A stretch of 64,000 nucleotides of DNA from an uncultured Pseudohongiella sp. (lineage in GTDB: Bacteria; Pseudomonadota; Gammaproteobacteria; Pseudomonadales; Pseudohongiellaceae), in assembly GCA_965216715.1 (NCBI GenBank), contig OZ244193.1, forward strand, positions 1,119,977 through 1,183,976. The letters are read 5' to 3'. Every line of letters starts with the position of its first letter. Within the stretch, counting starts at the first letter, position 1. The notes below the pieces were generated by a model. That model did not search any database, was not told the DNA's origin, and saw nothing but the letters and a program-made list of their open reading frames with translations. The translations under genes were made by a program, and so were the position numbers. This document shows, one piece after another, positions 1 through 64,000 of the stretch.

Positions 1-593
1 ATGAAAGAATCTTTGCCTTCAATGATTTTTTCGACCGTATTCTGGTGCGACCCGTTGCGACCACCTATACCACCTTTGTGCCGCGTTTCGCCCGTCAGGG
101 AATAGGCAATTTTTTCAGCAACCTGAATGACATCAATGTATTCGTCAACGATCTGCTGCAATTAAAGTTTGACGCGGCACTTTCCGATTCCGGACGATTT
201 GCCATCAACACCACCCTGGGGATTGTCGGTTTTATTGATGTGGCCTCGGATCTGGGCCTGCAAAAGAATGAGGAAGACTTTGGTCAGACGCTTGGCTACT
301 GGGGTGTCGAAAGCGGACCCTATGTGGTTTTGCCTGTGTTTGGTTCCAGCAATGTCAGGGATTCATTCGGTCTGGTGCTGGATACCCTGTTCAATCCCAT
401 TCAGTATCATGATGAGGCCGAGGTTCGTCTGAGTCTGTTCGTGTTGCAGGAAACCGATACCCGGGCATCCTTGCTGTCACTGGATGAACTGGTGTCAGGG
501 GATCGCTACCTGTTCTTCCGGGAAGCCTATGTGCAGCGACGTCAGTATCTGGTGAATGATGGCCAGGTTGAAGATGAATTCGGTGGCTTCTAG
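1..593 (+). CDS. mlaA: MlaA/VacJ-family outer-membrane lipoprotein (5' end lies outside the window)
   Basis: Frame 3 is open from base 3 (ERIFAFNDFFDRILVRPVATTY...). GIGNFFSNLND and GPYVVLPVFGSSNVRD match the VacJ/MlaA core as I recall it. ORF track entry 45..593 is the internal-Met version. Confidence 0.8.
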   Translation, partial: ERIFAFNDFFDRILVRPVATTYTTFVPRFARQGIGNFFSNLNDINVFVNDLLQLKFDAALSDSGRFAINTTLGIVGFIDVASDLGLQKNEEDFGQTLGYWGVESGPYVVLPVFGSSNVRDSFGLVLDTLFNPIQYHDEAEVRLSLFVLQETDTRASLLSLDELVSGDRYLFFREAYVQRRQYLVNDGQVEDEFGGF

Positions 594-1054
594 GACGACT
601 CGCCACTGTCCCTGACTTTCAGCTTGGTGCGAATGAAATCGCTGTGGGAGACATAGATCAGCTCTGCCACTCTGCGAATCAGATGCTCTTCGTATTTGTC
701 CAGTTGCTCGTCGGAAAAGGCGATTCGCCACATATTTTCAATCAGCTCGCATTTCTTTTCATAGTCGAAATGGTCATTGATCAGACGGGTAAACTCGTAC
801 AGTGAAGTGGCCTGATGGGCCTGCTGCTCGGCCAGGCGGGCCATCTCATGGAGATCATCGTCGGAAATCTGCAGGCTCTCATGAAGCACATCCAGCAAAG
901 CCTCTGATTCCCGCTGGTCAAGCTGGTGGTCGGAATTAATCACCTCGATCAACAGAGCAGCACAGGCCAGATTGGTTTGCTGTTCGACGCTTTCCTCATT
1001 GTCGTCAGCATCCGCCAGACGGGAATCAAAAAAGGACTTGATGGAATTGAACAT
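590..1054 (-). CDS. TerB-like (tellurite-resistance TerB family, COG4103-type) small cytoplasmic protein
   Basis: ORF 590..1174, trimmed to the ATG at 1054 (MFNSIKSFFDSRL...). The acidic helical repeat pattern (DQRESEALLDVL..., EKKCELIENMWRIAFSDEQLDKYEEHLIRRVAELI) is typical of TerB-domain proteins. The family call is from memory only. Confidence 0.55.
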   Translation of the reverse strand: MFNSIKSFFDSRLADADDNEESVEQQTNLACAALLIEVINSDHQLDQRESEALLDVLHESLQISDDDLHEMARLAEQQAHQATSLYEFTRLINDHFDYEKKCELIENMWRIAFSDEQLDKYEEHLIRRVAELIYVSHSDFIRTKLKVRDSGESS

Positions 1055-1140
1055 GGCTGAGCTGTCTCCTTTACTGGCCGGTGAGGCACCGACAATGCTG
1101 TTTGTTTCCTTGCAAGGCCGGCGACAGCCGGCTTGCCTGT

Positions 1141-2124
1141 TCACGACGCGCGCTCGGACTCCTTGGTAACACAAGCCAGGGCATCTGTCAGCACATCCAG
1201 ACCGGCTCCGGCGCGAGTGCTGTTTTCACTGAGGTGGCGCCGGAACTGTTTGCCGCCGGACTGGCCCTTGAACAGACCGAGCAAATGCCGGGTCATATGA
1301 TTCAACGGTGTGCCGCGGGCCAGCTCGTCTTCCACATAGGGCAGGTAGGCACGCAGATAATCGGCTCTGCTGCATTGCCTGGGCGCCGCACCATAGAAGC
1401 GCTGGTCCACTTCATGCAAGATGAAGGGATTCTGGTAAGCCTCCCGGCCCAGCATCACACCATCCACATGGTCCAGCATGTCGGCAGCCATACCCAGGCT
1501 GTTGATGCCGCCATTGATAACGATCTCCAGCTGGGGAAACAATTCCTTGATGCGGTACACGCGGGGGTAGTTGAGGGGAGGGATCTCCCGGTTCTCTTTG
1601 GGACTCAGCCCCTGCAGAATGGCCTTGCGGGCGTGGATAATAAAAACTGAACAACCGGCGGCACTGACGGTTTCAACAAAATTGATCAGATCCGCCTCAC
1701 TGTCCTGGTCATCGATGCCGATTCGACATTTCACCGTTACCGGCAAATCCACCGCCTCCATCATGGCCCGGACACAGTCCGCCACCAGTTGCGGAGTTGC
1801 CATCAGGCAGGCACCAAAGGCCCCGGACTGCACGCGGTCGCTGGGGCAGCCCACATTGAGATTGATCTCTTCATAGCCCGCCTGTTCCCCCAGTCTGGCC
1901 GCTGCCGCCAGCTCCCGGGGGTCACTGCCTCCCAGTTGCAGGGCTACCGGATGTTCGGCCTGGTTGTAATGCAGCAGATAGTCACTGTCACCGTGCATCA
2001 GGGCTGCACTGGTCACCATCTCTGTGTAGAGCAAGGCATGTTTGCTGATCTGGCGCAGGAACATGCGATCGTGACGATCGGTCCAGTCCATCATGGGAGC
2101 GACGCAAAATTTGTGGTCCGGCAT
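1141..2124 (-). CDS. dusA: tRNA-dihydrouridine(20/20a) synthase DusA
   Basis: 327 aa. N-terminus is CVAPMMDWTDRHDRMFLR, with NLNVGCPS and a TIM-barrel Dus pattern. Confidence 0.9.
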   Translation of the reverse strand: MPDHKFCVAPMMDWTDRHDRMFLRQISKHALLYTEMVTSAALMHGDSDYLLHYNQAEHPVALQLGGSDPRELAAAARLGEQAGYEEINLNVGCPSDRVQSGAFGACLMATPQLVADCVRAMMEAVDLPVTVKCRIGIDDQDSEADLINFVETVSAAGCSVFIIHARKAILQGLSPKENREIPPLNYPRVYRIKELFPQLEIVINGGINSLGMAADMLDHVDGVMLGREAYQNPFILHEVDQRFYGAAPRQCSRADYLRAYLPYVEDELARGTPLNHMTRHLLGLFKGQSGGKQFRRHLSENSTRAGAGLDVLTDALACVTKESERAS

Positions 2125-2296
2125 AGGGCAGGTTTTCGCTATTCAGGCAGCCTGGTGGTCTGGTCTTGACGGCTGCTGGCCAAAGGCTGGCAGTTTTTAT
2201 CCAATGGGCCGGAGCAAGTCAAGTGACCCGGTGGATGCCATGGGATTCCATGGCGATTCGAGTATAATTGCCGCCCCGGCAACAAGGCAGGAAAAC

Positions 2297-3781
2297 ATGA
2301 GCCAGATTCGAACCCGAGTAGCACCTTCTCCCACCGGCGACCCCCATGTGGGCACCGCCTATATCGCCCTGTTCAATCGCTGTTTTGCCCATCAGCAGGA
2401 CGGCAGTTTCATACTCCGAATTGAGGATACCGATCAGGCACGCAGTTCCAAAAAATCAGAGGATTTTATTCTGCAGTCCCTGCGCTGGCTGGGGCTGGAC
2501 TGGGATGAAGGCCCGGACAAAGGCGGAGACTTCGGTCCCTACCGCCAGAGTGAGCGCAGTGAAATCTACACTCGCCATATCAATGAACTGCTGGATGCCG
2601 GCCATGCCTTTCACTGTTTCTGCTCTGCCGAGCGACTCGATGAAGTGCGCAAGACACAGATGCAGAACAAGCAGCAGCTGGGCTATGACGGTCATTGCCT
2701 GTCCCTGAGCAAGGAAGAGGTGCAGCAGCGGCTGGCGGCCGGTGAAGAACATGTCATCCGCATGAAGATTCCCGAGCAGGGGGAATGCGAATTTCATGAT
2801 CTGCTGCGGGGCAATGTCAGCATCGCCTGGTCACAGATTGATATGCAGGTGCTGATGAAATCCGATGGCCTGCCCACCTACCATTTCGCCAATGTGGTGG
2901 ACGATCACCTGATGCAGATCAGTCATGTGATTCGCGGCGAAGAGTGGATCAACTCGGTGCCCAAGCATGTGCTGCTCTATCAGTATTTTGGCTGGCAGCC
3001 TCCTGTGTTCTGTCATATGCCCTTGCTGCGTAATCCCGACAAAAGCAAACTCAGCAAGCGCAAGAATCCAACCAGCATCAATTATTACCGGGACATGGGC
3101 TATCTGCCCGAGGCGCTGCTCAATTATCTCGGCATGATGGGCTGGACCATGCCGGGCGGTGAGGAAAAATTCAGCCTGAGCGAGATGACTGCACAATTCG
3201 ATATCGAGCGGGTGTCCCTGGGCGGCCCCATTTTTGATATCGAAAAACTGGATTGGCTGAATGGCAAATACATCCGTGAGGACCTGGATGACAATGCTTT
3301 CATCAAGGCCTATGCCGACTGGGCCTTTGCGCCGGAGCGAGTGGCACGCATCGTTCCCCTGATCAAACAGCGGGTAGAACGCTTCAGCGATGTGGCCGAC
3401 CTGGCCCATCTGTTCGTCGCCGGTGTGATCCCCCTGACGGCCGACAGTTTTCAGCACAAGAAACTGGACCAGGCCAGCTGTCTGCAAATTCTGCAATTCA
3501 GCCTCTGGCGACTGGAAGCGCTGGAAAACTTTGACCGGGACAGCGTGGAAGCCTGCCTGCAGCAACTGGCTCAATCTCTGGAGCTGAAGATCCGCGACTT
3601 TCTGTTTCCGCTGTTCGTGGCCATCTCCGGCAAAGCGGTTTCCACGTCAGTGATCGAATCCATCAGTATTATTGGCCTGGATATCGCCAGGGCGCGGATT
3701 CGTCATGCCATCGACAGTCTCGGTGGAATTTCCAAGAAACAGGCCAAGCGACTGGAAAAAGAGTTTCAGGCGCTGGCCTGA
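2297..3781 (+). CDS. gltX: Glutamate--tRNA ligase
   Basis: ORF 2093..3781, trimmed to the ATG at 2297 (MSQIRTRVAPSPTGDPHVGTAY). Has the HIGH-type motif HVGT and the KMSKS-type motif KLSKR. Confidence 0.95.
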   Translation: MSQIRTRVAPSPTGDPHVGTAYIALFNRCFAHQQDGSFILRIEDTDQARSSKKSEDFILQSLRWLGLDWDEGPDKGGDFGPYRQSERSEIYTRHINELLDAGHAFHCFCSAERLDEVRKTQMQNKQQLGYDGHCLSLSKEEVQQRLAAGEEHVIRMKIPEQGECEFHDLLRGNVSIAWSQIDMQVLMKSDGLPTYHFANVVDDHLMQISHVIRGEEWINSVPKHVLLYQYFGWQPPVFCHMPLLRNPDKSKLSKRKNPTSINYYRDMGYLPEALLNYLGMMGWTMPGGEEKFSLSEMTAQFDIERVSLGGPIFDIEKLDWLNGKYIREDLDDNAFIKAYADWAFAPERVARIVPLIKQRVERFSDVADLAHLFVAGVIPLTADSFQHKKLDQASCLQILQFSLWRLEALENFDRDSVEACLQQLAQSLELKIRDFLFPLFVAISGKAVSTSVIESISIIGLDIARARIRHAIDSLGGISKKQAKRLEKEFQALA

Positions 3782-3811
3782 TTGGCGCTGACAATTAGCC
3801 TTGCAGCAAGA

Positions 3812-3840
3812 TTGACAGCCCAGGTGGCTGTGTCTAGAAT
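3812..3840 (+). promoter_or_regulatory. Candidate sigma70 promoter for tRNA-Ala
   Basis: TTGACA (3812-3817), a 17-nt spacer, then TAGAAT (3835-3840), followed by the GC-rich discriminator GCGCC. The tRNA starts about 50 nt downstream. Confidence 0.5.
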
Positions 3841-3891
3841 GCGCCTTCCTTTGTGCAGCAGCACAGATGGAGCGTGCAGCAGCACGATGAT

Positions 3892-3967
3892 GGGGCCTTA
3901 GCTCAGCTGGGAGAGCGCAACGCTGGCAGCGTTGAGGTCACCGGTTCGATCCCGGTAGGCTCCACCA
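3892..3967 (+). tRNA. tRNA-Ala (anticodon GGC)
   Basis: 76 nt with encoded CCA. The acceptor GGGGCCT/AGGCTCC contains the G3:U70 alanine identity pair. Anticodon loop is CUGGCAG and the T-loop is GGTTCGATCC. Confidence 0.95.
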
Positions 3968-4019
3968 AATTCCTGCCCCGGGCAGTCAGCCCGAAATAAT
4001 GGCAGACCCAAAACAAAAC

Positions 4020-4047
4020 GACCCGCTCTGAGCGGGTCGTTTTTTTT
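4020..4047. terminator. Bidirectional intrinsic terminator shared by tRNA-Ala (+) and gltA (-)
   Basis: Hairpin CGACCCGCTCTGAGCGGGTCG is flanked by AAAACAAAA upstream and an 8-T run downstream. Confidence 0.7.
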
Positions 4048-4104
4048 GTGCCTGGTTTTTCTGCCTTCGGAAAATATAAAACTTCCTGTGGCCGGGACTT
4101 GTGC

Positions 4105-5382
4105 CTATTTCTTGTAGTCCCGGCTGGTGGCGCCTTTGTACAACTGGCGAGGACGGCCGATGCGGTAGGGATTGCTCAGCATTTCGTGCCAGTGAGCGAT
4201 CCAGCCCGGGGTGCGGCCGGTGGCAAAAATCACTGTGAACAGGCTGGTGGGAATACCCATGGCCTTGAGGATAATGCCGGAGTAGAAGTCTACATTGGGG
4301 AACAGTTTGCGCTCATTGAAGTATTCATCTTCCAGGGCAATCTTTTCCAGTTTCTTGGCAATGCGGAACAGCGGATCATTCAGGCTGCCCAGCTCTTCCA
4401 GCACCTCATCACAGATGCCGCGGATCACTGTGGCGCGCGGATCGTAGTTCTTGTAGACGCGGTGGCCGAAGCCCATCAGACGGAAGGGGTCGTCCTTGTC
4501 CTTGGCGCGGGCGATAAACTCCTCGATGCGGGACTCATCGCCGATTTCATTCAGCATTTGCAGCACGGCCTCATTGGCGCCGCCGTGAGCGGGGCCCCAG
4601 AGCGCAGCAATACCCGAGGAGATACAGGCATAGGGGTTGGCTCCGGTGGAACCAGCCAGGCGTACGGTGGAGGTGGAGGCATTCTGCTCATGGTCGGCAT
4701 GGAGCAGGAACAGGGTGTCCATGGCCTTGGCCAGGGTCGGGCTTACCTTGGGTGGCTCACAGGGCGTGCCAAACACCATGTGCAGGAAGTTCTCAGCCAG
4801 GCTCATGTCGTTCTGTGGGTACATGAAGGGCTGGCCGATGCCGTGCTTGTAGCACATGGCAGCCAGTGTAGGCATTTTCGCAATGACACGGTGGGCCGCC
4901 AGCATGCGGTGTTCGGGGTTATCGATGTCAGTGGAGTCGTGATAGAAGGCGGAGAGGGCGGCTACGGCGCTGCAGAGCATGGCCATGGGGTGGGCATCGC
5001 GGGGAAAGCCGCGGAAAAACTGGTGAATGCCCTCATCGACCATGGTGTGGTAGCGAATGGAGTTTTCAAACTCCTGGTATTCCTGGTCTCCGGGAAGCTC
5101 GCCATTGAGCAGCAGATAACAGGTTTCCAGAAAATTGGAGTGCTCGGCCAACTGTTCGATGGGATAGCCACGGTGTAACAGCACGCCCTTGGCGCCATCA
5201 ATAAAGGTGATATTGGAATCACAGGCGGCGGTGGATACAAATCCCGGGTCGTAGGTGAAAATTCCCTTGCCTACCAGGCTGCGTACATCCACCACATCCG
5301 GTCCAGTACTGCCTTCATAGACGGGTAACTCAATGGTCTCATCTATCCCGTCAATGCTTAACTGGGCCTTTTTCTCGCTCAT
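4105..5382 (-). CDS. gltA: Citrate synthase (type II)
   Basis: ORF 4105..5397, trimmed to the ATG at 5382 ([12 protein letters not shown]), which has an AGGAG 6 nt upstream. [14 protein letters not shown] is the citrate synthase signature. Confidence 0.95.
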
Positions 5383-5721
5383 GCCAGACTCCTGCAAAAT
5401 CTTTCTAAAGGAACAAAACTAATGATTGGAAATCAACTGCTTAAGCATTGTCGGCGGTAGTCATTAAAGCCTGGCCAGCGCTCTTACAGGGTGGGCAAGC
5501 ATAGGTAGAAGGCCCCACTTTTGTCAAATCTTTGTCGACTCCGGCCGACCCTGATGACATGGCTGTGACAGGGTTTAAACAAAAGCCCTGGCAGGGTCGT
5601 AATAACTCCGCTTGCTCTGTTGTTTGCAGCGTGTTCGCAGACCTGGTTCAGGCAATCCGGAAGGGCTTCGGTGACCGTAGTGAGCTATGATTTCACCAGA
5701 TTTGCAGCGCGCCACCGAGCG

Positions 5722-5739
5722 ATGACAAAATATTGTCAT
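5722..5739. promoter_or_regulatory. Palindrome ATGACAA-AATA-TTGTCAT in the gltA/sdhC divergent control region (candidate operator)
   Basis: Perfect 7-bp inverted arms are seen directly in the sequence. No regulator can be assigned. Confidence 0.3.
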
Positions 5740-5920
5740 TAATCAGGCGCAGAACCCCGGATTTATTGTATTTACGGGCCTCGGGCCGTATACTTCGCGG
5801 CGTTTGACGAATCAATTTGTGTAATCATTTCAAATAGTTTGCGCATTTTTCGTGCAAACCAGGGTGAGTTGAAGCGAATTGACTTACCCCTCATTCATCA
5901 GCTACCGGATCAAGCTAAAA

Positions 5921-6295
5921 GTGAAAGATAATAGACCTGTCAATCTGGACCTGATTGCGTTCAAGTGGCCACTTCCGGCCCTGACCTCAATAACCCACCG
6001 AATCAGCGGTGTATTGCTGTTTATCGGCACCGCCGTGCTGCTCTATCTGCTGCAACTGTCCCTGGAATCCGAAGCCGGCTTTCGTGAAGCGGCAGAGATA
6101 CTGGCCACACCGCTGGTGAAATTTGTGGTCTGGGCAATTGTCTCGGCCTTGCTGTATCACCTGATCGCCGGTCTCAAGCATCTGGTGATGGACCTTGGTA
6201 TCGGTGAAACCCTCGAGGGTGGCAAGACCGGCGCCATACTGACCATCATTCTGTCAGCTATTGCGATTATCGCAGCGGGGGTGTGGATATGGTAA
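5921..6295 (+). CDS. sdhC: Succinate dehydrogenase cytochrome b556 subunit
   Basis: ORF 5879..6295, with the GTG at 5921 preferred (VKDNRPVNLDL, the usual SdhC N-terminus). Has three TM helices and HRISGV. It sits directly before sdhD. Confidence 0.85.
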   Translation: MKDNRPVNLDLIAFKWPLPALTSITHRISGVLLFIGTAVLLYLLQLSLESEAGFREAAEILATPLVKFVVWAIVSALLYHLIAGLKHLVMDLGIGETLEGGKTGAILTIILSAIAIIAAGVWIW

Positions 6296-6657
6296 CTAAC
6301 GCCACCAGCCTCAGCCGTTCCGGCCTGTCCGACTGGCTGATTCAACGTTTCAGCGCGATTGTGCTGGCAGCCTACACCTTCTGCATCCTGGGCTCCTTTG
6401 TAGTGCACCCGGATATGGACTATGCCCAGTGGACTGCCATTTTCGAATCCAATGCCATGCGACTGTTCAGCCTGATTACCCTGGCATCGCTCTGTGCCCA
6501 TGCCTGGGTAGGCATGTGGACAATCGGCACCGATTATCTTACGGCGTCCCACCTGGGTAAGGCCGCCACAACCATTCGCTTGCTCTATCAGGCTTTTTGC
6601 GTGCTGCTCATTGCCGTCTACCTGATTTGGGGCATCCAGATTTTTTGGGGTAACTAG
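6289..6657 (+). CDS. sdhD: Succinate dehydrogenase hydrophobic membrane anchor subunit
   Basis: ORF 6283..6657. The ATG at 6289 overlaps the sdhC stop (ATGGTAA). Three TM helices and its position between sdhC and sdhA support the call. Confidence 0.85.
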   Translation: MVTNATSLSRSGLSDWLIQRFSAIVLAAYTFCILGSFVVHPDMDYAQWTAIFESNAMRLFSLITLASLCAHAWVGMWTIGTDYLTASHLGKAATTIRLLYQAFCVLLIAVYLIWGIQIFWGN

Positions 6658-8430
6658 ATGTCAGGTCTGAGAAAAATTTCCTTTGATGCGGTCATTGTCG
6701 GTGGCGGCGGTTCCGGTATGCGCGCGGCGCTGCAACTGGCCCAGTCCGGCTATAAAACCGCCTGTATCAGCAAGGTCTTTCCGACCCGTTCCCATACCGT
6801 GTCAGCCCAGGGTGGTATTACCTGTGCCATCGCCAGTGCCGACCCCGAGGATGATTGGCGCTGGCATATGTATGACACCGTCAAGGGCTCCGATTACATC
6901 GGTGACCAGGACGCCATCGAATACATGTGCAGCGAAGGTCCCCAGGCTGTTTTCGAACTTGAGCATATGGGCCTGCCTTTCTCCCGCACCGAAAACGGCC
7001 GCATCTATCAGCGTCCCTTCGGTGGCCAGTCCAAGGACTTCGGCAAGGGTGGTCAGGCCGCCCGTACCTGTGCCGCCGCTGACCGTACCGGTCACGCCAT
7101 GCTGCACACCCTGTACCAGGGCAATCTGCGCAATAACACCGTATTCCTGAACGAATGGTTCGCTGTCGATCTGGTGAAAAACCAGGACAATGCTGTGGTT
7201 GGCGTGGTAGCCATCTGCATGGAAACTGGCGAAACCGTTTACATCGAAAGCAAGGCCACAGTGCTGGCTACCGGTGGTGCCGGACGCATCTATGCCTCAA
7301 CCACCAATGCCCATATCAACACCGGCGACGGCGTCGGCATGGCCATGCGCGCGGGTTTCCCCACCCAGGACATGGAAATGTGGCAATTCCATCCCACCGG
7401 TATCTATGGTGCCGGCACACTGGTAACCGAAGGTTGCCGGGGAGAGGGTGGCTATCTCATCAATGCCGATGGTGAGCGTTTCATGGAGCGCTATGCCCCG
7501 ACGGCCAAGGACCTTGCCGGCCGTGACGTGGTAGCACGTTCCATGGTGCTGGAGATTCTGGAAGGCCGTGGCTGCGGCGAGAATGGCGATCATGTCAAAC
7601 TCAAGCTGGATCACCTCGGCGAAGAAGTACTGAACTCCAAGCTGCCGGGCATTCTCGAATTGTCCCGTACCTTTGCCCATGTGGATCCGGTCAAGGAACC
7701 CATTCCGGTGGTGCCCACCTGTCACTATATGATGGGCGGTATCCCCACCAATATTCACGGCCAGGCCCTGAGCATGAATGCCAGTGGCGAAGATGAAATT
7801 ATTCCAGGCCTGTTTGCTGTCGGTGAGACTGCCTGTGTATCCGTACACGGAGCCAATCGCCTGGGCGGCAACTCCCTGCTGGACCTGATTGTTTTCGGTC
7901 GTGCTGCCGGCAAGTTCCTGGAAGAGCATTTGCGACAGGAGCACACGGAGCGCGCAGCGTCCGATTCCGATCTGGAGCAGGCCGCTTCACGTCTCAACAA
8001 ACTCAATAACACAAATTCCGGAGAGCCGGTGCATCTGCTGCGCAAGGAACTGCAGGACATCATGCAGAATTTCTTTGGCGTATTCCGCAAGGGCGACTAT
8101 ATGCAGGAAGGCATCAGCAAACTGGCCGACCTGCGGGACCGGGTAGCCAATGTCCGCCTTGAAGACAAGAGCCAGACCTTCAATACCTCCCGTATTGAGG
8201 CGCTGGAATTGCAGAATCTGTTCGAAGTGGCGGAGGCAACTGCCATTGTGGCCGAAGCGCGTACCGAAAGCCGCGGTGCCCATGCCCGCGACGATTACCG
8301 CGAACGGGATGACGAAAACTGGCTCTGCCATTCCATGTTTTTCCCGGAGGACAAACGTGTTGCCAAGCGCCAGGTCAATTTTGCACCCAAGACTGTGGAC
8401 AAATTTGAGCCGAAGATTCGAACCTATTGA
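6658..8430 (+). CDS. sdhA: Succinate dehydrogenase flavoprotein subunit
   Basis: 590 aa. Has the [14 protein letters not shown] fold, the covalent-FAD region [10 protein letters not shown], and HPTG. Confidence 0.97.
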
Positions 8431-8489
8431 TTCAAAGCTATTGCTTCGAAGCGATTAAAGATCAACCTACTTCAAGAGCAGGATAAACC

Positions 8490-9197
8490 GTGTTAGTTAG
8501 CATCTATCGTTACAATCCAGAAACCGACGCCAAACCGTCGATGCAGGATATTGAAGTCGAAATTCCCGAAGGCAAGGACCTGATGGTGCTCGACGTGCTG
8601 GAGCTGGCCAAGCAGAAGGATCCGACGATTTCCTATCGCCGCTCCTGCCGCGAAGGGGTTTGCGGTTCCGATGGCATGAACATCAACGGCAGCAATGGCC
8701 TGGCCTGTATCACGCCGCTGTCGGAAGCGGTCAAGCCGGGCAAGAAGCTGGTGCTGCGACCCTTGCCGGGTCTGCCTGTGGTACGCGATCTGGTCATCGA
8801 CATGACCATGTTCTACAAGCAATTCGAGAAAGTTAAACCCTACCTGGTCAACGACCAGCCGGAGCCGGCCATCGAACGCCTGCAGTCACCGGAGGACCGG
8901 GCCAAACTGGACGGGCTCTACGAGTGCATTCTCTGCGCCTGCTGCAGCACCAGTTGTCCCTCTTTCTGGTGGAATCCGGACAAGTTTATCGGTCCCGCCG
9001 GTCTGCTTCAGGCTTATCGCTTTCTTGCCGATAGCCGTGACACCGCTACTGCAGAACGCCTTGCAGATCTGGATGACCCGTTCAGCGTGTTCCGCTGTCG
9101 CGGCATCATGAATTGCGTGTCAGTTTGCCCCAAGGGCCTCAATCCGACCCGGGCTATCGGTCATATCCGGGGTATGTTGTTGTCCCAGGGCACTTAA
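8490..9197 (+). CDS. sdhB: Succinate dehydrogenase iron-sulfur subunit
   Basis: 235 aa with a GTG start. Three Cys clusters are present: CREGVCGSDG, CILCACCSTSCP and CRGIMNCVSVCP. Confidence 0.95.
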   Translation: MLVSIYRYNPETDAKPSMQDIEVEIPEGKDLMVLDVLELAKQKDPTISYRRSCREGVCGSDGMNINGSNGLACITPLSEAVKPGKKLVLRPLPGLPVVRDLVIDMTMFYKQFEKVKPYLVNDQPEPAIERLQSPEDRAKLDGLYECILCACCSTSCPSFWWNPDKFIGPAGLLQAYRFLADSRDTATAERLADLDDPFSVFRCRGIMNCVSVCPKGLNPTRAIGHIRGMLLSQGT

Positions 9198-9256
9198 TAC
9201 AGAACCAGCCAGACTAAAGTAGTGGTTGCCGCCAATGGCAGCCCGAGGAAGTAAGT

Positions 9257-12100
9257 ATGCATGACAGCTTGATGGAGCAATTGTGGAGCACTGGACACCT
9301 GTCGGGATCCAATGCCACCTACGTCGAAGAATTGTACGAAAGCTTCCTCGCTGATCCGGATTCTGTCGCCGAGGAATGGCGCAATTTTTTCCAGTCCCTG
9401 CCTGCCGTCAATGGTGATAAAGGCAGTGATGTTTCCCACTCGCAAATCAGAAAACAGTTCGAAGCCCTGGGCAAGGCCAGTCGCTTTGCACCGGTGCTGA
9501 GCAACGAAGACATTGTCAATTCCGAACACGAACGGAAGCAGGTCAATGTCATGTTGCTGATCAGCTCCTACCGCGTGCGTGGCCACCAGAAAGCCAATCT
9601 GGACCCGCTGGGCATCATGCACCGCGAGCGGGTGCCTGATCTGGAACTTGAATTCCATGATCTGTCGCCGCTGGACAACAATACCCTGTTCCAGACCGGT
9701 TCTCTGTTCATCAGCAAGGAAAAAGCCACACTGAAGGAACTGGTGGAAACCCTGGAGCGCATCTACTGCAATTCAGTGGGTTACGAGTTCATGCATATCG
9801 TTAACCTGGAAGAGAAGCAGTGGATTCAGCAGCGCATCGAATCCAATGATGGTTATCCGGAATTCCCCAACGAGGTCAAACGCCACCTGTTGGAACGCCT
9901 GTCCGCCGCCGAAGGGCTGGAGAAACATCTGGACTCGAAATACCCGGGTACCAAGCGTTTCGGCCTGGAAGGGGGCGAGAGCCTGATTCCCGCCCTGGAC
10001 GAAATTGTGCAGCGTTCCGGCAAGTACGGCGCCAAGGAAATCGTATTGGGCATGGCTCACCGTGGCCGGCTCAATGTGCTGGTTAATATTCTCGGTAAAA
10101 ACCCGGCTGATCTGTTTGATGAGTTTGAGGGCAAGGCCACTTACCAGAGTTCCGGTGATGTGAAATACCACCAGGGCTTTTCCTCCAACATCATGACTGC
10201 CGGCGGTGAAATTCACATGGCGCTGGCCTTTAACCCCTCCCACCTGGAAATTGTTTCACCAGTGGTCGAGGGATCGGTACGGGCCCGACAAACCCGCCGC
10301 CTTGATCGTCAGGGTGAGCAGGTTGTGCCGGTTATCATTCACGGTGATGCGGCATTCGCGGGCCAGGGTGTGGTCATGGAAACTTTCCAGATGTCCAATA
10401 CCCGCGCCTATTCCACCGGCGGCACCGTGCATATCATCATCAATAACCAGGTTGGATTTACCACCAGCCGTCAGGATGATGCCCGCTCCACAGAATACTG
10501 TACCGATGTGGCAAAAATGGTACAGGCACCTATTTTTCATGTTAACGCCGATGATCCGGAAGCGGTGCTGTTTGTTACCCAGCTGGCCCTGGATTTCCGT
10601 TATCAGTTCAAGAAAGACGTGGTTATCGATCTGGTCTGCTACCGTCGGCGTGGCCACAATGAAACCGATGAGCCCTCGGCCACTCAGCCCCTGATGTACA
10701 AGGCCATCAAGCAGCACAAGTCGACCCGCACGCTTTATGCGGAAAAACTGGCGGCGGCAGAGATTCTGAGCAGCGAAGAAGCTGACAGCATCAACAATAA
10801 CTACCGCACCGACCTGGACAAGGGCGAGCATGTGGTCAAGAGCCTGGTCAAAGAGCCCTCGGTTGAGCTGTTCGTTGACTGGAGCCCCTACATCGGCCAC
10901 GACTGGACGCCGAATTACAACACCTCCATGCAACTGGACCACCTCAAAGCACTGGCCAGGAAAGTGGTTGATATACCCAAGGATCTGAAGATTCAGCGCC
11001 AGGTCAAGAAAATCATGGACGACCGCGCCAGCATGGCAGCAGGGGAGATCCCGGTTGACTGGGGTTTTGCCGAAACCCTGGCCTATGCCAGCATTCTGTC
11101 CACCGGCAACAAGGTACGCATTACCGGTCAGGACGTGCGTCGTGGCACCTTTTCTCACCGCCACGCCGTGGTTTATGACCAGGAAAGCAATGAAGCCTAT
11201 ATCCCTCTGCAGAAAGTGCAGAAGGACAAGTTTGACTTCACCATATATGACTCTCTGCTCTCGGAAGAAGCCGTTCTGGCTTTCGAGTACGGCTTTGCCA
11301 CCACGGCACCCAATACCCTGGTTATCTGGGAAGCCCAGTTTGGTGACTTCGCCAACTCGGCCCAGGTGGTGATCGACCAGTTTATTACCAGTGGCGAACA
11401 TAAATGGCAGCGACTCTGTGGTCTCACCATGCTCTTGCCCCATGGCTATGAAGGGCAGGGGCCGGAACACTCATCGGCGCGACTGGAACGCTTCCTGCAA
11501 TTGTGTGCTGAACACAATATCCAGGTTTGCCTGCCCACCACCTCCGCCCAGGTCTTCCACATGCTGCGCAAACAGATTCTCTGCCCCCTGCGCAAGCCTC
11601 TGGTGGTGATGTCACCCAAGAGCCTGCTGCGTCACAAGGAAACAGTGTCGTCGCTCGAGGAACTGGCGGAAGGCAGCTTCCAGGTAGTGATTGATGAAAC
11701 CGATGATATCGACAAGGAAAAGGTCGAGAAGCTGATTATCTGTTCCGGCAAGGTCTACTATGACCTGCGCACCGAGCGTCGCGCCCGCAATATCGACAAC
11801 ATCGCCATCGTCAGACTGGAGCAGTTATATCCCTTTGCCTCAGATGAAGTGGAAGCCTGTCTGCTGCAATACAAGAATGTGAAGTCCATTGTCTGGTGTC
11901 AGGAAGAACCCATGAATCAGGGAGCCTGGTACTCCAGTCAGCATCATATTCGCAGGATCATTCACGAACATTTTCCAGACATCTGGCTGGAATACGCAGG
12001 AAGGGAAGCTTCGGCGGCGGCCGCTGCGGGTTATCCGGCCCTGCATTTCAGTCAACAAGAAAAATTTATTGATGAGGCGCTGTCGCTTGAACAAAGCTGA
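9257..12100 (+). CDS. sucA: 2-oxoglutarate dehydrogenase E1 component
   Basis: 947 aa. Has a typical SucA N-terminus (SGSNATYVEELYESFL) and ThDP-binding regions. Confidence 0.97.
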   Translation: MHDSLMEQLWSTGHLSGSNATYVEELYESFLADPDSVAEEWRNFFQSLPAVNGDKGSDVSHSQIRKQFEALGKASRFAPVLSNEDIVNSEHERKQVNVMLLISSYRVRGHQKANLDPLGIMHRERVPDLELEFHDLSPLDNNTLFQTGSLFISKEKATLKELVETLERIYCNSVGYEFMHIVNLEEKQWIQQRIESNDGYPEFPNEVKRHLLERLSAAEGLEKHLDSKYPGTKRFGLEGGESLIPALDEIVQRSGKYGAKEIVLGMAHRGRLNVLVNILGKNPADLFDEFEGKATYQSSGDVKYHQGFSSNIMTAGGEIHMALAFNPSHLEIVSPVVEGSVRARQTRRLDRQGEQVVPVIIHGDAAFAGQGVVMETFQMSNTRAYSTGGTVHIIINNQVGFTTSRQDDARSTEYCTDVAKMVQAPIFHVNADDPEAVLFVTQLALDFRYQFKKDVVIDLVCYRRRGHNETDEPSATQPLMYKAIKQHKSTRTLYAEKLAAAEILSSEEADSINNNYRTDLDKGEHVVKSLVKEPSVELFVDWSPYIGHDWTPNYNTSMQLDHLKALARKVVDIPKDLKIQRQVKKIMDDRASMAAGEIPVDWGFAETLAYASILSTGNKVRITGQDVRRGTFSHRHAVVYDQESNEAYIPLQKVQKDKFDFTIYDSLLSEEAVLAFEYGFATTAPNTLVIWEAQFGDFANSAQVVIDQFITSGEHKWQRLCGLTMLLPHGYEGQGPEHSSARLERFLQLCAEHNIQVCLPTTSAQVFHMLRKQILCPLRKPLVVMSPKSLLRHKETVSSLEELAEGSFQVVIDETDDIDKEKVEKLIICSGKVYYDLRTERRARNIDNIAIVRLEQLYPFASDEVEACLLQYKNVKSIVWCQEEPMNQGAWYSSQHHIRRIIHEHFPDIWLEYAGREASAAAAAGYPALHFSQQEKFIDEALSLEQS

Positions 12101-12129
12101 TGCCTCCGGGAATTACTAGGACTTGAGCA

Positions 12130-13389
12130 ATGAGTATTGAAATTAAAGCCCCAACCCTGCCCGAATCGGTACCCGATGGCACGATTGCGACCTGGTACAA
12201 GAAAGAAGGCGAGAGCGTCAGCCGGGATGAACTGTTGGTTGATATCGAAACCGACAAGGTCGTCATCGAGGTAGTTTCTCCCACCGATGGTGTTCTCAAG
12301 GAGATCATCAAGCAGCCCGGTGACACTATCGTCAGCAATGAAGCCATTGGCAGCGTGGAAGCCGGCGCAGCAGGGGACAAGCCCGCCCAGCAGGCCGAGC
12401 AGAAACAAGCCCCTGCAGACACAGGCAGCGCTGACAGTGACAAGAATGACAGTGGCGACAGCAGCAAAGAGGCCGCTGGCGACAGTGGTTCCGACGATGA
12501 GCCGATGCTGTCTCCCGCCGCCAAGAAACTGATCGAGGAAAACAATCTCGATGCTGCCAGTATCCAGGGCAGCGGTAAAGACGGCCGCGTCACCAAGGAA
12601 GATGTGCTGAACAAACTCGAGGGCGGCCAGTCCTCGGCGCCCCAGGCCTCTGCCCAGTCCACGCCGACTGTCGATGACCGCAGCGGCCGGGTTGAAGAAC
12701 GGGTTCCCATGAGCAGACTGCGGGCCAAGGTCGCCGAACGTCTGCTGCAGGCCACCCAGACCACTGCCATGCTGACCACCTTCAATGAGGTCAATATGCA
12801 GCCAGTGATGGATATCCGTTCGCGCTACAAGGAGCAGTTCGAGAAGACCCATGACGGTGTTCGTCTGGGCTTCATGTCCTTTTTCGTGCGTGCCTGTATC
12901 GAAGCCCTGAAACGCTTCCCGGCCGTCAATGCTTCAATCGATGGCAACGATATTGTCTATCATGGTTATCAGGATATCGGCGTGGCGGTTTCTTCGCCGC
13001 GCGGCCTGGTGGTTCCGGTGCTTCGCAATGCCGACAATCTGAGCCTGGCCCAGATCGAGAAGGGTATCCGCGAATACGGCATCAAGGCCCGCGATGGCAA
13101 ACTGGCTATTGAAGAAATGACAGGTGGCACCTTCACTATTTCCAACGGCGGTGTCTTCGGTTCGCTGCTGTCAACGCCGATCCTGAATCCGCCGCAGACC
13201 GCCATTCTTGGCATGCACAAGATCCAGGAACGACCCATGGCGGTGGATGGCGAAGTGGTCGTGTTGCCCATGATGTATCTGGCGCTGTCCTATGATCACC
13301 GCATGATCGACGGCAAGGAAGCAGTGCAATTCCTGGTGACCGTGAAGGAACTCCTGGAAGATCCCACCCGCCTGCTGCTGGAAATTTAA
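12130..13389 (+). CDS. sucB: Dihydrolipoyllysine-residue succinyltransferase (E2o)
   Basis: 419 aa. Has a single lipoyl domain ([10 protein letters not shown]), an Ala/Asp/Ser-rich linker, and the catalytic SYDHRMIDG. Confidence 0.95.
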
Positions 13390-13398
13390 TTACCCTGA

Positions 13399-14856
<1,458 letters not shown>

Positions 14857-14896
14857 CAGCAGCATTCTGAACTAGCATAAACAACACGGAGTTGTA

Positions 14897-16066
14897 ATGA
14901 ATTTACACGAATACCAGGCAAAGCAGCTCTTTGCCGACTATGGCCTGCCGGTGTCGAAGGGACTTGCCGTCGACACTCCGGAAGACGCGGCCAAGGCCAC
15001 CGAAACCATCGGCGGCGACAAGTGGGTGGTCAAGGCCCAGGTTCATGCGGGCGGCCGCGGCAAGGCCGGCGGTGTGCAACTGGTGGACTCTGCCGATGAG
15101 GCCAGAGACTTTGCCAGCAAGTGGCTGGGTAAGAACCTGGTTACTTACCAGACCGATGCCAATGGCCAGCCAGTCAGCAAGATTCTGGTGGAAGCCTGTA
15201 CTGATATTGCCCAGGAGTTGTACCTCGGCGCCGTGGTAGACCGTTCTACCCGCCGTGTGGTGTTCATGGCTTCGGTAGAGGGCGGGGTAGAGATTGAGAA
15301 GGTCGCCGAGGAAACTCCGGAAAAGATTCTCAAGGCCACTATCGATCCTCTCACCGGCGCCCAGCCCTATCAGGGCCGCGACCTGGCCTTCCAGCTGGGT
15401 CTGAAAGGTGAGCAGATCAAGCAATTCACCAAACTGTTTCTGGGTCTTGCCAAATTGTTCGAGGATCTGGATCTGGCCCTGCTGGAAATCAACCCTCTGG
15501 TGATCACCGACGAAGGCAATCTGCATTGCCTGGACGGCAAGATCAATATCGATGGCAATGCCCTGTATCGCCAGCCCAAATTGCAGGAAATGCATGACCC
15601 CTCGCAGGAAGATGAGCGCGAAGCCCATGCTGCCTCCTGGGATCTGAACTATGTGGCGCTGGATGGCAACATCGGCTGCATGGTAAACGGTGCCGGCCTG
15701 GCCATGGGCACCATGGATATCGTGCAGTTGTTTGGCGGCAAGCCGGCCAACTTCCTCGATGTGGGCGGCGGCGCCACCAAGGAAAGGGTTACCGAAGCCT
15801 TCAAGATCATCCTCTCCGATGAAAACGTTCAGGCAGTTCTGGTCAATATCTTCGGCGGCATTGTGCGCTGTGATCTGATTGCCGAGGGAGTTATCGGTGC
15901 GGTGGAGGAAGTAGGCGTCACCGTCCCGGTCGTGGTACGACTGGAGGGCAATAACGCCGAGCTGGGCAGGGAAGTACTGGAGAAGAGCGGTCTGAACATT
16001 ATCGCCGCCACCAGCCTTTCTGATGCAGCCGAAAAAGCAGTGACTGCAGCGGGAGGAAAAGCATGA
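14897..16066 (+). CDS. sucC: Succinate--CoA ligase (ADP-forming) beta subunit
   Basis: 389 aa. N-terminus is [12 protein letters not shown], with an ATP-grasp pattern. Confidence 0.97.
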
Positions 16067-16935
16067 GCATTCTGATTAACAAGGACACCAAGGTAATCTG
16101 TCAGGGCTTTACCGGCTCCCAGGGGACCTTTCATTCCGAACAGGCTATCGAATACGGTACCCAAATGGTGGGCGGTGTAACCCCGGGCAAGGGTGGTCAG
16201 ACCCATCTGGACCTGCCGGTCTTTAATACAGTGCGCGAAGCCTATGCCGAAACCGGCGCCGATGCCTCGGTGATTTACGTACCGGCACCGTTTTGCAAGG
16301 ACTCAATCCTGGAAGCTGTGGATGCCGGCATCAAACTGATTGTCTGTATCACTGAAGGCATTCCCACTCTGGATATGCTGGTGGCCAAGGAAAAATGCGA
16401 CCAGGCCGGTGTGCGCCTGATTGGCCCCAACTGCCCCGGTGTAATCACACCCGGCGAGTGCAAGATCGGCATCATGCCAGGCCATATCCACAAGCCCGGC
16501 AAGGTGGGCATTGTGTCCCGTTCTGGAACGCTTACTTATGAAGCGGTCAAGCAGACTACCGACTACGGTTTTGGCCAGTCTTCCTGTGTCGGTATCGGTG
16601 GCGATCCCATCCCCGGTTCCAACTTCATCGACATTCTCGGCATGTTCGAAAAAGACGAGCAGACCGAAGCCATTGTCATGATCGGTGAGATCGGCGGAAC
16701 CGCTGAAGAGGAGGCCGCGGCCTTTATCAAGGCCGAGGTAAGCAAACCGGTAACTGCCTATATTGCCGGCGTCACCGCACCTCCCGGCAAGCGCATGGGA
16801 CATGCCGGCGCCATCATTTCCGGCGGCAAGGGCACAGCCGATGAGAAATTCGCAGCCCTGAATGACGCCGGTGTCAAAACCGTTCGCAGCCTTGCCGACA
16901 TCGGTAATGGCATCAAGGAAATCACTGGCTGGTAG
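16063..16935 (+). CDS. sucD: Succinate--CoA ligase alpha subunit
   Basis: 290 aa, with a 4-nt overlap with suc[10 protein letters not shown] and the GHAGAII phosphohistidine loop are present. Confidence 0.97.
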
Positions 16936-16960
16936 CGCCTTGCTGCCAGTCATTCCCTCT

Positions 16961-17005
16961 CTGTTCAGGCGCCTTGTTTAGGCGCCTAAACAGCCCTTCT
17001 TTTTT
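16961..17005 (+). terminator. Intrinsic terminator after sucD
   Basis: The stem CTGTTcAGGCGCC / GGCGCCTaAACAG has a 7-nt loop and is followed by CCCTTCTTTTTT. Confidence 0.7.
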
Positions 17006-17364
17006 ACATCAATCTTCTCTCAAAAGGTTCTAAATTCTTAAGCGAGTGTGTTACGCTTAGCCGGAAATTTAGCTTAAAACGCTGAATTTAAGGGACTAAT
17101 TGAGTTGCTTTTTGGAAAAGAGAACTCAAACCTCGCAGAGGGTTACCTAGCTTCTCAAATTTTTGAAATTTGAGTAGATCGGTAACTCTTGCTTGGTGAT
17201 TATCAAGGAAGGCTGCCATTTCGGAACGACAGGACGTCATGAAGTTTCCGGGTAGCCACACTAGGGAAGGTAAACAACAAAATAGTTTTTCGTGTCTAAT
17301 TATCTATGTATCTCCGCGATCCCTGTAGTTAGACCTGATTAGTTAACAATGAATAGGATGGCAC

Positions 17365-18168
17365 ATGAAAAACCGTCGAATTACTAAGATGAGTATGTCT
17401 GCACTGGTATTACTCATATCAAGCCTTTTGGGAAATGCGCAGGCTGCTGAAATTTTAGTCGACAGCAGCATTCTCGACCAAGCCATGGACGTGGTCGCTG
17501 ACAAGTACAGCGAATCTGCTGAAGCACAGGAAGAAATCACGCGCCTGGCCAACTCTGCCAGCTCCACTTTTGAGGAGTTCAAGCGCGCCAATGACAATCT
17601 GGAATCTCTGCTGGTACTGAACGCCGGCTATCGTCGCCAGATTGCCGCCCAGGAACAGCAACTGGAAACTCTGGCTGAATCTATCGACTCGGTAGAAGAG
17701 GTGACTCGCGAGATTCCTCTGCTGATGGAAAAAATGCTCAGCGCAATCGAGCAGTTCGTCGCCATGGACTATCCCTTCCATGTAGATGAGCGTACCAACC
17801 GTTTACAGTTTGCCCGTGACGCCATCGATAACCCGGATGTTTCAATCGCGGAGAAATTCCGTCAGGTTCTGGTGGCCTACCAAACTGAGACTTCCTATGG
17901 TCGTACTTTCGAGACCTATGCCGACACCATCAACATCAATGGTTCCGACCGAGACGTCAACATTGCCCGCTTTGGCCGCATTGCCCTGATCTATCAGACC
18001 ACTGACCGTCAGGAAACCGGTGCCTGGGATAATCAGGCCCGTCAATGGGTGTCTCTGTCCCCGGGTGAGTACCGCACTGCGGTACAGACAGCGATTCGCG
18101 TCGCGTCGCAATTGGATGCACCACGTATTATTAACCTTCCCATCGCGGCACCGGAGGCAGCACAGTGA
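17365..18168 (+). CDS. DUF3450-family periplasmic protein (TtpB-like component of TonB2-type systems)
   Basis: 267 aa with a signal peptide (ALVLLISSLLGNAQA), a coiled-coil N-terminal half, and a conserved FRQVLVAYQTETSYGRT...ARFGRIAL segment. It is the first gene of the TonB2-type cluster. The start could instead be the ATG at 17389. Confidence 0.75.
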   Translation: MKNRRITKMSMSALVLLISSLLGNAQAAEILVDSSILDQAMDVVADKYSESAEAQEEITRLANSASSTFEEFKRANDNLESLLVLNAGYRRQIAAQEQQLETLAESIDSVEEVTREIPLLMEKMLSAIEQFVAMDYPFHVDERTNRLQFARDAIDNPDVSIAEKFRQVLVAYQTETSYGRTFETYADTININGSDRDVNIARFGRIALIYQTTDRQETGAWDNQARQWVSLSPGEYRTAVQTAIRVASQLDAPRIINLPIAAPEAAQ

Positions 18169-19556
18169 AACAAGTAATGAAGAAGGCCGTAGTCGCCGCC
18201 ACTACACTCTTATTTGCAGCCAGCACTCAGCTGGGTGCCCAGGAAGCCAGCTCACTGGCCAATCTGCTGGATCTGGTAGAAGCAGACCGCGTTGCCGAGT
18301 CTGACGCTTACCGTGAGCGTCTGCAGGAATTCGAACAGAACGCCAATCGCCAGCAAGAAATTCTGGATGCCACAGAAGCCCGCATTGCCGAACAGGAAGA
18401 GGTGCAATCCCAGCTCTCTGAAGAGTTCGATGCCAATGAAATCGAAATCGCCAACCAGCGCGAATTGCTGCGTGACCGTCGTGGTGACCTGAACGAGTTG
18501 TTCGGTACCCTGCAGGGCGTAGCCGGTGACTTCCTGTCCAACTTCCAGAACTCTCTGATCAGTGCCCAGTATCCGGGCCGTTCCGATGAGCTGGAAGCCA
18601 TTATCGAACGCGCCGGTTCAACTGTTGAGCAGCTGAACATTGGTGAGATGGAGCGTTTCTGGTTCTTCATGCATCAGGAACTGACCGAGTCTGGCCGCGT
18701 TGTAACCTATAACGGCGACATCGCACTGCCCACTGGCGACACCGTCAATCGTGAAATCGTTCGCGTCGGTGCTTTCAATGCCATGAGCGAAGGCGACTAC
18801 CTGAGCTACAGCGGTGACATCGGTCACCTGCAGGTTCTGCCTCGCCAGCCCGCGGCTGAATATGTACAAAGCGCCATTGCCCTGCAAAATGCCACTTCCG
18901 GTTTTACCCGTGTTGGCATTGACCCCACCGGTGGTGTGGGTGGCCAGGTACTGGCTAACCTGATCAACTTCCCGACTGTGGAAGAGCAGGTACGTAACAA
19001 CTCCGGCGTTATCGGCTTCATCATTATTGGTGTCGGTATCGTGGGTATCCTGTTGGGCTTCTTCCGCCTGCTGATGCTGACCCTGACTTCCATCAAGGTT
19101 CGTGCCCAGCTGAAGAGCGACAAGCCTGCCAAGAACAACCCGCTGGGCCGTGTACTGCTGGTAGCTGAAAACAACCCCAATGCCGATACCGAAACTCTCG
19201 AGTTGAAGCTGGGTGAAGCCATCCTGCAGGAAACGCCTTCGCTGGAATCCATGCTGACCCTGATCAAGATGATCGCCACCATCGCGCCTCTCGGCGGTCT
19301 GTTGGGTACGGTGACCGGTATGATCCAGGTGTTCCAGCAAATTACAGTTTACGGTGCGGGTGACCCGACCATCATGGCCGGCGGTATTTCCCAGGCCCTG
19401 ATGACTACCGTACTGGGTATTGTTGTAGCGATTCCGACTATCTTCATGCACACCGTAGTGAAGAGCCGCAGCGACAACATCATCCATATCCTGGAAGAAC
19501 AGGCCACCGGTATGATTGCCCAGAAGGCTGAAAAACAAGCGAGCAGCCAATCATAA
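18165..19556 (+). CDS. MotA/TolQ/ExbB proton-channel family protein with a long periplasmic N-domain (TtpC-like)
   Basis: 463 aa. The GTG at 18165 overlaps the upstream stop (GTGA); the ATG at 18177 is an alternative. It has a signal sequence, a coiled coil, and a C-terminal ExbB-type TM bundle (LGGLLGTVTGMIQVF...GGISQALMTTVLG). Confidence 0.8.
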   Translation: MKQVMKKAVVAATTLLFAASTQLGAQEASSLANLLDLVEADRVAESDAYRERLQEFEQNANRQQEILDATEARIAEQEEVQSQLSEEFDANEIEIANQRELLRDRRGDLNELFGTLQGVAGDFLSNFQNSLISAQYPGRSDELEAIIERAGSTVEQLNIGEMERFWFFMHQELTESGRVVTYNGDIALPTGDTVNREIVRVGAFNAMSEGDYLSYSGDIGHLQVLPRQPAAEYVQSAIALQNATSGFTRVGIDPTGGVGGQVLANLINFPTVEEQVRNNSGVIGFIIIGVGIVGILLGFFRLLMLTLTSIKVRAQLKSDKPAKNNPLGRVLLVAENNPNADTETLELKLGEAILQETPSLESMLTLIKMIATIAPLGGLLGTVTGMIQVFQQITVYGAGDPTIMAGGISQALMTTVLGIVVAIPTIFMHTVVKSRSDNIIHILEEQATGMIAQKAEKQASSQS

Positions 19557-19576
19557 AAACTGAGAAGGCATAAGCT

Positions 19577-20107
19577 ATGTATTTTACAGTTCTGGATATA
19601 TTGGATGCCGTTAACACTTTTATGACCCGGGGTGGGCCAGTGCTATGGATCATAGCCTGGCTCCTCCTGATCAAGTGGTCACTGGTGTTTGAACGCATCT
19701 GGTATCTCAATACCACACACAAGAAAAACGTTAAAAATACCCTGGCCGAATGGAATGCCCGTTCTGATCGATCATCCTGGAGCGCGCATCAGATTCGCAC
19801 CATGATGATCTCCAAGATCTCCCTGGACGTGCGTAACACCATGCCCATCATTGAGGTACTGGTCACCATCTGTCCGCTGTTGGGACTGATCGGTACCGTA
19901 ACCGGCATGATCGAAGTGTTCTTCGTCATGGCAGTCAGTGGTGGCGGTGACGCCAAATCCATGGCAGGCGGTGTATCCAAAGCCACGATTCCGACTATGG
20001 CCGGAATGGTAGGGGCAATTTCCGGAATTTTCGCCTTCAATTATCTGAAGTCCAAAATCGACCGAGACATGGAATTGCTGGAAGACCATTTGCCGCTGCA
20101 ACACTAA
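19577..20107 (+). CDS. exbB: ExbB/TolQ-family proton channel
   Basis: 176 aa. The LLGLIGTVTGMIEVF and GGVSKATIPTMAGM motifs are present. Confidence 0.85.
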   Translation: MYFTVLDILDAVNTFMTRGGPVLWIIAWLLLIKWSLVFERIWYLNTTHKKNVKNTLAEWNARSDRSSWSAHQIRTMMISKISLDVRNTMPIIEVLVTICPLLGLIGTVTGMIEVFFVMAVSGGGDAKSMAGGVSKATIPTMAGMVGAISGIFAFNYLKSKIDRDMELLEDHLPLQH

Positions 20108-20138
20108 GCAGTCGGGTATAAAAGCAAAGGCTTAATTC

Positions 20139-20546
20139 ATGAAATCAGGATTAATGAAAAAGAAGGAGCAGGAAGAAGCGGGTGAGATCGATCTCACCCC
20201 CATGCTGGACGTGGTATTCATCCTGCTGATCTTCTTTATTGTAACTTCGGTGTTTGTCACCGAAGCCGGAATTGAAGTCGCCAAACCGGAAGCATCGACT
20301 GCCGATGACACCAGTGGTGACCTGATTCTGATCGCCGTCGGCGAAGCCGGCGACATCTGGATCGATGGTGAACAGATCGATCCTCGATTTATCCGTTCGC
20401 GCTTTGAGTTGCGCCTGGCCGATGCACCGAATTCCTCGGTCATCATTCAGGCAGACCAGAACGCGAATAATGAACAGGTGATGTTGATTCTCGAGGCAGC
20501 GCGAGAAGCCAATATTGCGGACGTATCAATTTCAGCGGAGGCATAA
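20139..20546 (+). CDS. exbD: ExbD/TolR-family biopolymer transport protein
   Basis: 135 aa. EIDLTPMLDVVFILLIFFIV contains the conserved Asp-containing TM helix. Confidence 0.9.
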   Translation: MKSGLMKKKEQEEAGEIDLTPMLDVVFILLIFFIVTSVFVTEAGIEVAKPEASTADDTSGDLILIAVGEAGDIWIDGEQIDPRFIRSRFELRLADAPNSSVIIQADQNANNEQVMLILEAAREANIADVSISAEA

Positions 20547-20548
20547 CG

Positions 20549-21163
20549 ATGATCTTTGTAAGATGGGTTGTATCCATGGCAATGGCCGCCGGTATCACGC
20601 TGGGCCTGTTCTACTTCATGCAGTTTCTGATCGCCACAGGTGAGCGTTTTGACGAGCGCGTGAACGTCGTCAAGATTGTTGACGCCACGATGCCTGAGAT
20701 CGAAATGGAAGTGATCGAGGAAATCGACAAGCCGGAAATCATCGAAGAGGTACCGGAACAGCAACTGGACACACCGGAAAAGCAGATCAATCTGGATGGT
20801 GGTCCGGCATTGAATATTGAGCGTGCCTCGGTCGAAGTCGATACCGGCCTCGACATGAGCAGCGCCTCCATCTCTGCCACCGATGGTGACTATCTGCCTC
20901 TGGTAGCGATCGCACCCCAGTATCCGACCAGGGCTGCCCAGCGCGGCATTCAGGGCTGGTGTCTGGTGTCCTTTACCGTGGACGGTCAGGGCAATGTGAT
21001 TGAAGACACTATCGAGGTTGTGGACGCCGAGCCGGCCAATATCTTTGACCGCTCTTCCATCCGCGCTGCGGCCCGCTTCAAGTTTCAACCACGCGTACAA
21101 GACGGAGTAGGGGTTGAAGTACCTGGAGTGCAATACCTGTTCCGTTACCAGCTCGAGGAGTAA
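20549..21163 (+). CDS. tonB: Energy transducer TonB (short TonB2-type)
   Basis: 204 aa. It has an N-terminal TM anchor, an acidic linker, and a C-terminal TonB domain (PQYPTRAAQRGIQGWCLVSFTVDGQGNV...FKFQPR). Confidence 0.85.
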   Translation: MIFVRWVVSMAMAAGITLGLFYFMQFLIATGERFDERVNVVKIVDATMPEIEMEVIEEIDKPEIIEEVPEQQLDTPEKQINLDGGPALNIERASVEVDTGLDMSSASISATDGDYLPLVAIAPQYPTRAAQRGIQGWCLVSFTVDGQGNVIEDTIEVVDAEPANIFDRSSIRAAARFKFQPRVQDGVGVEVPGVQYLFRYQLEE

Positions 21164-21165
21164 GA

Positions 21166-22533
21166 ATGTCCACAGTATTGAAGAAACTCAAACTGGGATT
21201 CCTGGTCAGCCTGCTGGTATTGCCGTTCTCCGGTCAGATCGCTCTGGCCCAGGATGACGACGATGGTCAGCGTGCACCACCGGAAGCCCGTACCTCCGGT
21301 ACCCTGAGTCAGCAGGTAATGCGAGCCGTTACCGAGATTCAGGAAATGATGTCTCCGGAAGACGAAAGTGAGGAGCCCGACCTCGAAGGTGCCAAGCGCG
21401 AACTGGATGAACTCCGGGAACGCCGCTGGGACCGCATGAATGACTTCGAGAAGTCCACGGTTCTGAACTTCTACACTAACTACTATCTCAGCGTCGAGGA
21501 CTACGCCAACGCCTTGCTGACCTTCGAGGAGATTCTCACTATCGAGGAACTTCGCGAAGATACCCGACTGCGCACTCTGCGCTCTCTGGGTCAGCTCTAT
21601 ATGGCCGAAGAGCGCTGGCAGGAAGCCATCGGTGCCTATGACCGCTGGCGTGAACTGTCACCTGAGGAAGACATTATTGTCTACCGTGGCCTTTCCTATT
21701 CCTACTATCAGCAGGAAATGTTTGAGGAAGCGCTGCCGTACTGGATCGACTATATGAACCTGTCCCTGGAAACAGGAGAGGAACTGGGTCGTGACGATTA
21801 CGCCTACCTCAATGGTATCTACTTCACGTTGGAAGATTTCGACAGCGCGCTGGAACTCACCAAGACCATGATTGTGCTGTTTGACAATCAGACTGACTGG
21901 ATGAACCTGAGCGCCGTCTATGCCAGCCTGGATAATGAGGAACGCCGGGTACAGTCACTGAACGTGGCCTATCTCAAAGGCTATGTCGATGACGAAAACC
22001 GTTACCTCAATCTGGGTCAGTCGATGGCCGGTATCGAAGCCCCCTGGAGTGGTGCCAAGATTCTGGTAGACGGAGTCGAGAAAGAGATTATCGAGGAAAA
22101 TCAGGACAATCTGGAAATTCTGTCCCAGATGTATCTGGTAGCCAGTGCCTATGAAGAAGCGCTGGAGCCTGCTTTGCAGGTGGCCGAGATGTCTGACAGT
22201 GGTGACGGCTGGGATACAGTCGGCTATATCCACTACGTCATGCATAATTACGAAGAAGCGGTGGAGGCTTTTGAGCGCGCCATCGATGTCGGTAATTTGA
22301 GTGACCGCTCTGACACCCTGTTATTCCTGTCCCGCGCCCGTATCGAACTCGATGATTTCGAGGGAGCGCTGGAAGCGGCGCGACAGGCGGCTGATGCCGG
22401 TGATGAAAACGCCCGAGAAGCGGCCAATAACTACATCACCTTCATCAATACCAGCAAGCAGCGCTACGACATCATCCAGCAGCGCAAGCAGGAGTCTATC
22501 GAGTACTACCAGCCCTATCCCTCACTGCTGTAG
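21166..22533 (+). CDS. Tetratricopeptide-repeat periplasmic protein (TtpD-like, last gene of the TonB2-type cluster)
   Basis: 455 aa with a signal peptide and multiple TPR-like A/Y/L-spaced helices. It starts 2 nt after the tonB stop. Confidence 0.7.
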   Translation: MSTVLKKLKLGFLVSLLVLPFSGQIALAQDDDDGQRAPPEARTSGTLSQQVMRAVTEIQEMMSPEDESEEPDLEGAKRELDELRERRWDRMNDFEKSTVLNFYTNYYLSVEDYANALLTFEEILTIEELREDTRLRTLRSLGQLYMAEERWQEAIGAYDRWRELSPEEDIIVYRGLSYSYYQQEMFEEALPYWIDYMNLSLETGEELGRDDYAYLNGIYFTLEDFDSALELTKTMIVLFDNQTDWMNLSAVYASLDNEERRVQSLNVAYLKGYVDDENRYLNLGQSMAGIEAPWSGAKILVDGVEKEIIEENQDNLEILSQMYLVASAYEEALEPALQVAEMSDSGDGWDTVGYIHYVMHNYEEAVEAFERAIDVGNLSDRSDTLLFLSRARIELDDFEGALEAARQAADAGDENAREAANNYITFINTSKQRYDIIQQRKQESIEYYQPYPSLL

Positions 22534-22591
22534 GGATATAGCGTCCGGCAGAACAGACTGGACTTGAAAAATCGGGGCCCAGCCCCCAAAT

Positions 22592-22624
22592 ACCCGACCA
22601 CAGCTACTGTGGTCGGGTTTTTTT
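22592..22624 (+). terminator. Intrinsic terminator after the TonB2-type cluster
   Basis: An 11-bp stem ACCCGACCACA / TGTGGTCGGGT is followed by a T-run. Confidence 0.75.
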
Positions 22625-22658
22625 GTGCCCGCGAAAAGTTACTAAAAGAGGTTCTGGA

Positions 22659-24587
22659 ATGACTACAGAAACATCTACCGAAACCCGGGGATTCGAGACA
22701 GAAGCCAAGCAGCTTCTGCACCTGATGATCCATTCCCTGTACAGCAACAAGGAGATCTTTCTGCGCGAGCTGATCTCCAATGCATCCGATGCTGCTGACA
22801 AGCTTCGTTTCCAGGCACTGTCCAGGCCTGAATTGCTTGCCGACGACAAGCCGCCGCAAGTGCAGATTGATGTAGATAGTGAAGCGAAGACTATCACTAT
22901 CGCCGACAATGGCATTGGCATGACCCGGGATGAGGTTATTACCAACCTGGGCACTATCGCCAAATCCGGTACCGCTCAGTTTCTGGAATCCCTCACCGGC
23001 GATCAGAAGAAAGATTCCCAGCTTATTGGTCAGTTTGGAGTCGGCTTCTATTCTGCCTTCATCGTTGCCGATAAAGTGGAAGTTCTGACCCGCAAGGCCG
23101 GCACCGAGGCCAGTGAAGCCACTCTGTGGACTTCAAAAGGCGAAGCCGAATACAGCATTGCCCCCGCCGAAAAGGCCGAGAGTGGCACCACCATTACCTT
23201 GCATCTGAAGAAATCCGAAGAGGATTTCGCTGAAGACTATCGACTGCGCAGCATAGTCAAGAAATACGCCGATCATATTTCCATCCCGGTGATGATGCCG
23301 AAACAGGAAATGCCTGCAGCAGAGGAAGAGCAAGAAGAGGGCAAGGAGGCGGAAGACAAGCCGGTAGAGTATGAGGCGGTTAACGACGCCAAGGCACTCT
23401 GGACCCGGCCCCGCAGTGAAGTCAGTGAAGATGAGTACAAGGAATTCTACAAATACATCAGCCATGACTTTGCCGACCCCCTGGACTGGAGCCATAACAA
23501 GGTAGAAGGCAAGCTGGAATACAACAGCCTGCTGTATCTACCGGGCAAGGCGCCTTTCGATCTCTGGAACCGGGATGCTGCCCGCGGCCTGAAACTCTAT
23601 GTGCAGCGGGTCTTCATCATGGATGATGCCGAGCAGTTTCTGCCGCTGTATCTGCGTTTCATGAAGGGTGTTGTGGACTCCAATGACATCTCTCTGAATG
23701 TCTCCCGCGAGATCCTGCAGAAAGATCCGGTGGTTGACTCCATGCGCAGCGCGCTCACCAAACGGGCGCTGGATATGCTGGAGAAGCTGAAAAAGAAGGA
23801 CAAGGACAAATACGCCCAGTTCTGGGCAGAGTTTGGCCAGGTGCTGAAGGAAGGCCCGGGCGAGGATTTCGCTAACCGTGAGAAGATTGCCAAGCTGCTG
23901 ATGTTCACCACTACCGAATCCGGTGGTGACAGTCAGGATCAGAGTCTGGAAGACTATGTCGGCCGCATGAAGGATGGCCAGGAGAAGATTTACTATATTG
24001 CCAGTGAGTCCCTCAAGGCCGCACGTAACAGCCCCCATCTGGAGATTTTCCGCAAGAAGGGCATCGAGGTCATTCTGATGCATGACCGCATCGATGAGTG
24101 GCTGATGAGCCACCTGCATGAATTCGATGGCAAGCAGTTCCAGGACATCGCCCGGGGCGAACTGGATCTGGGCAAACTGGAAGACAAGGAAGAGAAAGAG
24201 AAGCAGGAAGAAACCGAAAAGGCCTTCGAAGACCTGGTGAAGCGCATCAAGGAAAATCTGGGCGAGAAGGTGAAAGAAGTACGCCTGACCCATCGCCTCA
24301 CCGATTCACCTGCCTGTCTGGCCATTGATGAGCATGACATGGGTCTGCAAATGCGCAAGATCATGGAAGCCTCCGGTCAGGCCGTGCCGGATGCGAAGCC
24401 GATCTTCGAAATCAATCCGGAGCACCCCCTGGTGCACAAGCTGGACAAGGAAGCCGATGAAGACCGCTTCACGGATCTGGTTTCGGTCCTGTTTGGTCAG
24501 GCCAGCCTGGCAGAGAACGGCGAACTGGCAGACCCGGGTGAGTTTTCTTCAAGCCTGAACAAACTGTTACTGCAGCTTAGTCAATAA
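22659..24587 (+). CDS. htpG: Molecular chaperone HtpG (Hsp90)
   Basis: ORF 22623..24587, trimmed to the ATG at 22659 ([45 protein letters not shown]). Confidence 0.95.
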
Positions 24588-24617
24588 AGCGGAGCTGTTC
24601 ATACAGTAGCGATACAC

Positions 24618-24645
24618 AAAAACGCCGGCATTTGCCGGCGTTTTT
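24618..24645. terminator. Bidirectional intrinsic terminator between convergent htpG and argS
   Basis: AAAAA-CGCCGGC-ATTT-GCCGGCG-TTTTT. Confidence 0.8.
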
Positions 24646-24671
24646 GTTTCAGACAAATCCAGGCCTCAGGC

Positions 24672-26429
24672 CTACATTCTTTCCAGTGGCTCAATGCCGA
24701 GCAGGGACAGGCCCTGTTTCAGGGTTTCAGCAGTGAGGCTGGCAAGGGCCAGACGGGATTCACGCAGCGCTGCCTCGGCCTTGAGAATAGGGCAGCTTTC
24801 ATAAAAGCGCATGAATATCCCGGCCAGTTCAAACAGGTAATTACAGAGCTGATTGGGGTAACAGTCATCGGCCACCATCTGCACGATTTCAGGCATCTGC
24901 AGGATCTTCATCAGCAGCATGCGCTCTTCCGGCGCATCGATTGAAGAAAGCCTCATGGCACCTTTGTTTTGATCTGCAGACGAGTCATTATTCTGCTTGC
25001 GCAGAATGCTCTTGATACGGGCATAGGCATAGAGCATATAGGGGGCCGTGTTGCCATCGAAGGAGAGCATGGTGGACCAGTCAAACACATAATCACTGCT
25101 GCGGTTTTTGGACAGGTCTGCATATTTGACCGCGGCAATACCGACACGATCGGCGATAGCCTGTCGCTCTGATTCGTCCAGCTCGGGATTTTTCTCCGAC
25201 ACCAGATCGAAGGCGCGACGTACCGCCTCGTCCAGCAACTCTGACAGTTTTACGGTATCACCGGAGCGGGTCTTGAAAGGCCGTCCGTCGCTTCCCATCA
25301 TGGTGCCATAGGCAATATGTTCCAGTGACAGTTTGTCATCGGCCATGCCCGCGGCCCGGGCGACCGCAAATACCTGCTGGAAATGCAGGGACTGTCTGGC
25401 GTCTACTACATAGAGGGAGCGATCAGCATTCAGCTCTTCGGCACGCAACTGGATTGCGGCAAGATCGGTAGTGGAATACAGATAGCCACCATCGGATTTT
25501 TGTACGATAACCGGCAGGGGTTCACCTTCCTTGCCAACAAACTGGGGCAGGAACACACACTGGGCCCCCTCGTCTTCGGTGAGCAATTGCTTCTCACGTA
25601 ATTGTTCAATGATGCCGGCCAGCTTGTCGTTATAACGGCTCTCGGCATCCAGATCATCCCGCTTCAGGGTCACACCCAGCTTTTCATACACTGCCTCGCA
25701 GTGACGCAGGGATTCATCGATAAATTGTTCCCAGGCCTGAAGATGCTCCGCATCGCCACCCTGTAGTTTTACCACCGCCTGGCGAGCGCGGGTGGCAAAG
25801 TCGGCATCCTTATCAAAGCGTTCCTTGGCATCCCGATAAAAGGATTCCAGATCAGCCAGTTTATTGGGAATATCACTTTGCCCCTGACTGACTTCCTGCA
25901 TATAGGTAATCAGCATGCCGAATTGGGTACCCCAGTCCCCCACATGGTTCTGGCGTATGACCTGGTGACCACAGCTTTCCAGCACCCGCACCAGACAGTC
26001 ACCGATGATAGTGCCGCGCAAATGGCCCACGTGCATTTCCTTGGCCAGGTTGGGGGAGGAGTAATCCACTACAATGCGCTGCTTTTGGCCAGGCTCCGGC
26101 AGCAGGTTTTTCACCTCAGCCAGGGCGCTGGCACCGCGCTCAAGCAAGTCCTGATCGTTCAGATGTACATTGATGAAGCCGGGACCGGCCACTTCAAGCT
26201 TGTCGATCCAGGCAAGCTCCTGATTCTCCAAATCTTCAACAACCGCCTGGGCAATCTGCCGCGGATTGGTTTTCAGTTGCTTGGCCAGGGCCATCACACC
26301 ATTGGCCTGGTAGTCACCGAATTCGGGTCGTGAGGCTGTAATCACATGGGCGTCAGGCGCATCAATACCGCTGACTCTGGCGAGACTGTCACTCACCACC
26401 TGATTAAGAAGTTGTTTGAATGATTTCAC
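24672..26429 (-). CDS. argS: Arginine--tRNA ligase
   Basis: ORF 24672..26501. The GTG at 26429 is preferred because (M)KSFKQLLNQVV aligns with the usual ArgS N-terminus. FGDYQANG and the HIGH-type motif HVGHLR are present, and the protein ends ...LERM. Confidence 0.9.
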   Translation of the reverse strand: MKSFKQLLNQVVSDSLARVSGIDAPDAHVITASRPEFGDYQANGVMALAKQLKTNPRQIAQAVVEDLENQELAWIDKLEVAGPGFINVHLNDQDLLERGASALAEVKNLLPEPGQKQRIVVDYSSPNLAKEMHVGHLRGTIIGDCLVRVLESCGHQVIRQNHVGDWGTQFGMLITYMQEVSQGQSDIPNKLADLESFYRDAKERFDKDADFATRARQAVVKLQGGDAEHLQAWEQFIDESLRHCEAVYEKLGVTLKRDDLDAESRYNDKLAGIIEQLREKQLLTEDEGAQCVFLPQFVGKEGEPLPVIVQKSDGGYLYSTTDLAAIQLRAEELNADRSLYVVDARQSLHFQQVFAVARAAGMADDKLSLEHIAYGTMMGSDGRPFKTRSGDTVKLSELLDEAVRRAFDLVSEKNPELDESERQAIADRVGIAAVKYADLSKNRSSDYVFDWSTMLSFDGNTAPYMLYAYARIKSILRKQNNDSSADQNKGAMRLSSIDAPEERMLLMKILQMPEIVQMVADDCYPNQLCNYLFELAGIFMRFYESCPILKAEAALRESRLALASLTAETLKQGLSLLGIEPLERM

Positions 26430-26560
26430 GTTAGGACTGCTGTTCTCTGTGCAAACGGGGCGGACCCGCAATAGCTGAAAAAGGGGAGGATTGTACACCA
26501 ATATCCGGCTGCCGTTTGATGTAGAATGCCGCTTTCATTAATTCAGCCCGGACCCAGGCC

Positions 26561-27505
26561 ATGAGTTTCAGTGACAAGGTGCAATTCATCAAGGTAGAAC
26601 CTGCCCATGTCGGACAGCGCCTGGACAATTTCCTCATGCGACAGCTCAAGGGTATGCCACGATCCCGGGTCTACCGCCTGATTCGCAAGGGAGAGGTACG
26701 GGTCAACAAGAAGCGGGCCAAGCCGGAGAACCGGCTGGAGAAGGGGGATACAGTCCGAATTCCGCCCTATAGCGGCCCGCCCGAAGCGGAGATTCCCAAG
26801 CCCGGCCCGGGTCTCGCCCAGTTACTTCTGGACAGTATTCTGAAGGAAACTGATGACTACCTGGTACTGAACAAGCCCGCCGGTCTTTCGGTGCATGGCG
26901 GTTCCGGCATCCGCCTGGGCCTGATTGAAGCCCTGCGGCAGCTACACCCGGCCGGGACTGCACTGGAGCTGGTTCATCGCCTGGACCGGGATACTTCCGG
27001 CTGTCTTGTAATTTCCAAAAACTCAAATAGTTTAAAAGAGTTACAAAACCAGCTTAAAGCCAAGACTGTCGAGAAACACTACCTGGCCCTGGTGCGTGGC
27101 AACTGGCCCGATACCCTGGTGGAAGTGGATGCTCCTCTGGCAAGGGAAGAAGCTGCCAATGGCGAGCGCATTGTCCGGGTCAATGCCGAAGGCAAGGCTT
27201 CCCGCACTCGCTTCAAGGTGCTCGAACATTTTGCCGCGGCCAGCCTGATCGAGGCGATGCCGGAAACCGGGCGTACCCACCAGATTCGGGTGCATTGCCA
27301 GCAGGCGGGGCATCCCATCATTGGCGATGACAAATACCTGCACAGCCGCCAGCAACAGGCCTTGCCAGCCCCCCTGGCGAGCCACAAGGACCTGTGCCTG
27401 CATGCGGCCAAAATTACCTTTCAGGACCCGCAGAAACAGCGGCCGGTGACAGTGGAGGCGAAATTGGCGGGAAGCTTCCATCAGCTTTTGCAGCGATTGC
27501 AGTGA
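26561..27505 (+). CDS. rluC: 23S rRNA pseudouridine synthase, RluC-like (RluA family with an S4 domain)
   Basis: 314 aa. It has an N-terminal S4 domain (GQRLDNFLMRQL...VRVN) and the catalytic HRLDRDTSG. Confidence 0.85.
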   Translation: MSFSDKVQFIKVEPAHVGQRLDNFLMRQLKGMPRSRVYRLIRKGEVRVNKKRAKPENRLEKGDTVRIPPYSGPPEAEIPKPGPGLAQLLLDSILKETDDYLVLNKPAGLSVHGGSGIRLGLIEALRQLHPAGTALELVHRLDRDTSGCLVISKNSNSLKELQNQLKAKTVEKHYLALVRGNWPDTLVEVDAPLAREEAANGERIVRVNAEGKASRTRFKVLEHFAAASLIEAMPETGRTHQIRVHCQQAGHPIIGDDKYLHSRQQQALPAPLASHKDLCLHAAKITFQDPQKQRPVTVEAKLAGSFHQLLQRLQ

Positions 27506-27576
27506 GCGAAAGCAAATCCTGAGTGGAAACAGATAGATAAGCCTATGATTTCAGGCTAAAAATTATTGCAAAAATT

Positions 27577-27605
27577 TTGACAGAAGGGCCTCATCAGCCT
27601 AGAAT
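27577..27605 (+). promoter_or_regulatory. Candidate sigma70 promoter for the yceD-rpmF-plsX-fab operon
   Basis: TTGACA (27577-27582), a 17-nt spacer, then TAGAAT (27600-27605). An A/T-rich UP-like tract AAAATTATTGCAAAAATT lies upstream and a GC-rich discriminator downstream. Confidence 0.5.
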
Positions 27606-27614
27606 TGCGCGCCT

Positions 27615-28148
27615 ATGTCTGACCGCCAGGTTCCAGTCTATGTCGACACCCGCCGTATCTTTCAGCAAGAGGCTGTAGTTGGCGGATTTGTTGAGCTGGA
27701 GCGCTTGCCCGGATTCCGCCAGAGCCTGGTCAGCGACGAGGCCGAAATCCAGGTGGAACTGCGCTTCAGCGAGGGAGATTCCGGTTACCGGGAAATTCAC
27801 GGGCATTTGCAGGCCCGGGTTGAAGTGGCCTGTCAGCGTTGCCTGGAGCCAATGGCCATCGATCTGGCCGATCAGCTCTCTCTGGCACTGGTTAAGGATG
27901 ATGAACAGGCCAGCAGGCTCAAACCGGAACTGGATCCCTGGATCTGCCCGGATATCAAGCTGGTACTGGCCGACCTGATTGAAGAACAACTGATTCTCAG
28001 CCTGCCCATTGTAGCGGCCCATGAAGATGGGCATTGCCAGGCTGATACTGGCGCGGCGGAGCTGACTGCCGATACAGGCGAAGGAATTGAAGAGGAAGTG
28101 AAGGAAAATCCCTTCGCAATCCTGGAACAACTTAAGAAAAGCGACTGA
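27615..28148 (+). CDS. yceD: YceD (DUF177) 23S rRNA accumulation protein
   Basis: 177 aa, acidic, with the CQRCLEPM Cys motif. It sits in the conserved position immediately upstream of rpmF. Confidence 0.85.
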   Translation: MSDRQVPVYVDTRRIFQQEAVVGGFVELERLPGFRQSLVSDEAEIQVELRFSEGDSGYREIHGHLQARVEVACQRCLEPMAIDLADQLSLALVKDDEQASRLKPELDPWICPDIKLVLADLIEEQLILSLPIVAAHEDGHCQADTGAAELTADTGEGIEEEVKENPFAILEQLKKSD

Positions 28149-28184
28149 ACTATCTGTTTTCGCTTGATATTTTGGAGATAAACG

Positions 28185-28364
28185 ATGGCTGTTCAACAGA
28201 ACAAAGTGACCCGCTCAAAGCGTAACAAGCGGCGTACTCACGACAATTTGTCGGAAGCGACCCTGTCCACCGATAAAACTACTGGCGAAGTACACCGTCG
28301 CCACCACGTCACCGCAGACGGCTTCTACAAAGGCAAGAAAGTACTCGACATCGGCGACGAGTAA
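28185..28364 (+). CDS. rpmF: 50S ribosomal protein L32
   Basis: Absent from the ORF track because it is only 59 aa. I read it directly: [64 protein letters not shown] lies 8 nt upstream. Confidence 0.9.
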
Positions 28365-28372
28365 TTGCCAGA

Positions 28373-29428
28373 GTGCTCAAGCACATAGCAATCGATGCTA
28401 TGGGCGGTGAGGGCGGCGCTGCACTGACCGTCCCCGCTGCCCTCAAGGCCCTGCAGGACACTCCCGATCTACATCTCACCCTGGTGGGTGATCCCCGGCA
28501 GATAGAAACGCTGCTGGCGGATTCTGTCGTGCCGGATTTGGCCAGTCGTTGCCAGGTATTGGCCGCCGGCAGCAGCATCAGCGATGAAGACCTGCCGCGC
28601 AATGTCCTGCGCAGCGCTCGTGACAGCTCCATGTTCAAGGCCGTGGAACTGGTAGAGAGCGGCGACGTGCAGGCCATGGTGAGTGCGGGCAATACCGGCG
28701 CCCTGTTGATGATCGGGCGACACTTGCTGAAAACCATTGAAGGCATCAGCAAGCCGGCCATAGTGGCCACCATTCCCGGTAGCCAAAAACAGTGTTATTT
28801 ATTGGATGTAGGGGCAAATCCTGAGGCAGACTCTCAGCTTTTGTTCCAGTTTGCGGTCATGGGCTCGGTGCTGTCGGAGTCCCTGTCCGGCCAGCGCTGC
28901 AGCGTGGGTCTGCTGAATATCGGCTCCGAACAGTTCAAGGGTACCGATGAGGTACGTCAGGCAGCTGAACTGATGGAACGCTGCCAGGCCCTGAATTATG
29001 CCGGCTTCATCGAGGCCAACGCCCTGTTTGAGGGGGCTGCCGACGTGGTGGTCTGCGACGGCTTTGTGGGCAATGTCACCATCAAGTCCAGCGCCGGGGT
29101 GGCCCATGTACTGCAGGAGCTGCTGGAGCATGAATTTGAGCAAAGCCTGATGACCAAATTGTCTGGCCAGTTCTCCAGCTCCCTGTTCAACAGGCTGGTG
29201 AACCGCATCAATCCCCAGCGCTTCAATGGCGCCAGCCTGCTGGGATTACAGGGCTCAGTGGTGAAAAGCCATGGCAATGCCACCGAGGAGGGCTTTTACT
29301 ACGCCATCCAGCAGGCAGTGCGGGAAGTGGAACAACAGGTTCCGCAATTGATTGGCCAAAAGGTAGCTGCCATTATTGCAGCCAACCAGGGGATTCCTGA
29401 GCCTGCAGCCCCGAACACAATTAAATAA
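28373..29428 (+). CDS. plsX: Phosphate acyltransferase PlsX
   Basis: 351 aa with a GTG start. IAIDAMGGEGG is the PlsX N-terminal motif. Confidence 0.9.
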   Translation: MLKHIAIDAMGGEGGAALTVPAALKALQDTPDLHLTLVGDPRQIETLLADSVVPDLASRCQVLAAGSSISDEDLPRNVLRSARDSSMFKAVELVESGDVQAMVSAGNTGALLMIGRHLLKTIEGISKPAIVATIPGSQKQCYLLDVGANPEADSQLLFQFAVMGSVLSESLSGQRCSVGLLNIGSEQFKGTDEVRQAAELMERCQALNYAGFIEANALFEGAADVVVCDGFVGNVTIKSSAGVAHVLQELLEHEFEQSLMTKLSGQFSSSLFNRLVNRINPQRFNGASLLGLQGSVVKSHGNATEEGFYYAIQQAVREVEQQVPQLIGQKVAAIIAANQGIPEPAAPNTIK

Positions 29429-29482
29429 CAAGATATAATAAAGGCCTTAAGTGCCTGATCTACAGGAATTAATAAAAGCACC

Positions 29483-30421
29483 ATGGAAAAATTCGGATTT
29501 GTATTTCCAGGCCAGGGTTCCCAGAAACTCGGGATGCTGGCCGAGTTGCAAGCCCAGCATGGCCTTGTAAAAGACACCTTCGACCAGGCATCACGCGTGC
29601 TCGATCTCGATCTCTGGGAAATCTGTCAGCACGACAGTGATAATTCCCTGGATCGCACCGATATCACCCAACCGGTCCTGTTGGCGGCCTCCACAGCCAT
29701 CTGGCGGGTCTGGCAGGAAACCGGCGGGGCCAGCCCGGCGATTCTGGCCGGTCACAGCCTGGGTGAGTATTCTGCCCTGGTGGCAGCCGGCGTGATGGAT
29801 TTCGAGGCGGCGATTGCCATCGTCAACAAGCGTGGCCAATTCATGCAATCGGCAGTGCCAGCCGGCAGCGGCAGGATGGCGGCCATTGTCGGCCTGGAGA
29901 ACTACCAGATCAACGAGATCTGCGACGAAGCCGACCAGGGTCAGGTAGTCTCGGCGGCCAATTTCAATTCGCCGGGACAGACCGTCATTGCCGGCGATGC
30001 CGACGCCGTGGATCGCGCCATTGCCCTGTGCAAGGAAGCGGGTGCCAAGCGTGCCTTGCCGCTCAATGTCAGCGTGCCTTCCCACTGTGATCTGATGCGT
30101 CCGGCGGCCAAACAATTGGCAGCCGAGCTGGAGCAGCTCAGTTTCAACAAGCCTGCCATTGCCGTGGTACAGAATTACTCCGCTGATATCAGCGAGGATC
30201 CGGAATTAATCAAACAGAACCTGGTCAAACAGCTCTATGAGCCGGTGCGCTGGGTGGATTGCGTCACAGTGATGTACAAGGCTGGCGTAAGCAAGCTGGT
30301 GGAATGTGGTCCGGGCAAGGTGCTCTGTGGCCTCAACAAGCGCATCCAGAAAGAGATGATCTGTCTGGGCTGCGACGACCCGGGCAGTCTGGAAAACGCC
30401 CGGGAAGAAATGCGCGGTTGA
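29483..30421 (+). CDS. fabD: Malonyl CoA-ACP transacylase
   Basis: 312 aa. FVFPGQGSQ and the GHSLGEYSA active-site Ser motif are present. Confidence 0.95.
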   Translation: MEKFGFVFPGQGSQKLGMLAELQAQHGLVKDTFDQASRVLDLDLWEICQHDSDNSLDRTDITQPVLLAASTAIWRVWQETGGASPAILAGHSLGEYSALVAAGVMDFEAAIAIVNKRGQFMQSAVPAGSGRMAAIVGLENYQINEICDEADQGQVVSAANFNSPGQTVIAGDADAVDRAIALCKEAGAKRALPLNVSVPSHCDLMRPAAKQLAAELEQLSFNKPAIAVVQNYSADISEDPELIKQNLVKQLYEPVRWVDCVTVMYKAGVSKLVECGPGKVLCGLNKRIQKEMICLGCDDPGSLENAREEMRG

Positions 30422-30489
30422 GCTATTTGCCGACACGCCGAAAAGAAAGTCGCAATAATTTCAAGAACAAAAACGCAGGATTAAAAGCA

Positions 30490-31233
30490 ATGAATGATGA
30501 AGCAACACTCGCCCTGGTGACCGGCGCCAGCCGTGGCATCGGCAAGGCCATTGCCCTCAACCTGGGCCGTCAGGGAATGACAGTTCTTGGCACCGCCACC
30601 ACTGATAAAGGTGCCGACGCTATCAGCGCCTATTTGCAGGAAGCGGGCATCAAGGGCAAGGGCTATGCCGCCAATGTTGCGGACGACAGTTCGGTCAGTG
30701 AACTGCTGGCCGCCATCAGTGAGGAATTTGGTCTGCCCACCGTGCTGGTCAATAACGCCGGTATCACCCGGGACAATCTGCTGATGCGGATGAAGGCTGA
30801 TGAATGGGACGATGTGATGCAAACCAATCTCGGTTCCATGTACCGGGTTTGCAAGGCCTGTCTGAAGGGTATGACTAAAGCCCGTCGTGGCCGCATTATC
30901 AATATCAGTTCCGTGGTCGGTGCCAGTGGCAATGCCGGCCAGACCAATTACTCGGCATCCAAGGCCGGTATTGAAGGCTTCACCCGTTCCCTGGCCAAGG
31001 AAGTGGGCTCACGGGGTATCACCGTCAATGCCGTCGCACCGGGCTTCATCGACACCGACATGACCCGGGAACTGCCGGAACAACAAAAGGAAGCGCTGCT
31101 GTCTAATATTCCCCTGGGCCGACTGGGCGAGCCGGAAGAAATTGCGGCAGTCGTCGGCTTTCTGGCCGGCGATAGCGGGGCCTATGTCACCGGCGAAACA
31201 GTCCACGTAAACGGCGGGATGTACATGGGCTGA
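30490..31233 (+). CDS. fabG: 3-oxoacyl-ACP reductase
   Basis: ORF 30259..31233, trimmed to the ATG at 30490 (MNDEATLALVTGASRGIGKAIA). Contains the SDR motif YSASKAG. Confidence 0.95.
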   Translation: MNDEATLALVTGASRGIGKAIALNLGRQGMTVLGTATTDKGADAISAYLQEAGIKGKGYAANVADDSSVSELLAAISEEFGLPTVLVNNAGITRDNLLMRMKADEWDDVMQTNLGSMYRVCKACLKGMTKARRGRIINISSVVGASGNAGQTNYSASKAGIEGFTRSLAKEVGSRGITVNAVAPGFIDTDMTRELPEQQKEALLSNIPLGRLGEPEEIAAVVGFLAGDSGAYVTGETVHVNGGMYMG

Positions 31234-31425
31234 TATTTTCGAATATCCGGGTAAACATAAGGCCGTTCAGGCCGACAGCTATAAAACAATTTACACATTA
31301 CATCTCAGGCAAATAAGGGTAAACTTGCGTCTCTGAACAACACGGTTGGTTTGCTGCGACAAGGCCGTGGCAGAGAGGCTCTCAAAAAAGCCTTTAGAAA
31401 CAAACACTAGGAGCTAATAATAGTT

Positions 31426-31659
31426 ATGAGTAGCATTGAAGAGCGCGTAAAGAAAATCGTATGCGAACAGCTTGGCGTGAAGGAGGACGAGGTTAAGCCG
31501 TCCGCTTCCTTCGTAGAAGATCTCGGCGCTGATTCTCTTGATACTGTAGAGTTGGTTATGGCTCTGGAGGAAGAGTTTGAGACTGAAATCCCCGATGAAG
31601 AAGCTGAAAAAATCACCACAGTCCAACTGGCCATCGATTACATTAATCAGAATCTGTAA
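31426..31659 (+). CDS. acpP: Acyl carrier protein
   Basis: 77 aa. [12 protein letters not shown] is the phosphopantetheine site. Confidence 0.97.
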
Positions 31660-31684
31660 TTAATCGTCAATGCTAGGAATTAGA

Positions 31685-31719
31685 AGCTACTCCAGAGCTC
31701 TCTGGAGTAGCTTTTGTTT
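31685..31719 (+). terminator. Intrinsic terminator or attenuator after acpP
   Basis: A 12-bp stem AGCTACTCCAGA / TCTGGAGTAGCT has a GCTC loop and is followed by TTTTGTTT. Confidence 0.7.
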
Positions 31720-31754
31720 ATTTGGCTGTCTGCAATTGAACCAGGAGCGATGAA

Positions 31755-32996
31755 GTGAACAGTAGAAGAGTAGTTGTCACCGGTCTCGGTCTGATTACTC
31801 CACTGGGCAATGACGTCTCTTCCAGCTGGAATGCACTGAAGAACGGCGAAAGTGGTATCGGCCCGATCACCCATATGGATGTGAGTGATTTCAGTACCCG
31901 ATTTGGTGGCTCAATCAAGGATTTTGATTGTGACCAGTATCTGGCCCCCAAAGAAGCCCGTCGCATGGATATCTTCATGCGCTACGGCATCGCTGCCGGA
32001 GTGCAGGCCATCATGGATGCCGGTCTGGATGAAAATCTGGATCAGCCCGAACGGGCAGGTGTTGCCATCGGTTCGGGTATCGGTGGCATCACCGCCATCG
32101 AGGAGACCACTCGCCTGATCGGCGAATCCGGTCCCCGCAAGGTCTCGCCTTTCTTTGTACCCGGCTCAATCATCAACATGATTGCCGGCAATCTCTCGAT
32201 CCGCTTCGGATTCAAGGGCCCCAATATTGCAGTGACAACTGCCTGCACCACCGGCACCCACAATATTGGCCTGGCGGCCAATATGATCAGCAATGGTCAG
32301 GCCGATGTGATGCTGGCCGGCGGTGCCGAGATGGCCACTTCACCGGTGGGCCTGGGTGGTTTTTGCGCGGCCCGTGCACTGTCTACCCGCAATGATGATC
32401 CTGAACGTGCCAGCCGCCCCTGGGACAAGGACCGTGACGGCTTTGTACTCAGTGATGGCGCCGGCATTCTGGTGCTGGAAGAGTATGAGCGTGCCAGGGC
32501 CAGAGGGGCCACGATTTATGCCGAGCTGCTTGGCTTTGGTATGAGTGGTGATGCCTATCATATGACTTCACCACCGGAAGGGGGTGCCGGAGCTGCCCAG
32601 TGCATGAGCAATGCCCTGCAGAGCGCCGGTCTCAATCCGGACCAGGTGGACTATGTAAATGCTCATGGCACCTCTACCCAGGCGGGCGATATCGCCGAGA
32701 CCCAGGCCATCAAAACCGTCTTCGGCGACCATGCCAGGAGTCTGGCTGTCAGTTCCAGCAAGTCCATGATCGGCCACCTCCTGGGTGCCTCGGGTTCGGT
32801 GGAAGCCATCATCGCGGTACTCAGTCTGCGTGACCAGGTCATCACCCCAACCATCAATCTGGATCAGCCCGACGAAGGTTGCGATCTCGATTATGTGCCC
32901 CATACCGCCCGCGATCAGGCCCTGAATGTGGTGCTGAGCAACTCCTTCGGTTTTGGTGGCACCAATGGCAGTCTGATATTCGGCAAAGCGGACTGA
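31755..32996 (+). CDS. fabF: 3-oxoacyl-ACP synthase II
   Basis: 413 aa with a GTG start. It has the active-site Cys context [10 protein letters not shown] and the His-His motifs ([14 protein letters not shown]). Confidence 0.95.
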
Positions 32997-33085
32997 TTGC
33001 CGACTGCAGGCGCTGCCGTCCCTGCGCGGCTTGGTGCTAGAATGCCCTGACATCCAGGGGCCAGCACCGGGCCCGCAACGCCACA

Positions 33086-34141
33086 GTGCCTATGCCTGTT
33101 ATTGACAAACTCCGCCAATCGCCCCGTCTCGCTTTGCTGCTGGCAGCGACCTTGTTGCTACTGCTTGTGGGGCTCGCCGGATTGCGCATCATCAGCTCTA
33201 TCTATAGTCCCATGCAGGGGCTGGATGAGGAGCGCTTCTATCTGCTGGAGTCCGGCAGCAATCTGACCCGGGTGGCCGAGGATCTGGCCAGCGAAGGCTA
33301 TATTGACTATCCCGTCGCCCTGCGCCTGTTGGCACGCTGGCAGGGTGTTGCCGGCAATATCCAGGTGGGGGAATACCGCTTGCTGCCGGGCATGTCCGCC
33401 GCGGATCTGCTGACAGCTATGGTAGCCGGCGATACCGTGCAATACCGCCTGACTCTGGTGGAAGGCTGGACCTTCGATCAGGCACTGACCGCCATTCACG
33501 AGGCCCATCATATCAATCGCCAGTTAGCGGCCGGGATGGATGAAAGCCGGTTGCTGGAGCAGCTCGACCTGCAGAGCTTCGATGCTGATATCAACAGCGT
33601 TGAAGGCCTGCTGTTTCCGGACACCTATTTCTACACCCGCGGCACCACGGACATCGAACTTTTGCAGCGCGCTCACCAGCGCTTGCGGGAAGTACTGAAC
33701 AGCGCCTGGGAAGAACGGCTTGGCGCCTTGCCGCTGGATTCTCCCTATGAGGCGCTGATTCTGGCATCCATTATTGAGAAGGAATCGGCCGCCAGCAGTG
33801 AACGAGGCCATATTGCCGGTGTCTTTATCCGGCGGCTGGAGCAGGGCATGCGCCTGCAATCGGACCCCACGGTGATTTACGGACTGGGCAGCGATTTCGA
33901 TGGCGATCTGCGCCGTGCCGATCTGCAGCAATATACCGAGTTCAATACCTACCGTATCAACGGCCTGCCGCCGGCACCCATCGCTCTGGCAGGCGCCGAC
34001 TCTATCCGTGCAGCCCTGAATCCGCTACCCTCCGACTACCTGTATTTTGTATCCCGCGGTGATGGCAGCCATTATTTCTCCGCCACCCTCGAAGAACACA
34101 ATGCGGCAGTAAACCGCTTCCAGAGACAAACGAGTCAATAG
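33086..34141 (+). CDS. mltG: Endolytic murein transglycosylase MltG (YceG family)
   Basis: 351 aa, starting at the GTG at 33086 or the ATG at 33092. It has an N-terminal TM anchor and a YceG core (SIIEKE..., DPTVIYG, YNTY...GLPPAPI). Confidence 0.85.
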   Translation: MPMPVIDKLRQSPRLALLLAATLLLLLVGLAGLRIISSIYSPMQGLDEERFYLLESGSNLTRVAEDLASEGYIDYPVALRLLARWQGVAGNIQVGEYRLLPGMSAADLLTAMVAGDTVQYRLTLVEGWTFDQALTAIHEAHHINRQLAAGMDESRLLEQLDLQSFDADINSVEGLLFPDTYFYTRGTTDIELLQRAHQRLREVLNSAWEERLGALPLDSPYEALILASIIEKESAASSERGHIAGVFIRRLEQGMRLQSDPTVIYGLGSDFDGDLRRADLQQYTEFNTYRINGLPPAPIALAGADSIRAALNPLPSDYLYFVSRGDGSHYFSATLEEHNAAVNRFQRQTSQ

Positions 34142-34152
34142 GCTGACAAGGC

Positions 34153-34782
34153 ATGAAAGGAAAATTTATCACCATTGAAGGTGTGGAAGGGGTCGGTAAA
34201 AGTACCCAGATCGAATCTCTGCAGGAATTTCTGCGTCAACGTAATATCGACTTCGATCTCAGCAGAGAGCCAGGTGGAACATTTTATGCTGAAAAAATCC
34301 GCGAGGTTCTGCTGGAGATTAATGAAGAGAATCTGGATCCAAGGGCAGAGCTACTGCTGATCTTTGCTGCCAGAGCCCAGCATCTGAGCGAGCGCATTGT
34401 TCCGGCGCTTGATTCCGGTCAGTGGGTACTCTGCGATCGCTTTACCGATGCCACCTATGCCTACCAGGGCGGGGGCCGGGAACTGGGCAGCAGCATGGTT
34501 GAACAGCTGGAGACCCTGGTGCAGGGAACCTTGCGTCCGGATCTCACCATCATTCTTGATCTGGATCCCGAAATCGGCCTGGAGCGGGCCCGGGACCGGG
34601 CTGATCTGGATCGCTTTGAGCGGGAAGAACTGGAATTTTTCAAGCGAGTGCGGGGTGTCTACCTGCAAAGGGCAAAGGAATTTCCCCAGCGCTATCTGGT
34701 AATTGACGCCGCTGGCAATATCGAATCGGTGCGGGACAAATTACTGAGCGGCTTCGCCGCCTGGATCGACGCCAATGTCTGA
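34153..34782 (+). CDS. tmk: dTMP kinase
   Basis: 209 aa. FITIEGVEGVGKSTQ is the P-loop. Confidence 0.95.
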   Translation: MKGKFITIEGVEGVGKSTQIESLQEFLRQRNIDFDLSREPGGTFYAEKIREVLLEINEENLDPRAELLLIFAARAQHLSERIVPALDSGQWVLCDRFTDATYAYQGGGRELGSSMVEQLETLVQGTLRPDLTIILDLDPEIGLERARDRADLDRFEREELEFFKRVRGVYLQRAKEFPQRYLVIDAAGNIESVRDKLLSGFAAWIDANV

Positions 34783-35812
34783 CAAAGAGCTGGACCTGCA
34801 ATTACCGGCACCTCCCTATCCCTGGCAGGAAAAACTCTGGGCCAGTCTGGCCGAGCGCCTTGCCGGGGGCAAGCTTGCCCATGCTTTCCTGCTTAGCGGT
34901 GCGGCGGGTATTGGCAAATTTGAATTTCTGCGTCAGTTTGCGCGACTGATACTTTGTCTGCAGCCGGAAGACAGCAAGCCCTGTGGCCATTGTCATAATT
35001 GCCAGCTCGGCAGTCACTCCGAACATCCTGATGTCATGATCGTGGCGCCGGAAGAGGGTGCCCGTGACATCAGCATCAGTCAGATTCGTGACCTGGGTGA
35101 TTTTGTCAGTCACACCAGTCACAGCGGCCTGGCAAAAGTGGTCATCATCAATCAGGCCCACCGCATGAACATTGCCTCGGCCAATGCCTTGTTGAAAACC
35201 CTGGAAGAGCCGAGCCAGAAAACCTGGCTGTTTCTGAGTACCGACCTGCCGGGCTATCTGTTGGCCACAATCCGCAGTCGCTGTCAGCGTATCAGCATGG
35301 CCGTACCCAGCCTGGAAATCACCGCCCGCTGGCTGAGCCAGTTTCTCGGCCCCGATGAGGATGCCACCGCCTTGCTGGCGGCCACCGGCTGTCGGCCCAT
35401 GCAGGCAATCGAGCTGGCTGCCAGTGGCAGTCTTCAGGAAAGGCATCATTTTGTTGCCAGCCTACTGCAAAGCTATGCCAACCCGGAAGCGGCTGACAAG
35501 CTGGTGAATCAGGCGCTCAAGATTGGTCCTTTGACCGCAATTGAGTATTTGAGTCATTGTTCGTCTACACTGATTAAAGAGCTGGCCAGAGATGGTAGCA
35601 ACAGCCAGGCAGATGAGATGACCCGTGGCGCTGCCCAGCGCTTGCGTGATTTTGATGCCGCCAGGGTGCTCAAACTGCTGGCAGGGATTTATCAGGAAAG
35701 CCTGCAGGCACGCAAGCAATTGCTGTCCAGCGCCAATCCCATGCCTCAGTTGATTCTGGAATCAGTGTTCTGGCACTGGGTGCAACTTGGCCGTCGCCTC
35801 CAGAATCACTGA
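34775..35812 (+). CDS. holB: DNA polymerase III delta' subunit
   Basis: 345 aa, overlapping tmk by 8 nt. HAFLLSGAAGIGK, the zinc module CGHCHNCQL, and SRCQ are present. Confidence 0.85.
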   Translation: MSDKELDLQLPAPPYPWQEKLWASLAERLAGGKLAHAFLLSGAAGIGKFEFLRQFARLILCLQPEDSKPCGHCHNCQLGSHSEHPDVMIVAPEEGARDISISQIRDLGDFVSHTSHSGLAKVVIINQAHRMNIASANALLKTLEEPSQKTWLFLSTDLPGYLLATIRSRCQRISMAVPSLEITARWLSQFLGPDEDATALLAATGCRPMQAIELAASGSLQERHHFVASLLQSYANPEAADKLVNQALKIGPLTAIEYLSHCSSTLIKELARDGSNSQADEMTRGAAQRLRDFDAARVLKLLAGIYQESLQARKQLLSSANPMPQLILESVFWHWVQLGRRLQNH

Positions 35813-35908
35813 AAGCGCCAGCCTCTGGAGCCACAGGCTCAGCCAGCGATTTCTTTCGACCGGGGTGGCTCACCTCAATCCTGGCCGATGCTTTGCCAAA
35901 GGATTCCC

Positions 35909-36358
35909 ATGCACACAGCGACAACAAACCCTGCAAGGGATAAACTGCCTGCAGCGCATGAGGTGCCTGCAGCTGGTAAAGAACCAGGCAACAATCCCGA
36001 CAAGCGCATACTGCTGAGCCTCAACATCGACTCCGTGAACACGCTGCAACAGGCCTTTGTTCCCATCATTGAAGGCGGCGGTCTGTTTATCCCCGACCAA
36101 CAAGCCGGCATTCAATCGGCCTCCGTCGACCTGGGAAGCCAGGTATTCCTGTTACTGCGTATTCGTAATCCGGATTACCAGGACGCCCTCACAGGCCGGG
36201 TGGTCTGGTTGAAACCCCCGAACAGTTCTGGCGGCAAGAGCCACGGAGGCGGATTTGCCCTGCAGTTTCCCGAAGCCGGCGATCGCTTGCGACAGTTGCT
36301 GGACAACCAGAGCCTGAGTGGCAAGGAAGAGCCAGGGACGCTGGCCATTTTTGCATAG
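35909..36358 (+). CDS. pilZ: PilZ-domain protein (type IV pilus assembly PilZ-like)
   Basis: ORF 35888..36358, with the ATG at 35909. The core LSLNIDSVNTLQQAFVPIIEGGGLFIP...GRVVWLKP resembles the PilZ found after holB in pseudomonads (from memory). Confidence 0.7.
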   Translation: MHTATTNPARDKLPAAHEVPAAGKEPGNNPDKRILLSLNIDSVNTLQQAFVPIIEGGGLFIPDQQAGIQSASVDLGSQVFLLLRIRNPDYQDALTGRVVWLKPPNSSGGKSHGGGFALQFPEAGDRLRQLLDNQSLSGKEEPGTLAIFA

Positions 36359-36407
36359 CCATCCGGAGCTTGCCTGGCTTGTCACAGCAGCTCAGCTCAA
36401 CACTGAT

Positions 36408-37559
36408 TCAGAGACTGAGTCGACGCTCAACTTCTTCCGCCAGGGCGAGACTGGACGTGAGCCCGGGTGACTCAATGCCAAGCAGGTGAATCACTGATCC
36501 CGGCTCATCACCATGTTCACTCAGCAGCATGAAATCCGCCGCCGGATCCTGTGGCCCGGCCAGCTTGGGGCGAATGCCGGCGTAGGAAGGCTGTAATTCT
36601 TCCGCCTTGATCGGGGGCAGATAACGCTGAATGGCACGGGCAAATTGCGCCGCCTTTTGCTGGCTCTGATCTTCGGCAAAACCGTAATCGATATCATCCC
36701 GGTAATGGGCATCAGGCCCAAAGCGAAGCTGGCCAGCCAGATCCAGGGTGGCATGAATGCCCAGCCCCCGGGTATTGGTTTCCGGCAATGGATAAACCAG
36801 ATGCTTGAGTCTTAACGGGCCGTGGTAGCTGAAATAGTCGCCGCGACAATAATACAGCCTTGGCACTGCCGGGTGATCCGTCAGCTGCTGCGCCACTTGT
36901 CCGGCAATGTCATTGGCCCAGAGTCCGGCACAGTTAATCACTGTCCGGGTTTTGAAAGCATACTGCTCTGCATCGCCACCGTGACCGATGCGGCAGTGCA
37001 TCCGGTAGTCCCCGGCACCGGCTTCGATCTGTTCCACGCGGGTATGGGGCGCATAAATGAGGCCGGCCTGCTGGGCTTCCTGCAGCAGCCTTAGCATCAA
37101 TTCATGACTGTCGATGATGCCGGAAGAGGGTGAGAGCAGGGCGGCACTGCCCCGAAGCTCCGACTCCAGTGCCTGTAGCGCTTTGCTGTCCAGCCACTGC
37201 AAATCCGTCACAGCATTGGCCTCGGCCCTTTGCTGCAGAGCAGCCAGCGCGTCCTCTTCACCGCTTTGCGCCACAATCAGTTTGCCGGTGCGCCGGTGGG
37301 CAATTTCCCGCTGCTGGCAGTAATCATAGAGCAGGGTTTTGCCACGCAGGCAAAAACGGGCCTTGTGACTGTCCGCTGGGTAGTACAGGCCGGCATGAAT
37401 CACTTCACTGTTACGGCTGCTGCAATGCTGGCCCAGGCTCGCTTCCTGCTCCAGCAAGACAATACTGGCCTGGCGAAAGGCGGCTGAACGGCTCAGTTGC
37501 CGTGCTACCGCCAGGCCAATGACCCCGGCACCGATAATGCAGATATCAAAGCGATCCAT
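36408..37559 (-). CDS. FAD-dependent oxidoreductase, L-2-hydroxyglutarate oxidase/dehydrogenase-like (COG0579/DAO family)
   Basis: 383 aa. It has the N-terminal dinucleotide fold [29 protein letters not shown] and the C-terminal GIESPGLTSS resemble LhgO/L2HGDH-type enzymes. Substrate is not established. Confidence 0.7.
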   Translation of the reverse strand: MDRFDICIIGAGVIGLAVARQLSRSAAFRQASIVLLEQEASLGQHCSSRNSEVIHAGLYYPADSHKARFCLRGKTLLYDYCQQREIAHRRTGKLIVAQSGEEDALAALQQRAEANAVTDLQWLDSKALQALESELRGSAALLSPSSGIIDSHELMLRLLQEAQQAGLIYAPHTRVEQIEAGAGDYRMHCRIGHGGDAEQYAFKTRTVINCAGLWANDIAGQVAQQLTDHPAVPRLYYCRGDYFSYHGPLRLKHLVYPLPETNTRGLGIHATLDLAGQLRFGPDAHYRDDIDYGFAEDQSQQKAAQFARAIQRYLPPIKAEELQPSYAGIRPKLAGPQDPAADFMLLSEHGDEPGSVIHLLGIESPGLTSSLALAEEVERRLSL

Positions 37560-37604
37560 GGTCAGTTTAATTCCAGGCCATTGCAGGATTGTTGCAGGCT
37601 TTGA

Positions 37605-38228
37605 TCACTTTTTGAGCAATTGCCGAAAAGTCACGTTCAGCCGCGGCTTCTCCAGACCTTTGACCTTAGGTAGTTCATGCAACCAATTGTTTTGTATACC
37701 TTCTCCCATAAGCAACAGCGAGCCATGGCGGAGCAACAATCGCTGCCGCTCAGGTCTTTCACTGGCTTTGGGGCGCAACCGAAAAGGGCGCTCGGCCCCC
37801 AGACTGAGGGAGGCAATGACCGGTTCCGGCCCCAGTTCCGGCTCATCATCGGCATGCCAGGCCACGCTGTCCTGGCCATTGCGGTAGTAATTGAGCAACA
37901 CGGAATTGAACTGCCTGCCGGTAACAGACTCGATTTGCTGTTTCAGGGCCAACACTGGCGGGTACCAGGCAAGGGCTTTGAGCCGCAGTCCGGAGTAGCT
38001 GTAGTCCGCATCACCCATCCAGCATTGCAGTCTGGGCACTGGTAGTAGCCGACCGGCGATGCGGATCTGGTCCTGTTGCCAGGGAATGGATTCCAGCAAA
38101 TCCGCCAGCAGACTGCCGGCTTCTGCCTCGCTCAGAAAACAGGGATATTCGCGAATCCAGCCGTCACCCAGCTCATGGGTTTCGAAATCATGTGGATCTG
38201 ACTGATTTGTAAAGAGATTGGCTTGCAT
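37605..38228 (-). CDS. alkB: AlkB-family Fe(II)/2-oxoglutarate-dependent dioxygenase (ALKBH2/3-like)
   Basis: ORF 37605..38291. The ATG at 38228 (MQANLF) is preferred; starts at 38261 or 38291 are possible. The HxD motif WHADDE, a distal His in WLHELPK, and RLNVTFR are present. Confidence 0.75.
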   Translation of the reverse strand: MQANLFTNQSDPHDFETHELGDGWIREYPCFLSEAEAGSLLADLLESIPWQQDQIRIAGRLLPVPRLQCWMGDADYSYSGLRLKALAWYPPVLALKQQIESVTGRQFNSVLLNYYRNGQDSVAWHADDEPELGPEPVIASLSLGAERPFRLRPKASERPERQRLLLRHGSLLLMGEGIQNNWLHELPKVKGLEKPRLNVTFRQLLKK

Positions 38229-38290
38229 TGAGCGGTGTTTCAGAGCCCCGGTCTGAGGCATAATGCGGGCTCGATTGCACAGCGTCCACA

Positions 38291-39682
38291 ATGGACAGCA
38301 TCAGGAAAGGATACAGGAAATTGCCAGCATTTGATTATGATTTTTTCGTTATTGGCGCCGGTTCCGGGGGCGTTCGCGCCAGTCGCATTGCCGCCTCACT
38401 GGGAGCTCGAGTAGGCGTTGCCGAGGAACGCTATTTCGGGGGTACCTGCGTCAATGTGGGCTGCGTGCCCAAAAAACTGTTTTCCTATGCCGCCCATTTT
38501 GCCGATGACTTCGAGGACAGTCGTGGCTTTGGCTGGCAGGCCAGCAGACCGCCCTTCGACTGGCCCACTTTAATCAAGAATAAAGATACTGAAATCAAGC
38601 GTTTAAATGGCATTTATAAATCCTTGCTTGATAAAGCAGGGGTCACCATCCATGAATGCCGCGCGCGCCTGCTGGATGCCCATACCATCGATCTCGGCGA
38701 GCAGACCGTCACCGCCGACAAGATCCTGCTGGCGGTGGGTAGCTGGCCCTGGCTGCCGGATATTCCTGGTCGCGAACATGTACTCAGCTCCAATGAGATC
38801 TTCCATTTGCAGCAACTGCCGGAATCCATCCTGATCCAGGGCGGTGGCTATATTGCCGTGGAATTCGCCAGTATTTTCAGCCGCCTGGGCTGTGAAACCA
38901 CCCTTATCTACCGTGGCGACCGCCTGCTACGGGGTTTTGACGACGATGTCAGGCAGTTCATCACAGTCCAGTTTCAGCATGATGTGAACCTGATTCTCAA
39001 TGATGACATCAAGGAAATAAGCAAGAATGACAGGGGCTTACAGGTAGTTCTTGATTCTGGCAATGAACTTGAGGTGGAAACCGTCATGGCGGCCACCGGG
39101 CGGACGCCGCTGACGGCAGATCTGGGCCTGGACAAGGTTGCGGTAGAGCTTGGCAGCAATGATGCCATCAAGGTTAACGAGCAGTTTCAGACCCATGAGC
39201 CATCCATTTACGCCGTGGGTGATGTGATTGACCGGATGGCACTTACGCCAGTTGCACTTGCTGAAGGAGAATTCGTCGCCAGGTCTCTGTTTTCAAACGA
39301 AAAACATCGACCCATGGACTACCGGAATATCGCCACCGCCGTGTTCTGTCATCCCAATATCGCTACCGTGGGCCTGACCGAGGCAGAAGCCCTGGCAGCC
39401 GGGCACAAGCTGGATATTTACCAGGCTACCAGCAAGCCACTGAAACATACTCTCAGTGGCCGCGATGAGCCGGCATTCATCAAGCTGGTGGTGGATCAGG
39501 ACAGCGACAAGGTTCTGGGTGTCCATATCGTGTCCCAGGACGCCGGTGAACTGGTGCAGGGCTTCGCGGTAGCGCTTAACTGCGGTGCCACCAAGACTGA
39601 CTTTGACCGCACTATAGGTATTCATCCTACGCTGGCTGAGGAAGTAGTGACCATGCGCAGCAAGCGCGAGGTTAAAAGCTGA
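38291..39682 (+). CDS. gor: Glutathione-disulfide reductase
   Basis: 463 aa. Has GAGSGGVRA, the redox motif GGTCVNVGCVPKK, and a C-terminal HPTLAEE. A TTG start 30 nt downstream is also possible. Confidence 0.9.
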   Translation: MDSIRKGYRKLPAFDYDFFVIGAGSGGVRASRIAASLGARVGVAEERYFGGTCVNVGCVPKKLFSYAAHFADDFEDSRGFGWQASRPPFDWPTLIKNKDTEIKRLNGIYKSLLDKAGVTIHECRARLLDAHTIDLGEQTVTADKILLAVGSWPWLPDIPGREHVLSSNEIFHLQQLPESILIQGGGYIAVEFASIFSRLGCETTLIYRGDRLLRGFDDDVRQFITVQFQHDVNLILNDDIKEISKNDRGLQVVLDSGNELEVETVMAATGRTPLTADLGLDKVAVELGSNDAIKVNEQFQTHEPSIYAVGDVIDRMALTPVALAEGEFVARSLFSNEKHRPMDYRNIATAVFCHPNIATVGLTEAEALAAGHKLDIYQATSKPLKHTLSGRDEPAFIKLVVDQDSDKVLGVHIVSQDAGELVQGFAVALNCGATKTDFDRTIGIHPTLAEEVVTMRSKREVKS

Positions 39683-39839
39683 TAAGCCAGGCAGGCAGCC
39701 AGGCTGACTGATAGCCGCTGCCAGTCATAGCGCTTGCAGCGGTCAAAGTAGAGCGTTTCTGGCAAAAAGCGCTAACTGGTTGATCTGGCTTGGTTTTGCT
39801 GGATATACGCTGAAGACCCCATAAATCCATCCATTCCGC

Positions 39840-39869
39840 TATTTCCGGTAATAAAGATTACCGGAAATA
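39840..39869. repeat. Perfect 30-bp palindrome TATTTCCGGTAAT-AAAG-ATTACCGGAAATA
   Basis: 13-bp arms are read directly from the sequence. It can also be read as 11-bp arms around an 8-bp centre. No U-run follows, so it is not a classic terminator. Confidence 0.6.
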
Positions 39870-40400
39870 ACATAATAACTGTGCACGGCCCCATTCCTGG
39901 CTAATGCTGTAAGGCTCAATTTGCGCGATGGCATTAATAACGGCTATTCGTCACACCCAGTCCCATTGTCCCCAAGCCGCCGGTAATGCCTTGATCGCAA
40001 TCGTCTGACTACAACTGGGTAGGGACTGCGCCGTATCACCCTGCCGGCTGCCTTTCATGGTGATCAAGCAGGAGCTGATCTTGAGGTGCCAGATAAGGGT
40101 CTGGCTCACGATCAGGACAACCGCCACAAGCTCCTCAGTGAATATGGTCTGCGCAGAGACAGTCCCGCACTATTCCTCACACCCTGACTGCAGCCAGCTT
40201 AGGTAAAGATATCCCTGGTCAGCGCCAGGCGCCTCAAGCAAGCCTGGCTCAACGGGCCCGCTCGCAGTGCCGCCAATCAAGCCAATCTCTGGGTGCTATC
40301 AGGCAGCCATTCCTGGATCGTACCGCGCCGTGCATCAGCTGCTGGTCACTGCATCCTCAAACACATCATGAACTTCAGGTATAGTCATAATAAAAACTGA

Positions 40401-40438
40401 TATCTATATGATTTAATTATCTATATATAGTTTATCTA
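40401..40438. repeat. AT-rich block with three direct TATCTA(TAT) repeats
   Basis: TATCTATAT occurs at 40401 and 40418, and TATCTA at 40433, inside a roughly 60-bp AT-rich island (40381-40441). Function unknown. Confidence 0.4.
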
Positions 40439-40665
40439 AAAGCTGGAGAGCATAGCTTTAAGCCTCAAACAGGGGGCCTGGCCAGCGACCCGGTCATGGA
40501 CAGGCGATCAGCCCGGCAGGCCCGAAGCCAGTGTTTACGTGCCCTGAGCGCCATATATCAACCTTGGGCAGCAGGAATAAAACAGTGGTAAAGATAACTC
40601 TCAATTGACCGAAATATTTACTAAGGCCCTGCTTCAGGTCGCCATCCAGGCGCACTAGAATCTGC

Positions 40666-40685
40666 CCGGTAAAAATTATTTTACC
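40666..40685. promoter_or_regulatory. Imperfect palindrome CCGGTAAAA-ATTA-TTTTACCtc, 30 bp upstream of the recombinase start
   Basis: It shares the CCGGTAA half-site with the 39840 palindrome. It lies just downstream of a TAGAAT hexamer (40656-40661). Confidence 0.4.
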
Positions 40686-40714
40686 TCAGGTCAGATAGTT
40701 GTATTCTAAACTTC

Positions 40715-41929
40715 ATGTCCTCTCCCAAGAACGCAGCAAGCTCGCCCCTGGCCTTCTTCGACACCCTCGAAGCCATGCCCAATCCTTTCAAGCAGCCGGT
40801 GACCTCACTGGAGCATCTGGTCAGTGACGCCCCGGCCGATGCCATCAAGGACTACCAGTTTGCCAGCGAGTTTATCTACAGCTACCGCGGCAGCCCTGAC
40901 ACCTTCAGTACCTACCGCCGGGAAATCGAGCATTTCCTGCACTGGTGCTGGCTGATTGCCGACAAGTCCCTGGCAGCGGTGGAACGGGAGGATATTGAAA
41001 CCTATGTGGAATTCTCCCGTCAGCCTCCCCAGAGCTGGATTGGCGAACACAATGTGCCCCGCTTTATCGAGCGCGGCGGCAAGCGTCTGCCCAATAGCGA
41101 CTGGCGCCCCTATGTCAGCAAACGCGGTGAGTATGTGCTGTCCCAGTCCGCCATCCAATCCTTATTCAGCGTATTAAGTAGTTTCTTTAACTTTCTGATT
41201 CAGGAGAACTATTTATCCGCCAATCCGGTCTCGCAGATGCGTCAGAAAAGCAAATTTCTGCGCAAGCACCAGTCCCAGGGCAAGATTCGCCGGCTCTCAC
41301 CTTTGCAATGGGATACCGTAATCGAGACCGCCGAGGACATGGCCCGACAGGACCCGGCCAGGCATGAGCGCACCCTGTTTGTGATGAACGCCCTGTTCGC
41401 CATGTATCTGCGTATCTCGGAACTGGTGGAAACACCCCGCTGGCAACCGCAAATGGGTCATTTTCAGGTGGATCAGGAAGGCAACTGGTGGTTCGTCACC
41501 GTCGGCAAGGGCAACAAGGAACGGGAAATCTCGGTCAGCGACGCCATGCTGGAAGCCCTCAAGCGCTACCGGCGCTCCCGGGGCCTGCCATCCCTGCCCA
41601 GCCCCGGCGAGCCCAGCCCCCTGATTCACAAGACCCGCGGCAAAGGCGGCATCACCAGTACCCGCCAGATTCGCGGCATCGTGCAGAAATGCTTCGATCT
41701 GGCGGCGGAAAAAATGCGTAAGGAAGGCTTTGAAGAGGAAGCGCAGCGCCTGGGTGACGCCACGGTACATTGGCTCCGTCACACCGGCATCTCGGAAGAT
41801 GTTAAGCATCGGCCTCGGGAACACGTAAGAGATGATGCCGGTCATGGTTCCAGCGCCATTACCGATCGCTACATCGACGTCGAACGCGCCGAGCGTCATG
41901 CTTCCGCGCGCAACAAACTGATACGCTGA
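40715..41929 (+). CDS. Tyrosine-type site-specific recombinase/integrase (catalytic residues intact)
   Basis: 404 aa. It has an N-terminal SAM-like core-binding region (YRREIEHFLHWCW). The catalytic set is Arg in MYLRISE, the beta-hairpin Lys in GKGNKER, HWLRHT, and GHGSSAITDRY (His plus the Tyr nucleophile). No obvious Shine-Dalgarno sequence. Confidence 0.85.
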   Translation: MSSPKNAASSPLAFFDTLEAMPNPFKQPVTSLEHLVSDAPADAIKDYQFASEFIYSYRGSPDTFSTYRREIEHFLHWCWLIADKSLAAVEREDIETYVEFSRQPPQSWIGEHNVPRFIERGGKRLPNSDWRPYVSKRGEYVLSQSAIQSLFSVLSSFFNFLIQENYLSANPVSQMRQKSKFLRKHQSQGKIRRLSPLQWDTVIETAEDMARQDPARHERTLFVMNALFAMYLRISELVETPRWQPQMGHFQVDQEGNWWFVTVGKGNKEREISVSDAMLEALKRYRRSRGLPSLPSPGEPSPLIHKTRGKGGITSTRQIRGIVQKCFDLAAEKMRKEGFEEEAQRLGDATVHWLRHTGISEDVKHRPREHVRDDAGHGSSAITDRYIDVERAERHASARNKLIR

Positions 41930-42121
41930 TTTTCGTGGGCCTGAGGGCCGCCAATGCGGCAAGTCGTGGCTAAAATCACAGAAAATGACTTCTCAGCGTA
42001 TGGGAATTAGCTTAGTCTCTTTTGTTGTCATTGAAAGTAGCCTGGAACGCCCACAAATCCTGAGCTACAGAGCTTTGGCTCAGACTTTATAAAACACAAA
42101 TGACCGGAAAGTTGGAGAATC

Positions 42122-44356
42122 ATGCGAATCTGGAACAAGACGCCTGCATTGACTAAAGGCTTTCAAGCCATCGCCCTGCTCGGCTTCAGCGGCCTGGCCA
42201 ACCCCCTCCTTGCCCAGGACGACCCCACTCAGCTCAACACCGTCCTCAATATCGACAGCCTTTACACCCCGGTAGTCAGTGAGGAGATCCACGGCATTAC
42301 CGCCGCCGAGCTGATTGAGGAATTGCAGAACAAACACTACGCAGCAGTTGAGGTAAATGATAACTTTTCCTCGCAACTGTTTGACGCCTATATGGATTTG
42401 CTTGATGGACAGCATCTGTATTTTCTGCAGTCTGACATCGAACAACTGAGCCATCTGCGCTACACCCTCGATGACAGCCTCAAGGCTGGCGATGTTGAGC
42501 CAGGCTTTGAAATCTACAATCTCTACTACAAGCGCATCCTCGAGCGGCTTATCTATGCCATTAACCGGGTTGAGAACGATATCCCCAATATGGATTTCAG
42601 TGTCGATGAAACCATCGATATCGACCGGGAAGACGCCCCCTATGCCAGCAACCAGGAAGAACTGGATGAGATCTGGCGCAAGCGCATCAAGAACAGCGTA
42701 CTGAGCCTGCGTCTGGCCGGTGATGACAATGAAGAGATCAAGGAAAAACTCAGCAAGCGTTACCGCAACCAGCTGAGCCAGGTGCTCAAGACCAACAGCA
42801 AGGATATTTTCCAGTCCTATCTGTCCTCGGTCGCCAAGGCAGTGGATCCCCACACGGATTACTACTCGCCCCGGGATTCCGAAAATTTCAACATGCAGCT
42901 GTCCCTGTCACTCCAGGGTATCGGTGCCCAGCTTACTACCGAAGACGAATACACCAAGGTAGTTGAGCTCATCAAGGGCGGCCCGGCCGAGCGCGGCAGC
43001 GAGCTGCGTGCCGGTGACCGCATTATTGGCATCGGCCAGGGTGTGGATGGCGAGATTCAGGATGTGGTCGGCATGCGCCTGGATGACGTGGTGGACCAGA
43101 TCCGCGGTGAGAAAGGCACTGTGGTGCGTCTCAATGTCATTCCTGCTGACGCCGTCAGCGAGTCGGCAGCCACGGTAGTGTCCATTACCCGCGATACCGT
43201 CAAGCTGGAAGACCAGTCTGCCAAGAGCGAAGTACTGGAGCTCAGCTACAATGGCCAGGACTACAAGATCGGCGTCATCAATCTGCCCACTTTCTATTTT
43301 GATTTCGAAGCGGCTTCCCGCGGCGACGAAGACTACAAGAGCTCCACCCGAGACGTTCGTGCCCTGCTGGAAGAACTGAAGGCTGAACAGGTGGATGCGG
43401 TGGTCATGGACCTGAGAAACAACGGCGGTGGCAGCCTCTCGGAAGCCAATCAGCTGGTGGGCCTGTTTATTGAAACCGGCGCCACAGTGCAGATTCGTTA
43501 TTCCGGCATTCGCAACGGCTTCACCCGTTCCTTCGGCGACAATGACCCGGAGGTGGCCTACTCCGGCCCCCTGGCGGTGCTGGTTAATCGTACCAGTGCC
43601 TCGGCCTCGGAGATTTTCGCCGGCGCCATTCAGGACTATCAGCGCGGCATCGTGCTGGGCGGTCAGACCTTTGGCAAGGGCACGGTGCAGGAAATCATTC
43701 CCATGGACTATGGCCAGGTGAAAGTAACCCGCTCCAAGTTCTATCGTATTTCCGGCGCCAGTACCCAGCACCGTGGCGTGATTCCGGATATCACTTTCCC
43801 GGATATCTATGACGCCTACGAAGACATCGGCGAAAGCAGCCTGGATGGTGCCTTGCCCTGGGATACCGTGCGCCCGGTTGAATACCGCCCCTATCACTCC
43901 ATTCAGGCTCTGCTGCCTGAGCTGCGGGAGCGATTCGAGGCCCGCGCCGCGCACTCGCCGGACTTCATCTATATGGAAGACCAGATCGAGCGCACCCGAC
44001 GTGGCCTGGAACGGGAGCGCATTTCCCTCAATGAAGAACAGGTGAAAGCCCGCCGTGAACGTGAACGCCGGGAAGAATTCGACGCTGAAAACATGCGTCG
44101 CTTCCTCAAGGGTCTGCCACTGCGCGAATGGATCGCCGCAGACGACCTGGACAATGAGGATGAAGAAGCCCCTGTAACCCCTGCCAATGACGACAGCTCC
44201 CTGGCAGCGGACGACAGCACAGCGGACAACAGCGAAGAGGAAGAAGAAGCTGATCCCATGCTGCTGGAAAGCGGTCGCATTTTGGCCGACTTCATGAGCC
44301 TGAACGAGCCCCGCCTGTCACGCCTGGACAACCTGCCTGAACAGCGACGTCAGTAG
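42122..44356 (+). CDS. prc: Tail-specific (C-terminal processing) protease, S41 family
   Basis: 744 aa. It has a signal peptide, a PDZ domain (GDRIIGIGQG), an S41 core (NNGGGSL, SASASEIFAGA, GKGTVQ), and a long acidic C-terminal extension. Confidence 0.9.
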   Translation: MRIWNKTPALTKGFQAIALLGFSGLANPLLAQDDPTQLNTVLNIDSLYTPVVSEEIHGITAAELIEELQNKHYAAVEVNDNFSSQLFDAYMDLLDGQHLYFLQSDIEQLSHLRYTLDDSLKAGDVEPGFEIYNLYYKRILERLIYAINRVENDIPNMDFSVDETIDIDREDAPYASNQEELDEIWRKRIKNSVLSLRLAGDDNEEIKEKLSKRYRNQLSQVLKTNSKDIFQSYLSSVAKAVDPHTDYYSPRDSENFNMQLSLSLQGIGAQLTTEDEYTKVVELIKGGPAERGSELRAGDRIIGIGQGVDGEIQDVVGMRLDDVVDQIRGEKGTVVRLNVIPADAVSESAATVVSITRDTVKLEDQSAKSEVLELSYNGQDYKIGVINLPTFYFDFEAASRGDEDYKSSTRDVRALLEELKAEQVDAVVMDLRNNGGGSLSEANQLVGLFIETGATVQIRYSGIRNGFTRSFGDNDPEVAYSGPLAVLVNRTSASASEIFAGAIQDYQRGIVLGGQTFGKGTVQEIIPMDYGQVKVTRSKFYRISGASTQHRGVIPDITFPDIYDAYEDIGESSLDGALPWDTVRPVEYRPYHSIQALLPELRERFEARAAHSPDFIYMEDQIERTRRGLERERISLNEEQVKARRERERREEFDAENMRRFLKGLPLREWIAADDLDNEDEEAPVTPANDDSSLAADDSTADNSEEEEEADPMLLESGRILADFMSLNEPRLSRLDNLPEQRRQ

Positions 44357-44378
44357 TCGCCTCCTGCGCTGACCCCGC

Positions 44379-44410
44379 AAAAAAAATGGCCCTCGGGGGA
44401 TGAGGGCCAT
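44379..44410 (-). terminator. Intrinsic terminator oriented for minus-strand transcripts coming from serT
   Basis: On the minus strand, ATGGCCCT-CATCCCCCG-AGGGCCAT is followed by an 8-U run (plus-strand A-run 44379-44386). On the plus strand the same hairpin follows prc but has no U-run. Confidence 0.65.
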
Positions 44411-44574
44411 CAAGCGGGGTCAAGCTCTAGGAGGGTCAATCAATTTGAAGTTGATTGAAACTCCATTTCATTACAGCAAAAGAATCTGACAAGCCTAGTG
44501 GGGAATTGGGGCTATGTGGGGGTTAATTGTGGCTGGATTGTGGCTTGGGGTGTGCTGGGGTTTGCATACTCAGC

Positions 44575-45110
44575 ATTTTTCTTTGGGATTGAGTCGTAGC
44601 CTCGGTAGTGCTCGGGGTTAGCAGCCTGCGGCTGCCGGGGGAGAGATTGATTCGCTATTTGGCTGAGCCAAATAGCTCACCCTTTCAGGGCGGCGCTATG
44701 CGCCGTCTGCGCCGCTTCGCGGCTTTGATTCGAAATTTGGCTGAGCCAAATTTCTCACTCCTTTGGGGCAGCCTTCGGCTGTCTGCGCTGCTGACGCAGC
44801 TTTCGAACTGGAGAGTTCTCACTACTCCCCCTCCGCCTTTTGGGCGTGCGGGGTGTTACTTACGGAGTACTTTTCTTTGGGCTTGAGTCGTAGCTTGGGT
44901 GGTGCTCGGGGTTAGCAGCCTTCGGCTGCTGGGGGAGAGATTGATTCGCTATTTGGCTGAGCCAAATAGCTCACCCCTTCGGGGCGGCGCTTTGCGCCGT
45001 CTGCGCCGCTGGCGCGGCTTTCGAACTGCGAGAGTTCTCTTACTCTCCCCCTCCGCCTTATGGGCGTGCAGGGTGTTGCTTACGGAGTACTTTTCTTGTT
45101 GTGTGGCAGG
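44575..45110. repeat. Tandem hairpin-rich repeat units carrying degenerate tRNA-Ser 3'-end fragments
   Basis: Units start at about 44575 and about 44868, with a truncated third at about 45088. Unit 1 carries an extra roughly 85-bp internal module. Details are in the findings. Confidence 0.75.
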
Positions 45111-45125
45111 GTATAGACAGGAGAA

Positions 45126-45215
45126 TGGCGGAGGGGGAGAGATTCGAACTCTCGGAAGACTTTCGCCTTCGCTGGTTTTCAAGACCAGTGCATTCAACCG
45201 CTCTGCCACCCCTCC
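45126..45215 (-). tRNA. serT: tRNA-Ser (anticodon UGA)
   Basis: 90 nt with encoded CCA. The acceptor is GGAGGGG/CCCCTCC, the anticodon loop CUUGAAA, there is a long variable arm, and the T-arm is GAGAGTTCGAATCTCTC. Confidence 0.93.
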
Positions 45216-45422
45216 GCGACAGGGGCAGAATCTTACACTAATCGGGGCCTTAGTCCAATGCGTCAAAGCGACAAATGATGGCTATTGGTTCGGCCGAAAT
45301 TGATTGATTTTGTGGGGCGCCCCGGTATCATAATTGCTTGATATTTGAAGTTTTGTTGGGTTTTTTGTGAGATTAGGAACATTGAAATTCCGGTCATTTG
45401 CCCCCAAATCTTTAAATGTGAG

Positions 45423-45450
45423 CCGGGGCGCGTCCCCGACCCTGTTTTTT
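45423..45450 (+). terminator. Terminator- or attenuator-like hairpin plus T-run just upstream of yccA
   Basis: CGGGG-CGCGT-CCCCG is followed by ACCCTGTTTTTT and ends 16 nt before the yccA ATG. Confidence 0.4.
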
Positions 45451-45466
45451 ACTGCTGGAGAAATCG

Positions 45467-46129
45467 ATGAACGAAGTCAATGTGAGTGTAGCCCACGGCC
45501 AACAATCGGCTGTGGAGGTCAACAAGGTACTGAAAAATACCTATCTGCTGTTAGCCTTGACGCTCGCTTTCAGTGCGTTTACTGCCATGCTGAGCTTCAA
45601 CGCCCGACCGGTGGGCCTGTTGCCCATGATCATCGGCTTTTATGGCCTGTTGTTCCTGACCCACAAACTGGCCAATAGCGCCTGGGGTCTGCTCAGTGTG
45701 TTCGCCTTCACCGGTTTTATCGGCTATACCCTGGGCCCGGTAATCTCTGCCATTCTGTCCTTCCCTGGCGGTAGTGAGATTGTGGCCAAGGCGCTGGGTG
45801 GTACTGCCTTTATCTTCTTTGGCCTGTCAGGTTATGCCCTGGTCTCGCGCAAGGATTTTTCCTTCCTGAGCGGCTTCCTGTTTGCCGGTTTTCTGGTATT
45901 GCTGGCTGCCATCGTTATCCAGATCTTCTGGCCTATGCCGGCACTGCAACTGGCGCTGTCAGTTGGCTTTATCCTGTTCTCCAGTGCCGCCATTCTGTTC
46001 CAGACCAGCGAAATTGTTCGCGGTGGCGAGCGCAACTACATCCTGGCGACAGTGACCCTGTTCGTCTCGCTGTATAATATATTTATCAGCCTGGTTCACT
46101 TGCTCATGGCTTTTGCCGGCGACGAGTAA
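45467..46129 (+). CDS. yccA: BAX inhibitor-1/YccA family membrane protein
   Basis: 220 aa with seven TM segments. The N-terminal NKVLKNTYLLLALTL and the C-terminal FISLVHLLMAF are typical of the family. Confidence 0.85.
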   Translation: MNEVNVSVAHGQQSAVEVNKVLKNTYLLLALTLAFSAFTAMLSFNARPVGLLPMIIGFYGLLFLTHKLANSAWGLLSVFAFTGFIGYTLGPVISAILSFPGGSEIVAKALGGTAFIFFGLSGYALVSRKDFSFLSGFLFAGFLVLLAAIVIQIFWPMPALQLALSVGFILFSSAAILFQTSEIVRGGERNYILATVTLFVSLYNIFISLVHLLMAFAGDE

Positions 46130-46148
46130 CAGGCAAGCCTGCCAACAA

Positions 46149-46176
46149 AGCCCCAGCGCAATCTGGGGCTTTTTTG
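46149..46176 (+). terminator. Intrinsic terminator after yccA
   Basis: AGCCCCAG-CGCAAT-CTGGGGCT is followed by TTTTTG. Confidence 0.75.
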
Positions 46177-46237
46177 TTTTCCGGGCAGACAAACTGTATC
46201 TTCAGCTTCAACAACCGTCATTCAGAAAGAGCCAGCT

Positions 46238-46627
46238 TTGCAATTCTCCATTGTGATCTACGCGGCGCCCTATTCAGCCCAGGCTGCTGAATCGGCTTAC
46301 CGCTTCACCTCCACCCTGCTCGATGAAGGCCATAGCGTCTACCGGCTTTTTTTCTTTTCCGATGGCGTGCACAACCTGGGCAAGCTGGCGGTATCCGGTC
46401 AGGATGAGATCAATCTGCCGCAGCGCTGGCAGGACCTGATTGAACGCCATGAACTGGACTCAGTGGCCTGTGTCAGCTCTGCCATCAAGCGCGGCATCAT
46501 CAATTCCCAGGAAGCACAGCGCTACGAACTGGATGCTGTCAGCATTCAGGATAATTCTGAAATCGCCGGACTTGGGCAGCTGATTGATGCCGTCATCCAG
46601 TCCGACCGCGTCGTCAGCTTCGGATAA
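46238..46627 (+). CDS. tusD: Sulfurtransferase complex subunit TusD (DsrE family)
   Basis: 129 aa with a TTG start. MQFSIVIYAAPY...FFFSDGVHN...ACVSSAIKRG is the DsrE/TusD pattern. Confidence 0.85.
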   Translation: MQFSIVIYAAPYSAQAAESAYRFTSTLLDEGHSVYRLFFFSDGVHNLGKLAVSGQDEINLPQRWQDLIERHELDSVACVSSAIKRGIINSQEAQRYELDAVSIQDNSEIAGLGQLIDAVIQSDRVVSFG

Positions 46628-46630
46628 ACC

Positions 46631-47008
46631 ATGGCCAGTAACAGTTCACAGAAAAAGAAATTCCTGTTTATCAGTCGGGCCGCCCCCTATGGCAATAACC
46701 GCGCCCAGCTCTGCCTGGATGCCGCCTTTGCCAGTGCTGTTTTTGAACAGGACGTCAGTTATCTGTTAATGGATGACGGCGTTTATCAATTGCTGAGCGA
46801 CCAGAATGCCGAGAACATCCACAGCAAATCTCTGGGTAATATGCTGGAAACCCTGGATCTCTATGGCATTGAAAAAGTCTATGTGCATCAGGATTCCCTG
46901 GCTCAGCGAAAATTATCCAACCAGGATCTGTTGCTGGAGGCAGAAAATATCGCCAGCAAGGACATCGCCACCCTGATCAGCCAAAGTGACTGCGTGATCA
47001 ACCTATGA
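46631..47008 (+). CDS. tusC: Sulfurtransferase complex subunit TusC (DsrF family)
   Basis: 125 aa of the DsrE/F fold, in the conserved order between tusD and tusB. Confidence 0.85.
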   Translation: MASNSSQKKKFLFISRAAPYGNNRAQLCLDAAFASAVFEQDVSYLLMDDGVYQLLSDQNAENIHSKSLGNMLETLDLYGIEKVYVHQDSLAQRKLSNQDLLLEAENIASKDIATLISQSDCVINL

Positions 47009-47295
47009 GCACTCTGCATACAATTTCCAAATCGCCGCAGTCCGGACTGCTAAGTAGCTGTCTGTCAGGCTTCAGCCAGGGCGACGGTCTGTTGTTTCTG
47101 GAAGACGGTGTCTACCATTGTCTGGACAAGGACTTGCTGGCCAGCTTGCCGAAGGGCAATCGCTTCTTTGCTCTCAAGGAAGATCTCCGTGCCCGCGGTC
47201 TGGACAACAAACTGCCCGCCAATATCGATGCCGTCAGCACCAAGAAATTCATTGCCCTGTGCTGCAGTTTCGATAAAGTGGTTAACTGGTTTTGA
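47005..47295 (+). CDS. tusB: Sulfurtransferase complex subunit TusB (DsrH family)
   Basis: 96 aa, with a 4-nt overlap with tusC. Size and position match DsrH. Confidence 0.8.
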   Translation: MSTLHTISKSPQSGLLSSCLSGFSQGDGLLFLEDGVYHCLDKDLLASLPKGNRFFALKEDLRARGLDNKLPANIDAVSTKKFIALCCSFDKVVNWF

Positions 47296-47322
47296 GGCGC
47301 TACCGGATCGGGAAAACGCAGC

Positions 47323-47652
47323 ATGCTTGAAGTGGGTGAGCTGAAACTGGAAACAGACAAGGAAGGCTATCTGAAAAATCTGGCCGACTGGGACGAAAAC
47401 GTCGCCGTGGAATTGGCCCGCGCCGAAAACATCAGCCTCAGCCCGGCACACTGGGAGATTATTCGCAGCCTGCGCATTTTCTACCAGCGACATCAGATCG
47501 CCCCGGCCAATCGCGCCCTGGTGAGCCTGGTGAAAAAGGAATTCGGGCCAGACAAGGGCCGCAGTGCCTATTTGATGCGCCTGTTCCATGGCAGCCCCGC
47601 CAAGACTGCAGCCAAGATTGCCGGCCTGCCCCGCCCTGACAACTGCCTCTAG
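47323..47652 (+). CDS. tusE: Sulfur relay protein TusE (DsrC family)
   Basis: 109 aa. GYLKNLADWDENVA and the C-terminal GLPRPDNCL, with the conserved penultimate Cys, are present. Confidence 0.85.
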   Translation: MLEVGELKLETDKEGYLKNLADWDENVAVELARAENISLSPAHWEIIRSLRIFYQRHQIAPANRALVSLVKKEFGPDKGRSAYLMRLFHGSPAKTAAKIAGLPRPDNCL

Positions 47653-49081
47653 GAATTGTCAGCCTGATCGCCCTTAAACCACTTCAGCTCGCCATGCAGA
47701 CTGACAACGCTGCCGATGATAGTCAGCGTAGGCGCCTGTAAGCCGGCCCCTTCTACCAATTCGGAAATAGTCTCCAGCGTGCCCGTGACCACGCGCTGAT
47801 GGCGGGTCGTTCCCTGCTGCACCACTGCCACTTCGGTGCTGGCCGCCATGCCATGCTCAATCAGTTTTTCACAGATCAACGGCAGGCCCACCAGCCCCAT
47901 ATAAAACACCAGGGTTTGTTGCTCGGCAATGATATGGGACCAATCCAGGTCCAGCTCACCCTGCTTCAGATGGCCCGCCAGAAAGCGGACTGACTGGGCA
48001 TGATCACGATGGGTCAGGGGGATCCCGGCATAGGCCGCACAACCGGATGCAGCGGTGATGCCGGGGATTACCTGAAAAGGAATCTCCGACTCGGTCAGCA
48101 CTGCCAGTTCCTCACCACCGCGCCCGAAAATAAAAGGATCGCCGCCTTTCAGGCGCAACACCCGTTTGCCATCACGGGCATGACTTACCAGCAATTCGTT
48201 AATACGCTCCTGGGGAACCGGATGATGTTTGGGCTGCTTGCCCACATGAATCTTTTCCGCATCCGGGCGCAGCTTGGCGAGGATTTCCGGTGAAACCAGT
48301 CGGTCATAGAACACCACATCAGCCTTGTGCATCAGACGCAGGGCGCGCAGCGTCAGAAGATCCGGATCTCCCGGGCCTGCCCCCACCAGATAAACCTCAC
48401 CCCGGCTGGCTTTCGAGCCGGTTTTCGCTTGCCCGTGGCTGCCAGACTCAAGCCACTGCGCCAGCAGCTCATTGAAGTTGTCCTCGGCCGTTTTATCCTG
48501 ACCGGCATACACCAGCTCCGGAATCCTGCTGTCCAGCACCGCTTCCCAGAAGCGAATGCGCTCATCGAAACTGTTGATGGATTGCTTGACGGTTTTGCGC
48601 TTGCTACCCAGCAGGCTGGCCAGATTATTAATGCGACCAGGCACCATGACTTCGTTCAGTTCTTTCAGATGGCGCGTCAGCACCGGCGAACTGCCTCCGC
48701 TGGAAATGGCAATCACAATGGGGGAACGGTCAACAATGGCAGGCATGATGAAACTGCACAGACGCGGCTGGTCCACCACATTGACAGGTAGTCCCCGCTG
48801 TCTGGCCAGCTCGCTGATGTTTTCATTAAGAGCGGTATCGTCGGTAGCGGCAACTACCAGAAGCACATCATCAAGCTGTTCGGCCGAGAATTCAGCCTGC
48901 AGCAGTGTCAGGGCGGCATTGTCCTGCAGCGCCAGCAACTGCGGCTCGAATTCCGGGGCCACCGCTGTGACATGGCCACCGGCCCGCAGCAACAGGGAAA
49001 TTTTTCGACTGGCGACCTCGCCTCCCCCAACGACCAGACACGCCCTTTCCCTGATATTCAGGAAGATGGGCAGCAGATCCA

Positions 49082-49082
<1 letters not shown>
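47649..49082 (-). CDS. cysG: Siroheme synthase (precorrin-2 dehydrogenase/ferrochelatase plus SUMT)
   Basis: ORF 47649..49340, trimmed to the ATG at 49082 (MDLLPIFLNIRERACLVVGGGEVASRK). The C-terminal methyltransferase has VYLVGAGPGDPDLLTLRA. Confidence 0.92.
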
Positions 49083-50377
<1,295 letters not shown>

Positions 50378-50755
50378 TTAGAGTAGCAGCCGGGTGATCT
50401 GCATACCGGCAAAGGCGGCAAAGAGACAGAGCACGACACTGCTGAAGATGTAAAAAAGGGCCGTATTGTAGTGGCCCTGCTGAAATAACAAAAGCGCATC
50501 CAGGGAGAAGGTAGAAAAGGTGGTCAGCGCACCGAGAAAACCCACTACCACCAGGGGTCGCCAGCTATCCACCAGATGCAGGCGCTCCATCAGCAGCACA
50601 AACATGAAGCCGATCAGAAAGCTGCCCAGCACATTCACCAGGAATGTGCCCAGGGGAAAATGACTGCCATTGAAGCGCTCCACTGCAATATTCAGCCAGA
50701 ATCTGCAGACCGCGCCGACGGCTCCACCCAGGGCCACGGCCAGTGTGCTGCTCAT
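50378..50755 (-). CDS. crcB: Fluoride channel CrcB/FluC
   Basis: 125 aa with four TM helices. GGAVGAVCRF and TFLVNVLGSFLIG are present. Confidence 0.9.
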   Translation of the reverse strand: MSSTLAVALGGAVGAVCRFWLNIAVERFNGSHFPLGTFLVNVLGSFLIGFMFVLLMERLHLVDSWRPLVVVGFLGALTTFSTFSLDALLLFQQGHYNTALFYIFSSVVLCLFAAFAGMQITRLLL

Positions 50756-50792
50756 GCTTGCAATACCCCGCGCCTGTCAGACATGGCAGTTC

Positions 50793-51437
50793 CTAATTGA
50801 CGTAATTATTCTCAATGACTTCGATACCTTCCGGCGCTTCGAACTCAAACAGGGAATCGGCCAGTTCGGTATTTTTTTCCAGACCAGTGAAACGCCAGAC
50901 GGTTTGCTCACCGTTTTTATTGCGCAGATGAATCATGTCCAGTTTGTCCTCGACAAAGCTGATCCTGATTACCTGATAAACACTGTCCGCAGCAAAGGGG
51001 GTCAGGTCAAATTCAATAATATCGCCCTGACGACCGGCGCTGCTGATCCGGTATTCCTCTGCCAGGGATTCGGTGTTGCCGCTGAGCAATTGCGCAGCCA
51101 GTTCCGACTCCTGGGCATTCCAGTCTTCCACCACCACTTGCTCCAGATCCGGCTGATAGTTCCACAGCAATTCACCATTGGTCACCACCAACTCCGGAAA
51201 CGGACTGAGGGTTTCCCAGTAAAAACCATCGGGTTTTTTCAGGTACATGCGTATCTGGCTTTCTTCCAGAACCCCACCATCGGACTCCACAATCAATTGC
51301 TCCACATCGGCAGCCAGGGTCGATACATCGGCCAGCAAACTGTCCAGCACCTGGCGGGCATCGTCCTGGGCCAGGGATTGATTGCAGAGGCTGCCGAGCA
51401 AGACAATTGCCAGGGCAGCCAGACCTTGATTCAACAT
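50793..51437 (-). CDS. lolA: Outer-membrane lipoprotein carrier protein LolA
   Basis: ORF 50793..51482. The ATG at 51437 gives a clean signal peptide (MLNQGLAALAIVLLGSLCNQSLA). The start at 51482, directly abutting the ftsK stop, is the alternative. Confidence 0.85.
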   Translation of the reverse strand: MLNQGLAALAIVLLGSLCNQSLAQDDARQVLDSLLADVSTLAADVEQLIVESDGGVLEESQIRMYLKKPDGFYWETLSPFPELVVTNGELLWNYQPDLEQVVVEDWNAQESELAAQLLSGNTESLAEEYRISSAGRQGDIIEFDLTPFAADSVYQVIRISFVEDKLDMIHLRNKNGEQTVWRFTGLEKNTELADSLFEFEAPEGIEVIENNYVN

Positions 51438-51482
51438 GCTTGAGACCTGTTGCTTGGACTGAACTGCTGACGGGAGAGACAT

Positions 51483-53816
51483 TCAGTCACGTGGAGGTGG
51501 CGGTGCGATGACTTCCCGGGAGCCGTTACTGCTCATTTCTGAAACCACCCCTGCCGCTTCCATGGATTCTATCATACGGGCGGCCCGGTTATAGCCGATT
51601 CGCAGCTTGCGCTGTACCGCCGAAATGGATGCCTTGCGGGACTCGGTGACAAAACGCACCGCTTCATCATAAAGGGCATCGTCTTCTTCACCCTCGCCGC
51701 TGTCGCCACCACCGCCCATGGCACCCATGTCCATATCATCGGCGCCCTGGGTAATCTCGTCGATATAGACCGGTTCTCCGCGTTCTTTCCAGTCAGCCAC
51801 CACGCGATGCACTTCCTCATCACTGACAAAGGCACCGTGTACGCGGGTGGGCACGCCACCGCCGGGCGGCAGAAACAGCATATCGCCATGACCCAGCAAC
51901 TGCTCGGCACCCCCTTCCCCGAGAATGGTGCGCGAGTCCACCTTGGACTGCACCATGAATGACAATCGGGTGGGTACATTGGCCTTGATCAGGCCGGTTA
52001 GCACGTCCACCGACGGACGCTGGGTGGCCAGGATCAGATGAATACCGGCTGCCCTTGCCTTCTGGGCGATCCGGGCAATCAGTTCCTCTACTTTCTTGCC
52101 CACCACCATCATCATGTCCGCCAGCTCGTCGACGATCACCACGATACAGGGCAAGGCTTCCAGCTCCGGTGCCTGCTGCTCTTCTTCCAGCAACATCGGA
52201 TCCGGCTTCCAGGTGGGATCCATGATGGGTTTGCCAGCCTTCTTGGCATCCACCACCTTCTTGTTGAAGCCCGCCAGATTGCGCACGCCCAGGGCCGACA
52301 TCAGTTTGTAGCGACGCTCCATTTCCGCCACACACCAGCGCAGGCCATTGGCGGCATCCTTCATGTCGGTGATCACCGGCGTCAGCAGATGGGGAATACC
52401 GTCGTAGACCGACAACTCCAGCATCTTCGGATCAATCATGATCAGGCGCACATGTTCCGGCGTGGACTTGAACAGCAGGCTCAGGATCATGGCATTGATA
52501 CCCACCGACTTACCGGAGCCGGTGGTACCGGCCACCAGCAGGTGGGGCATCTTGGCCAGATCCACGATCACCGGCTTGCCGACGATGTCATGCCCCAGGG
52601 CCATGGAAAGCGGCGAACTGGCACGATCGAAGTCCGCCGAGGACAATACCTGGCTCAGTTGAATGATTTCCCGCTTCTCGTTGGGAATCTCGATACCGAT
52701 GACGGTCTTGCCCGGGATCACTTCCACCACCCGCACAGAAATCACCGCAAGTGAGCGCGCCAGGTCCTTGACCAGATTACTGATTCTGCTGACCTTCACC
52801 CCCGGAGCCGGCTGCACCTCAAAGCGGGTAATCACCGGGCCCGGGTTCACTGCAGTCACCTCGATGTCGATACCAAAGTCCTTAAGCTTGAGTTCCAGCA
52901 GCTTCGACATGGCCTCCAGGGATTCCTTGGAAAAACCCGAGTCATTGGTTTCATGCCAGGCATCCAGCAGGCCGATGGCCGGTAGCTCCTTGACCGAATT
53001 GGCGGCGAACAGGGTGCCCTGTCGCTCCTTTTCCACCCGCTTGCTCTTCTCCGGCTGTCTCGGAGCCGGTGCCTTGATGGTGGGCGGTACGCGCTTTTTC
53101 TCTTTGGCAATGTGGATATCCAGCACCTTTTTGCGGCTCTCCAGACGTTCCTTGGCGGCTGCCGCCTGTTTGCGATCTTCCAGCCACTTGTTGAAGCGGC
53201 CTGCCACGAAGCTGCTGCCATTCAGGGTCCATTGCCCCAGGCGATCCACCACATCCAGCCAGGAGATGGTGACGGTAATGGTGAGTCCGAACAGGAAGCT
53301 GGCCAGCAACACCAGGGTCGATCCCAGCACCGCCAGCACCGGCACAAACAGGTCCACCACCAGGGAGCCCACTACCCCGCCCGCCAGATAGGTAACCTGG
53401 GGCGGAATTTCGAAATGCAGGGTGGCCAGACCACAGGCAGAAATCATCAACAGGAAAAAGCCCAGGGACTTGATGGCAAGCAGTGGCCAGGAAAAGGGCG
53501 CGGGGTTTTCGCTTTCCCGGTAGGCGCTGTAAATCTTGTAGCCCAGAAAAACCGGCAAGCCATAGGCCAGGTAGCCCACCAGGTGCAGCAGGATATCGGC
53601 CACCCAGGCGCCATAGACCCCCACTGCGTTGTCCACAGCCCCGCCACTGCCGGTAGTGGTGAAGCCCGGGTCGTCTGGCGAGTAGCTCACCAGGGCAATC
53701 AGCAGAAACAAGGCCAGCAGGAAATAGGCGATCAGCGAGCCTTCTCGCGTCACGCGCTGGATGACAGTTTCTACTTCGGCCTTGTTGTCAGGCTTGCTCA
53801 TGGTTGTATTTTTCAA
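51483..53816 (-). CDS. ftsK: DNA translocase FtsK
   Basis: 777 aa. It has N-terminal TM helices, Walker A GTTGSGKS, and a C-terminal winged-helix gamma domain ([17 protein letters not shown]). Confidence 0.95.
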
Positions 53817-54177
53817 TGGTTTCAGACACCTGAACGGTTTTTATCGAACTGTTTCGAGGATAATGGCCAGACTCGGCAAAGTCACTCCCTAATTGCCGGC
53901 CGGCACTGCTTTGACTCTCTTTCGGCTATCCCTAGGTTATCGGGCGCTGGCCCGGATTATTGATGCTTCCATTGCAGCAATCTGCCTGGCACTGGCCAGA
54001 CTGTGGGGCACTTCACAATCAGCGCCTGGCATGCCTGAAACCGGTGCCCCGGGCAAAAATTCTGTACAATGCGCCCTCTCCTGCAGAGTCGCAAAGAGTT
54101 GAATTCAGGCAGTCCAGACCCAATCTGTCTGTAGTCTCTGTCAGGAGTCTGAAGCTGTTCCAGTTAACCGCTCCTGA

Positions 54178-55227
<1,050 letters not shown>

Positions 55228-55249
55228 TTCAGGCCCGCCTGGCAAAATC

Positions 55250-55945
55250 ATGACCCTGCCCTGGCTCGATCCCGACCAGATTGCCTTTCCTCCGGCCGAC
55301 GCCGCCATGGAAGATCCCAATGGCCTGCTGGCAGCCGGTGGCGCCCTCAGCGCCGACTGGCTGCAGGCGGCTTATCGGCGGGGCATCTTTCCCTGGTATG
55401 AACAGGGCCAGCCCATTCTCTGGTGGTCGCCGGATCCGCGCCTGGTGCTCTTTCCCGAGCAGTTGCATGTATCCCGCAGCTTGCGAAAACTGATCAGGAA
55501 ATCCCCCTATGTGCTGACCATGGATCAGGATTTTCCTGCGGTCATGGCGGCCTGCGCCGAACCCAGGCGGGACAGCGACGGCACCTGGATCACGCCGGAA
55601 ATGGAACAGGCCTATACCCAGTTACATCACCGGGGCATGGCCCACTCGGTGGAAGCCTGGCAAGGAGACGAACTGGTTGGCGGGCTTTACGGCGTGGCCC
55701 TGGGCAGGGTATTTTTTGGTGAGTCCATGTTCAGCCGCCGCGACAATGCCTCCAAGCTGGCTTTTGTGGCTCTGGTTGAACAGCTCAAGACCTGGGGCTT
55801 TGAGCTTATCGACTGTCAGGTGGAGAGCGAACATCTGCGCAGTCTCGGCGCCGAGGAGATACCGCGGCAGCAATTTCTGTCGCTGCTGGATACCCAGACA
55901 GCGCTCGCCTCCAGACCGGGACCATGGCAGTTTGAACAGCGGTAG
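55250..55945 (+). CDS. aat: Leucyl/phenylalanyl-tRNA--protein transferase
   Basis: ORF 55058..55945, trimmed to the ATG at 55250 (MTLPWLD...GIFPWY...[10 protein letters not shown]). Confidence 0.9.
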
Positions 55946-55951
55946 CTATTG

Positions 55952-56671
55952 ATGAACTCGAATTCCAAGACACTCAGTTCGGTACGTCTGTTCCGCACCT
56001 CGACCCACCCCTGCAGTTACAAGCAGGAGCAGCAGGCGGCCACCGTCTTCGTCGACCCGGACCTGGTGATCGACAAGAACCTCAACAGCAAGCTCAGTGA
56101 TATGGGCTATCGCCGCAGCGGCGCCCACCTCTATCGTCCCGACTGCGAACTCTGCAATGCCTGTATTTCCTGCCGCATCCCCGCCGGATTCTTTGAATTT
56201 CGCCGGCGCCATAAAAGAATTTTCAAGGCAAACCGGGACTTGCGCGTGGAAGAAAGAAACGACCTTACCGAGGAAGAGGCATTCACGCTGTACCAGCACT
56301 ACATCAATGTGCGCCATAGAGACGGTGATATGTACCCGGCCACCCGGGAACAGTATGAGGCCTTCATCAAGACCAAGACCGTGGACACCCGCTTCTTCCT
56401 GTTCTATGCCGGCGATGAACTGCTGGCGGTGAGCGTCACCGACATCCTTGAACACGGCCTGTCGGCGGTCTACACCTTCTTCCACCCGGAAATGCCGAAG
56501 CGCTCCCTGGGCAACTACGTGATTCTCTGGCAGATCCGTAGATGCCAGCAGATGCGCCTGCCCTATCTGTTCCTTGGTTACTGGATCAAGGGTTGCCAGA
56601 AAATGCAGTACAAGAGTGAATTCCGCCCCCTGGAATTGCTCATCGACGGTAAATGGATCCTGCTTACCTAG
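55952..56671 (+). CDS. bpt: Arginyl-tRNA-protein-transferase-family enzyme (bacterial Bpt/Ate, aspartate/glutamate leucyltransferase)
   Basis: 239 aa from the ATG at 55952. CSYKQEQQA, YRRSGAHLYRPDCELCNACIS and LGYWI are Ate/Bpt hallmarks. Confidence 0.85.
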   Translation: MNSNSKTLSSVRLFRTSTHPCSYKQEQQAATVFVDPDLVIDKNLNSKLSDMGYRRSGAHLYRPDCELCNACISCRIPAGFFEFRRRHKRIFKANRDLRVEERNDLTEEEAFTLYQHYINVRHRDGDMYPATREQYEAFIKTKTVDTRFFLFYAGDELLAVSVTDILEHGLSAVYTFFHPEMPKRSLGNYVILWQIRRCQQMRLPYLFLGYWIKGCQKMQYKSEFRPLELLIDGKWILLT

Positions 56672-56839
56672 AAGCGCCTGCCCCTAAGCCGCACTGAAAG
56701 CTTGCCAAAAGTGTTCTGAGAGATCACCGGGAAGCCCCTGTGAGGGCACTGTCAGCGCCCTGATATGCGCGCCAGCTTTGCCTTGTGGCCCAAAATCCGG
56801 CACAATGCAGCCCGCAATTCACAGCCCACTGGAGTGCCA

Positions 56840-57058
56840 ATGGCGAAAGAAGATCAAATTGAAATGGAAGGCGAAGTTGTTGATACCCTTCCTAACACCA
56901 TGTTTCGGGTAAAACTCGAAAATGGTCATGTGGTTACCGCACATATCTCCGGCAAAATGCGCAAAAACTACATCCGCATTCTCACCGGCGACAAGGTGTT
57001 GGTTGAACTGACTCCCTACGACCTGACCAAAGGCCGCATTACCTACCGCGCCCGCTAG
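56840..57058 (+). CDS. infA: Translation initiation factor IF-1
   Basis: ORF 56765..57058, trimmed to the ATG at 56840. The product is [30 protein letters not shown]...RITYRAR (72 aa). Confidence 0.97.
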
Positions 57059-57116
57059 CGCGACGGCCGACCACCCGCACCACTCTGCAAGCAGCCCTGC
57101 GCGAAGGCCCGGCGGC

Positions 57117-59408
57117 TCAGTCCTTGACCGAACTGAGCTCCCTGGATTTCTGTGGCTTGCCGCCCTCAATCCTGAGTTTGATGTCATCGTCCTCGGCGCT
57201 GACATAGACATCACCACCGGCGCTGGCCAGTTCACCAAAGAGAATATCTTCCGCCAGGGCTTTCTTGAGCTTCTCCTGGATCAGACGCGCCATCGGCCGC
57301 GCCCCCATGCTCTCGCTGTAGCCATGGGTCACGAACCAGTCTCTGGCGCTGTTATCCACGTGCAGCAGCACGTTCTTCTCATCCAGTTGCACCTGCAACT
57401 CCACCAGGAACTTGTCCACCACCGTGCGGATAATCTCTACCGGCAAGGCGCCGAACTGGATAATGCCATCCAGGCGATTGCGGAATTCCGGCGTGAAGGA
57501 CTTCTTGATGACTTCCTTGCCATCACTGCTGTGATCCTGCTCGGTGAAGCCAATGGAGGCCCGGGACATTTCCTGGGCACCGGCATTGGTGGTCATGATC
57601 AGAATGACATTGCGGAAATCCGCCTTGCGGCCATTGTTGTCAGTGAGCGTGCCGTGGTCCATCACCTGCAACAACAGATTAAATACATCAGGATGCGCTT
57701 TCTCAATCTCGTCTAACAGCAAGACACAGTGAGGATTTTTGGCAACCGCTTCGGTCATCAAACCACCCTGGTCAAAGCCGACATAGCCCGGCGGCGCACC
57801 GATCAAACGGGAAACGGTATGGCGCTCCATGTATTCGGACATGTCAAAGCGCAGTAGCTCGATGCCCATGATCTTGGCCAACTGCCGACTGACTTCGGTC
57901 TTGCCCACGCCGGTGGGTCCGGCGAACAGGAAAGAACCAATGGGCTTCTCCGCCTCGCCCAGGCCGGCGCGGGACAGCTTGATAGCCGTGGCCAGGGTAT
58001 CGATGGCCTTGTCCTGACCAAAGACCACCATCTTCAGATTGGATTCCAGACTCTTGAGGGAATCGATGTCGGAATTGGTGACATGCTTGGGCGGTATCTT
58101 GGCGATTGAGGCCACCACCTTCTCCATGTCCTGCACCTGGATCATCTTCTTGCGTTTACTGACCGGCTGCAGGCGCTGATAGGCACCGGCTTCATCGATC
58201 ACGTCGATGGCCTTGTCGGGCATGTAGCGATCATTGATATAGCGGCCCGCCAGTTCCGAAGCCGCCTTGAGAGCCTTGTCGCTGTAGCGCAGCTCATGAT
58301 GGTCTTCAAAACGGGACTTCAAGCCTTTGAGAATCTTGTAGGTTGTCTCCACATCCGGCTCATCCACATCAATCTTCTGGAAGCGCCTGGACAGGGCCCG
58401 GTCTTTCTCGAAAATGCCGCGGTATTCCTGATAGGTGGTGGAACCAATGCAGCGCAGCTGACCGGAGGTCAGTACCGGCTTGAGCAGATTGGAGGCGTCC
58501 ATGACGCCGCCCGATGCCGCACCGGCACCGATGATGGTATGAATCTCGTCGATGAACAGAATGGCATGTTCATTCTTCTTAAGTTCAGCAAGCAAGGCCT
58601 TGAAACGCTTCTCAAAATCGCCGCGGTACTTGGTGCCCGCCAGCAGCGCCCCCAGGTCCAGGGAATAGATTTCGCTGTCCGCCAGCACATCGGGCACATT
58701 GCCTTCCACAATCAGCTTGGCCAGCCCTTCTGCCACGGCGGTCTTGCCCACGCCGGACTCACCCACCAGCAGCGGATTGTTCTTGCGGCGCCGGGACAGG
58801 ACCTGCACCACGCGGGTCACTTCGTCCTCGCGGCCGATGAGGGGATCGATACGGCCCTGCTCGGCCTCCACATTGAGATTGGTGGCAAAGCTGTCCAGGG
58901 GATTGCTGGGGGATTCACCCACCACTTCCTCTTCCTGCTGTTCGCTGCTGCCCTCATTCTCTGAATGCCCGGGCACCTTGGAGATGCCATGGGTGATGAA
59001 ATTCACCACATCGATGCGCGCCACATCCTGCTGCTTGAGAAAAAACACGGCCTGGCTTTCCTGCTCGCTGAAGATAGCCACCAGCACATTGGCACCGGTC
59101 ACTTCCCGCTTGCCGGACGATTGCACATGGAATACGGCCCGCTGCAGCACACGCTGGAAACCCAGGGTTGGCTGCGTCTCGCGCGCGGTATCAGTCTCGG
59201 AGAGCAAAGGCGTGGTGGAGTCGACAAAGTCCAGCAGCTCGCCACGCAGGCGACTGAGATCACAATCACAGGCCACCAGCACATTGGCTGCGACTTCATT
59301 GTCCAGCAAGGCCAGCAGCAAATGCTCCACGGTCATGAATTCATGCCGTTTCTTGCGCGCTGCCTTGAAGGCGTAACTGAGGGTGGCTTCGAGATCTTTA
59401 CTTAACAT
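57117..59408 (-). CDS. clpA: ATP-dependent Clp protease ATP-binding subunit ClpA
   Basis: ORF 57117..59495, trimmed to the ATG at 59408 (MLSKDLEATLSYAF). It has two AAA+ modules with GESGVGKT and GPTGVGKT. Confidence 0.95.
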   Translation of the reverse strand: MLSKDLEATLSYAFKAARKKRHEFMTVEHLLLALLDNEVAANVLVACDCDLSRLRGELLDFVDSTTPLLSETDTARETQPTLGFQRVLQRAVFHVQSSGKREVTGANVLVAIFSEQESQAVFFLKQQDVARIDVVNFITHGISKVPGHSENEGSSEQQEEEVVGESPSNPLDSFATNLNVEAEQGRIDPLIGREDEVTRVVQVLSRRRKNNPLLVGESGVGKTAVAEGLAKLIVEGNVPDVLADSEIYSLDLGALLAGTKYRGDFEKRFKALLAELKKNEHAILFIDEIHTIIGAGAASGGVMDASNLLKPVLTSGQLRCIGSTTYQEYRGIFEKDRALSRRFQKIDVDEPDVETTYKILKGLKSRFEDHHELRYSDKALKAASELAGRYINDRYMPDKAIDVIDEAGAYQRLQPVSKRKKMIQVQDMEKVVASIAKIPPKHVTNSDIDSLKSLESNLKMVVFGQDKAIDTLATAIKLSRAGLGEAEKPIGSFLFAGPTGVGKTEVSRQLAKIMGIELLRFDMSEYMERHTVSRLIGAPPGYVGFDQGGLMTEAVAKNPHCVLLLDEIEKAHPDVFNLLLQVMDHGTLTDNNGRKADFRNVILIMTTNAGAQEMSRASIGFTEQDHSSDGKEVIKKSFTPEFRNRLDGIIQFGALPVEIIRTVVDKFLVELQVQLDEKNVLLHVDNSARDWFVTHGYSESMGARPMARLIQEKLKKALAEDILFGELASAGGDVYVSAEDDDIKLRIEGGKPQKSRELSSVKD

Positions 59409-59452
59409 AATTTGCCTGCCTGTTGATCCTGCCCTGTCGGGCCGGACTGCTG

Positions 59453-59806
59453 CTAGCGATCCACTTCCACGGAGCAGAGCAGTGGCTGCTCGCATTCGCG
59501 GGAATAATCATTGACCTGGGCGGCCTTGGTTTCGGCGACGTCCTTGCTGAACACCCCGCAGACCCCTTTGCCCTCGGTATGCACCTTGAGCATGATCTGG
59601 GTGGCCTTCTCAACATTCATATTGAAAAACGAGCGTAGCACGTCCACAACGAAGTCCATTGGGGTGTAGTCGTCATTTATCAACACCACCTTGTACAGGG
59701 GTGGCTGCTTGAGTTTGGGCCTGGCGGTGGTGGTGGCAGTTCCGAATTCCTGGTCGCTGTCATTGCCGTCTTCGGAATTGCGCGGTCGTATGGGAAATTT
59801 GCTCAT
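59453..59806 (-). CDS. clpS: ClpS N-degron adaptor
   Basis: ORF 59453..59836. The ATG at 59806 has a GGAG upstream. The core is [17 protein letters not shown]. Confidence 0.9.
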
Positions 59807-60207
59807 ACGCGGCTCCGGATATGGGGTTTTGTGCATGCTACTACTCTGCGTACTCCGCGGTACTGGTTAAGCGAATGGGCCTGCGGCCAGTGTCGGCCGG
59901 GGCGCCATTGCGCGTGACGACTGGGATCAGGAGGCAGCAAATCAAGCTGCCCGACTGCTGACTATTTTGCGTCAGTTGGCCTGGCTTGGGAAGACTTGAC
60001 CTTGGGCAAAGTTTCAGCCCCTTAAAAACTGCCGCGCCAGCTGTTATGGGGCTAATTCAAGTAATTTCAAGGGCTTGGACCAAATGCTTGCAAACGGCCG
60101 GGAGCGAGATTTTTGACATCGGCACAGGGTTCGTGTATAGGATCGTGTGTGACTAATTGTCACAACATCATAATTACAAAAAATAATAAGACAGTACGGA
60201 GTTGTCT

Positions 60208-60486
60208 ATGAGTACTGGGCAAGTAAAGTGGTTTAATAATGCCAAAGGATTCGGCTTCATTTTGCCGGATGATGGGGGCGACGATCTCTTCGCACACTAT
60301 TCAGCCATCGGCATGGAAGGCTATAAAACGTTAAAGGCTGGGCAATTGGTGGAGTTCGATGCCATCGAGGGACCGAAGGGATTGCATGCTGCAAATATTA
60401 AACCCTTGCAGGATTCTGCCAAGCCGGATTCAGAGGCTGAGGCAGGTGCTTCGCCAGCCCCTAACGGCGAAGAACAGCCAGAGTAG
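60208..60486 (+). CDS. cspD: Cold-shock-domain protein, CspD-like, with an acidic/Pro-rich C-terminal tail
   Basis: ORF 60202..60486, with the ATG at 60208. [15 protein letters not shown] contains the RNP1 motif. It is divergent from clpS, as in enterobacteria and pseudomonads. Confidence 0.85.
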
Positions 60487-60695
60487 ACAGAGCTCCGCCT
60501 GGCCTTCCATCAATTCCGATTGAGTCGAGGCCAGGTCAGGCACTCACACTGTGCCGGGACGCAGTGCTTTATCACATGCCCGCTTTTGTGAGAATCTCTT
60601 ACGCGCTGAATTTCACCTGATGGATTAAACGCCTGCCCGCCTGCGGGGAGCCGGTATTCCGTGCCGGCCCTGTTGTCTGCACGCAAGCATAACCC

Positions 60696-61235
60696 ATGTC
60701 GAAACTGATACTGTTCAACAAGCCCTGCGGCGTGCTGACCCAATTCACCGGCGAGCCCGGCGACCGCACCCTGGCGGATTACATCGACCAGCCCGGCTTT
60801 TATGCTGCCGGGCGTCTGGACAAGGACAGCGAGGGCCTGCTGCTGTTGACCGACGACGGGCGCCTGCAACAGCGCATCAGCAATCCCAGACATGGCAAGG
60901 GCAAGACCTATCTGGCCCAGGTGGAGGGCGCCATCAGTGATGAGGCCATCAGGCAATTGCGTCAGGGCCTGCAACTGAAAGACGGCCGTACCCGGCCCTG
61001 CAAGGCCGAAGCCATTGCCGAGCCTTCACTCTGGGAGCGACAACCGCCCATTCGCTTCCGCAAGCACATCCCCACCAGTTGGTTGAAGCTGACGCTCACC
61101 GAAGGCCGCAATCGCCAGGTAAGGCGGATGACCGCCGCGGCGGGCTTTCCCACCCTGCGTCTGGTGCGTATTGCGGTGGATAAATGGGAGTTGGGAGATT
61201 TACAGCCAGGTCAGTGGCTTATGGTAGATAGCTAA
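60696..61235 (+). CDS. rluE: rRNA pseudouridine synthase, RluE-like (RsuA family without an S4 domain)
   Basis: 179 aa. ILFNKPCGVLTQF and the catalytic GRLDKDSEGLLLLT are present. Confidence 0.85.
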   Translation: MSKLILFNKPCGVLTQFTGEPGDRTLADYIDQPGFYAAGRLDKDSEGLLLLTDDGRLQQRISNPRHGKGKTYLAQVEGAISDEAIRQLRQGLQLKDGRTRPCKAEAIAEPSLWERQPPIRFRKHIPTSWLKLTLTEGRNRQVRRMTAAAGFPTLRLVRIAVDKWELGDLQPGQWLMVDS

Positions 61236-61258
61236 GGCTGCTTTAGCGATGCTGCGGC

Positions 61259-61756
61259 TCAATCGCCGCTGTGGCTGGCCTGCCAGCGGGCAATGGCTTC
61301 GGCATCGGATTCCCGCGCCTGAACCCAGTGACTGTCCACCGGGGTTTCCTGCTTCTTCCAGAACGGCGCCGTGCTTTTCAGATAATCCATCAGATAGCTG
61401 GCGGCCTCGAAGGCATGCTGGCGGTGACTGCTGGCGGCCCCCACAAATACGATCTGCTCATGGGGCTGCAATTTGCCCACCCGGTGAATAATGCGACAGG
61501 CCAACAGGTCCCAACGCTGGCGGGCATTATCCAGAATCTGTTGCAGACTCTTTTCCGTCATGCCGGGATAGTGTTCCAGGGTCAGGGACAGAATCCTGTT
61601 CTCCGGGCCCGGCTCGGCATTGGCATCATAGATCTCCCGCACCAGGCCGGTGAAGGTCACAATGGCCCCGGGGTCCCCGGCGTCCTGGCGCAGCCCCTCA
61701 TACTCACGGGCCAGGTCAAAGTCTTCGGCCTGAATCGAGATACTCACCCTAACCAC
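61259..61756 (-). CDS. moaE: Molybdopterin synthase catalytic subunit
   Basis: 165 aa. The TFTGLVRE, LEHYPGMTEK and PFWKKQ pattern is present. Confidence 0.9.
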   Translation of the reverse strand: MVRVSISIQAEDFDLAREYEGLRQDAGDPGAIVTFTGLVREIYDANAEPGPENRILSLTLEHYPGMTEKSLQQILDNARQRWDLLACRIIHRVGKLQPHEQIVFVGAASSHRQHAFEAASYLMDYLKSTAPFWKKQETPVDSHWVQARESDAEAIARWQASHSGD

Positions 61757-62003
61757 CTGTCATAGGTGGGAAAAAAGCCACTTCATCACCGTCCTGCACC
61801 GCCGCGGAGGCATCCACTACCGTTTGATTCACCGCCACCAGCAGGGGATTGGCACCCTGCTCCAGGCTGGCAAAGTCCGCATCCTGTCCGGCCAGAAATT
61901 GCATCAATTCCGCCACGGTGCTCACTCCGGCCGGCAGTTCCAGTTGTTCGCCTTCCCGGCCCATGGCCTCGCGCACACTGGCGAAGTATTGCACTGCCAC
62001 CAT
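61749..62003 (-). CDS. moaD: Molybdopterin synthase sulfur carrier subunit
   Basis: ORF 61749..62102, trimmed to the ATG at 62003. The 84-aa product ends in the ubiquitin-like PPMTGG. It overlaps the moaC stop by 1 nt and moaE by 8 nt. Confidence 0.85.
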   Translation of the reverse strand: MVAVQYFASVREAMGREGEQLELPAGVSTVAELMQFLAGQDADFASLEQGANPLLVAVNQTVVDASAAVQDGDEVAFFPPMTGG

Positions 62004-62488
62004 CAGCCTTCTGCTCCCCTTTGGTAATGACCGCTGCGACCGCCCTGCTTCTCCTGCAGGCAGATATCGCCGATCACCATCTCCTTGTCCACGGCCTTGC
62101 ACATGTCATAAATGGTCAAGGCAGCCACTGACACCGCCGTCAGGGCCTCCATTTCAACCCCGGTCTGACCGTTCAGTTTGCAGGTAGCACTGATATCTAC
62201 CCGCTGTTGTTCATGATTCACTTCAACTTGTACTTCCACCTTGCTGAGCATCAGCGGATGGCACAGGGGAATCAGACTGGAGCATTGTTTGGCCGCCTGG
62301 ATGCCGGCGATCCGCGCGACCGTCAGCACATCGCCTTTCTTGTGACCACCGGAGTCAATCAACTCCAGGGTCTCCCGGCTCATGGCCACATGGCCGCTGG
62401 CCTTGGCCTGGCGCTGGCTCATGGCCTTGTCACCCACATCCACCATATTGGCATGACCGCGGGAATCTATATGGGTTAGCTTTGTCAT
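62003..62488 (-). CDS. moaC: Cyclic pyranopterin monophosphate synthase
   Basis: 161 aa. [15 protein letters not shown] and [10 protein letters not shown] are present. Confidence 0.95.
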
Positions 62489-62664
62489 CTTGATTGGGGC
62501 CTGTTACTGCTTGCTTGGGACAATAATGCTTACTGCACGAGGGCTCCATTATCGCCTATTTGCACCGCCTAGCAGAAGCGGCAATCGGACAATTCGCAGC
62601 TTGTTACATTGATTCAGCAGGGAAATAAGCGCTAGCATTGCCGCTTTTTTCGACACCACCGAGC

Positions 62665-63108
62665 ATGTCCGAATTACCCCATATTACTGTAGCCACCGTG
62701 GTGGAGCGGCAGGGCCGCTTCCTGATGGTCAAGGAGCGCTCCGCCGGCAACATCGTCTACAACCAGCCGGCGGGACATCTGGAAAACGGTGAAAGCCTGA
62801 TCGCGGCCGCCTGCCGCGAAACCCTGGAAGAGACCCGCTGGCAAATCGAGGTCACTGCCCTGCTTGGCATCTACCACTATCGCTCCAGTGCCAACAACGT
62901 CACCTATATCCGTCACTGTTTTATTGCCCGCGCCCTGGAGGAAGTCCCCCAGGCCAGCCTGGACCCGGATATAATAGAGGCTGTCTGGCTGAGTCGTGAT
63001 GAAATCGCTGACTTGCAGTCCCAACACCGCAGCCCCATTGTCATGGCTGCGATCGACGACTTTAACCAGGGAATCAGCTTCCCACTGACCCTGATCCACG
63101 GTTCCTGA
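62665..63108 (+). CDS. nudJ: NUDIX hydrolase, NudJ-like
   Basis: ORF 62638..63108, with the ATG at 62665. [10 protein letters not shown]...[25 protein letters not shown] is the Nudix box. It sits directly upstream of mnmA, as in E. coli. Confidence 0.75.
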
Positions 63109-63112
63109 GCCC

Positions 63113-64000
63113 ATGAATGCAGCAACAACAGATCCTGCCAACACCCGGGTCATCGTCGGCATGTCCGGCGGGGTGGACTCTTCCGTGGCCGCCTATTTGC
63201 TAAAAAAGCAGGGATATCAGGTATCTGGCCTGTTTATGAAGAATTGGGAAGAGGATGACGGCAGCGAATACTGCACCGCGAAGGAAGATCTGGCTGATGC
63301 CCAGTCTGTCTGTGACGATCTGGGTATCGAATTGCACGCTGCCAATTTTGCCGCCGAGTACTGGGACAATGTGTTCGAACATTTCCTGGCGGAATACAAG
63401 GCTGGCCGCACCCCCAATCCCGATGTGCTCTGCAATCGCGAGATCAAGTTCAAGGCCTTTCTCGAATATGCGCAGATGCTGGGGGCCGATCTGATCGCCA
63501 CCGGCCACTATGCCCGGCGTCAGGATCAGGATGCTCACTGCAATCTGCTCAAGGGCGTGGATGGCAACAAGGACCAGAGCTACTTCCTTTGCGAAGTCAC
63601 TGAAGATTGTCTGGCCAGGTCTCTGTTTCCAGTAGGAGAATTACCAAAGAGTGAAGTCCGGAAAATCGCTGCAGACCTGGGTCTTCGCACCCATGACAAG
63701 AAGGACAGCACCGGAATCTGCTTTATCGGCGAGCGCAAATTCAGCGATTTCCTGTCCCGCTACCTGCCGGCCCAGCCGGGTGAGATCCGGACCCGTGAAG
63801 GTGAAACCCTGGGACAGCATGCCGGTCTGATGTATTACACCCTGGGCCAGCGTCAGGGCCTGGGCATCGGTGGCCGTGCCAATCACTCCGAAGCGCCCTG
63901 GTATGTGGTGGACAAAAACCTGGATGACAATGTGCTGGTGGTGGCCCAGGGCAATGAGAACGAGGATCTGTTCTCTTCCGTTCTCTATACCCAGGCACCC
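63113..64000 (+). CDS. mnmA: tRNA 2-thiouridine(34) synthase MnmA (3' end lies outside the window)
   Basis: Absent from the ORF track because there is no stop within the window. I read it directly: [37 protein letters not shown]... It has the PP-loop SGGVDS, the catalytic Cys context NPDVLCN, and GNKDQSYFL. Confidence 0.93.

Follow-up and report, generated by a model that had tools for sequence, protein, structure and literature searches.

How chromosome dimers are resolved outside the usual Xer systems was asked by Carnoy and Roten in 2009 (PMC2731167), who noted that no dif/Xer system could be detected in some gammaproteobacteria with large genomes. XerL answered this question for the Legionellales in 2022. 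Nicholson, Deecker and Ensminger (mBio 2022, PMC9765430) described XerL/dif in this order, with L. pneumophila Lpg1867 and the XerL of Coxiella burnetii as examples, and found XerL to be both necessary and sufficient for dif recombination. RecA-independent dif recombination by XerL and filamentation upon its deletion are established only in Legionella and Coxiella (PMC9765430). That study searched the Legionellales alone and termed xerL restricted to the order. XerL/dif is a known kind of system, reported so far in Legionellales only; in the paper library searched, XerL is named for bacteria in just two papers, neither of which reports it outside this order.

Here we analyse a locus in the chromosome of an uncultured Pseudohongiella sp., within a window of 64,000 nucleotides (Table 1). 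The locus is very probably a Pseudohongiella-type chromosome dimer resolution module at the replication terminus, composed of a single XerL-type recombinase and a 30-bp dif site. As judged from sequence, XerL/dif most likely replaces the usual XerC/XerD pair here. The direct support comes from homology, recombinase repertoire, conservation and uniqueness of the site, its position relative to the terminus and KOPS motifs, and the exclusion of XerC/XerD.

Table 1. Features of the locus, in window coordinates
Feature	Coordinates	Strand	Remarks
gor (glutathione-disulfide reductase)	38291..39682	+	NF004776 579.5 bits, cut-off 480; conserved left neighbour
Predicted dif, perfect palindrome TATTTCCGGTAAT-AAAG-ATTACCGGAAATA	39840..39869		13+4+13 bp; conserved, intergenic, terminus-located
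Non-conserved ORF-free spacer, dif to xerL promoter region	39870..40600		Dissimilar to the gaps of relatives
Region upstream of xerL (probable promoter and 5′ UTR)	40606..40714	+	Last ~110 bp 72% identical to L132
xerL	40715..41929	+	404-aa tyrosine recombinase, ortholog of Legionella pneumophila XerL (Lpg1867)
First reverse GGGNAGGG (KOPS-type) to the right of dif	41592..41599	-	Genome position 1161568
prc (tail-specific protease)	42122..44356	+	Conserved right neighbour of xerL
ftsK with gamma (KOPS-reading) domain	51483..53816	-	PF09397 97 bits, genome 1171480-1171665

The recombinase and its Xer context

The recombinase (P0001) was compared with L. pneumophila Lp02 XerL as listed in Table S3 of PMC9765430. 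BLASTP aligned the two over 367 residues at 54% identity (E 3e-151), and identities to homologs of Legionella, Coxiellaceae and Rickettsiella ranged from 52 to 59%. In a tree, Lp02 XerL and the proteins of Coxiellaceae, Saccharospirillaceae, Marinomonas and Pseudohongiellaceae form one family in which long branches are absent. One sequence (L104) lies on the contig that PMC9765430 gives for L. gresilensis XerL. An earlier note on this DNA, whose coordinates are right, had described the catalytic residues as intact; the set R233, K265, H352, R355, H377 and Y386 is indeed complete, and it is invariant in alignment A1. Y386 stands opposite the XerL nucleophile Y387, with TDRYID aligned against TDRYID.

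The profile searches proposed in that note separate the protein from the canonical families. It scores 33.2 bits on PF00589 and lies far below the curated cut-offs for XerC (TIGR02224, 70.6 bits against 335.15), XerD (TIGR02225, 61.1 bits against 329.6) and XerS (32.7 bits against 267). A search of PDB sequences gave no match at E ≤0.01. With BLASTP and the tree placing it beside XerL, the protein can be classed as XerL-type, and by the curated cut-offs it is not XerC/XerD.

The genome is a single contig of 3.53 Mb and 99.98% complete. It holds two PF00589 genes: xerL, which is single-copy, and an integron integrase (TIGR02249, 374 bits, cut-off 265). Neither XerC nor XerD is encoded in this complete sequence, no gene comes near the XerD cut-off, and XerS and XerH are likewise absent. 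The genus as a whole also lacks the other Xer recombinases, as do 65 of the 68 genomes of the class that are XerL-positive. In a set of 41 genomes of relatives (this genome, G000, included), XerL-type and canonical XerC/XerD genes never occur together. A family-balanced draw of 300 Gammaproteobacteria genomes at least 90% complete contained XerL-type genes in 69, and Saccharospirillum, Reinekea, Marinomonas and Granulosicoccus are among the named hosts of XerL homologs. Class-wide, XerD was found in 2/68 XerL-positive and 16/20 XerL-negative genomes; since the genomes are related, and hence not independent, such counts overstate significance. XerL-type genes and canonical XerC/XerD are nearly mutually exclusive.

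As the earlier note had it, the recombinase sits between gor and prc with no flanking tRNA, the nearest being a tRNA-Ser at 45126-45215, beyond prc. Within the genus, xerL is present in 21 of 24 genomes and prc adjoins it in all 19 loci examined; of the 11 loci that reach far enough upstream, 10 have gor there. No mobile-element genes were found at the xerL locus. The gene has been passed on vertically beside prc throughout the family. This agrees with the note's view of a host-owned recombinase outside any island, and it speaks against the spacer being a decayed island of that recombinase, which the note had also proposed. An integrase of a phage, ICE or genomic island was rejected on the grounds of the single copy, the fixed place by prc and the absence of both a second dif-like site and mobile-element genes. 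The earlier note did not recognise that the locus lies at the terminus, that XerC/XerD are absent or that the recombinase is homologous to XerL.

The palindrome, the terminus and FtsK

A perfect palindrome begins 157 bp after gor. The lox/dif-like core-site geometry that the earlier note recognized in it is borne out; it can also be parsed as an 8-bp centre between 11-bp arms. Palindromy by itself is unremarkable, and perfect palindromes with arms of at least 12 bp are numerous in this genome, most of them terminator-like. What lifts the first palindrome, and it alone, above chance is conservation and uniqueness. It is kept in all eight 16-kb loci of relatives, at 86-97% identity across 28-42 bp, amid flanking DNA that cannot be aligned. 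It was also found in 23 of 39 Pseudohongiellaceae-type loci with only 3-kb flanks. In the eight relatives it starts ~70-260 bp beyond the boundary of the preceding gene, which is gor or, in a relative without gor (G012), an alkB-like gene. Across Pseudohongiellaceae the 20-bp core (CCGGTAAT-N4-ATTACCGG, 39845-39864) is invariant and the outer arms vary symmetrically (ATTTCC/GGAAAT, ATGTCC/GGACAT, AATTCC/GGAATT). Such symmetric changes are as expected for a homodimer site. Outside coding sequence the palindrome is unique in this genome, where the core has two further matches at ≤1 mismatch, in a murE-like gene and a response regulator gene. Four of five further genomes also carry one copy each. 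The cultured Pseudohongiella nitratireducens encodes xerL and likewise has the site once in its genome.

The core adjoins xerL in distant lineages, Coxiellaceae MAGs among them, and the palindrome accompanies xerL there without gor. The distance from dif to xerL ranges from 99 bp to 5 kb across loci; a spacing of 58-250 bp, with dif upstream of xerL, recurs in many lineages and probably represents the ancestral arrangement. An extended palindrome with this core was not found in three Legionella genomes, so the assignment of site to enzyme rests on position and co-occurrence. Moreover, genomes of Legionella, Reinekea and Marinomonas yielded only chance matches to the core in coding sequence, so the core is not shared by the whole XerL family.

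The palindrome also marks the replication terminus. It lies at genome position 1,159,816, 4.7 kb from the cumulative GC-skew maximum at 1,155,081, and in three other complete genomes the skew turns from positive to negative across the locus. The KOPS motif GGGNAGGG occurs 263 times forward and 46 times reverse on one replichore, and 63 and 239 times on the other. Its cumulative maximum, at 1,159,993, is ~150 bp from the palindrome. The last forward motif, at this same position (window 40017), lies inside the spacer, on the wrong side of the palindrome. The ftsK gene is ~10 kb from xerL, and its product is the likely partner translocase.

A transcription-factor operator, or an RNA hairpin or terminator behind gor, with the recombinase serving some other domesticated role, is a very unlikely reading of the palindrome. 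Its distance from the gor stop would suit a terminator, commonly a palindrome of such size, and Rfam returned an RsmY-like best match at 39646-39745; however, that match scores 18 bits against a gathering score of 57, on which an RNA element was rejected, and both a GC-rich stem and a T-run are missing. What is conserved is the sequence, beyond mere structure, and the site persists in G012 and in distant lineages where gor is absent. With no intergenic copy elsewhere in the genome there is no regulon, and a regulon motif was rejected since the only other core matches are the two in coding sequence. Finally, the site coincides with the skew and KOPS switch. The autoregulatory operator proposed in the earlier note likewise fails to explain a genome-unique site at this switch, or a distance to the gene that varies from 99 bp to 5 kb.

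The palindrome is most likely a dif site, on the grounds of its sequence and placement. Homology to Legionella XerL/dif suggests the following mechanism. Once an odd number of crossovers had fused the sister chromosomes, two XerL protomers would occupy the identical arms of each dif. Four protomers would synapse the two sites. Y386 would cleave and rejoin the strands flanking a short central region (AAAG with adjacent bases), and the single additional crossover would resolve the dimer into monomers. The gamma domain encoded by ftsK, together with the convergence of KOPS-type motifs at the site, makes it probable that FtsK pairs up the two dif copies at the septum. We infer XerL binding, the cleavage positions, FtsK dependence and the phenotype in Pseudohongiella.

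The spacer and the second palindrome

The region upstream of xerL contains no ORF of 60 codons or more between 39683 and 40714, in agreement with the earlier note, and the octamer CCGGTAAT/CCGGTAAA was recovered at each position given there (39845, 39857 inverted, 39980 and 40666). Besides the lone CCGGTAAT at 39980 and the forward GGGNAGGG, the spacer contains an AT-rich block at ~40381-40441. The ~110 bp before xerL align with the closest relative, L132, at 72%. Scans for promoters and terminators in this region gave nothing over shuffle expectation and no sigma-70 consensus match, and AT-richness alone is common to the DNA upstream of xerL across relatives, which share no conserved motif there. 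Pfam searches of the six-frame translation gave no signal. Eight proteins from the relatives' gaps matched the spacer only at E >0.4 (tblastn), and tblastx found only marginal collinear matches to one relative's GGDEF region. A repeat or mobile element was rejected as the identity of the spacer, which occurs just once in its own genome.

A second palindrome, GGTAAAA-ATTA-TTTTACC (40668-40685), lies 30 bp upstream of the ATG at 40715. The earlier note treated both palindromes as meaningful; this holds for the first, which is conserved and unique, and not for the second, which is chance-like. The latter is absent from L132 and the other relatives, even where the recombinase is 89% identical. Short-loop palindromes with 7-bp arms are calculated to occur at ~0.5 per kb. 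CCGGTAA occurs at 0.26 per kb genome-wide, against which the two extra copies in the spacer have a Poisson P of ~0.03; the relatives' gaps contain just two in 16.2 kb. The second palindrome and the extra CCGGTAA words are probably chance features.

These observations bear on the phase switch suggested in the earlier note, in which both palindromes would be core sites around an invertible or excisable segment of ~820 bp controlling xerL or a neighbour. Two CCGGTAA palindromes at this distance beside a tyrosine recombinase invite the idea, but the second site is not cognate and is conserved in no relative, close ones included. The arm spacing is also unequal (GGTAA-8-TTACC in the second site, GGTAA-6-TTACC in the first). 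In relatives the intervening segment measures anything from 99 bp to 5 kb, and its content is unrelated. Apart from its 4-bp centre the first site has perfect symmetry, and it lies at the terminus; the recombinase belongs to the family of a validated dimer-resolution enzyme, XerL. We find a switch barely credible.

When the gor-prc interval was compared in relatives, as the earlier note had recommended, dif and xerL were kept and differing, intact genes lay between them. The spacer may in principle be the remains of DNA integrated at dif, by an IMEX-type or another element, with the second palindrome as a decayed hybrid dif copy at the far junction, like LME-1 in Legionella. This reading supplements the dimer resolution module and does not replace it. 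For example, the distance from gor to dif is near-constant (70-260 bp), whereas the stretch from dif to xerL is anywhere between 99 bp and ~5 kb long and carries differing gene sets, and the probably ancestral spacing is 58-250 bp. Once LME-1 has integrated, it is flanked by an intact dif at one end and a modified copy at the other. Here the spacer contains a forward KOPS motif, wrongly placed relative to dif, and CCGGTAA and TTACC are common to the second palindrome and dif. Against this, the spacer has no second dif-like site at ≤8 mismatches of 20, and the second palindrome, missing in the closest relatives, agrees with dif at only 12 of 24 positions in an ungapped comparison. One relative's gap (L015) has a weak 5-mismatch dif-like match, 42 bp from dif. 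Neither a protein remnant nor a mobile-element gene was detected in the spacer. A 335-aa secreted protein in the relatives' gaps shows 70-81% identity between four lineages, and in one genome (G008) its decay is visible; such vertically shared, decaying gap genes fit differential loss better than repeated integration. An insertion scar is, on balance, unlikely. The 845 bp that remain between dif and xerL are outside the machine, fast-turnover DNA on one side of dif.

Significance and relation to known systems

The locus is evidence that dimer resolution in free-living marine Pseudohongiellaceae falls to the XerL family, acting on a dif that is linked to the gene and defined in sequence. So-called orphan integrases of this kind are better annotated as xerL than as markers of mobile elements. 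The dif site offers a precise terminus marker for XerL genomes of Pseudohongiellaceae and is a candidate attachment site for Xer-exploiting elements. A bolder proposal would make XerL/dif a major second dimer-resolution system of gammaproteobacteria, replacing XerC/XerD in about a fifth of family-balanced genomes, with an ancestral portable dif-xerL cassette. One side of dif in Pseudohongiellaceae would then be a recurrent landing pad for XerL-dependent, IMEX-like insertions that turn over their cargo, and the 845-bp spacer with the second palindrome their scar. As a whole, this proposal strikes us as quite improbable.

Among known systems, XerC/XerD-dif of E. coli and most proteobacteria has the same predicted job and terminus location, with GGGNAGGG KOPS motifs polarised to the site. 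However, it relies on a pair of recombinases, and its 28-bp site is asymmetric and has a 6-bp centre. XerS/difSL of streptococci and lactococci and XerH/difH of Helicobacter and Campylobacter also pair a single Xer gene with an adjoining dif at the terminus, and FtsK is present. Their recombinases belong to another clade, as the XerS model score illustrates, and their dif sites are only partly symmetric.

The Legionellales XerL/dif system is alike in its orthologous recombinase of about 400 aa with an equivalent catalytic tyrosine, which is the sole recombinase in gammaproteobacteria without XerC/XerD, and in a dif of ~30 bp whose long, uninterrupted arms are perfectly symmetric. Uncultured Coxiellaceae even share the CCGGTAAT-N4-ATTACCGG core beside xerL. 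In contrast, the host here is a free-living marine member of the Pseudohongiellaceae (Pseudomonadales in GTDB), for which function is predicted only. The dif arms are 13 bp long, versus 10 bp in Legionella and 12 bp in Coxiella, and the sequence is unlike that of Legionella. Lastly, dif and xerL form a linked module here, 99 bp to 5 kb apart, whereas in L. pneumophila they are separated by >400 kb (PMC9765430).

A XerL-type recombinase as a host gene

At this locus, which lies at the terminus, there is very probably an XerL/dif module for resolving chromosome dimers. XerL/dif is already known as a kind: XerL (Lpg1867, catalytic Y387), the single recombinase of this system in Legionellales, is both required and sufficient for RecA-independent recombination at dif. 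That site, 29 bp long with perfectly symmetric arms, is found close to the maximum of GC skew; the authors' search covered Legionellales only (PMC9765430). Gene order, ORF-free stretch, palindromes and octamer positions were all re-found in the sequence as the earlier note had described them. The 1032 bp preceding the recombinase contain no ORF of at least 60 codons, and CCGGTAA[AT] occurs at 39845, 39857 (inverted), 39980 and 40666.

Features of the XerL/dif region (window positions)
Feature	Position	Strand	Description
gor	38291-39682		left flank of recombinase region
first palindrome (predicted dif)	39840-39869		TATTTCCGGTAAT-AAAG-ATTACCGGAAATA, perfect 13+4+13
second palindrome	40668-40685		GGTAAAA-ATTA-TTTTACC
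xerL	40715-41929		404-aa tyrosine recombinase
prc	42122-44356		right flank of recombinase
ftsK	51483-53816	(-)	777-aa ORF with gamma domain

Judged on its sequence, the recombinase (P0001) matches the XerL family, with 54% identity to Lp02 XerL (E 3e-151; Table S3, PMC9765430) and aligned catalytic tyrosines. A scan of named genomes returned homologs of 52-59% identity in Legionella, Coxiellaceae, Rickettsiella, Aquirickettsiella and Berkiellales, as well as in Saccharospirillum, Reinekea, Marinomonas and Granulosicoccus; one Legionella match lies on the contig listed for L. gresilensis XerL in PMC9765430. In a maximum-likelihood tree, P0001, Lp02 XerL and these homologs form one family, in which Lp02 XerL falls within the Legionella clade and the Pseudohongiellaceae clade (support 100/97) is sister to Saccharospirillaceae plus Granulosicoccus. 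Three xerL genes, from MAGs bearing the label 'Wolbachia endosymbiont of Folsomia candida' or 'Alphaproteobacteria', cluster with gammaproteobacterial sequences: L079 falls in the Rickettsiella/Aquirickettsiella clade, and L096 and L100 join an uncultured gammaproteobacterium in that half of the tree which contains Legionellales. Either the genes were transferred horizontally or the bins are contaminated or carry the wrong label.

The recombinase gene belongs to the host. The genome (3.53 Mb in one contig, 99.98% complete) has one copy of it, and 21 of the 24 genus genomes carry a homolog of 73-84% identity, the three without a match being 69-90% complete. The gene adjoins prc in all 19 genus loci examined; of the 11 loci with sufficient sequence reach, 10 have gor upstream, the exception being genome G012, where gor was not found. 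Only two genes in the genome carry PF00589; the other, outside the window (G000:C1:924836-925792), scores 374 bits on TIGR02249 (cut-off 265) and is an integron integrase. No protein in the genome comes near the XerC or XerD profile cut-offs.

The same exclusivity extends across the 41 genomes of the relatives set: canonical XerC/XerD is missing from every genome positive for the XerL type, and none of the nine genomes that have canonical XerC, XerD or both has XerL. One genome that is 75% complete (G029) has an XerC-type match only. An even class-wide draw of 300 genomes, each at least 90% complete, yielded 69 XerL-positives. Of the other 68 XerL-positive genomes, 2 had canonical XerD and XerC, as had 16 of 20 genomes from this draw that lack XerL, figures that are counts rather than a statistical test, as related genomes are not independent. 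One of the two exceptions has an XerL-like match of merely 37% identity, and the second, a MAG, is 7% contaminated. The XerL-positive G027 (6.9 Mb, 1190 contigs) holds 16 XerD-like matches of 111-256 bits on small contigs, which resemble a mobile element that carries a recombinase and is present in multiple copies, rather than XerC/XerD.

The predicted dif site at the terminus

When the gor-recombinase gaps of eight relatives were compared with the spacer, the first palindrome alone aligned, at 86-97% identity over 28-42 bp, against a gor protein identity of merely 60-73%. Its 20-bp core, CCGGTAAT-N4-ATTACCGG, is identical in all eight gaps, and the palindrome is kept in G012. Variants of the outer arms are symmetric (ATTTCC/GGAAAT, ATGTCC/GGACAT, AATTCC/GGAATT), as expected of a site whose halves are both read by one protein. 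At the asymmetric 4-bp centre, AAAG is usual, AAAA and AATA were seen once each, and CTTT occurs in one subclade. In that Pseudohongiellaceae subclade (L056-L058, L060, L062, L064, L067), where CTTT is read relative to xerL, dif or xerL is inverted relative to the other. Elsewhere in its own genome, the core has just two matches with at most one mismatch, one within a murE-like gene and one within a gene for a response regulator; four of five further genomes have exactly one copy of the site, with no control matches.

The cumulative GC skew peaks at 1,155,081 (minimum 2,876,070), and the palindrome, at genome 1,159,816-1,159,845, lies 4.7 kb away on the plateau of this peak. In three other complete genus genomes, sampled in 20-kb windows, the skew changes from positive to negative across the locus. 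The E. coli FtsK-orienting motif (KOPS) GGGNAGGG shows strong polarity, occurring 263 times forward and 46 reverse on one replichore, and 63 and 239 times on the other. With its cumulative maximum at genome 1,159,993 (window 40017) and the first reverse motif at 1,161,568 (window 41592), the KOPS polarity switch brackets the palindrome. The forward motif at 40017-40024 is on the wrong side: it falls ~150 bp past dif, within the non-conserved spacer, and is consistent with the spacer DNA being a recent arrival. The gene for the FtsK translocase is also at the terminus, ~10 kb from xerL/dif and beside the site that it probably serves.

A one-sided, fast-changing spacer

Plasticity at these loci (L013-L022, L130, L132) is one-sided: dif starts a fixed 70-260 bp into the gap from gor, and the dif-xerL distance ranges from 99 bp to ~5 kb. 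Gene content on the variable side differs between relatives, and some genes are visibly decaying. A gene for a 335-aa secreted protein recurs in four lineages at 70-81% identity and is in decay in G008; other gap genes encode a GGDEF protein (split), a CBS protein, a GST-like protein and unknowns of 400 and 241 aa. The spacer studied here showed no remnant of the relatives' gap genes, no Pfam signal and no further genomic copy, and in an alignment with the closest relative just two parts match, dif and the final ~110 bp upstream of xerL. An AT-rich block with repeated TATCTATAT (40381-40441) is conserved in no relative's gap and has no further copy in the genome.

The second palindrome, which the earlier note had paired with the first, possibly as an invertible or excisable switch, is missing even from the closest relative; no motif is common to the regions upstream of xerL in relatives. 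The extra CCGGTAA words are not enriched in relatives' gaps, and chance alone should give one palindrome with 7-bp arms in about every 2 kb (calculated). Given this lack of conservation and enrichment and the chance frequency, the second palindrome and the lone octamer are treated as chance features of the fast-turnover flank of dif. The spacer is possibly the insertion scar of a Xer-exploiting element, a reading unsupported by any second site. The gap is largest in G018 (5 kb); there, 42 bp past dif, is a partial dif-like sequence (L015:5148-5171; 5 mismatches in 20, right arm ATTACCAGAA), which could be a junction remnant or chance.

Recognition sequences across the XerL family

XerL outside Legionellales, the linked dif-xerL layout and the present dif sequence were not found in the literature searched. 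The CCGGTAAT-N4-ATTACCGG core with extended symmetric arms is also found next to xerL in distant lineages, uncultured Coxiellaceae among them; it sits 58 bp upstream of xerL at loci L078 and L083 and is present at L086 and L093. The core was not found in three Legionella genomes, Reinekea or Marinomonas, and the recognition sequence therefore drifts within the XerL family. In an uncultured Coxiellaceae MAG (L107), two different long palindromes (1569-1604 and 2695-2728), with cores of GTAAT/GTAAC-N4-ATTAC/GTTAC, lie upstream of one xerL, a pair reminiscent of the dif variants that Coxiella has on its chromosome and plasmid.

Follow-up and report, generated by a model that had tools for sequence, protein, structure and literature searches.

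The tRNA-Ser(UGA) gene serT occupies positions 45126–45215 on the minus strand of the window, i.e. of the whole 64-kb stretch of DNA that was analysed. It is found by ARAGORN, scores 59.5 bits with the Rfam tRNA model, encodes its CCA and carries the T-loop GTTCGAATC. Directly after the CCA, on the same strand, lies a unique 28-nt spacer without a terminator (45098–45125), followed by a repeat array and a second unique spacer (44412–44544, minus strand), whose sequence is the same in the related strains L001, L002 and L016. The interval is closed by an intrinsic minus-strand terminator (44379–44411) consisting of a 10-bp hairpin (44411–44385) and a T run, 23 nt past the stop codon of the convergent gene prc (42122–44356, plus strand). 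In a terminator scan of 44200–45500 this was the sole minus-strand terminator-like site, with no comparable one between serT and the hairpin, in agreement with a preliminary description that had seen no terminator for serT before 44379. Beyond prc, 3.2 kb from serT, there is a tyrosine recombinase gene (40715–41929) with a weak match to the generic Phage_integrase model; it is syntenic and 94–100% identical in L001, L002, L016 and L060. Searching the whole window with Rfam at the gathering score gave two tRNAs and nothing else; in E-value mode, the array region gave chance-level matches (AaHKsRNA22, YrlA, sX4 and others) far under their gathering scores.

Architecture of the serT array

The array consists of two tandem units of 294 and 220 nt (unit 1, 44545–44838; unit 2, 44839–45058) and a 39-nt partial third unit (45059–45097), all read on the minus strand. 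A repeat search found 88% identity over 172 nt between 44545–44716 and 44839–45010 (spacing 294 nt), and 94% identity between 44825–44877 and 45045–45097 (spacing 220 nt); the partial unit is a copy, 94% identical, of the inter-unit spacer segment that is also present at 44839–44877. The periodicity noticed at first holds, with a slight shift of register: the repeats begin at 44545, 44839 and 45059 rather than at about 44575, 44868 and 45088. The array escaped Tandem Repeats Finder, as an indel distinguishes the units.

Followed in the direction of serT, each unit comprises a spacer, an antisense copy of the last 13–28 nt of the tRNA-Ser and an abrupt turn within the T-stem (GAACTCTC-GC-AGTTC). 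After the turn come the 5' half of a T-loop (GTTCGA) and one or two modules of ~84 nt, each with four short G+C-rich hairpins; the T-loop is then completed by its 3' half, which leads into the direct repeat of the tRNA end (CGAATC|AATCTCTCCCCC). In unit 2, inverted-repeat and sequence searches locate the inverted copy, which comprises the last 28 nt of serT, at 45030–45057; on the plus strand it reads as the T-arm and acceptor 3' strand with an altered T-loop (TTCTCTTA), so that the minus strand here carries the antisense of the tRNA 3' end. This serT-proximal copy is complementary to the serT 3' end (45127–45141) at 15/15 nt. The four-hairpin module of unit 2 (44939–45026, minus strand) is supported by covariation and by our covariance model (CM) R1 with 98.1 bits (E 2e-25), the match being given on the plus strand because the model was built in that orientation. 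Its edges, GATT|GATTCG and T|TCGAAC, correspond to an insertion at T-loop position 58/59 of a direct tRNA-end copy. This direct copy lies in gene orientation at 44931–44942 (minus strand; 12/12 identical to serT positions about 58–69), and it is followed by the unit-2 spacer (44839–44930, minus strand; repeat search and fold) with the hairpin GCAGCCTTCGGCTGC at 44915–44929.

Unit 1 is built in the same way around two modules. Its inverted copy (GAGAGTTCTCACTACTCCCCCTCCGCC; 44811–44837, or up to 44840, plus strand) is 80% complementary to 45124–45153, and module 1b (44723–44808, minus strand; CM R1 97.9 bits) is joined head to tail at GCTTT|GATTCG to module 1a (44645–44722, minus strand; CM R1 60.9 bits). 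The latter is the extra internal module already seen in the preliminary description, but as a 78-nt sub-repeat in the repeat search and not one of about 85 nt. The repeat search also delimits the 12 nt that directly repeat the serT 3' end (44637–44648, minus strand) and the unit-1 spacer (44545–44636, minus strand) with the hairpin AGCAGCCTGCGGCTGC at 44620–44635. In fact, the direct fragment GGGGGAGAGATT on the plus strand (AATCTCTCCCCC on the minus strand) is exact at 44637, at 44931 and, within serT itself, at 45133. The opposed fragments of the serT 3' end reported for each unit are thus present, as is, in the predicted fold, their pairing around four hairpins: the two tRNA-derived arms pair (GGGGGAGAG with CUCUCCCCC) and close the module into a compact domain, in which a 9-bp arm–arm stem encloses the four hairpins and a small turn hairpin (minus-strand unit, z = −4.1). 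Diagnostic motifs of the array are observed 2 to 6 times, versus 0 to 0.4 expected from shuffles. CM R1 finds three modules in the 64-kb window, all within the array, and no copy outside it.

The hairpins are maintained by compensatory change. In the R1 alignment 94.4% of cells are paired, and both sides change in 22 of 27 pairs (252 cells); none of 500 shuffles reached the observed values, and slid controls pair at 29–48%. Nearly all loops are triloops closed by C-G, reading GAA, GCA, GTA or GGA on the tRNA-sense strand, which are the very stable GNA triloops of the DNA type. A wobble-pair test of the folding strand looked significant at first (A.C 54 versus G.T 22 on the plus strand), but the asymmetry faded on de-replication (21 versus 16, then 16 versus 14), so that the test was rejected as strand evidence and the call of the folding strand is based mainly on the loop type. 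Reading the loops as UNCG tetraloops, which would have argued for the plus strand, was dropped as well, since this register breaks the stems of hairpins H3 and H4; the loops are triloops.

A module family behind marine tRNA genes

A tRNA-independent search pattern retrieved 57 metagenome loci, and CM R1 gave 98 matches in 63 sequences. Of these matches, 44 lie 48–750 nt downstream of an intact tRNA in a fixed orientation and 28 lie at contig ends; contigs often break at units. Thus, among the 70 matches away from contig edges, 44 sit behind an intact tRNA, and the remainder are found inside tRNA-derived sequence. The host tRNAs comprise at least nine species (Ser-UGA/GGA/GCU, Arg-UCG/ACG/CCU/UCU, Lys-UUU and Gln-CUG), all of which have the T-loop GTTCGAATC in common. 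At the tRNAs with other T-loops that we examined, including the tRNA-Ala of the window, neither the module nor the inverted arm is present; one tRNA-Pro with the T-loop GTTCGAATC also lacks the module. The element is therefore not particular to serT, as had been supposed, its core module being found behind at least nine tRNA species on many marine contigs. Searching the literature by motif sequence and by descriptive terms returned nothing on this family, and a mobilome preprint that deals with rttR contains nothing to show circular DNA. The module family is a previously undescribed marine one, found downstream of a wide variety of tRNA genes.

In every case the flanking arms correspond to the tRNA at which they lie, be it Arg, Gln, Lys or Ser, and they track even the variants of orthologous serT genes (CTCCTCCTCCGC in L079, CCCTG in L083); at L025 the arms have decayed beyond pairing. 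At three loci (L054, L047 and L061) the module lies inside the T-loop of otherwise full tRNA copies. Where the host is an Arg, Ser-GGA or Lys tRNA, a bidirectional terminator lies immediately next to the inverted copy. Outside serT, the tRNA and the unit are in most cases separated by a terminator, and read-through would be required for their co-transcription.

The preliminary description had considered a REP/MITE-type element, recognisable by units scattered over unrelated intergenic sites. The family is indeed spread over many loci, but every site is tRNA-linked. There is no copy elsewhere in the 64 kb, and a scan of species-representative genomes with a serT-specific 18-mer gave just the orthologous serT locus; the metagenome copies of the module are tied to tRNAs, unlike dispersed REP/REPIN/MITE repeats. 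Phage, plasmid and IMG/VR collections yielded zero matches to the family, and a phage, plasmid or viral origin was rejected on these grounds.

Comparison with the tRNA-linked repeats (TLRs) of Escherichia coli

The preliminary description had named the E. coli tyrT operon with its rtT RNA as the only precedent. This comparison proved apt and extends from the 178-bp tyrT/rtT repeats to a named class, the tRNA-linked repeats (TLRs), which date back to Egan and Landy 1978 and are also treated by Rudd 1999 (both as cited in PMC8144298). E. coli has ten TLR loci with 22 copies in all, and every copy finishes with 18–19 bp of the upstream tRNA or rRNA (PMC8144298); outside E. coli they are hardly discussed in the searchable literature. 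E. coli TLRs follow immediately on a tRNA or rRNA gene, in its orientation and within its transcription unit, and the array of the window is placed likewise: it begins 28 nt after the serT CCA, with no terminator before 44411. Its two full units and one partial unit (two to about four full units in related strains) fall within the one to five copies per locus known from E. coli. The tyrT/V and argV/Y/Z/Q units agree with the marine family in that the tRNA 3' end is directly repeated at the end of each unit, from within the T-loop onwards, and an antisense arm pairs with this repeat (10 bp in the tyrT units), although this foldback anatomy is our own reading of the E. coli loci and not a published TLR criterion. 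According to RNAfold, the tyrT and arg units enclose three to four short hairpins with GAA or GCA loops, as compared with four in the unit of the window. Moreover, the 13-nt motif CCCGAAGGG(T/C)GAG is found in both E. coli TLRs and the marine family at the same relative place.

Other features set the two apart. The marine core is longer and distinct, with four hairpins including a 9–11-bp ATTTGGCTNAGCCAAAT hairpin. CM R1 gives a weak match to the TLR of the E. coli tyrT–tyrV spacer (15.3 bits, E 0.0017) and nothing at the E. coli arg locus at E up to 1; conversely, the Rfam rtT model has no match in 43500–46000 of the window at E up to 1. The serT gene of E. coli K-12 has no TLR. In the window, identity of the direct copy with the tRNA end extends over 12 nt, after which the copy diverges, versus 18–19 bp in E. 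coli TLRs; sibling marine copies at Arg and Gln tRNAs match the tRNA end at 19/19 nt (e.g. in L047, L052, L031 and L045), and judged by their sequence the units of the window look like a decayed version of this 19/19 type.

Given the same anatomy and the common 13-nt motif in the E. coli tyrT/rtT and argVYZQ loci, we assign the interval to the TLR class with a probability of roughly 70%: it would be an array of a new sequence family, a passenger of tRNA genes that serT can dispense with, and most likely a transcribed trailer, as predicted from its position. The family may spread to, or be regenerated at, T-loops of the GTTCGAATC type, and recombination between repeated units would then amplify them locally. 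Transcription of the array as a serT trailer is plausible, since serT is followed by no terminator and since the E. coli TLRs rtT and RrA/B/F result from read-through transcripts that are processed; the structured trailer would most likely be cut at the pseudo-tRNA ends.

Gain of units and their possible origin

The number of units at serT differs between strains that are nearly identical. There are two in the window and in L016, and about three full units in L002 and about four in L001 (anchor counts), each with additional remnants. The relative L081 has a serT gene without any unit, so serT does not need one. The comparison of relatives called for at the outset thus reveals variation from none to about four full units. 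L069 and L073 contain a locus of the L033/L064 type plus one extra unit with a different terminator; this extra unit also occurs in L040 and L072, where it has another distal terminator. A gained unit with a foreign terminator at a tRNA is flanked by a perfect 19-nt direct repeat. Units are acquired as whole blocks carrying their own terminator.

These gains raise the possibility, which we consider clearly weaker than the TLR passenger reading, that the units are non-autonomous mobile DNA that targets the T-loop and restores the tRNA end, using an unlinked recombinase or transposase in trans and possibly a folded single strand in the manner of attC, CTX attP or IS200/IS605. The two readings partly overlap; what is distinct here is the claim that active transposition or integration creates every unit. 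The foreign-terminator units with their 19-nt repeats and the modules lying alone inside the T-loop of full tRNA copies point in this direction, as do the C-G-closed triloops and the frequent contig breaks at units, which are expected of repeats. At the module junctions, the sequence would fit either a crossover within a 2-nt TT or its duplication (GAGAGA-TT-CGAACT versus GGCT-TT-GATTCG). In gaining blocks with their own terminator and a direct repeat, the units resemble tRNA-targeting islands and cis-mobilizable elements, which insert at a tRNA 3' end, restore the tRNA, leave direct repeats and pile up in tandem. Unlike islands, however, the units measure about 170–300 nt, are gene-free, always include an inverted copy of the tRNA end, have no linked integrase and use one core for nine tRNAs. 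With integron attC sites, the attP of CTX phage, REPINs and IS200/IS605 they share hairpins that vary in sequence while compensatory changes preserve their structure, inverted target-like arms flanking a loop and tandem arrays, but they are strictly tRNA-linked, with no adjacent IntI, cassettes, RAYT or TnpA seen. Furthermore, attC is a single imperfect hairpin with R''/L''–L'/R' boxes and the module consists of four separate hairpins; the pairing of the marine arms stops at the crossover point and does not span it as in attC/attP-type sites.

Against mobile DNA speaks the missing enzyme: around 60 loci, no recombinase or transposase recurred over a distance of several kb. When 684 ORFs of 57 loci were clustered, the clusters proved to be housekeeping or island genes (HipA, HD, M48, PQQ, sigma factors) without exception, and an IntI-like gene occurs at one locus only (L054), facing away from the unit. 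Copies are also missing from the phage, plasmid and IMG/VR collections, and a double-stranded circle of about 80–200 bp is physically unlikely. Finally, the arms are cognate to nine tRNAs around one nearly identical core, so a carried attachment site would need nine co-adapted lineages. Among specific candidates, the recombinase at 40715–41929 was rejected as mobiliser, being a conserved syntenic gene that is absent from other unit-bearing loci. The target logic of IS91 (GTTC) and ISDra2 (TTGAT) was rejected too, as the module junctions fit neither, and so was a CTX-like hairpin attP, given that the arms pair only as far as the presumed crossover point.

A bolder and still more tentative proposal concerns TLRs as such, which might be the footprints of an unrecognised tRNA-directed element. 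Its ~84-nt module would enter the T-loop at position 58/59, perhaps the one place that tolerates insertion; via a single-stranded DNA or RNA intermediate, the last 19–28 nt of the host tRNA would be copied in both orientations, an intact tRNA regenerated and a foldback left behind. If this were true, the 58/59 boundary and the tRNA-antisense sequence would be mechanistic signatures and not relics, pointing to synthesis templated or primed by tRNA ends.

A dedicated functional trailer RNA of serT seems unlikely to us. Such a trailer would yield one or more stable small RNAs or act in cis as a processing or regulatory structure, either needed by serT or acting elsewhere as proposed for rtT/RrB. 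The strong terminator at the end of the array with none between serT and the array, the compact predicted fold (z = −4.1) and the hairpins conserved by compensatory change are consistent with such a role, and selection, either to mimic the tRNA end or to allow pairing with the tRNA 3' terminus, could explain why the arms track the local tRNA. In E. coli, the TLRs behind 5S rRNA genes, RrA, RrB and RrF, arise by read-through from the upstream stable-RNA gene; their expression is documented, as is their binding to Hfq and CsrA (PMC8144298). At their ends they repeat the upstream gene's 3' end, probably as a processing signal, and in this respect offer a precedent. However, RrA/B/F lie between two terminators and have GGA motifs that bind CsrA/Hfq, and nothing of that kind is evident in the array of the window; also, the 19 E. 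coli TLRs in tRNA operons are without known function (PMC8144298). The placement of the module behind nine tRNA species, usually beyond a terminator, the change from two to about four full units among near-identical strains, the unit-free serT of L081 and arms too decayed to pair in some copies (e.g. L025) further argue against a dedicated RNA.

Slightly less probable again is an origin through template switching during replication, with the terminator and the T-arm as the two hairpins involved, by which the tRNA 3' end would be triplicated in direct–inverted–direct order with no element-encoded mobility, the module being a later occupant. The order of real 3' end, terminator, inverted copy, T-stem turn and direct copy is that of fold-back synthesis at two palindromes, and the abutment of inverted copy and bidirectional terminator at the Arg, Ser-GGA and Lys loci fits this; tRNAs without the module lack the inverted copy too, which suggests that both features arise together. 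But new units have terminators other than the resident one and so were not formed on the spot; where the turn would be expected, a terminator hairpin is absent from serT-type units, and the constant presence of one conserved four-hairpin module is left unexplained. By contrast, stacked att-site scars of conventional integrase-bearing islands using serT, an alternative raised in the preliminary description, are very improbable and already largely refuted: islands classically target tRNA 3' ends, L062 and L064 contain small islands bordered by genuine 45-nt pieces of tRNA-Arg and a tyrosine recombinase gene lies 3.2 kb away, but scars are direct repeats only, whereas the units always add an inverted arm and a structured core common to unrelated tRNA loci, hold no genes or cargo between them and have no travelling integrase, the recombinase at 40715–41929 being a conserved syntenic gene that does not accompany other units.

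Few repeats of bacterial genomes have gone unexplained for as long as TLRs, and under the TLR passenger reading the class would reach marine Pseudohongiellaceae-like Gammaproteobacteria as a large, covariation-rich family. This would give comparative leverage beyond the 22 copies of E. coli, with a defined T-loop insertion point, arms that track the tRNA, gains of whole units with foreign terminators and module-only insertions in spare tRNA copies, and would allow a direct test of whether the units originated as mobile elements, as by-products of replication or as processing signals. In cultured Pseudohongiella species (L083/L084) there is a diverged unit at serT, so that experiments are possible. 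On the practical side, the units break metagenome assemblies beside tRNA genes and create spurious ORFs.

Architecture of the array between serT and the only minus-strand terminator

The tRNA-Ser(UGA) gene serT (45126-45215, minus strand) lies between the convergent prc gene (42122-44356, plus strand) and the divergent yccA gene (45467-46129, plus strand), after which come tusBCD/dsrC-like genes, in a host genome of 3.53 Mb that probably belongs within or near Pseudohongiellaceae. The sole intrinsic terminator on the minus strand between serT and prc is formed by a 10-bp hairpin at 44411-44385 and an adjoining T run. The 714 nt between serT and this terminator (44412-45125) contain a unique spacer of 28 nt, a partial unit of 39 nt (45059-45097), unit 2 (44839-45058, 220 nt), unit 1 (44545-44838, 294 nt) and a distal spacer of unique sequence. 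Unit 1 owes its greater length to a head-to-tail duplication of a 78-nt segment (44645-44722 and 44723-44808). The repeat units reported at serT in the preliminary description are confirmed in the sequence: every motif it quoted is found at its position, and shuffled sequence lacks them. The acidic tail at the C-terminus of prc also contains a 15-nt tandem repeat (1.9 copies, 44205-44233).

In serT direction, a unit starts with a spacer, an antisense arm corresponding to the last 13-28 nt of the tRNA (GGCGGAGGGGGAGAG-TAAGAGA-ACTCTC) and a GC turn; these are followed by AGTTCGA (the 5' half of a T-loop), the four-hairpin module, CGAATC and AATCTCTCCCCC, which repeats tRNA positions about 58-69 in direct orientation. 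Compared with the genuine T-loop (GTTCGAATC), the insertion point of the module falls between A58 and A59, with one or two bases being ambiguous. The hairpins are enclosed by arm-arm pairing (GGGGGAGAG with CUCUCCCCC), and the RNA fold of the minus strand has z = -4.1. The proximal antisense arm (45043-45057) is complementary at 15/15 positions to the genuine serT 3' end (45127-45141), which lies 69 nt further upstream; if both were on one read-through RNA, their pairing would be in competition with acceptor-stem folding. Some serT-type modules at related loci carry a second insert of about 60 nt (…GGGCATTCTTT..GGAATCGAGGTTTAAACG..), nested between hairpins 1 and 2 (L001, 3650-3725 and 3790-3865; L016, 7020-7095; L026, about 290-365), which is absent from all three modules of the window.

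Linkage of the module family to tRNA genes

Among species-representative genomes, the sole match of a serT-specific 18-mer was the orthologous locus in one Pseudomonadales MAG. Scanning metagenome contigs with a pattern from the first hairpin, without tRNA sequence, we found 57 loci. In about half of them ARAGORN placed a tRNA 100-250 nt from the module, which then lies, with few exceptions, on the tRNA 3' side and in a single relative orientation. A covariance model of the module, R1 (85 positions, 27 pairs), matches the three modules in the window and nothing outside the array there; in total it yielded 98 modules from 63 sources. Forty-four of these lie 48-750 nt downstream of an intact tRNA (Ser-UGA, Ser-GGA, Ser-GCU, Arg-UCG, Arg-ACG, Arg-CCU, Arg-UCU, Lys-UUU or Gln-CUG), 28 lie at contig ends, with which units frequently coincide, and of the other 26, those inspected sit within islands or disrupted tRNA copies. 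The serT-specific trailer initially proposed is thus too narrow a description, as the module also occurs behind Arg, Lys, Gln and other Ser tRNAs. The T-loop GTTCGAATC is common to all host tRNAs; tRNAs with GTTCGATTC, GATCC or GAGCC, including the tRNA-Ala of the window, have neither module nor inverted arm, and a tRNA-Pro in locus L068 has the T-loop GTTCGAATC but no module.

For Arg, Gln, Lys and the three Ser tRNAs, both arms of a unit, direct as well as inverted, match their own tRNA and no other. At orthologous serT loci, local substitutions are mirrored in the arms: the window version is CTCCCCCTCCGC, L079 (YccA 82% identical) has CTCCTCCTCCGC in gene and arm alike, and in the Pseudohongiella-like L083 the T-stem CAGGG/CCCTG is common to the gene and both arms. 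Judged by sequence, the arms are evidently copied from the local tRNA. In some old copies (e.g. locus L025) the arms have decayed beyond pairing, and arm pairing is therefore not kept everywhere.

Conservation of the fold and relation to E. coli repeats

In a model-guided alignment of 86 distinct module copies, standard pairs occupy 94.4% of the cells, and both-side changes are seen in 22 of the 27 pairs (252 cells). None of 500 shuffles attains any observed pairing measure, and pairing falls to 29-48% when the partners are slid. Hairpins 3 and 4 are nearly unconstrained in sequence and invariable in pairing. The module structure is under selection, and our data support the view that its core must fold. 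The loops are almost all three-base and C-G closed, reading GAA, GCA, GTA or GGA on the tRNA-sense strand; GNA triloops are unusually stable. Plus-strand mismatches comprise 54 A.C versus 22 G.T, an excess that fades upon de-replication (21 versus 16, then 16 versus 14). Both the loop type and the precedent in E. coli speak for the tRNA-sense strand as the one that would fold.

The tRNA-linked repeats (TLRs) of E. coli, first described in 1978 at tyrT, number 22 and are spread over ten loci with one to five copies apiece; the last 18-19 bp of each match the 3' end of the upstream tRNA or rRNA exactly, and no function is known for them, save that the three 5S-linked copies give rise to small RNAs binding Hfq and CsrA (PMC8144298). 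Reading the tyrT/tyrV and argV/Y/Z/Q repeats directly, we found the same anatomy as in the marine unit. The earlier analogy to rtT, the RNA from the tyrT repeats, is correct. An antisense arm (GGGGAAGGAT..., GGCACCAGGGAGGAT) precedes three or four short hairpins, whose loops are GCA or GAA, and a 19-nt direct copy, and RNAfold closes the repeats by an arm-arm stem (10 bp in tyrT units). In the E. coli loci L076 (tyrT) and L078 (argVYZQ), the antisense arm, which copies the tRNA 3' end, forms pairs with the 19-nt direct copy already known, a pairing on which we found no statement in PMC8144298. The E. coli motif CCCGAAGGG(T/C)GAG occupies a position equivalent to that of hairpin 2 and the TGAG linker in the marine module. 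R1 matches one TLR weakly and none of the arg copies, and Rfam models, including rtT, gave no array match in the window. The array is probably of the TLR class, built from a new sequence family. The serT gene of E. coli K-12 lacks a TLR and is followed by an ordinary terminator. TLRs are a known but poorly understood kind of repeat, and the marine family offers a way into this old puzzle.

Turnover and possible origin of units

At serT there are two full units in the window and two in L016; anchor counts give about three in L002 and about four in L001, each with remnants. Two adjacent units in L001 are identical, pointing to a recent tandem duplication, and a relative with 74% identical YccA has serT with no unit. 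At tRNA-Arg(UCG), L069 and L073 show the arrangement of L033/L064 plus one additional unit adjoining the tRNA, with its own different terminator and flanked by a 19-nt perfect repeat (AATCTCTCCGGGTGCGCCA); this unit also occurs in L040 and L072, ahead of yet another native terminator. In L047 and L054 a lone module splits the T-loop of tRNA-Arg copies that lie upstream of an intact copy and are themselves promoter-bearing and otherwise complete, and in L061 the T-loop of a tRNA copy is likewise interrupted by the module alone. The analysis supports the array being a tRNA-linked passenger, with units gained, lost and amplified as DNA, and serT being independent of it.

In L047 (1160-1560, minus strand), the module lies at T-loop position 58/59 in both members of a tandem pair of promoter-bearing tRNA-Arg(UCG) copies, with the intact copy downstream; the acceptor 3' strands of these two copies pair at 6/7 positions and lack CCA. 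The second of two tandem tRNA-Arg(UCG) in L054 (1239-1608) has a long module version in its T-loop, and its acceptor end is degenerate.

As no terminator precedes the array, and given the E. coli precedent, we infer that in this genome it would be transcribed as a serT trailer and then cut at the pseudo-tRNA ends. A unit might be born in one of three ways: it could integrate at the T-loop after mobilisation in trans, it could arise from fold-back replication at the hairpins of the T-arm and the terminator, or it could come from a process, single-strand or RNA-mediated, in which the tRNA end would be copied.

A 404-aa tyrosine recombinase is encoded directly upstream of prc (40715-41929, plus strand), with weak matches to Phage_integrase and SAM-like domain models and an XerD-like assignment in some sources. 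We rejected it as a unit-linked enzyme: it is a conserved syntenic gene (94-100% identical in related contigs), absent near other units, and no island borders were found around it. The approximately 1 kb upstream (39683-40714) contains no ORF of at least 60 aa and has an A+T-rich patch near 40380-40440. ORF clustering across the 57 loci revealed no recurring recombinase or transposase, and phage, plasmid and IMG/VR collections held no module copy. An IntI-like integrase gene in L054 (157-1029; C-terminus ...YTHVLGRHYAGTASPLD) adjoins the two tandem tRNA-Arg(UCG). Small islands at tRNA-Arg(UCG), with HipA recurring nearby in seven loci, encode a Fic/DOC protein in L062 (111-2655) and, in L064 (2841-5950), an unknown ORF alongside an AAA + TIR-domain protein; both islands have 45-nt tRNA fragments at their borders, each followed by its own terminator and a TLR-type unit.

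Follow-up and report, generated by a model that had tools for sequence, protein, structure and literature searches.

tRNA-linked repeats (TLRs), structured sequences located right behind tRNA and 5S rRNA genes and, as defined in Escherichia coli, in the orientation and operon of the host gene with a 3′ end identical to that of the host over 18 to 19 bp, have been known in this species since 1978; those following tyrT and tyrV (RtT; gene rttR; RF00391) are documented by Egan & Landy (1978), Bosl & Kersten (1991) and Rudd (1999), cited in PMC8144298, where TLRs are reported in Enterobacterales alone and their recorded role is a modest CsrA/Hfq link involving three rRNA-linked copies. Read-through transcription yields RrB, the TLR behind the rrnB 5S gene, which is then processed and bound by Hfq and CsrA; it has five GGA motifs, two placed in hairpin loops, and mutating three of the motifs lowers CsrA binding, and tRNA-linked TLRs were scored as non-CsrA binders (PMC8144298). 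Here, we report an array attached to tRNA-Ser(UGA) in an uncultured Pseudohongiella sp. that probably represents two TLR units of the RtT/RrB kind, co-transcribed with the tRNA and processed as RNA, and that extends the TLR family to a marine Pseudomonadales lineage. The analysis established the anatomy of the array, its constant place and orientation behind tRNA genes, its similarity to E. coli TLRs, and the conservation of its four stems through double changes.

The window (the whole stretch of DNA analyzed) was 64,000 nt long (contig OZ244193.1 of GCA_965216715.1; forward-strand positions 1,119,977 to 1,183,976). The host gene, tRNA-Ser(UGA), was located at 45126 to 45215 on the minus strand (ARAGORN; Rfam tRNA model, 59.5 bits), and its final 19 nt are AATCTCTCCCCCTCCGCCA. 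It is followed by a trailer or spacer (45058 to 45125, minus strand; repeat family D3 and sequence), the distal 40 nt of which are repeated ahead of unit A (44838 to 44877). The array begins 68 nt past the tRNA end on the same strand, without an intervening terminator, and lies between the tRNA gene and prc, which is convergent with it and ends at 44356. A 10-bp stem followed by T8 (44385 to 44411, minus strand; terminator scan) is the sole T-run-bearing intrinsic terminator downstream of the tRNA on its strand; the modules precede it, and it is kept in 11 loci. The Rfam scan of the window at gathering thresholds returned two tRNAs and nothing else. The array stretch is covered by open reading frames of 92 and 134 amino acids, which were read as spurious.

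The anatomy of the array was read along the minus strand, i.e., the tRNA-sense strand, on which all of the following features lie. Three modules of ~78 to 80 nt are contained in two larger units (A and B) directly downstream of the tRNA, and both units are closed by a copy of the tRNA T-stem/acceptor 3′ strand and the complement of that strand. Unit B opens with the 5′ strand of its closing helix, GGCGGAGGGGGAGAG (45043 to 45057; inverted repeat I5 and fold), which is perfectly complementary over 15 nt (100%) to the tRNA 3′ end at 45127 to 45141. This is followed by UAAGAGAACUCUCGCA and GUUCGA (45021 to 45042; sequence), a segment containing hairpin 5 (GAACU-CUCGC-AGUUC), also present in the minimum-free-energy fold of the related locus L001, and the T-loop-like GUUCGA; the block UGAGAAC...GUUCGA is common to unit B and the Rfam RtT consensus. 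Module 3, a four-hairpin core with GAAUCAA (44941 to 45020; 103.5 bits with model R1, 96.2 bits with model R2; fold and segmentation), has the stems GCCGC/GCGGC (hairpin 4, hp4), CGGCGC/GCGCCG (hp3), CCCC/GGGG (hp2), and GCUAUUUGGC/GCCAAAUAGC (hp1). The 3′ strand of the closing helix, AATCTCTCCCCC (44931 to 44942; repeat family D7 and duplex), corresponds to nt 1 to 12 of the 19-nt tRNA end; the acceptor end and CCA are gone, and the extra hairpin AGCAGCC-GAAG-GCUGCU stands in place of the lost end (44913 to 44930; repeat family D4 and fold), after which a spacer extends to 44838.

Unit A likewise comprises a closing-helix 5′ strand, GGCGGAGGGGGAG (44825 to 44837; repeat families D3 and I1), UAGUGAGAACUCUCCA and GUUCGA (44803 to 44824; sequence), the divergent four-hairpin core of module 2 (44725 to 44802; R2, 72.6 bits; segmentation), joined head to tail to the four-hairpin core of module 1 (44647 to 44724; R1, 98 bits; R2, 93 bits), a second AATCTCTCCCCC as the closing-helix 3′ strand (44637 to 44648; repeat family D7), and the extra hairpin GGCAGCC-GCAG-GCUGCU (44619 to 44636; repeat family D4). 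R2 was a trimmed model; module 2 was left out by R1 since cmsearch discards overlapping matches. Scans with both models found no modules elsewhere in the 64-kb window. No copy of the 19-nt tRNA end with ≤3 mismatches was found in the window, where 12 of the 19 nt are kept, twice, and where the closing helix has shrunk to 9 bp with another hairpin where the CCA end was. Judged by its sequence, the window copy appears to be a somewhat decayed derivative of a TLR array.

The original prediction described three repeat modules, each with four hairpins, that differ by loop changes or by paired double changes; its module sequences and coordinates were borne out, as was this description. Letter-by-letter segmentation gave the same block order in all three modules (AAA, hp4, GCAGA, hp3, hp2, UGA, hp1, GAAUCAA), with the four linkers identical throughout. 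Modules 1 and 3 differ in three places in total, namely the hp4 loop (GAA versus GCCA), the hp3 loop (AUA versus AAA), and hp2, where the predicted paired double change (U:A to C:G) was found. Between modules 2 and 3, the two neighboring hp1 pairs claimed to have altered on both sides did so, and in hp4 one pair is altered on both sides (C:G to U:A) along with a loop change. The G:U wobble pair in hp2 of module 2 exists on the plus strand, where it was read, and is C.A on the minus strand. Two predicted hairpins needed amendment. Hairpin 4 exists, but the forms given for module 2 (CTGCG-CTGCTGA-CGCAG) and module 3 (GCGCC-GCT-GGCGC) are out-of-register alternatives to GC(C/T)GC-loop-GC(G/A)GC, which occupies one position in all three modules. 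Hairpin 3 of module 2 is real, but its claimed 6-bp length takes one G from hairpin 2; the hairpin is rebuilt and one pair shorter than in module 3 (CAGCC-GAA-GGCUG). The overall pattern exceeds chance: the hp1 motif occurred 6 times versus 0.4 expected. Folding z-scores were −2.9 to −4.3 for single modules and −6.6 and −6.8 for the larger units, and the minimum-free-energy structure of modules 1 and 3 reproduces precisely these four hairpins.

The prediction attributed this pattern to selection on structure and not to a decaying duplicate, a claim that passed a covariation test on a wider alignment, in which homologues do not freely break the stems. In alignments fitted to the structure by a covariance model (used in place of MAFFT, which misplaced the short hairpins; N entered as a gap placeholder), 95.9% of cells paired among 34 distinct Pseudohongiellaceae modules, compared with 69.0 ± 1.1% in shuffles that take no account of relatedness (0 of 500 as high), with a double change in 19 of 24 pairs and a covariation score of 0.50 versus 0.11. 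A set of 49 distinct modules, some of them from behind four other tRNA species, had 96.6% of cells paired (shuffles, 70%), a double change in 20 of the 24 pairs, and 254 double-changed cells versus 61 expected; when partners were slid by 1 to 3 columns, pairing fell to 32 to 37% and covariation to 0.05 to 0.09. By these statistics, the modules are therefore not freely decaying duplicates, and selection on structure is supported. The exception is hp2, which is invariant and so reflects conserved sequence and not covariation. Wobble pairs were no commoner than A.C (11 G:U versus 15 A.C in 1,046 cells); nearly all stem changes are full Watson-Crick swaps, and therefore the data do not tell which of the two strands folds or whether it folds as RNA or DNA. 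In 42 of 49 modules, the hp2 loop read on the tRNA strand is GNA; most hp4 loops begin with G and end with A (GNA or GNNA), and AAA or GNA predominates in hp3 loops. Whole-hairpin swaps between copies, or palindrome-correcting mutation, could contribute to the covariation; the hairpins are probably kept by selection on a folded strand, with RNA favored.

Modules were found in ~30 of 77 orthologous loci holding the tRNA. They lie immediately downstream in the tRNA orientation in the window and in these ~30 related loci, and likewise behind four other tRNA species; in L016, L030, L034, L039, L051, and L073, where the tRNA is inverted relative to yccA, the module is inverted too. The core also occurs in metagenomes behind tRNA-Arg(ACG), tRNA-Arg(UCG), tRNA-Lys(UUU), and tRNA-Ser(GGA). 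At the orthologous locus, L001, L012, L069, and L075 match the tRNA end in 19 of 19 nt, CCA included, and in L001 this exact end closes each unit, every 195 nt. Copies of the 19-mer with 0 to 3 mismatches were present in seven loci, 172 to 176 nt past the tRNA end and again ~191 to 195 nt on, and most units have a closing helix of 8 to 13 bp. The flanks track tRNAs of differing sequence, with GGGCAGGGA...TCCCTGCCCC in L068, L070, and L075 and GGAGGAGG...CCTCCTCC in L039. Matched flanks gave closing-helix energies of −18.0 kcal/mol versus −14.2 kcal/mol for mismatched flanks, a weak test, as most loci share one tRNA-Ser sequence.

Kinship with E. coli TLRs was assessed with R1, built from non-E. 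coli modules, and with R3, a covariance model likewise without any E. coli sequence. All four tyrT TLRs ranked first with both models, at full length and on the tRNA strand, with modest E values; with R3, their cores were the top matches at 15.6 to 18.3 bits (E, 2e-4 to 1e-3; best decoy, 7.4 bits). R3 also matched the TLR between T1 and T2 of rrnB (23.4 bits; E, 6e-7). Many cloning vectors contain the rrnB T1-T2 terminator fragment and, with it, a TLR. Block for block, the units can be aligned with the Rfam RtT consensus. The rttR RNA annotated in E. coli is encoded on the same strand as its tRNA, with its end at the repeated CCA. Scores of the RF00391 model itself were below its 45-bit gathering threshold (17.9 bits in the window; 19.0 to 20.1 bits in L001); comparison of the sequences suggests that the tRNA-Tyr-specific flanks of that model are the part that fails to match. 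The 5S-linked TLR likewise repeats the 3′ strand of its host's terminal helix, which fits a structural, RNA-level logic. At E. coli serT-yccA, which is syntenic with the window locus, a TLR is absent and the best match is the tRNA itself at 7 to 10 bits, a result that calibrates the weakness of a 10-bit match.

A canonical unit starts with the complement of the tRNA acceptor-3′ and T-stem-3′ strands and continues with a small hairpin ending in GUUCGA, equivalent to the 5′ half of the T loop. One or two cores of ~78 nt follow (hp4, AGAC, hp3, hp2 GCCCGNAGGG, UGA, hp1, GAAUCA), and the unit closes with tRNA nucleotides from the T loop on (AAUC, T-stem 3′, acceptor 3′, and, in intact relatives, GCCA). 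We propose that the array is transcribed together with tRNA-Ser, because the stretch from the tRNA to 44411 is free of terminators. Each unit would fold into a closed multi-hairpin domain whose closing helix mimics that formed by the acceptor and T stems at the end of the host RNA. The enzymes maturing the host ends, with RNase E cutting in the repeated trailer and the helix halting exonuclease trimming, would then release and stabilize an RNA of ~130 to 170 nt. The conserved hairpins and invariant linkers would form its working surface, probably a protein-binding platform. In the window, where units are without the CCA end and match 12 of 19 nt, tRNA-like end processing may have been lost.

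Several results were counted against an RNA product: the promoter scan did not find a consensus promoter for tRNA-Ser(UGA), several metagenomic loci have a terminator between tRNA and TLR, the plus and minus strands folded equally well in the energy test, wobble intermediates on one strand would be expected of a structured RNA and G:U pairs are nearly absent, and the patchy occurrence of TLRs makes them dispensable. It is conceivable, though unlikely, that the ~78-nt core is or was a small non-autonomous mobile cassette that enters TTCGA^AT sites without target duplication; it is similarly doubtful that the hairpins act in single-stranded DNA, as in IS200/IS605 or REP elements, with TLR units being insertion-tolerant copies of stable-RNA ends. 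Insertion of this kind would produce the clean difference of one module (77 nt) between the window and its conspecific L003 at GTTCGA^AAGCC, with microhomology of ≤1 nt, as well as the plain head-to-tail joins of tandem modules, the arrays at two tRNA loci in one metagenomic genome (L082 and L087), and the patchy distribution and variable copy number; the stems, almost wholly Watson-Crick, are foldable equally on both strands. The core also lies exactly in the T loop of three tRNA pseudogenes (Ser-GGA in L085/L083, Arg-UCG in L090, and Ser-UGA in L055) that retain the tRNA body 5′ of the T loop, with 71 nt identical to the intact gene in L085 and a decayed 5′ end in L055; such chimeras may alternatively have arisen by deletion between GGTTCGAA repeats of tRNA and TLR. 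Away from any tRNA, L088 has module-like inserts at TTCGA^ATTC and GACGA^AACC of a displaced thiC fragment, a case of in-frame position within a coding fragment, with island-like genes adjacent, but the evidence is one contig with divergent modules. The cassette, if real, would survive only in spare stable-RNA gene ends, tRNA pseudogenes, and dead gene fragments, because real tRNA genes could not tolerate it; this too we think unlikely. No transposase was identified, modules were absent elsewhere in the window, and neither the plasmid collection (blastn, distant mode) nor viral contigs yielded a module match. The rrnB TLR core lies within a 5S copy at GTAGGA^...^AACTGCC, a site structurally equivalent to the T-loop site (both at the terminal helix's inner end) but unlike it in sequence, and insertion does not account for the complement copy at the 5′ end of a unit. 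Were the core a cassette after all, the long-unexplained ending of TLRs like the preceding gene would be explained.

The near-completeness of the stem swaps, with very few single-sided intermediates, would also be expected if the array had arisen neutrally, as a side effect of local duplication and of gene conversion between tRNA gene and trailer, which we regard as improbable; equally little credence is given to hairpins kept perfect by template-switch quasipalindrome correction or whole-hairpin swaps instead of by functional selection. Copy number is variable, many relatives lack the element, and in two conspecific strains, the versions of hp4 in module 2 are set apart by a block of paired changes within near-identical flanks, suggesting segment exchange. 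Yet hairpins of the same order, spacing, and length classes are found in Pseudohongiellaceae and at E. coli tyrT and rrnB alike, across six host genes, as are the invariant GCCCGNAGGG and the conserved linkers AGAC, UGA, and GAAUCA, a persistence that is hard to explain without constraint, and palindrome correction cannot maintain unpaired linkers. That the units are site-specific integration scars (attL/attR remnants or miniature elements) left by a tyrosine integrase at the T loop is very improbable: they are bounded by direct tRNA-end copies starting in the T loop, where one class of tRNA-targeting integrases crosses over, and the module in L088 abuts a displaced gene fragment beside island-like genes, but the units are just ~195 to 290 nt and gene-free, the core breaks the T-arm-like site that an integrase requires, the core stands behind 5S rRNA genes as well, viral contigs had no matches, and an integrase-like open reading frame (40715 to 41929) lies 3 kb off, past prc. 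There is scarcely better reason to suppose that the array acts in cis with no separate RNA, as a roadblock or insulator where transcription of prc and of the tRNA converges or as 3′ protection. Its location between these genes, its GC-rich, stable folding on both strands, and the failure of the terminator scan to find a T-tailed plus-strand terminator of prc's own are consistent with such a role; however, an inverted tRNA takes the module along and the module does not stay with prc, the core stands behind tRNAs in unrelated contexts, and a roadblock needs no conserved closing helix copied from a tRNA end.

For genome annotation, the probable identification as a TLR array accounts for an "intergenic" stretch, rich in repeats, in which gene callers place spurious open reading frames. 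The TLR body is a four-hairpin domain backed by abundant double changes, and its flanks in every case reproduce the local host's terminal helix; host genes number at least six, including tRNA-Ser (two isoacceptors), tRNA-Arg (two), tRNA-Lys, and tRNA-Tyr, plus 5S rRNA. The locus and its relatives thus form a broad comparative data set for an old TLR question, to which two sharply different mechanisms, a processed RNA borrowing host ends and a T-loop-seeking DNA cassette, offer answers.

Other candidates were rejected. An analogy with retroviral primers, in which 18 nt are copied from the 3′ end of a tRNA, fails because the complement stops short of the terminal CA and the copy of the mature end in the 5S-linked TLR is just 13 nt long. 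ARAGORN and the Rfam tRNA model called the real tRNA only, excluding a tmRNA or a tRNA gene or pseudogene within the units, which preserve only the terminal-helix strands and T-loop halves of the tRNA. A CRISPR-like array is contradicted by irregular spacing (78, 216, and 294 nt) and by repeats that are hairpin clusters tied to a tRNA, and subthreshold Rfam matches to YrlA, sX4, C4, suhB, and microRNAs were treated as chance or tRNA echoes. Like REP/REPIN sequences, IS200/IS605 PATEs, and Rickettsia palindromic elements, the modules are short, noncoding, hairpin rich, and variable in copy number; their insertions look clean, without target duplication, and the in-frame case in L088 is Rickettsia-element-like. 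Unlike these elements, they are tied to stable-RNA gene ends and not, as far as seen, dispersed through the genome; they lack a GTAG-type REP head, and no transposase was seen in association with them.

3′ETS-leuZ, an RNA freed from a tRNA primary transcript by tRNA-processing enzymes (summarized in PMC8144298), is a functional analogy for a stable product from a trailer; it has no sequence relation, being a short unstructured sponge without a repeated multi-hairpin domain or a tRNA-end copy. AaHKsRNA22 (RF02902), an Aggregatibacter small RNA defined by RNA-seq, has the same run of hairpin, hairpin, CCCC-aaA-GGGG, GA, 9-bp hairpin, and GA, and matches modules 3 and 1 at full length on the tRNA strand, at 25.3 and 23.6 bits and thus under its gathering threshold of 39.8; the main text of the Aggregatibacter source paper does not mention it, and the likeness is a lead. 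RrA, RrB, and RrF of E. coli (rrnA, rrnB, and rrnD, between T1 and T2; PMC8144298) have a four-hairpin core in like order, similarly bordered by parts of the terminal helix of the gene that precedes them, and share with some metagenomic relatives a terminator between host and TLR. Their host is a 5S rRNA, unlike the tRNA host here, and the GGA motifs of RrB contrast with the GNA loops of the present modules, in which 1 of 49 hp2 loops is GGA.

The TLRs of E. coli tyrT and tyrV resemble this locus in being tandem units directly behind a tRNA on its strand, with a canonical unit that closes with the last 19 nt of the host tRNA. RtT has the same block order, from the tRNA-end complement, UGAGAAC, GUUCGA, a hairpin, AGA, and a further hairpin to CCCGAAGGG, YGA, a hairpin, and GA.UAAUC with the tRNA end. 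The hosts differ, tRNA-Ser(UGA) in a Pseudomonadales family here and tRNA-Tyr in Enterobacterales for RtT; hp1 is twice as long in Pseudohongiella modules, the window units have lost the CCA end and contain one or two cores each, and the four-hairpin body is unlike the structure that Rfam draws for RtT.

The array of three repeat modules at 44654-45016 is classed as a tRNA-linked repeat (TLR) of the RtT/RrB kind. It is flanked on one side by prc (tail-specific protease; 42122-44356, plus strand) and on the other by the gene for tRNA-Ser(UGA) at 45126-45215 on the minus strand, which is followed by yccA (Bax inhibitor-1 family) and then tusDCB-tusE. Read along the tRNA strand, whose sole T-tailed terminator is at 44411-44385, the modules follow the tRNA. 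The source organism belongs to Pseudohongiellaceae; its yccA product was 83% identical to that of a Pseudohongiella MAG and matched its counterpart in MAG HH_bin3 (L003) at 100% identity, L003 being a strain with an extra module in its tRNA-adjacent unit. Mechanical gene calling placed open reading frames of 92, 134 and 105 amino acids (44608-44886, plus; 44899-45303, plus; 44949-45266, minus) across the repeats and the tRNA; these are almost certainly spurious, and E. coli annotation likewise has a "protamine-like protein" CDS (tpr) within rttR. Beyond prc, at a distance of 3 kb from the tRNA, a 404-amino-acid open reading frame (40715-41929, plus) weakly matched the Pfam phage integrase family (5.5e-8), and its match to the N-terminal SAM-like domain fell under the curated cut-off.

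Read on the minus strand, all three modules have exactly the same block order (AAA, hairpin 4, GCAGA, hairpin 3, hairpin 2, UGA, hairpin 1, GAAUCAA), with no difference in the linkers. The letters given in the original prediction were confirmed. Module 1 departs from module 3 only in two loops and in one double change within hairpin 2 (U:A to C:G), three places in all. Between modules 2 and 3, hairpin 1 has two neighboring double changes, hairpin 4 has an in-register double change (GCCGC/GCGGC to GCUGC/GCAGC), and hairpin 3 is rebuilt in module 2 and shorter by one pair; one hairpin 2 position of module 2 reads G:U on the plus and C.A on the minus strand. Hairpin 4 is present in modules 2 and 3, but the pairing proposed there was out of register; the predicted 6-bp hairpin 3 of module 2 exists, but in its extended form shares one base with hairpin 2. 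These two corrections leave the argument for structural selection unaffected. The minimum-free-energy structure consists of the four hairpins for modules 1 and 3, and folding z-scores of individual modules ranged from -2.9 to -4.3.

Selection on secondary structure, as first proposed from the three modules, is supported by covariation in two larger sets (alignments fitted to the model; paralogous modules not independent; shuffle control blind to the tree). Among 34 distinct Pseudohongiellaceae modules, 95.9% of 700 cells were paired, against 69.0% in shuffles (0/500 reached the observed value), with double changes at 19/24 pairs and a covariation score of 0.50 versus 0.11. Adding 15 modules from other tRNA contexts (49 in total) gave 96.6% of 1,046 cells paired, double changes at 20/24 pairs, and 254 double-changed cells where 61 were expected; slid controls were 32 to 37% paired. 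All pairs of hairpins 1 and 4 and 5/6 pairs of hairpin 3 vary. Hairpin 2 (CCC/GGG) does not, and with its loop is the near-invariant GCCCGNAGGG.

The modules are enclosed by two larger units (approximately 220 and 294 nt, 88% alike). At the start of both stands GGCGGAGGGGGAG(AG), which complements the tRNA 3' end; at the close of both, AATCTCTCCCCC reproduces nt 1-12 of the final 19 nt of the tRNA. Complementarity is perfect over 15 nt in the tRNA-adjacent unit (45043-45057 against 45127-45141, 69 nt apart). Thermodynamic folding predicts that this stretch could bind the 3' end of the real tRNA; in the predicted minimum-free-energy fold of the primary transcript, the 15-bp pairing displaces the tRNA acceptor and T arms. 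Where the T stem or acceptor of the tRNA is altered (L068/L070/L075 and L039, related loci), the 5' complement and 3' copy both follow.

Modules were found in approximately 30 of 77 orthologous tRNA-holding loci (covariance models R1 and R2, the latter trimmed), all on the tRNA strand and all downstream of the tRNA save in L055. Nine loci (L016, L030, L034, L039, L042, L051, L073, L076, and L078; region 3400-3800 in each) have the tRNA-Ser in reverse orientation with respect to yccA; six of the nine carry a module, inverted too in every case. E. coli serT, the syntenic tRNA, is likewise directed toward yccA and is without a TLR. One metagenome scan with the core pattern yielded ten loci, in which the core also stands behind tRNA-Arg(ACG), tRNA-Arg(UCG), tRNA-Lys(UUU), and tRNA-Ser(GGA), with flanks matching the local tRNA; one 714-kb contig carries two arrays. 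Viral contigs and plasmids searched for the core held no copies.

Between the array and the terminator, at least 11 Pseudohongiellaceae loci conserve an element of approximately 170 nt (44412-44550, minus, plus the terminator at 44385-44411). Its features are CCTCCT, a GCCACAATTAACC block and an invariant palindrome (TCAATCAA-N7-TTGATTGA, about 44432-44462). Its place and orientation are unchanged where the tRNA and TLR are inverted, so that the element does not depend on the tRNA transcript; it may serve as an operator or encode a small RNA of its own. The single Rfam match, suhB/mmgR, was below threshold (23.2 bits versus 41).

Covariance models built exclusively from non-E. coli modules were run on the E. 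coli tyrT-tyrV-rttR locus. Its four TLR cores were the four best matches of both R1 (10.7 to 13.1 bits) and the broader R3 (15.6 to 18.3 bits; E, 2e-4 to 1e-3; best decoy in 15 kb, 7.4 bits), full length and on the tRNA strand. R3 also matched the same four-hairpin core in the TLR between rrnB T1 and T2 of E. coli K-12 (L093, 434-528; 23.4 bits; E, 6e-7). Around this core is a truncated copy of the 5S rRNA ends, with GAGTAGGA and AACTGCCAGGCAT, both parts of the 3' region of 5S rRNA, on either side. The rrnB T1-T2 fragment is common in cloning vectors.

Wobble pairs (11 G:U versus 15 A.C) and folding energies were uninformative as to which strand folds. Five observations favor the tRNA strand: the terminator position, the loops, the annotated E. 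coli rttR RNA on the same strand (ending at the repeated CCA), the experimental detection of RrB, and an orientation that strictly follows that of the host gene across six different hosts. On the tRNA strand, the hairpin 2 loop is GNA in 42/49 modules, that of hairpin 4 mostly runs G to A (GNA or GNNA), and that of hairpin 3 is mainly AAA or GNA; the loop argument is not one-sided, however, because hairpin 2 on the opposite strand would read as a C(UNCG)G tetraloop.

We hold with moderate confidence that the TLR unit acts at the RNA level, as a closed domain that borrows the end structure of its host. The closing helix (8 to 13 bp in most units) comprises the 3' strand of the terminal helix of the host RNA and its complement. 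In tRNA-linked units the copied strand extends from T loop to 3' end; in the 5S-linked unit it comprises the 3' strand of helix I plus trailer. The two contexts have structural position, not sequence, in common, which points to RNA-level logic. With the borrowed end structure and repeated trailer, a unit would gain access to the end maturation and protection of its host, and the hairpins and invariant linkers would be its functional body. The comparisons establish the anatomy of the units, their linkage to host genes, their conservation and their kinship with the E. coli TLRs; that they are transcribed and processed, and may have a binding partner, we infer.

A DNA cassette seeking TTCGA^AT sites is an unlikely account of the four-hairpin core, although several observations fit it. 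Exactly one module, at GTTCGA^AAGCC (microhomology, ≤1 nt), separates the window from the conspecific L003, as does a block of paired changes in hairpin 4 of module 2. L003 (3121-3209; window, 44757) also carries a 61-nt insertion between hairpins 2 and 1 of one module. Three tRNA pseudogenes (L085, 7130-7310, and L083, 4220-4400; L090, 1930-2066; L055, 2310-2450; all minus) retain the tRNA body 5' of the T loop, with the core exactly in the T loop; that of L085 has 71 nt identical to the intact gene, that of L055 has a decayed 5' end, and in L044 the same pseudogene has its core mostly deleted. Each core-bearing pseudogene is upstream of an intact tRNA gene with its own promoter-like site. 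These chimeras are, however, explicable by deletion between GGTTCGAA repeats. A displaced thiC 3' fragment in L088, a metagenomic locus, starts at GGTTCGA|ATTC of the intact copy and has in-frame, module-like insertions at both TTCGA^ATTC and GACGA^AACC. The locus (2620-3160, minus; 3900-4230) runs from the intact thiC 3' end through a nucleotidyltransferase-like gene to this second, diverged fragment, which also has a 30-nt insert at GCGA^ATAC and whose reading frame remains open throughout. Against a cassette, the target sequence is absent from the 5S-linked site, and neither scattered copies nor a transposase was noticed at the loci examined.

In E. coli, 22 TLRs occur at ten loci, and each finishes with 18 to 19 bp taken from the tRNA or rRNA gene upstream (PMC8144298). 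The orthologous locus L001 has three units (period, 195 nt), two of which end in AATCTCTCCCCCTCCGCCA, the exact 19-nt tRNA end including CCA; this copy is the defining trait of E. coli TLRs. The window copy is called decayed because its repeat covers 12 of the 19 nt, short of the strict 18 to 19. The Rfam RtT consensus and the Pseudohongiella units align in blocks (GGGGAAGG-AUGAGAAC...GGUUCGA, hairpin, AGA, hairpin, CCCGAAGGG, CGA, hairpin, GAGUAAUCC plus tRNA end), the consensus having tRNA-Tyr letters where the Pseudohongiella units have those of tRNA-Ser; the RtT model scored these units below threshold. TLRs have no known function except RrA, RrB, and RrF (PMC8144298). The family was already known, though obscure, and the window array is a new, somewhat decayed addition that takes its range beyond that in PMC8144298 and sharpens the structure of its core.
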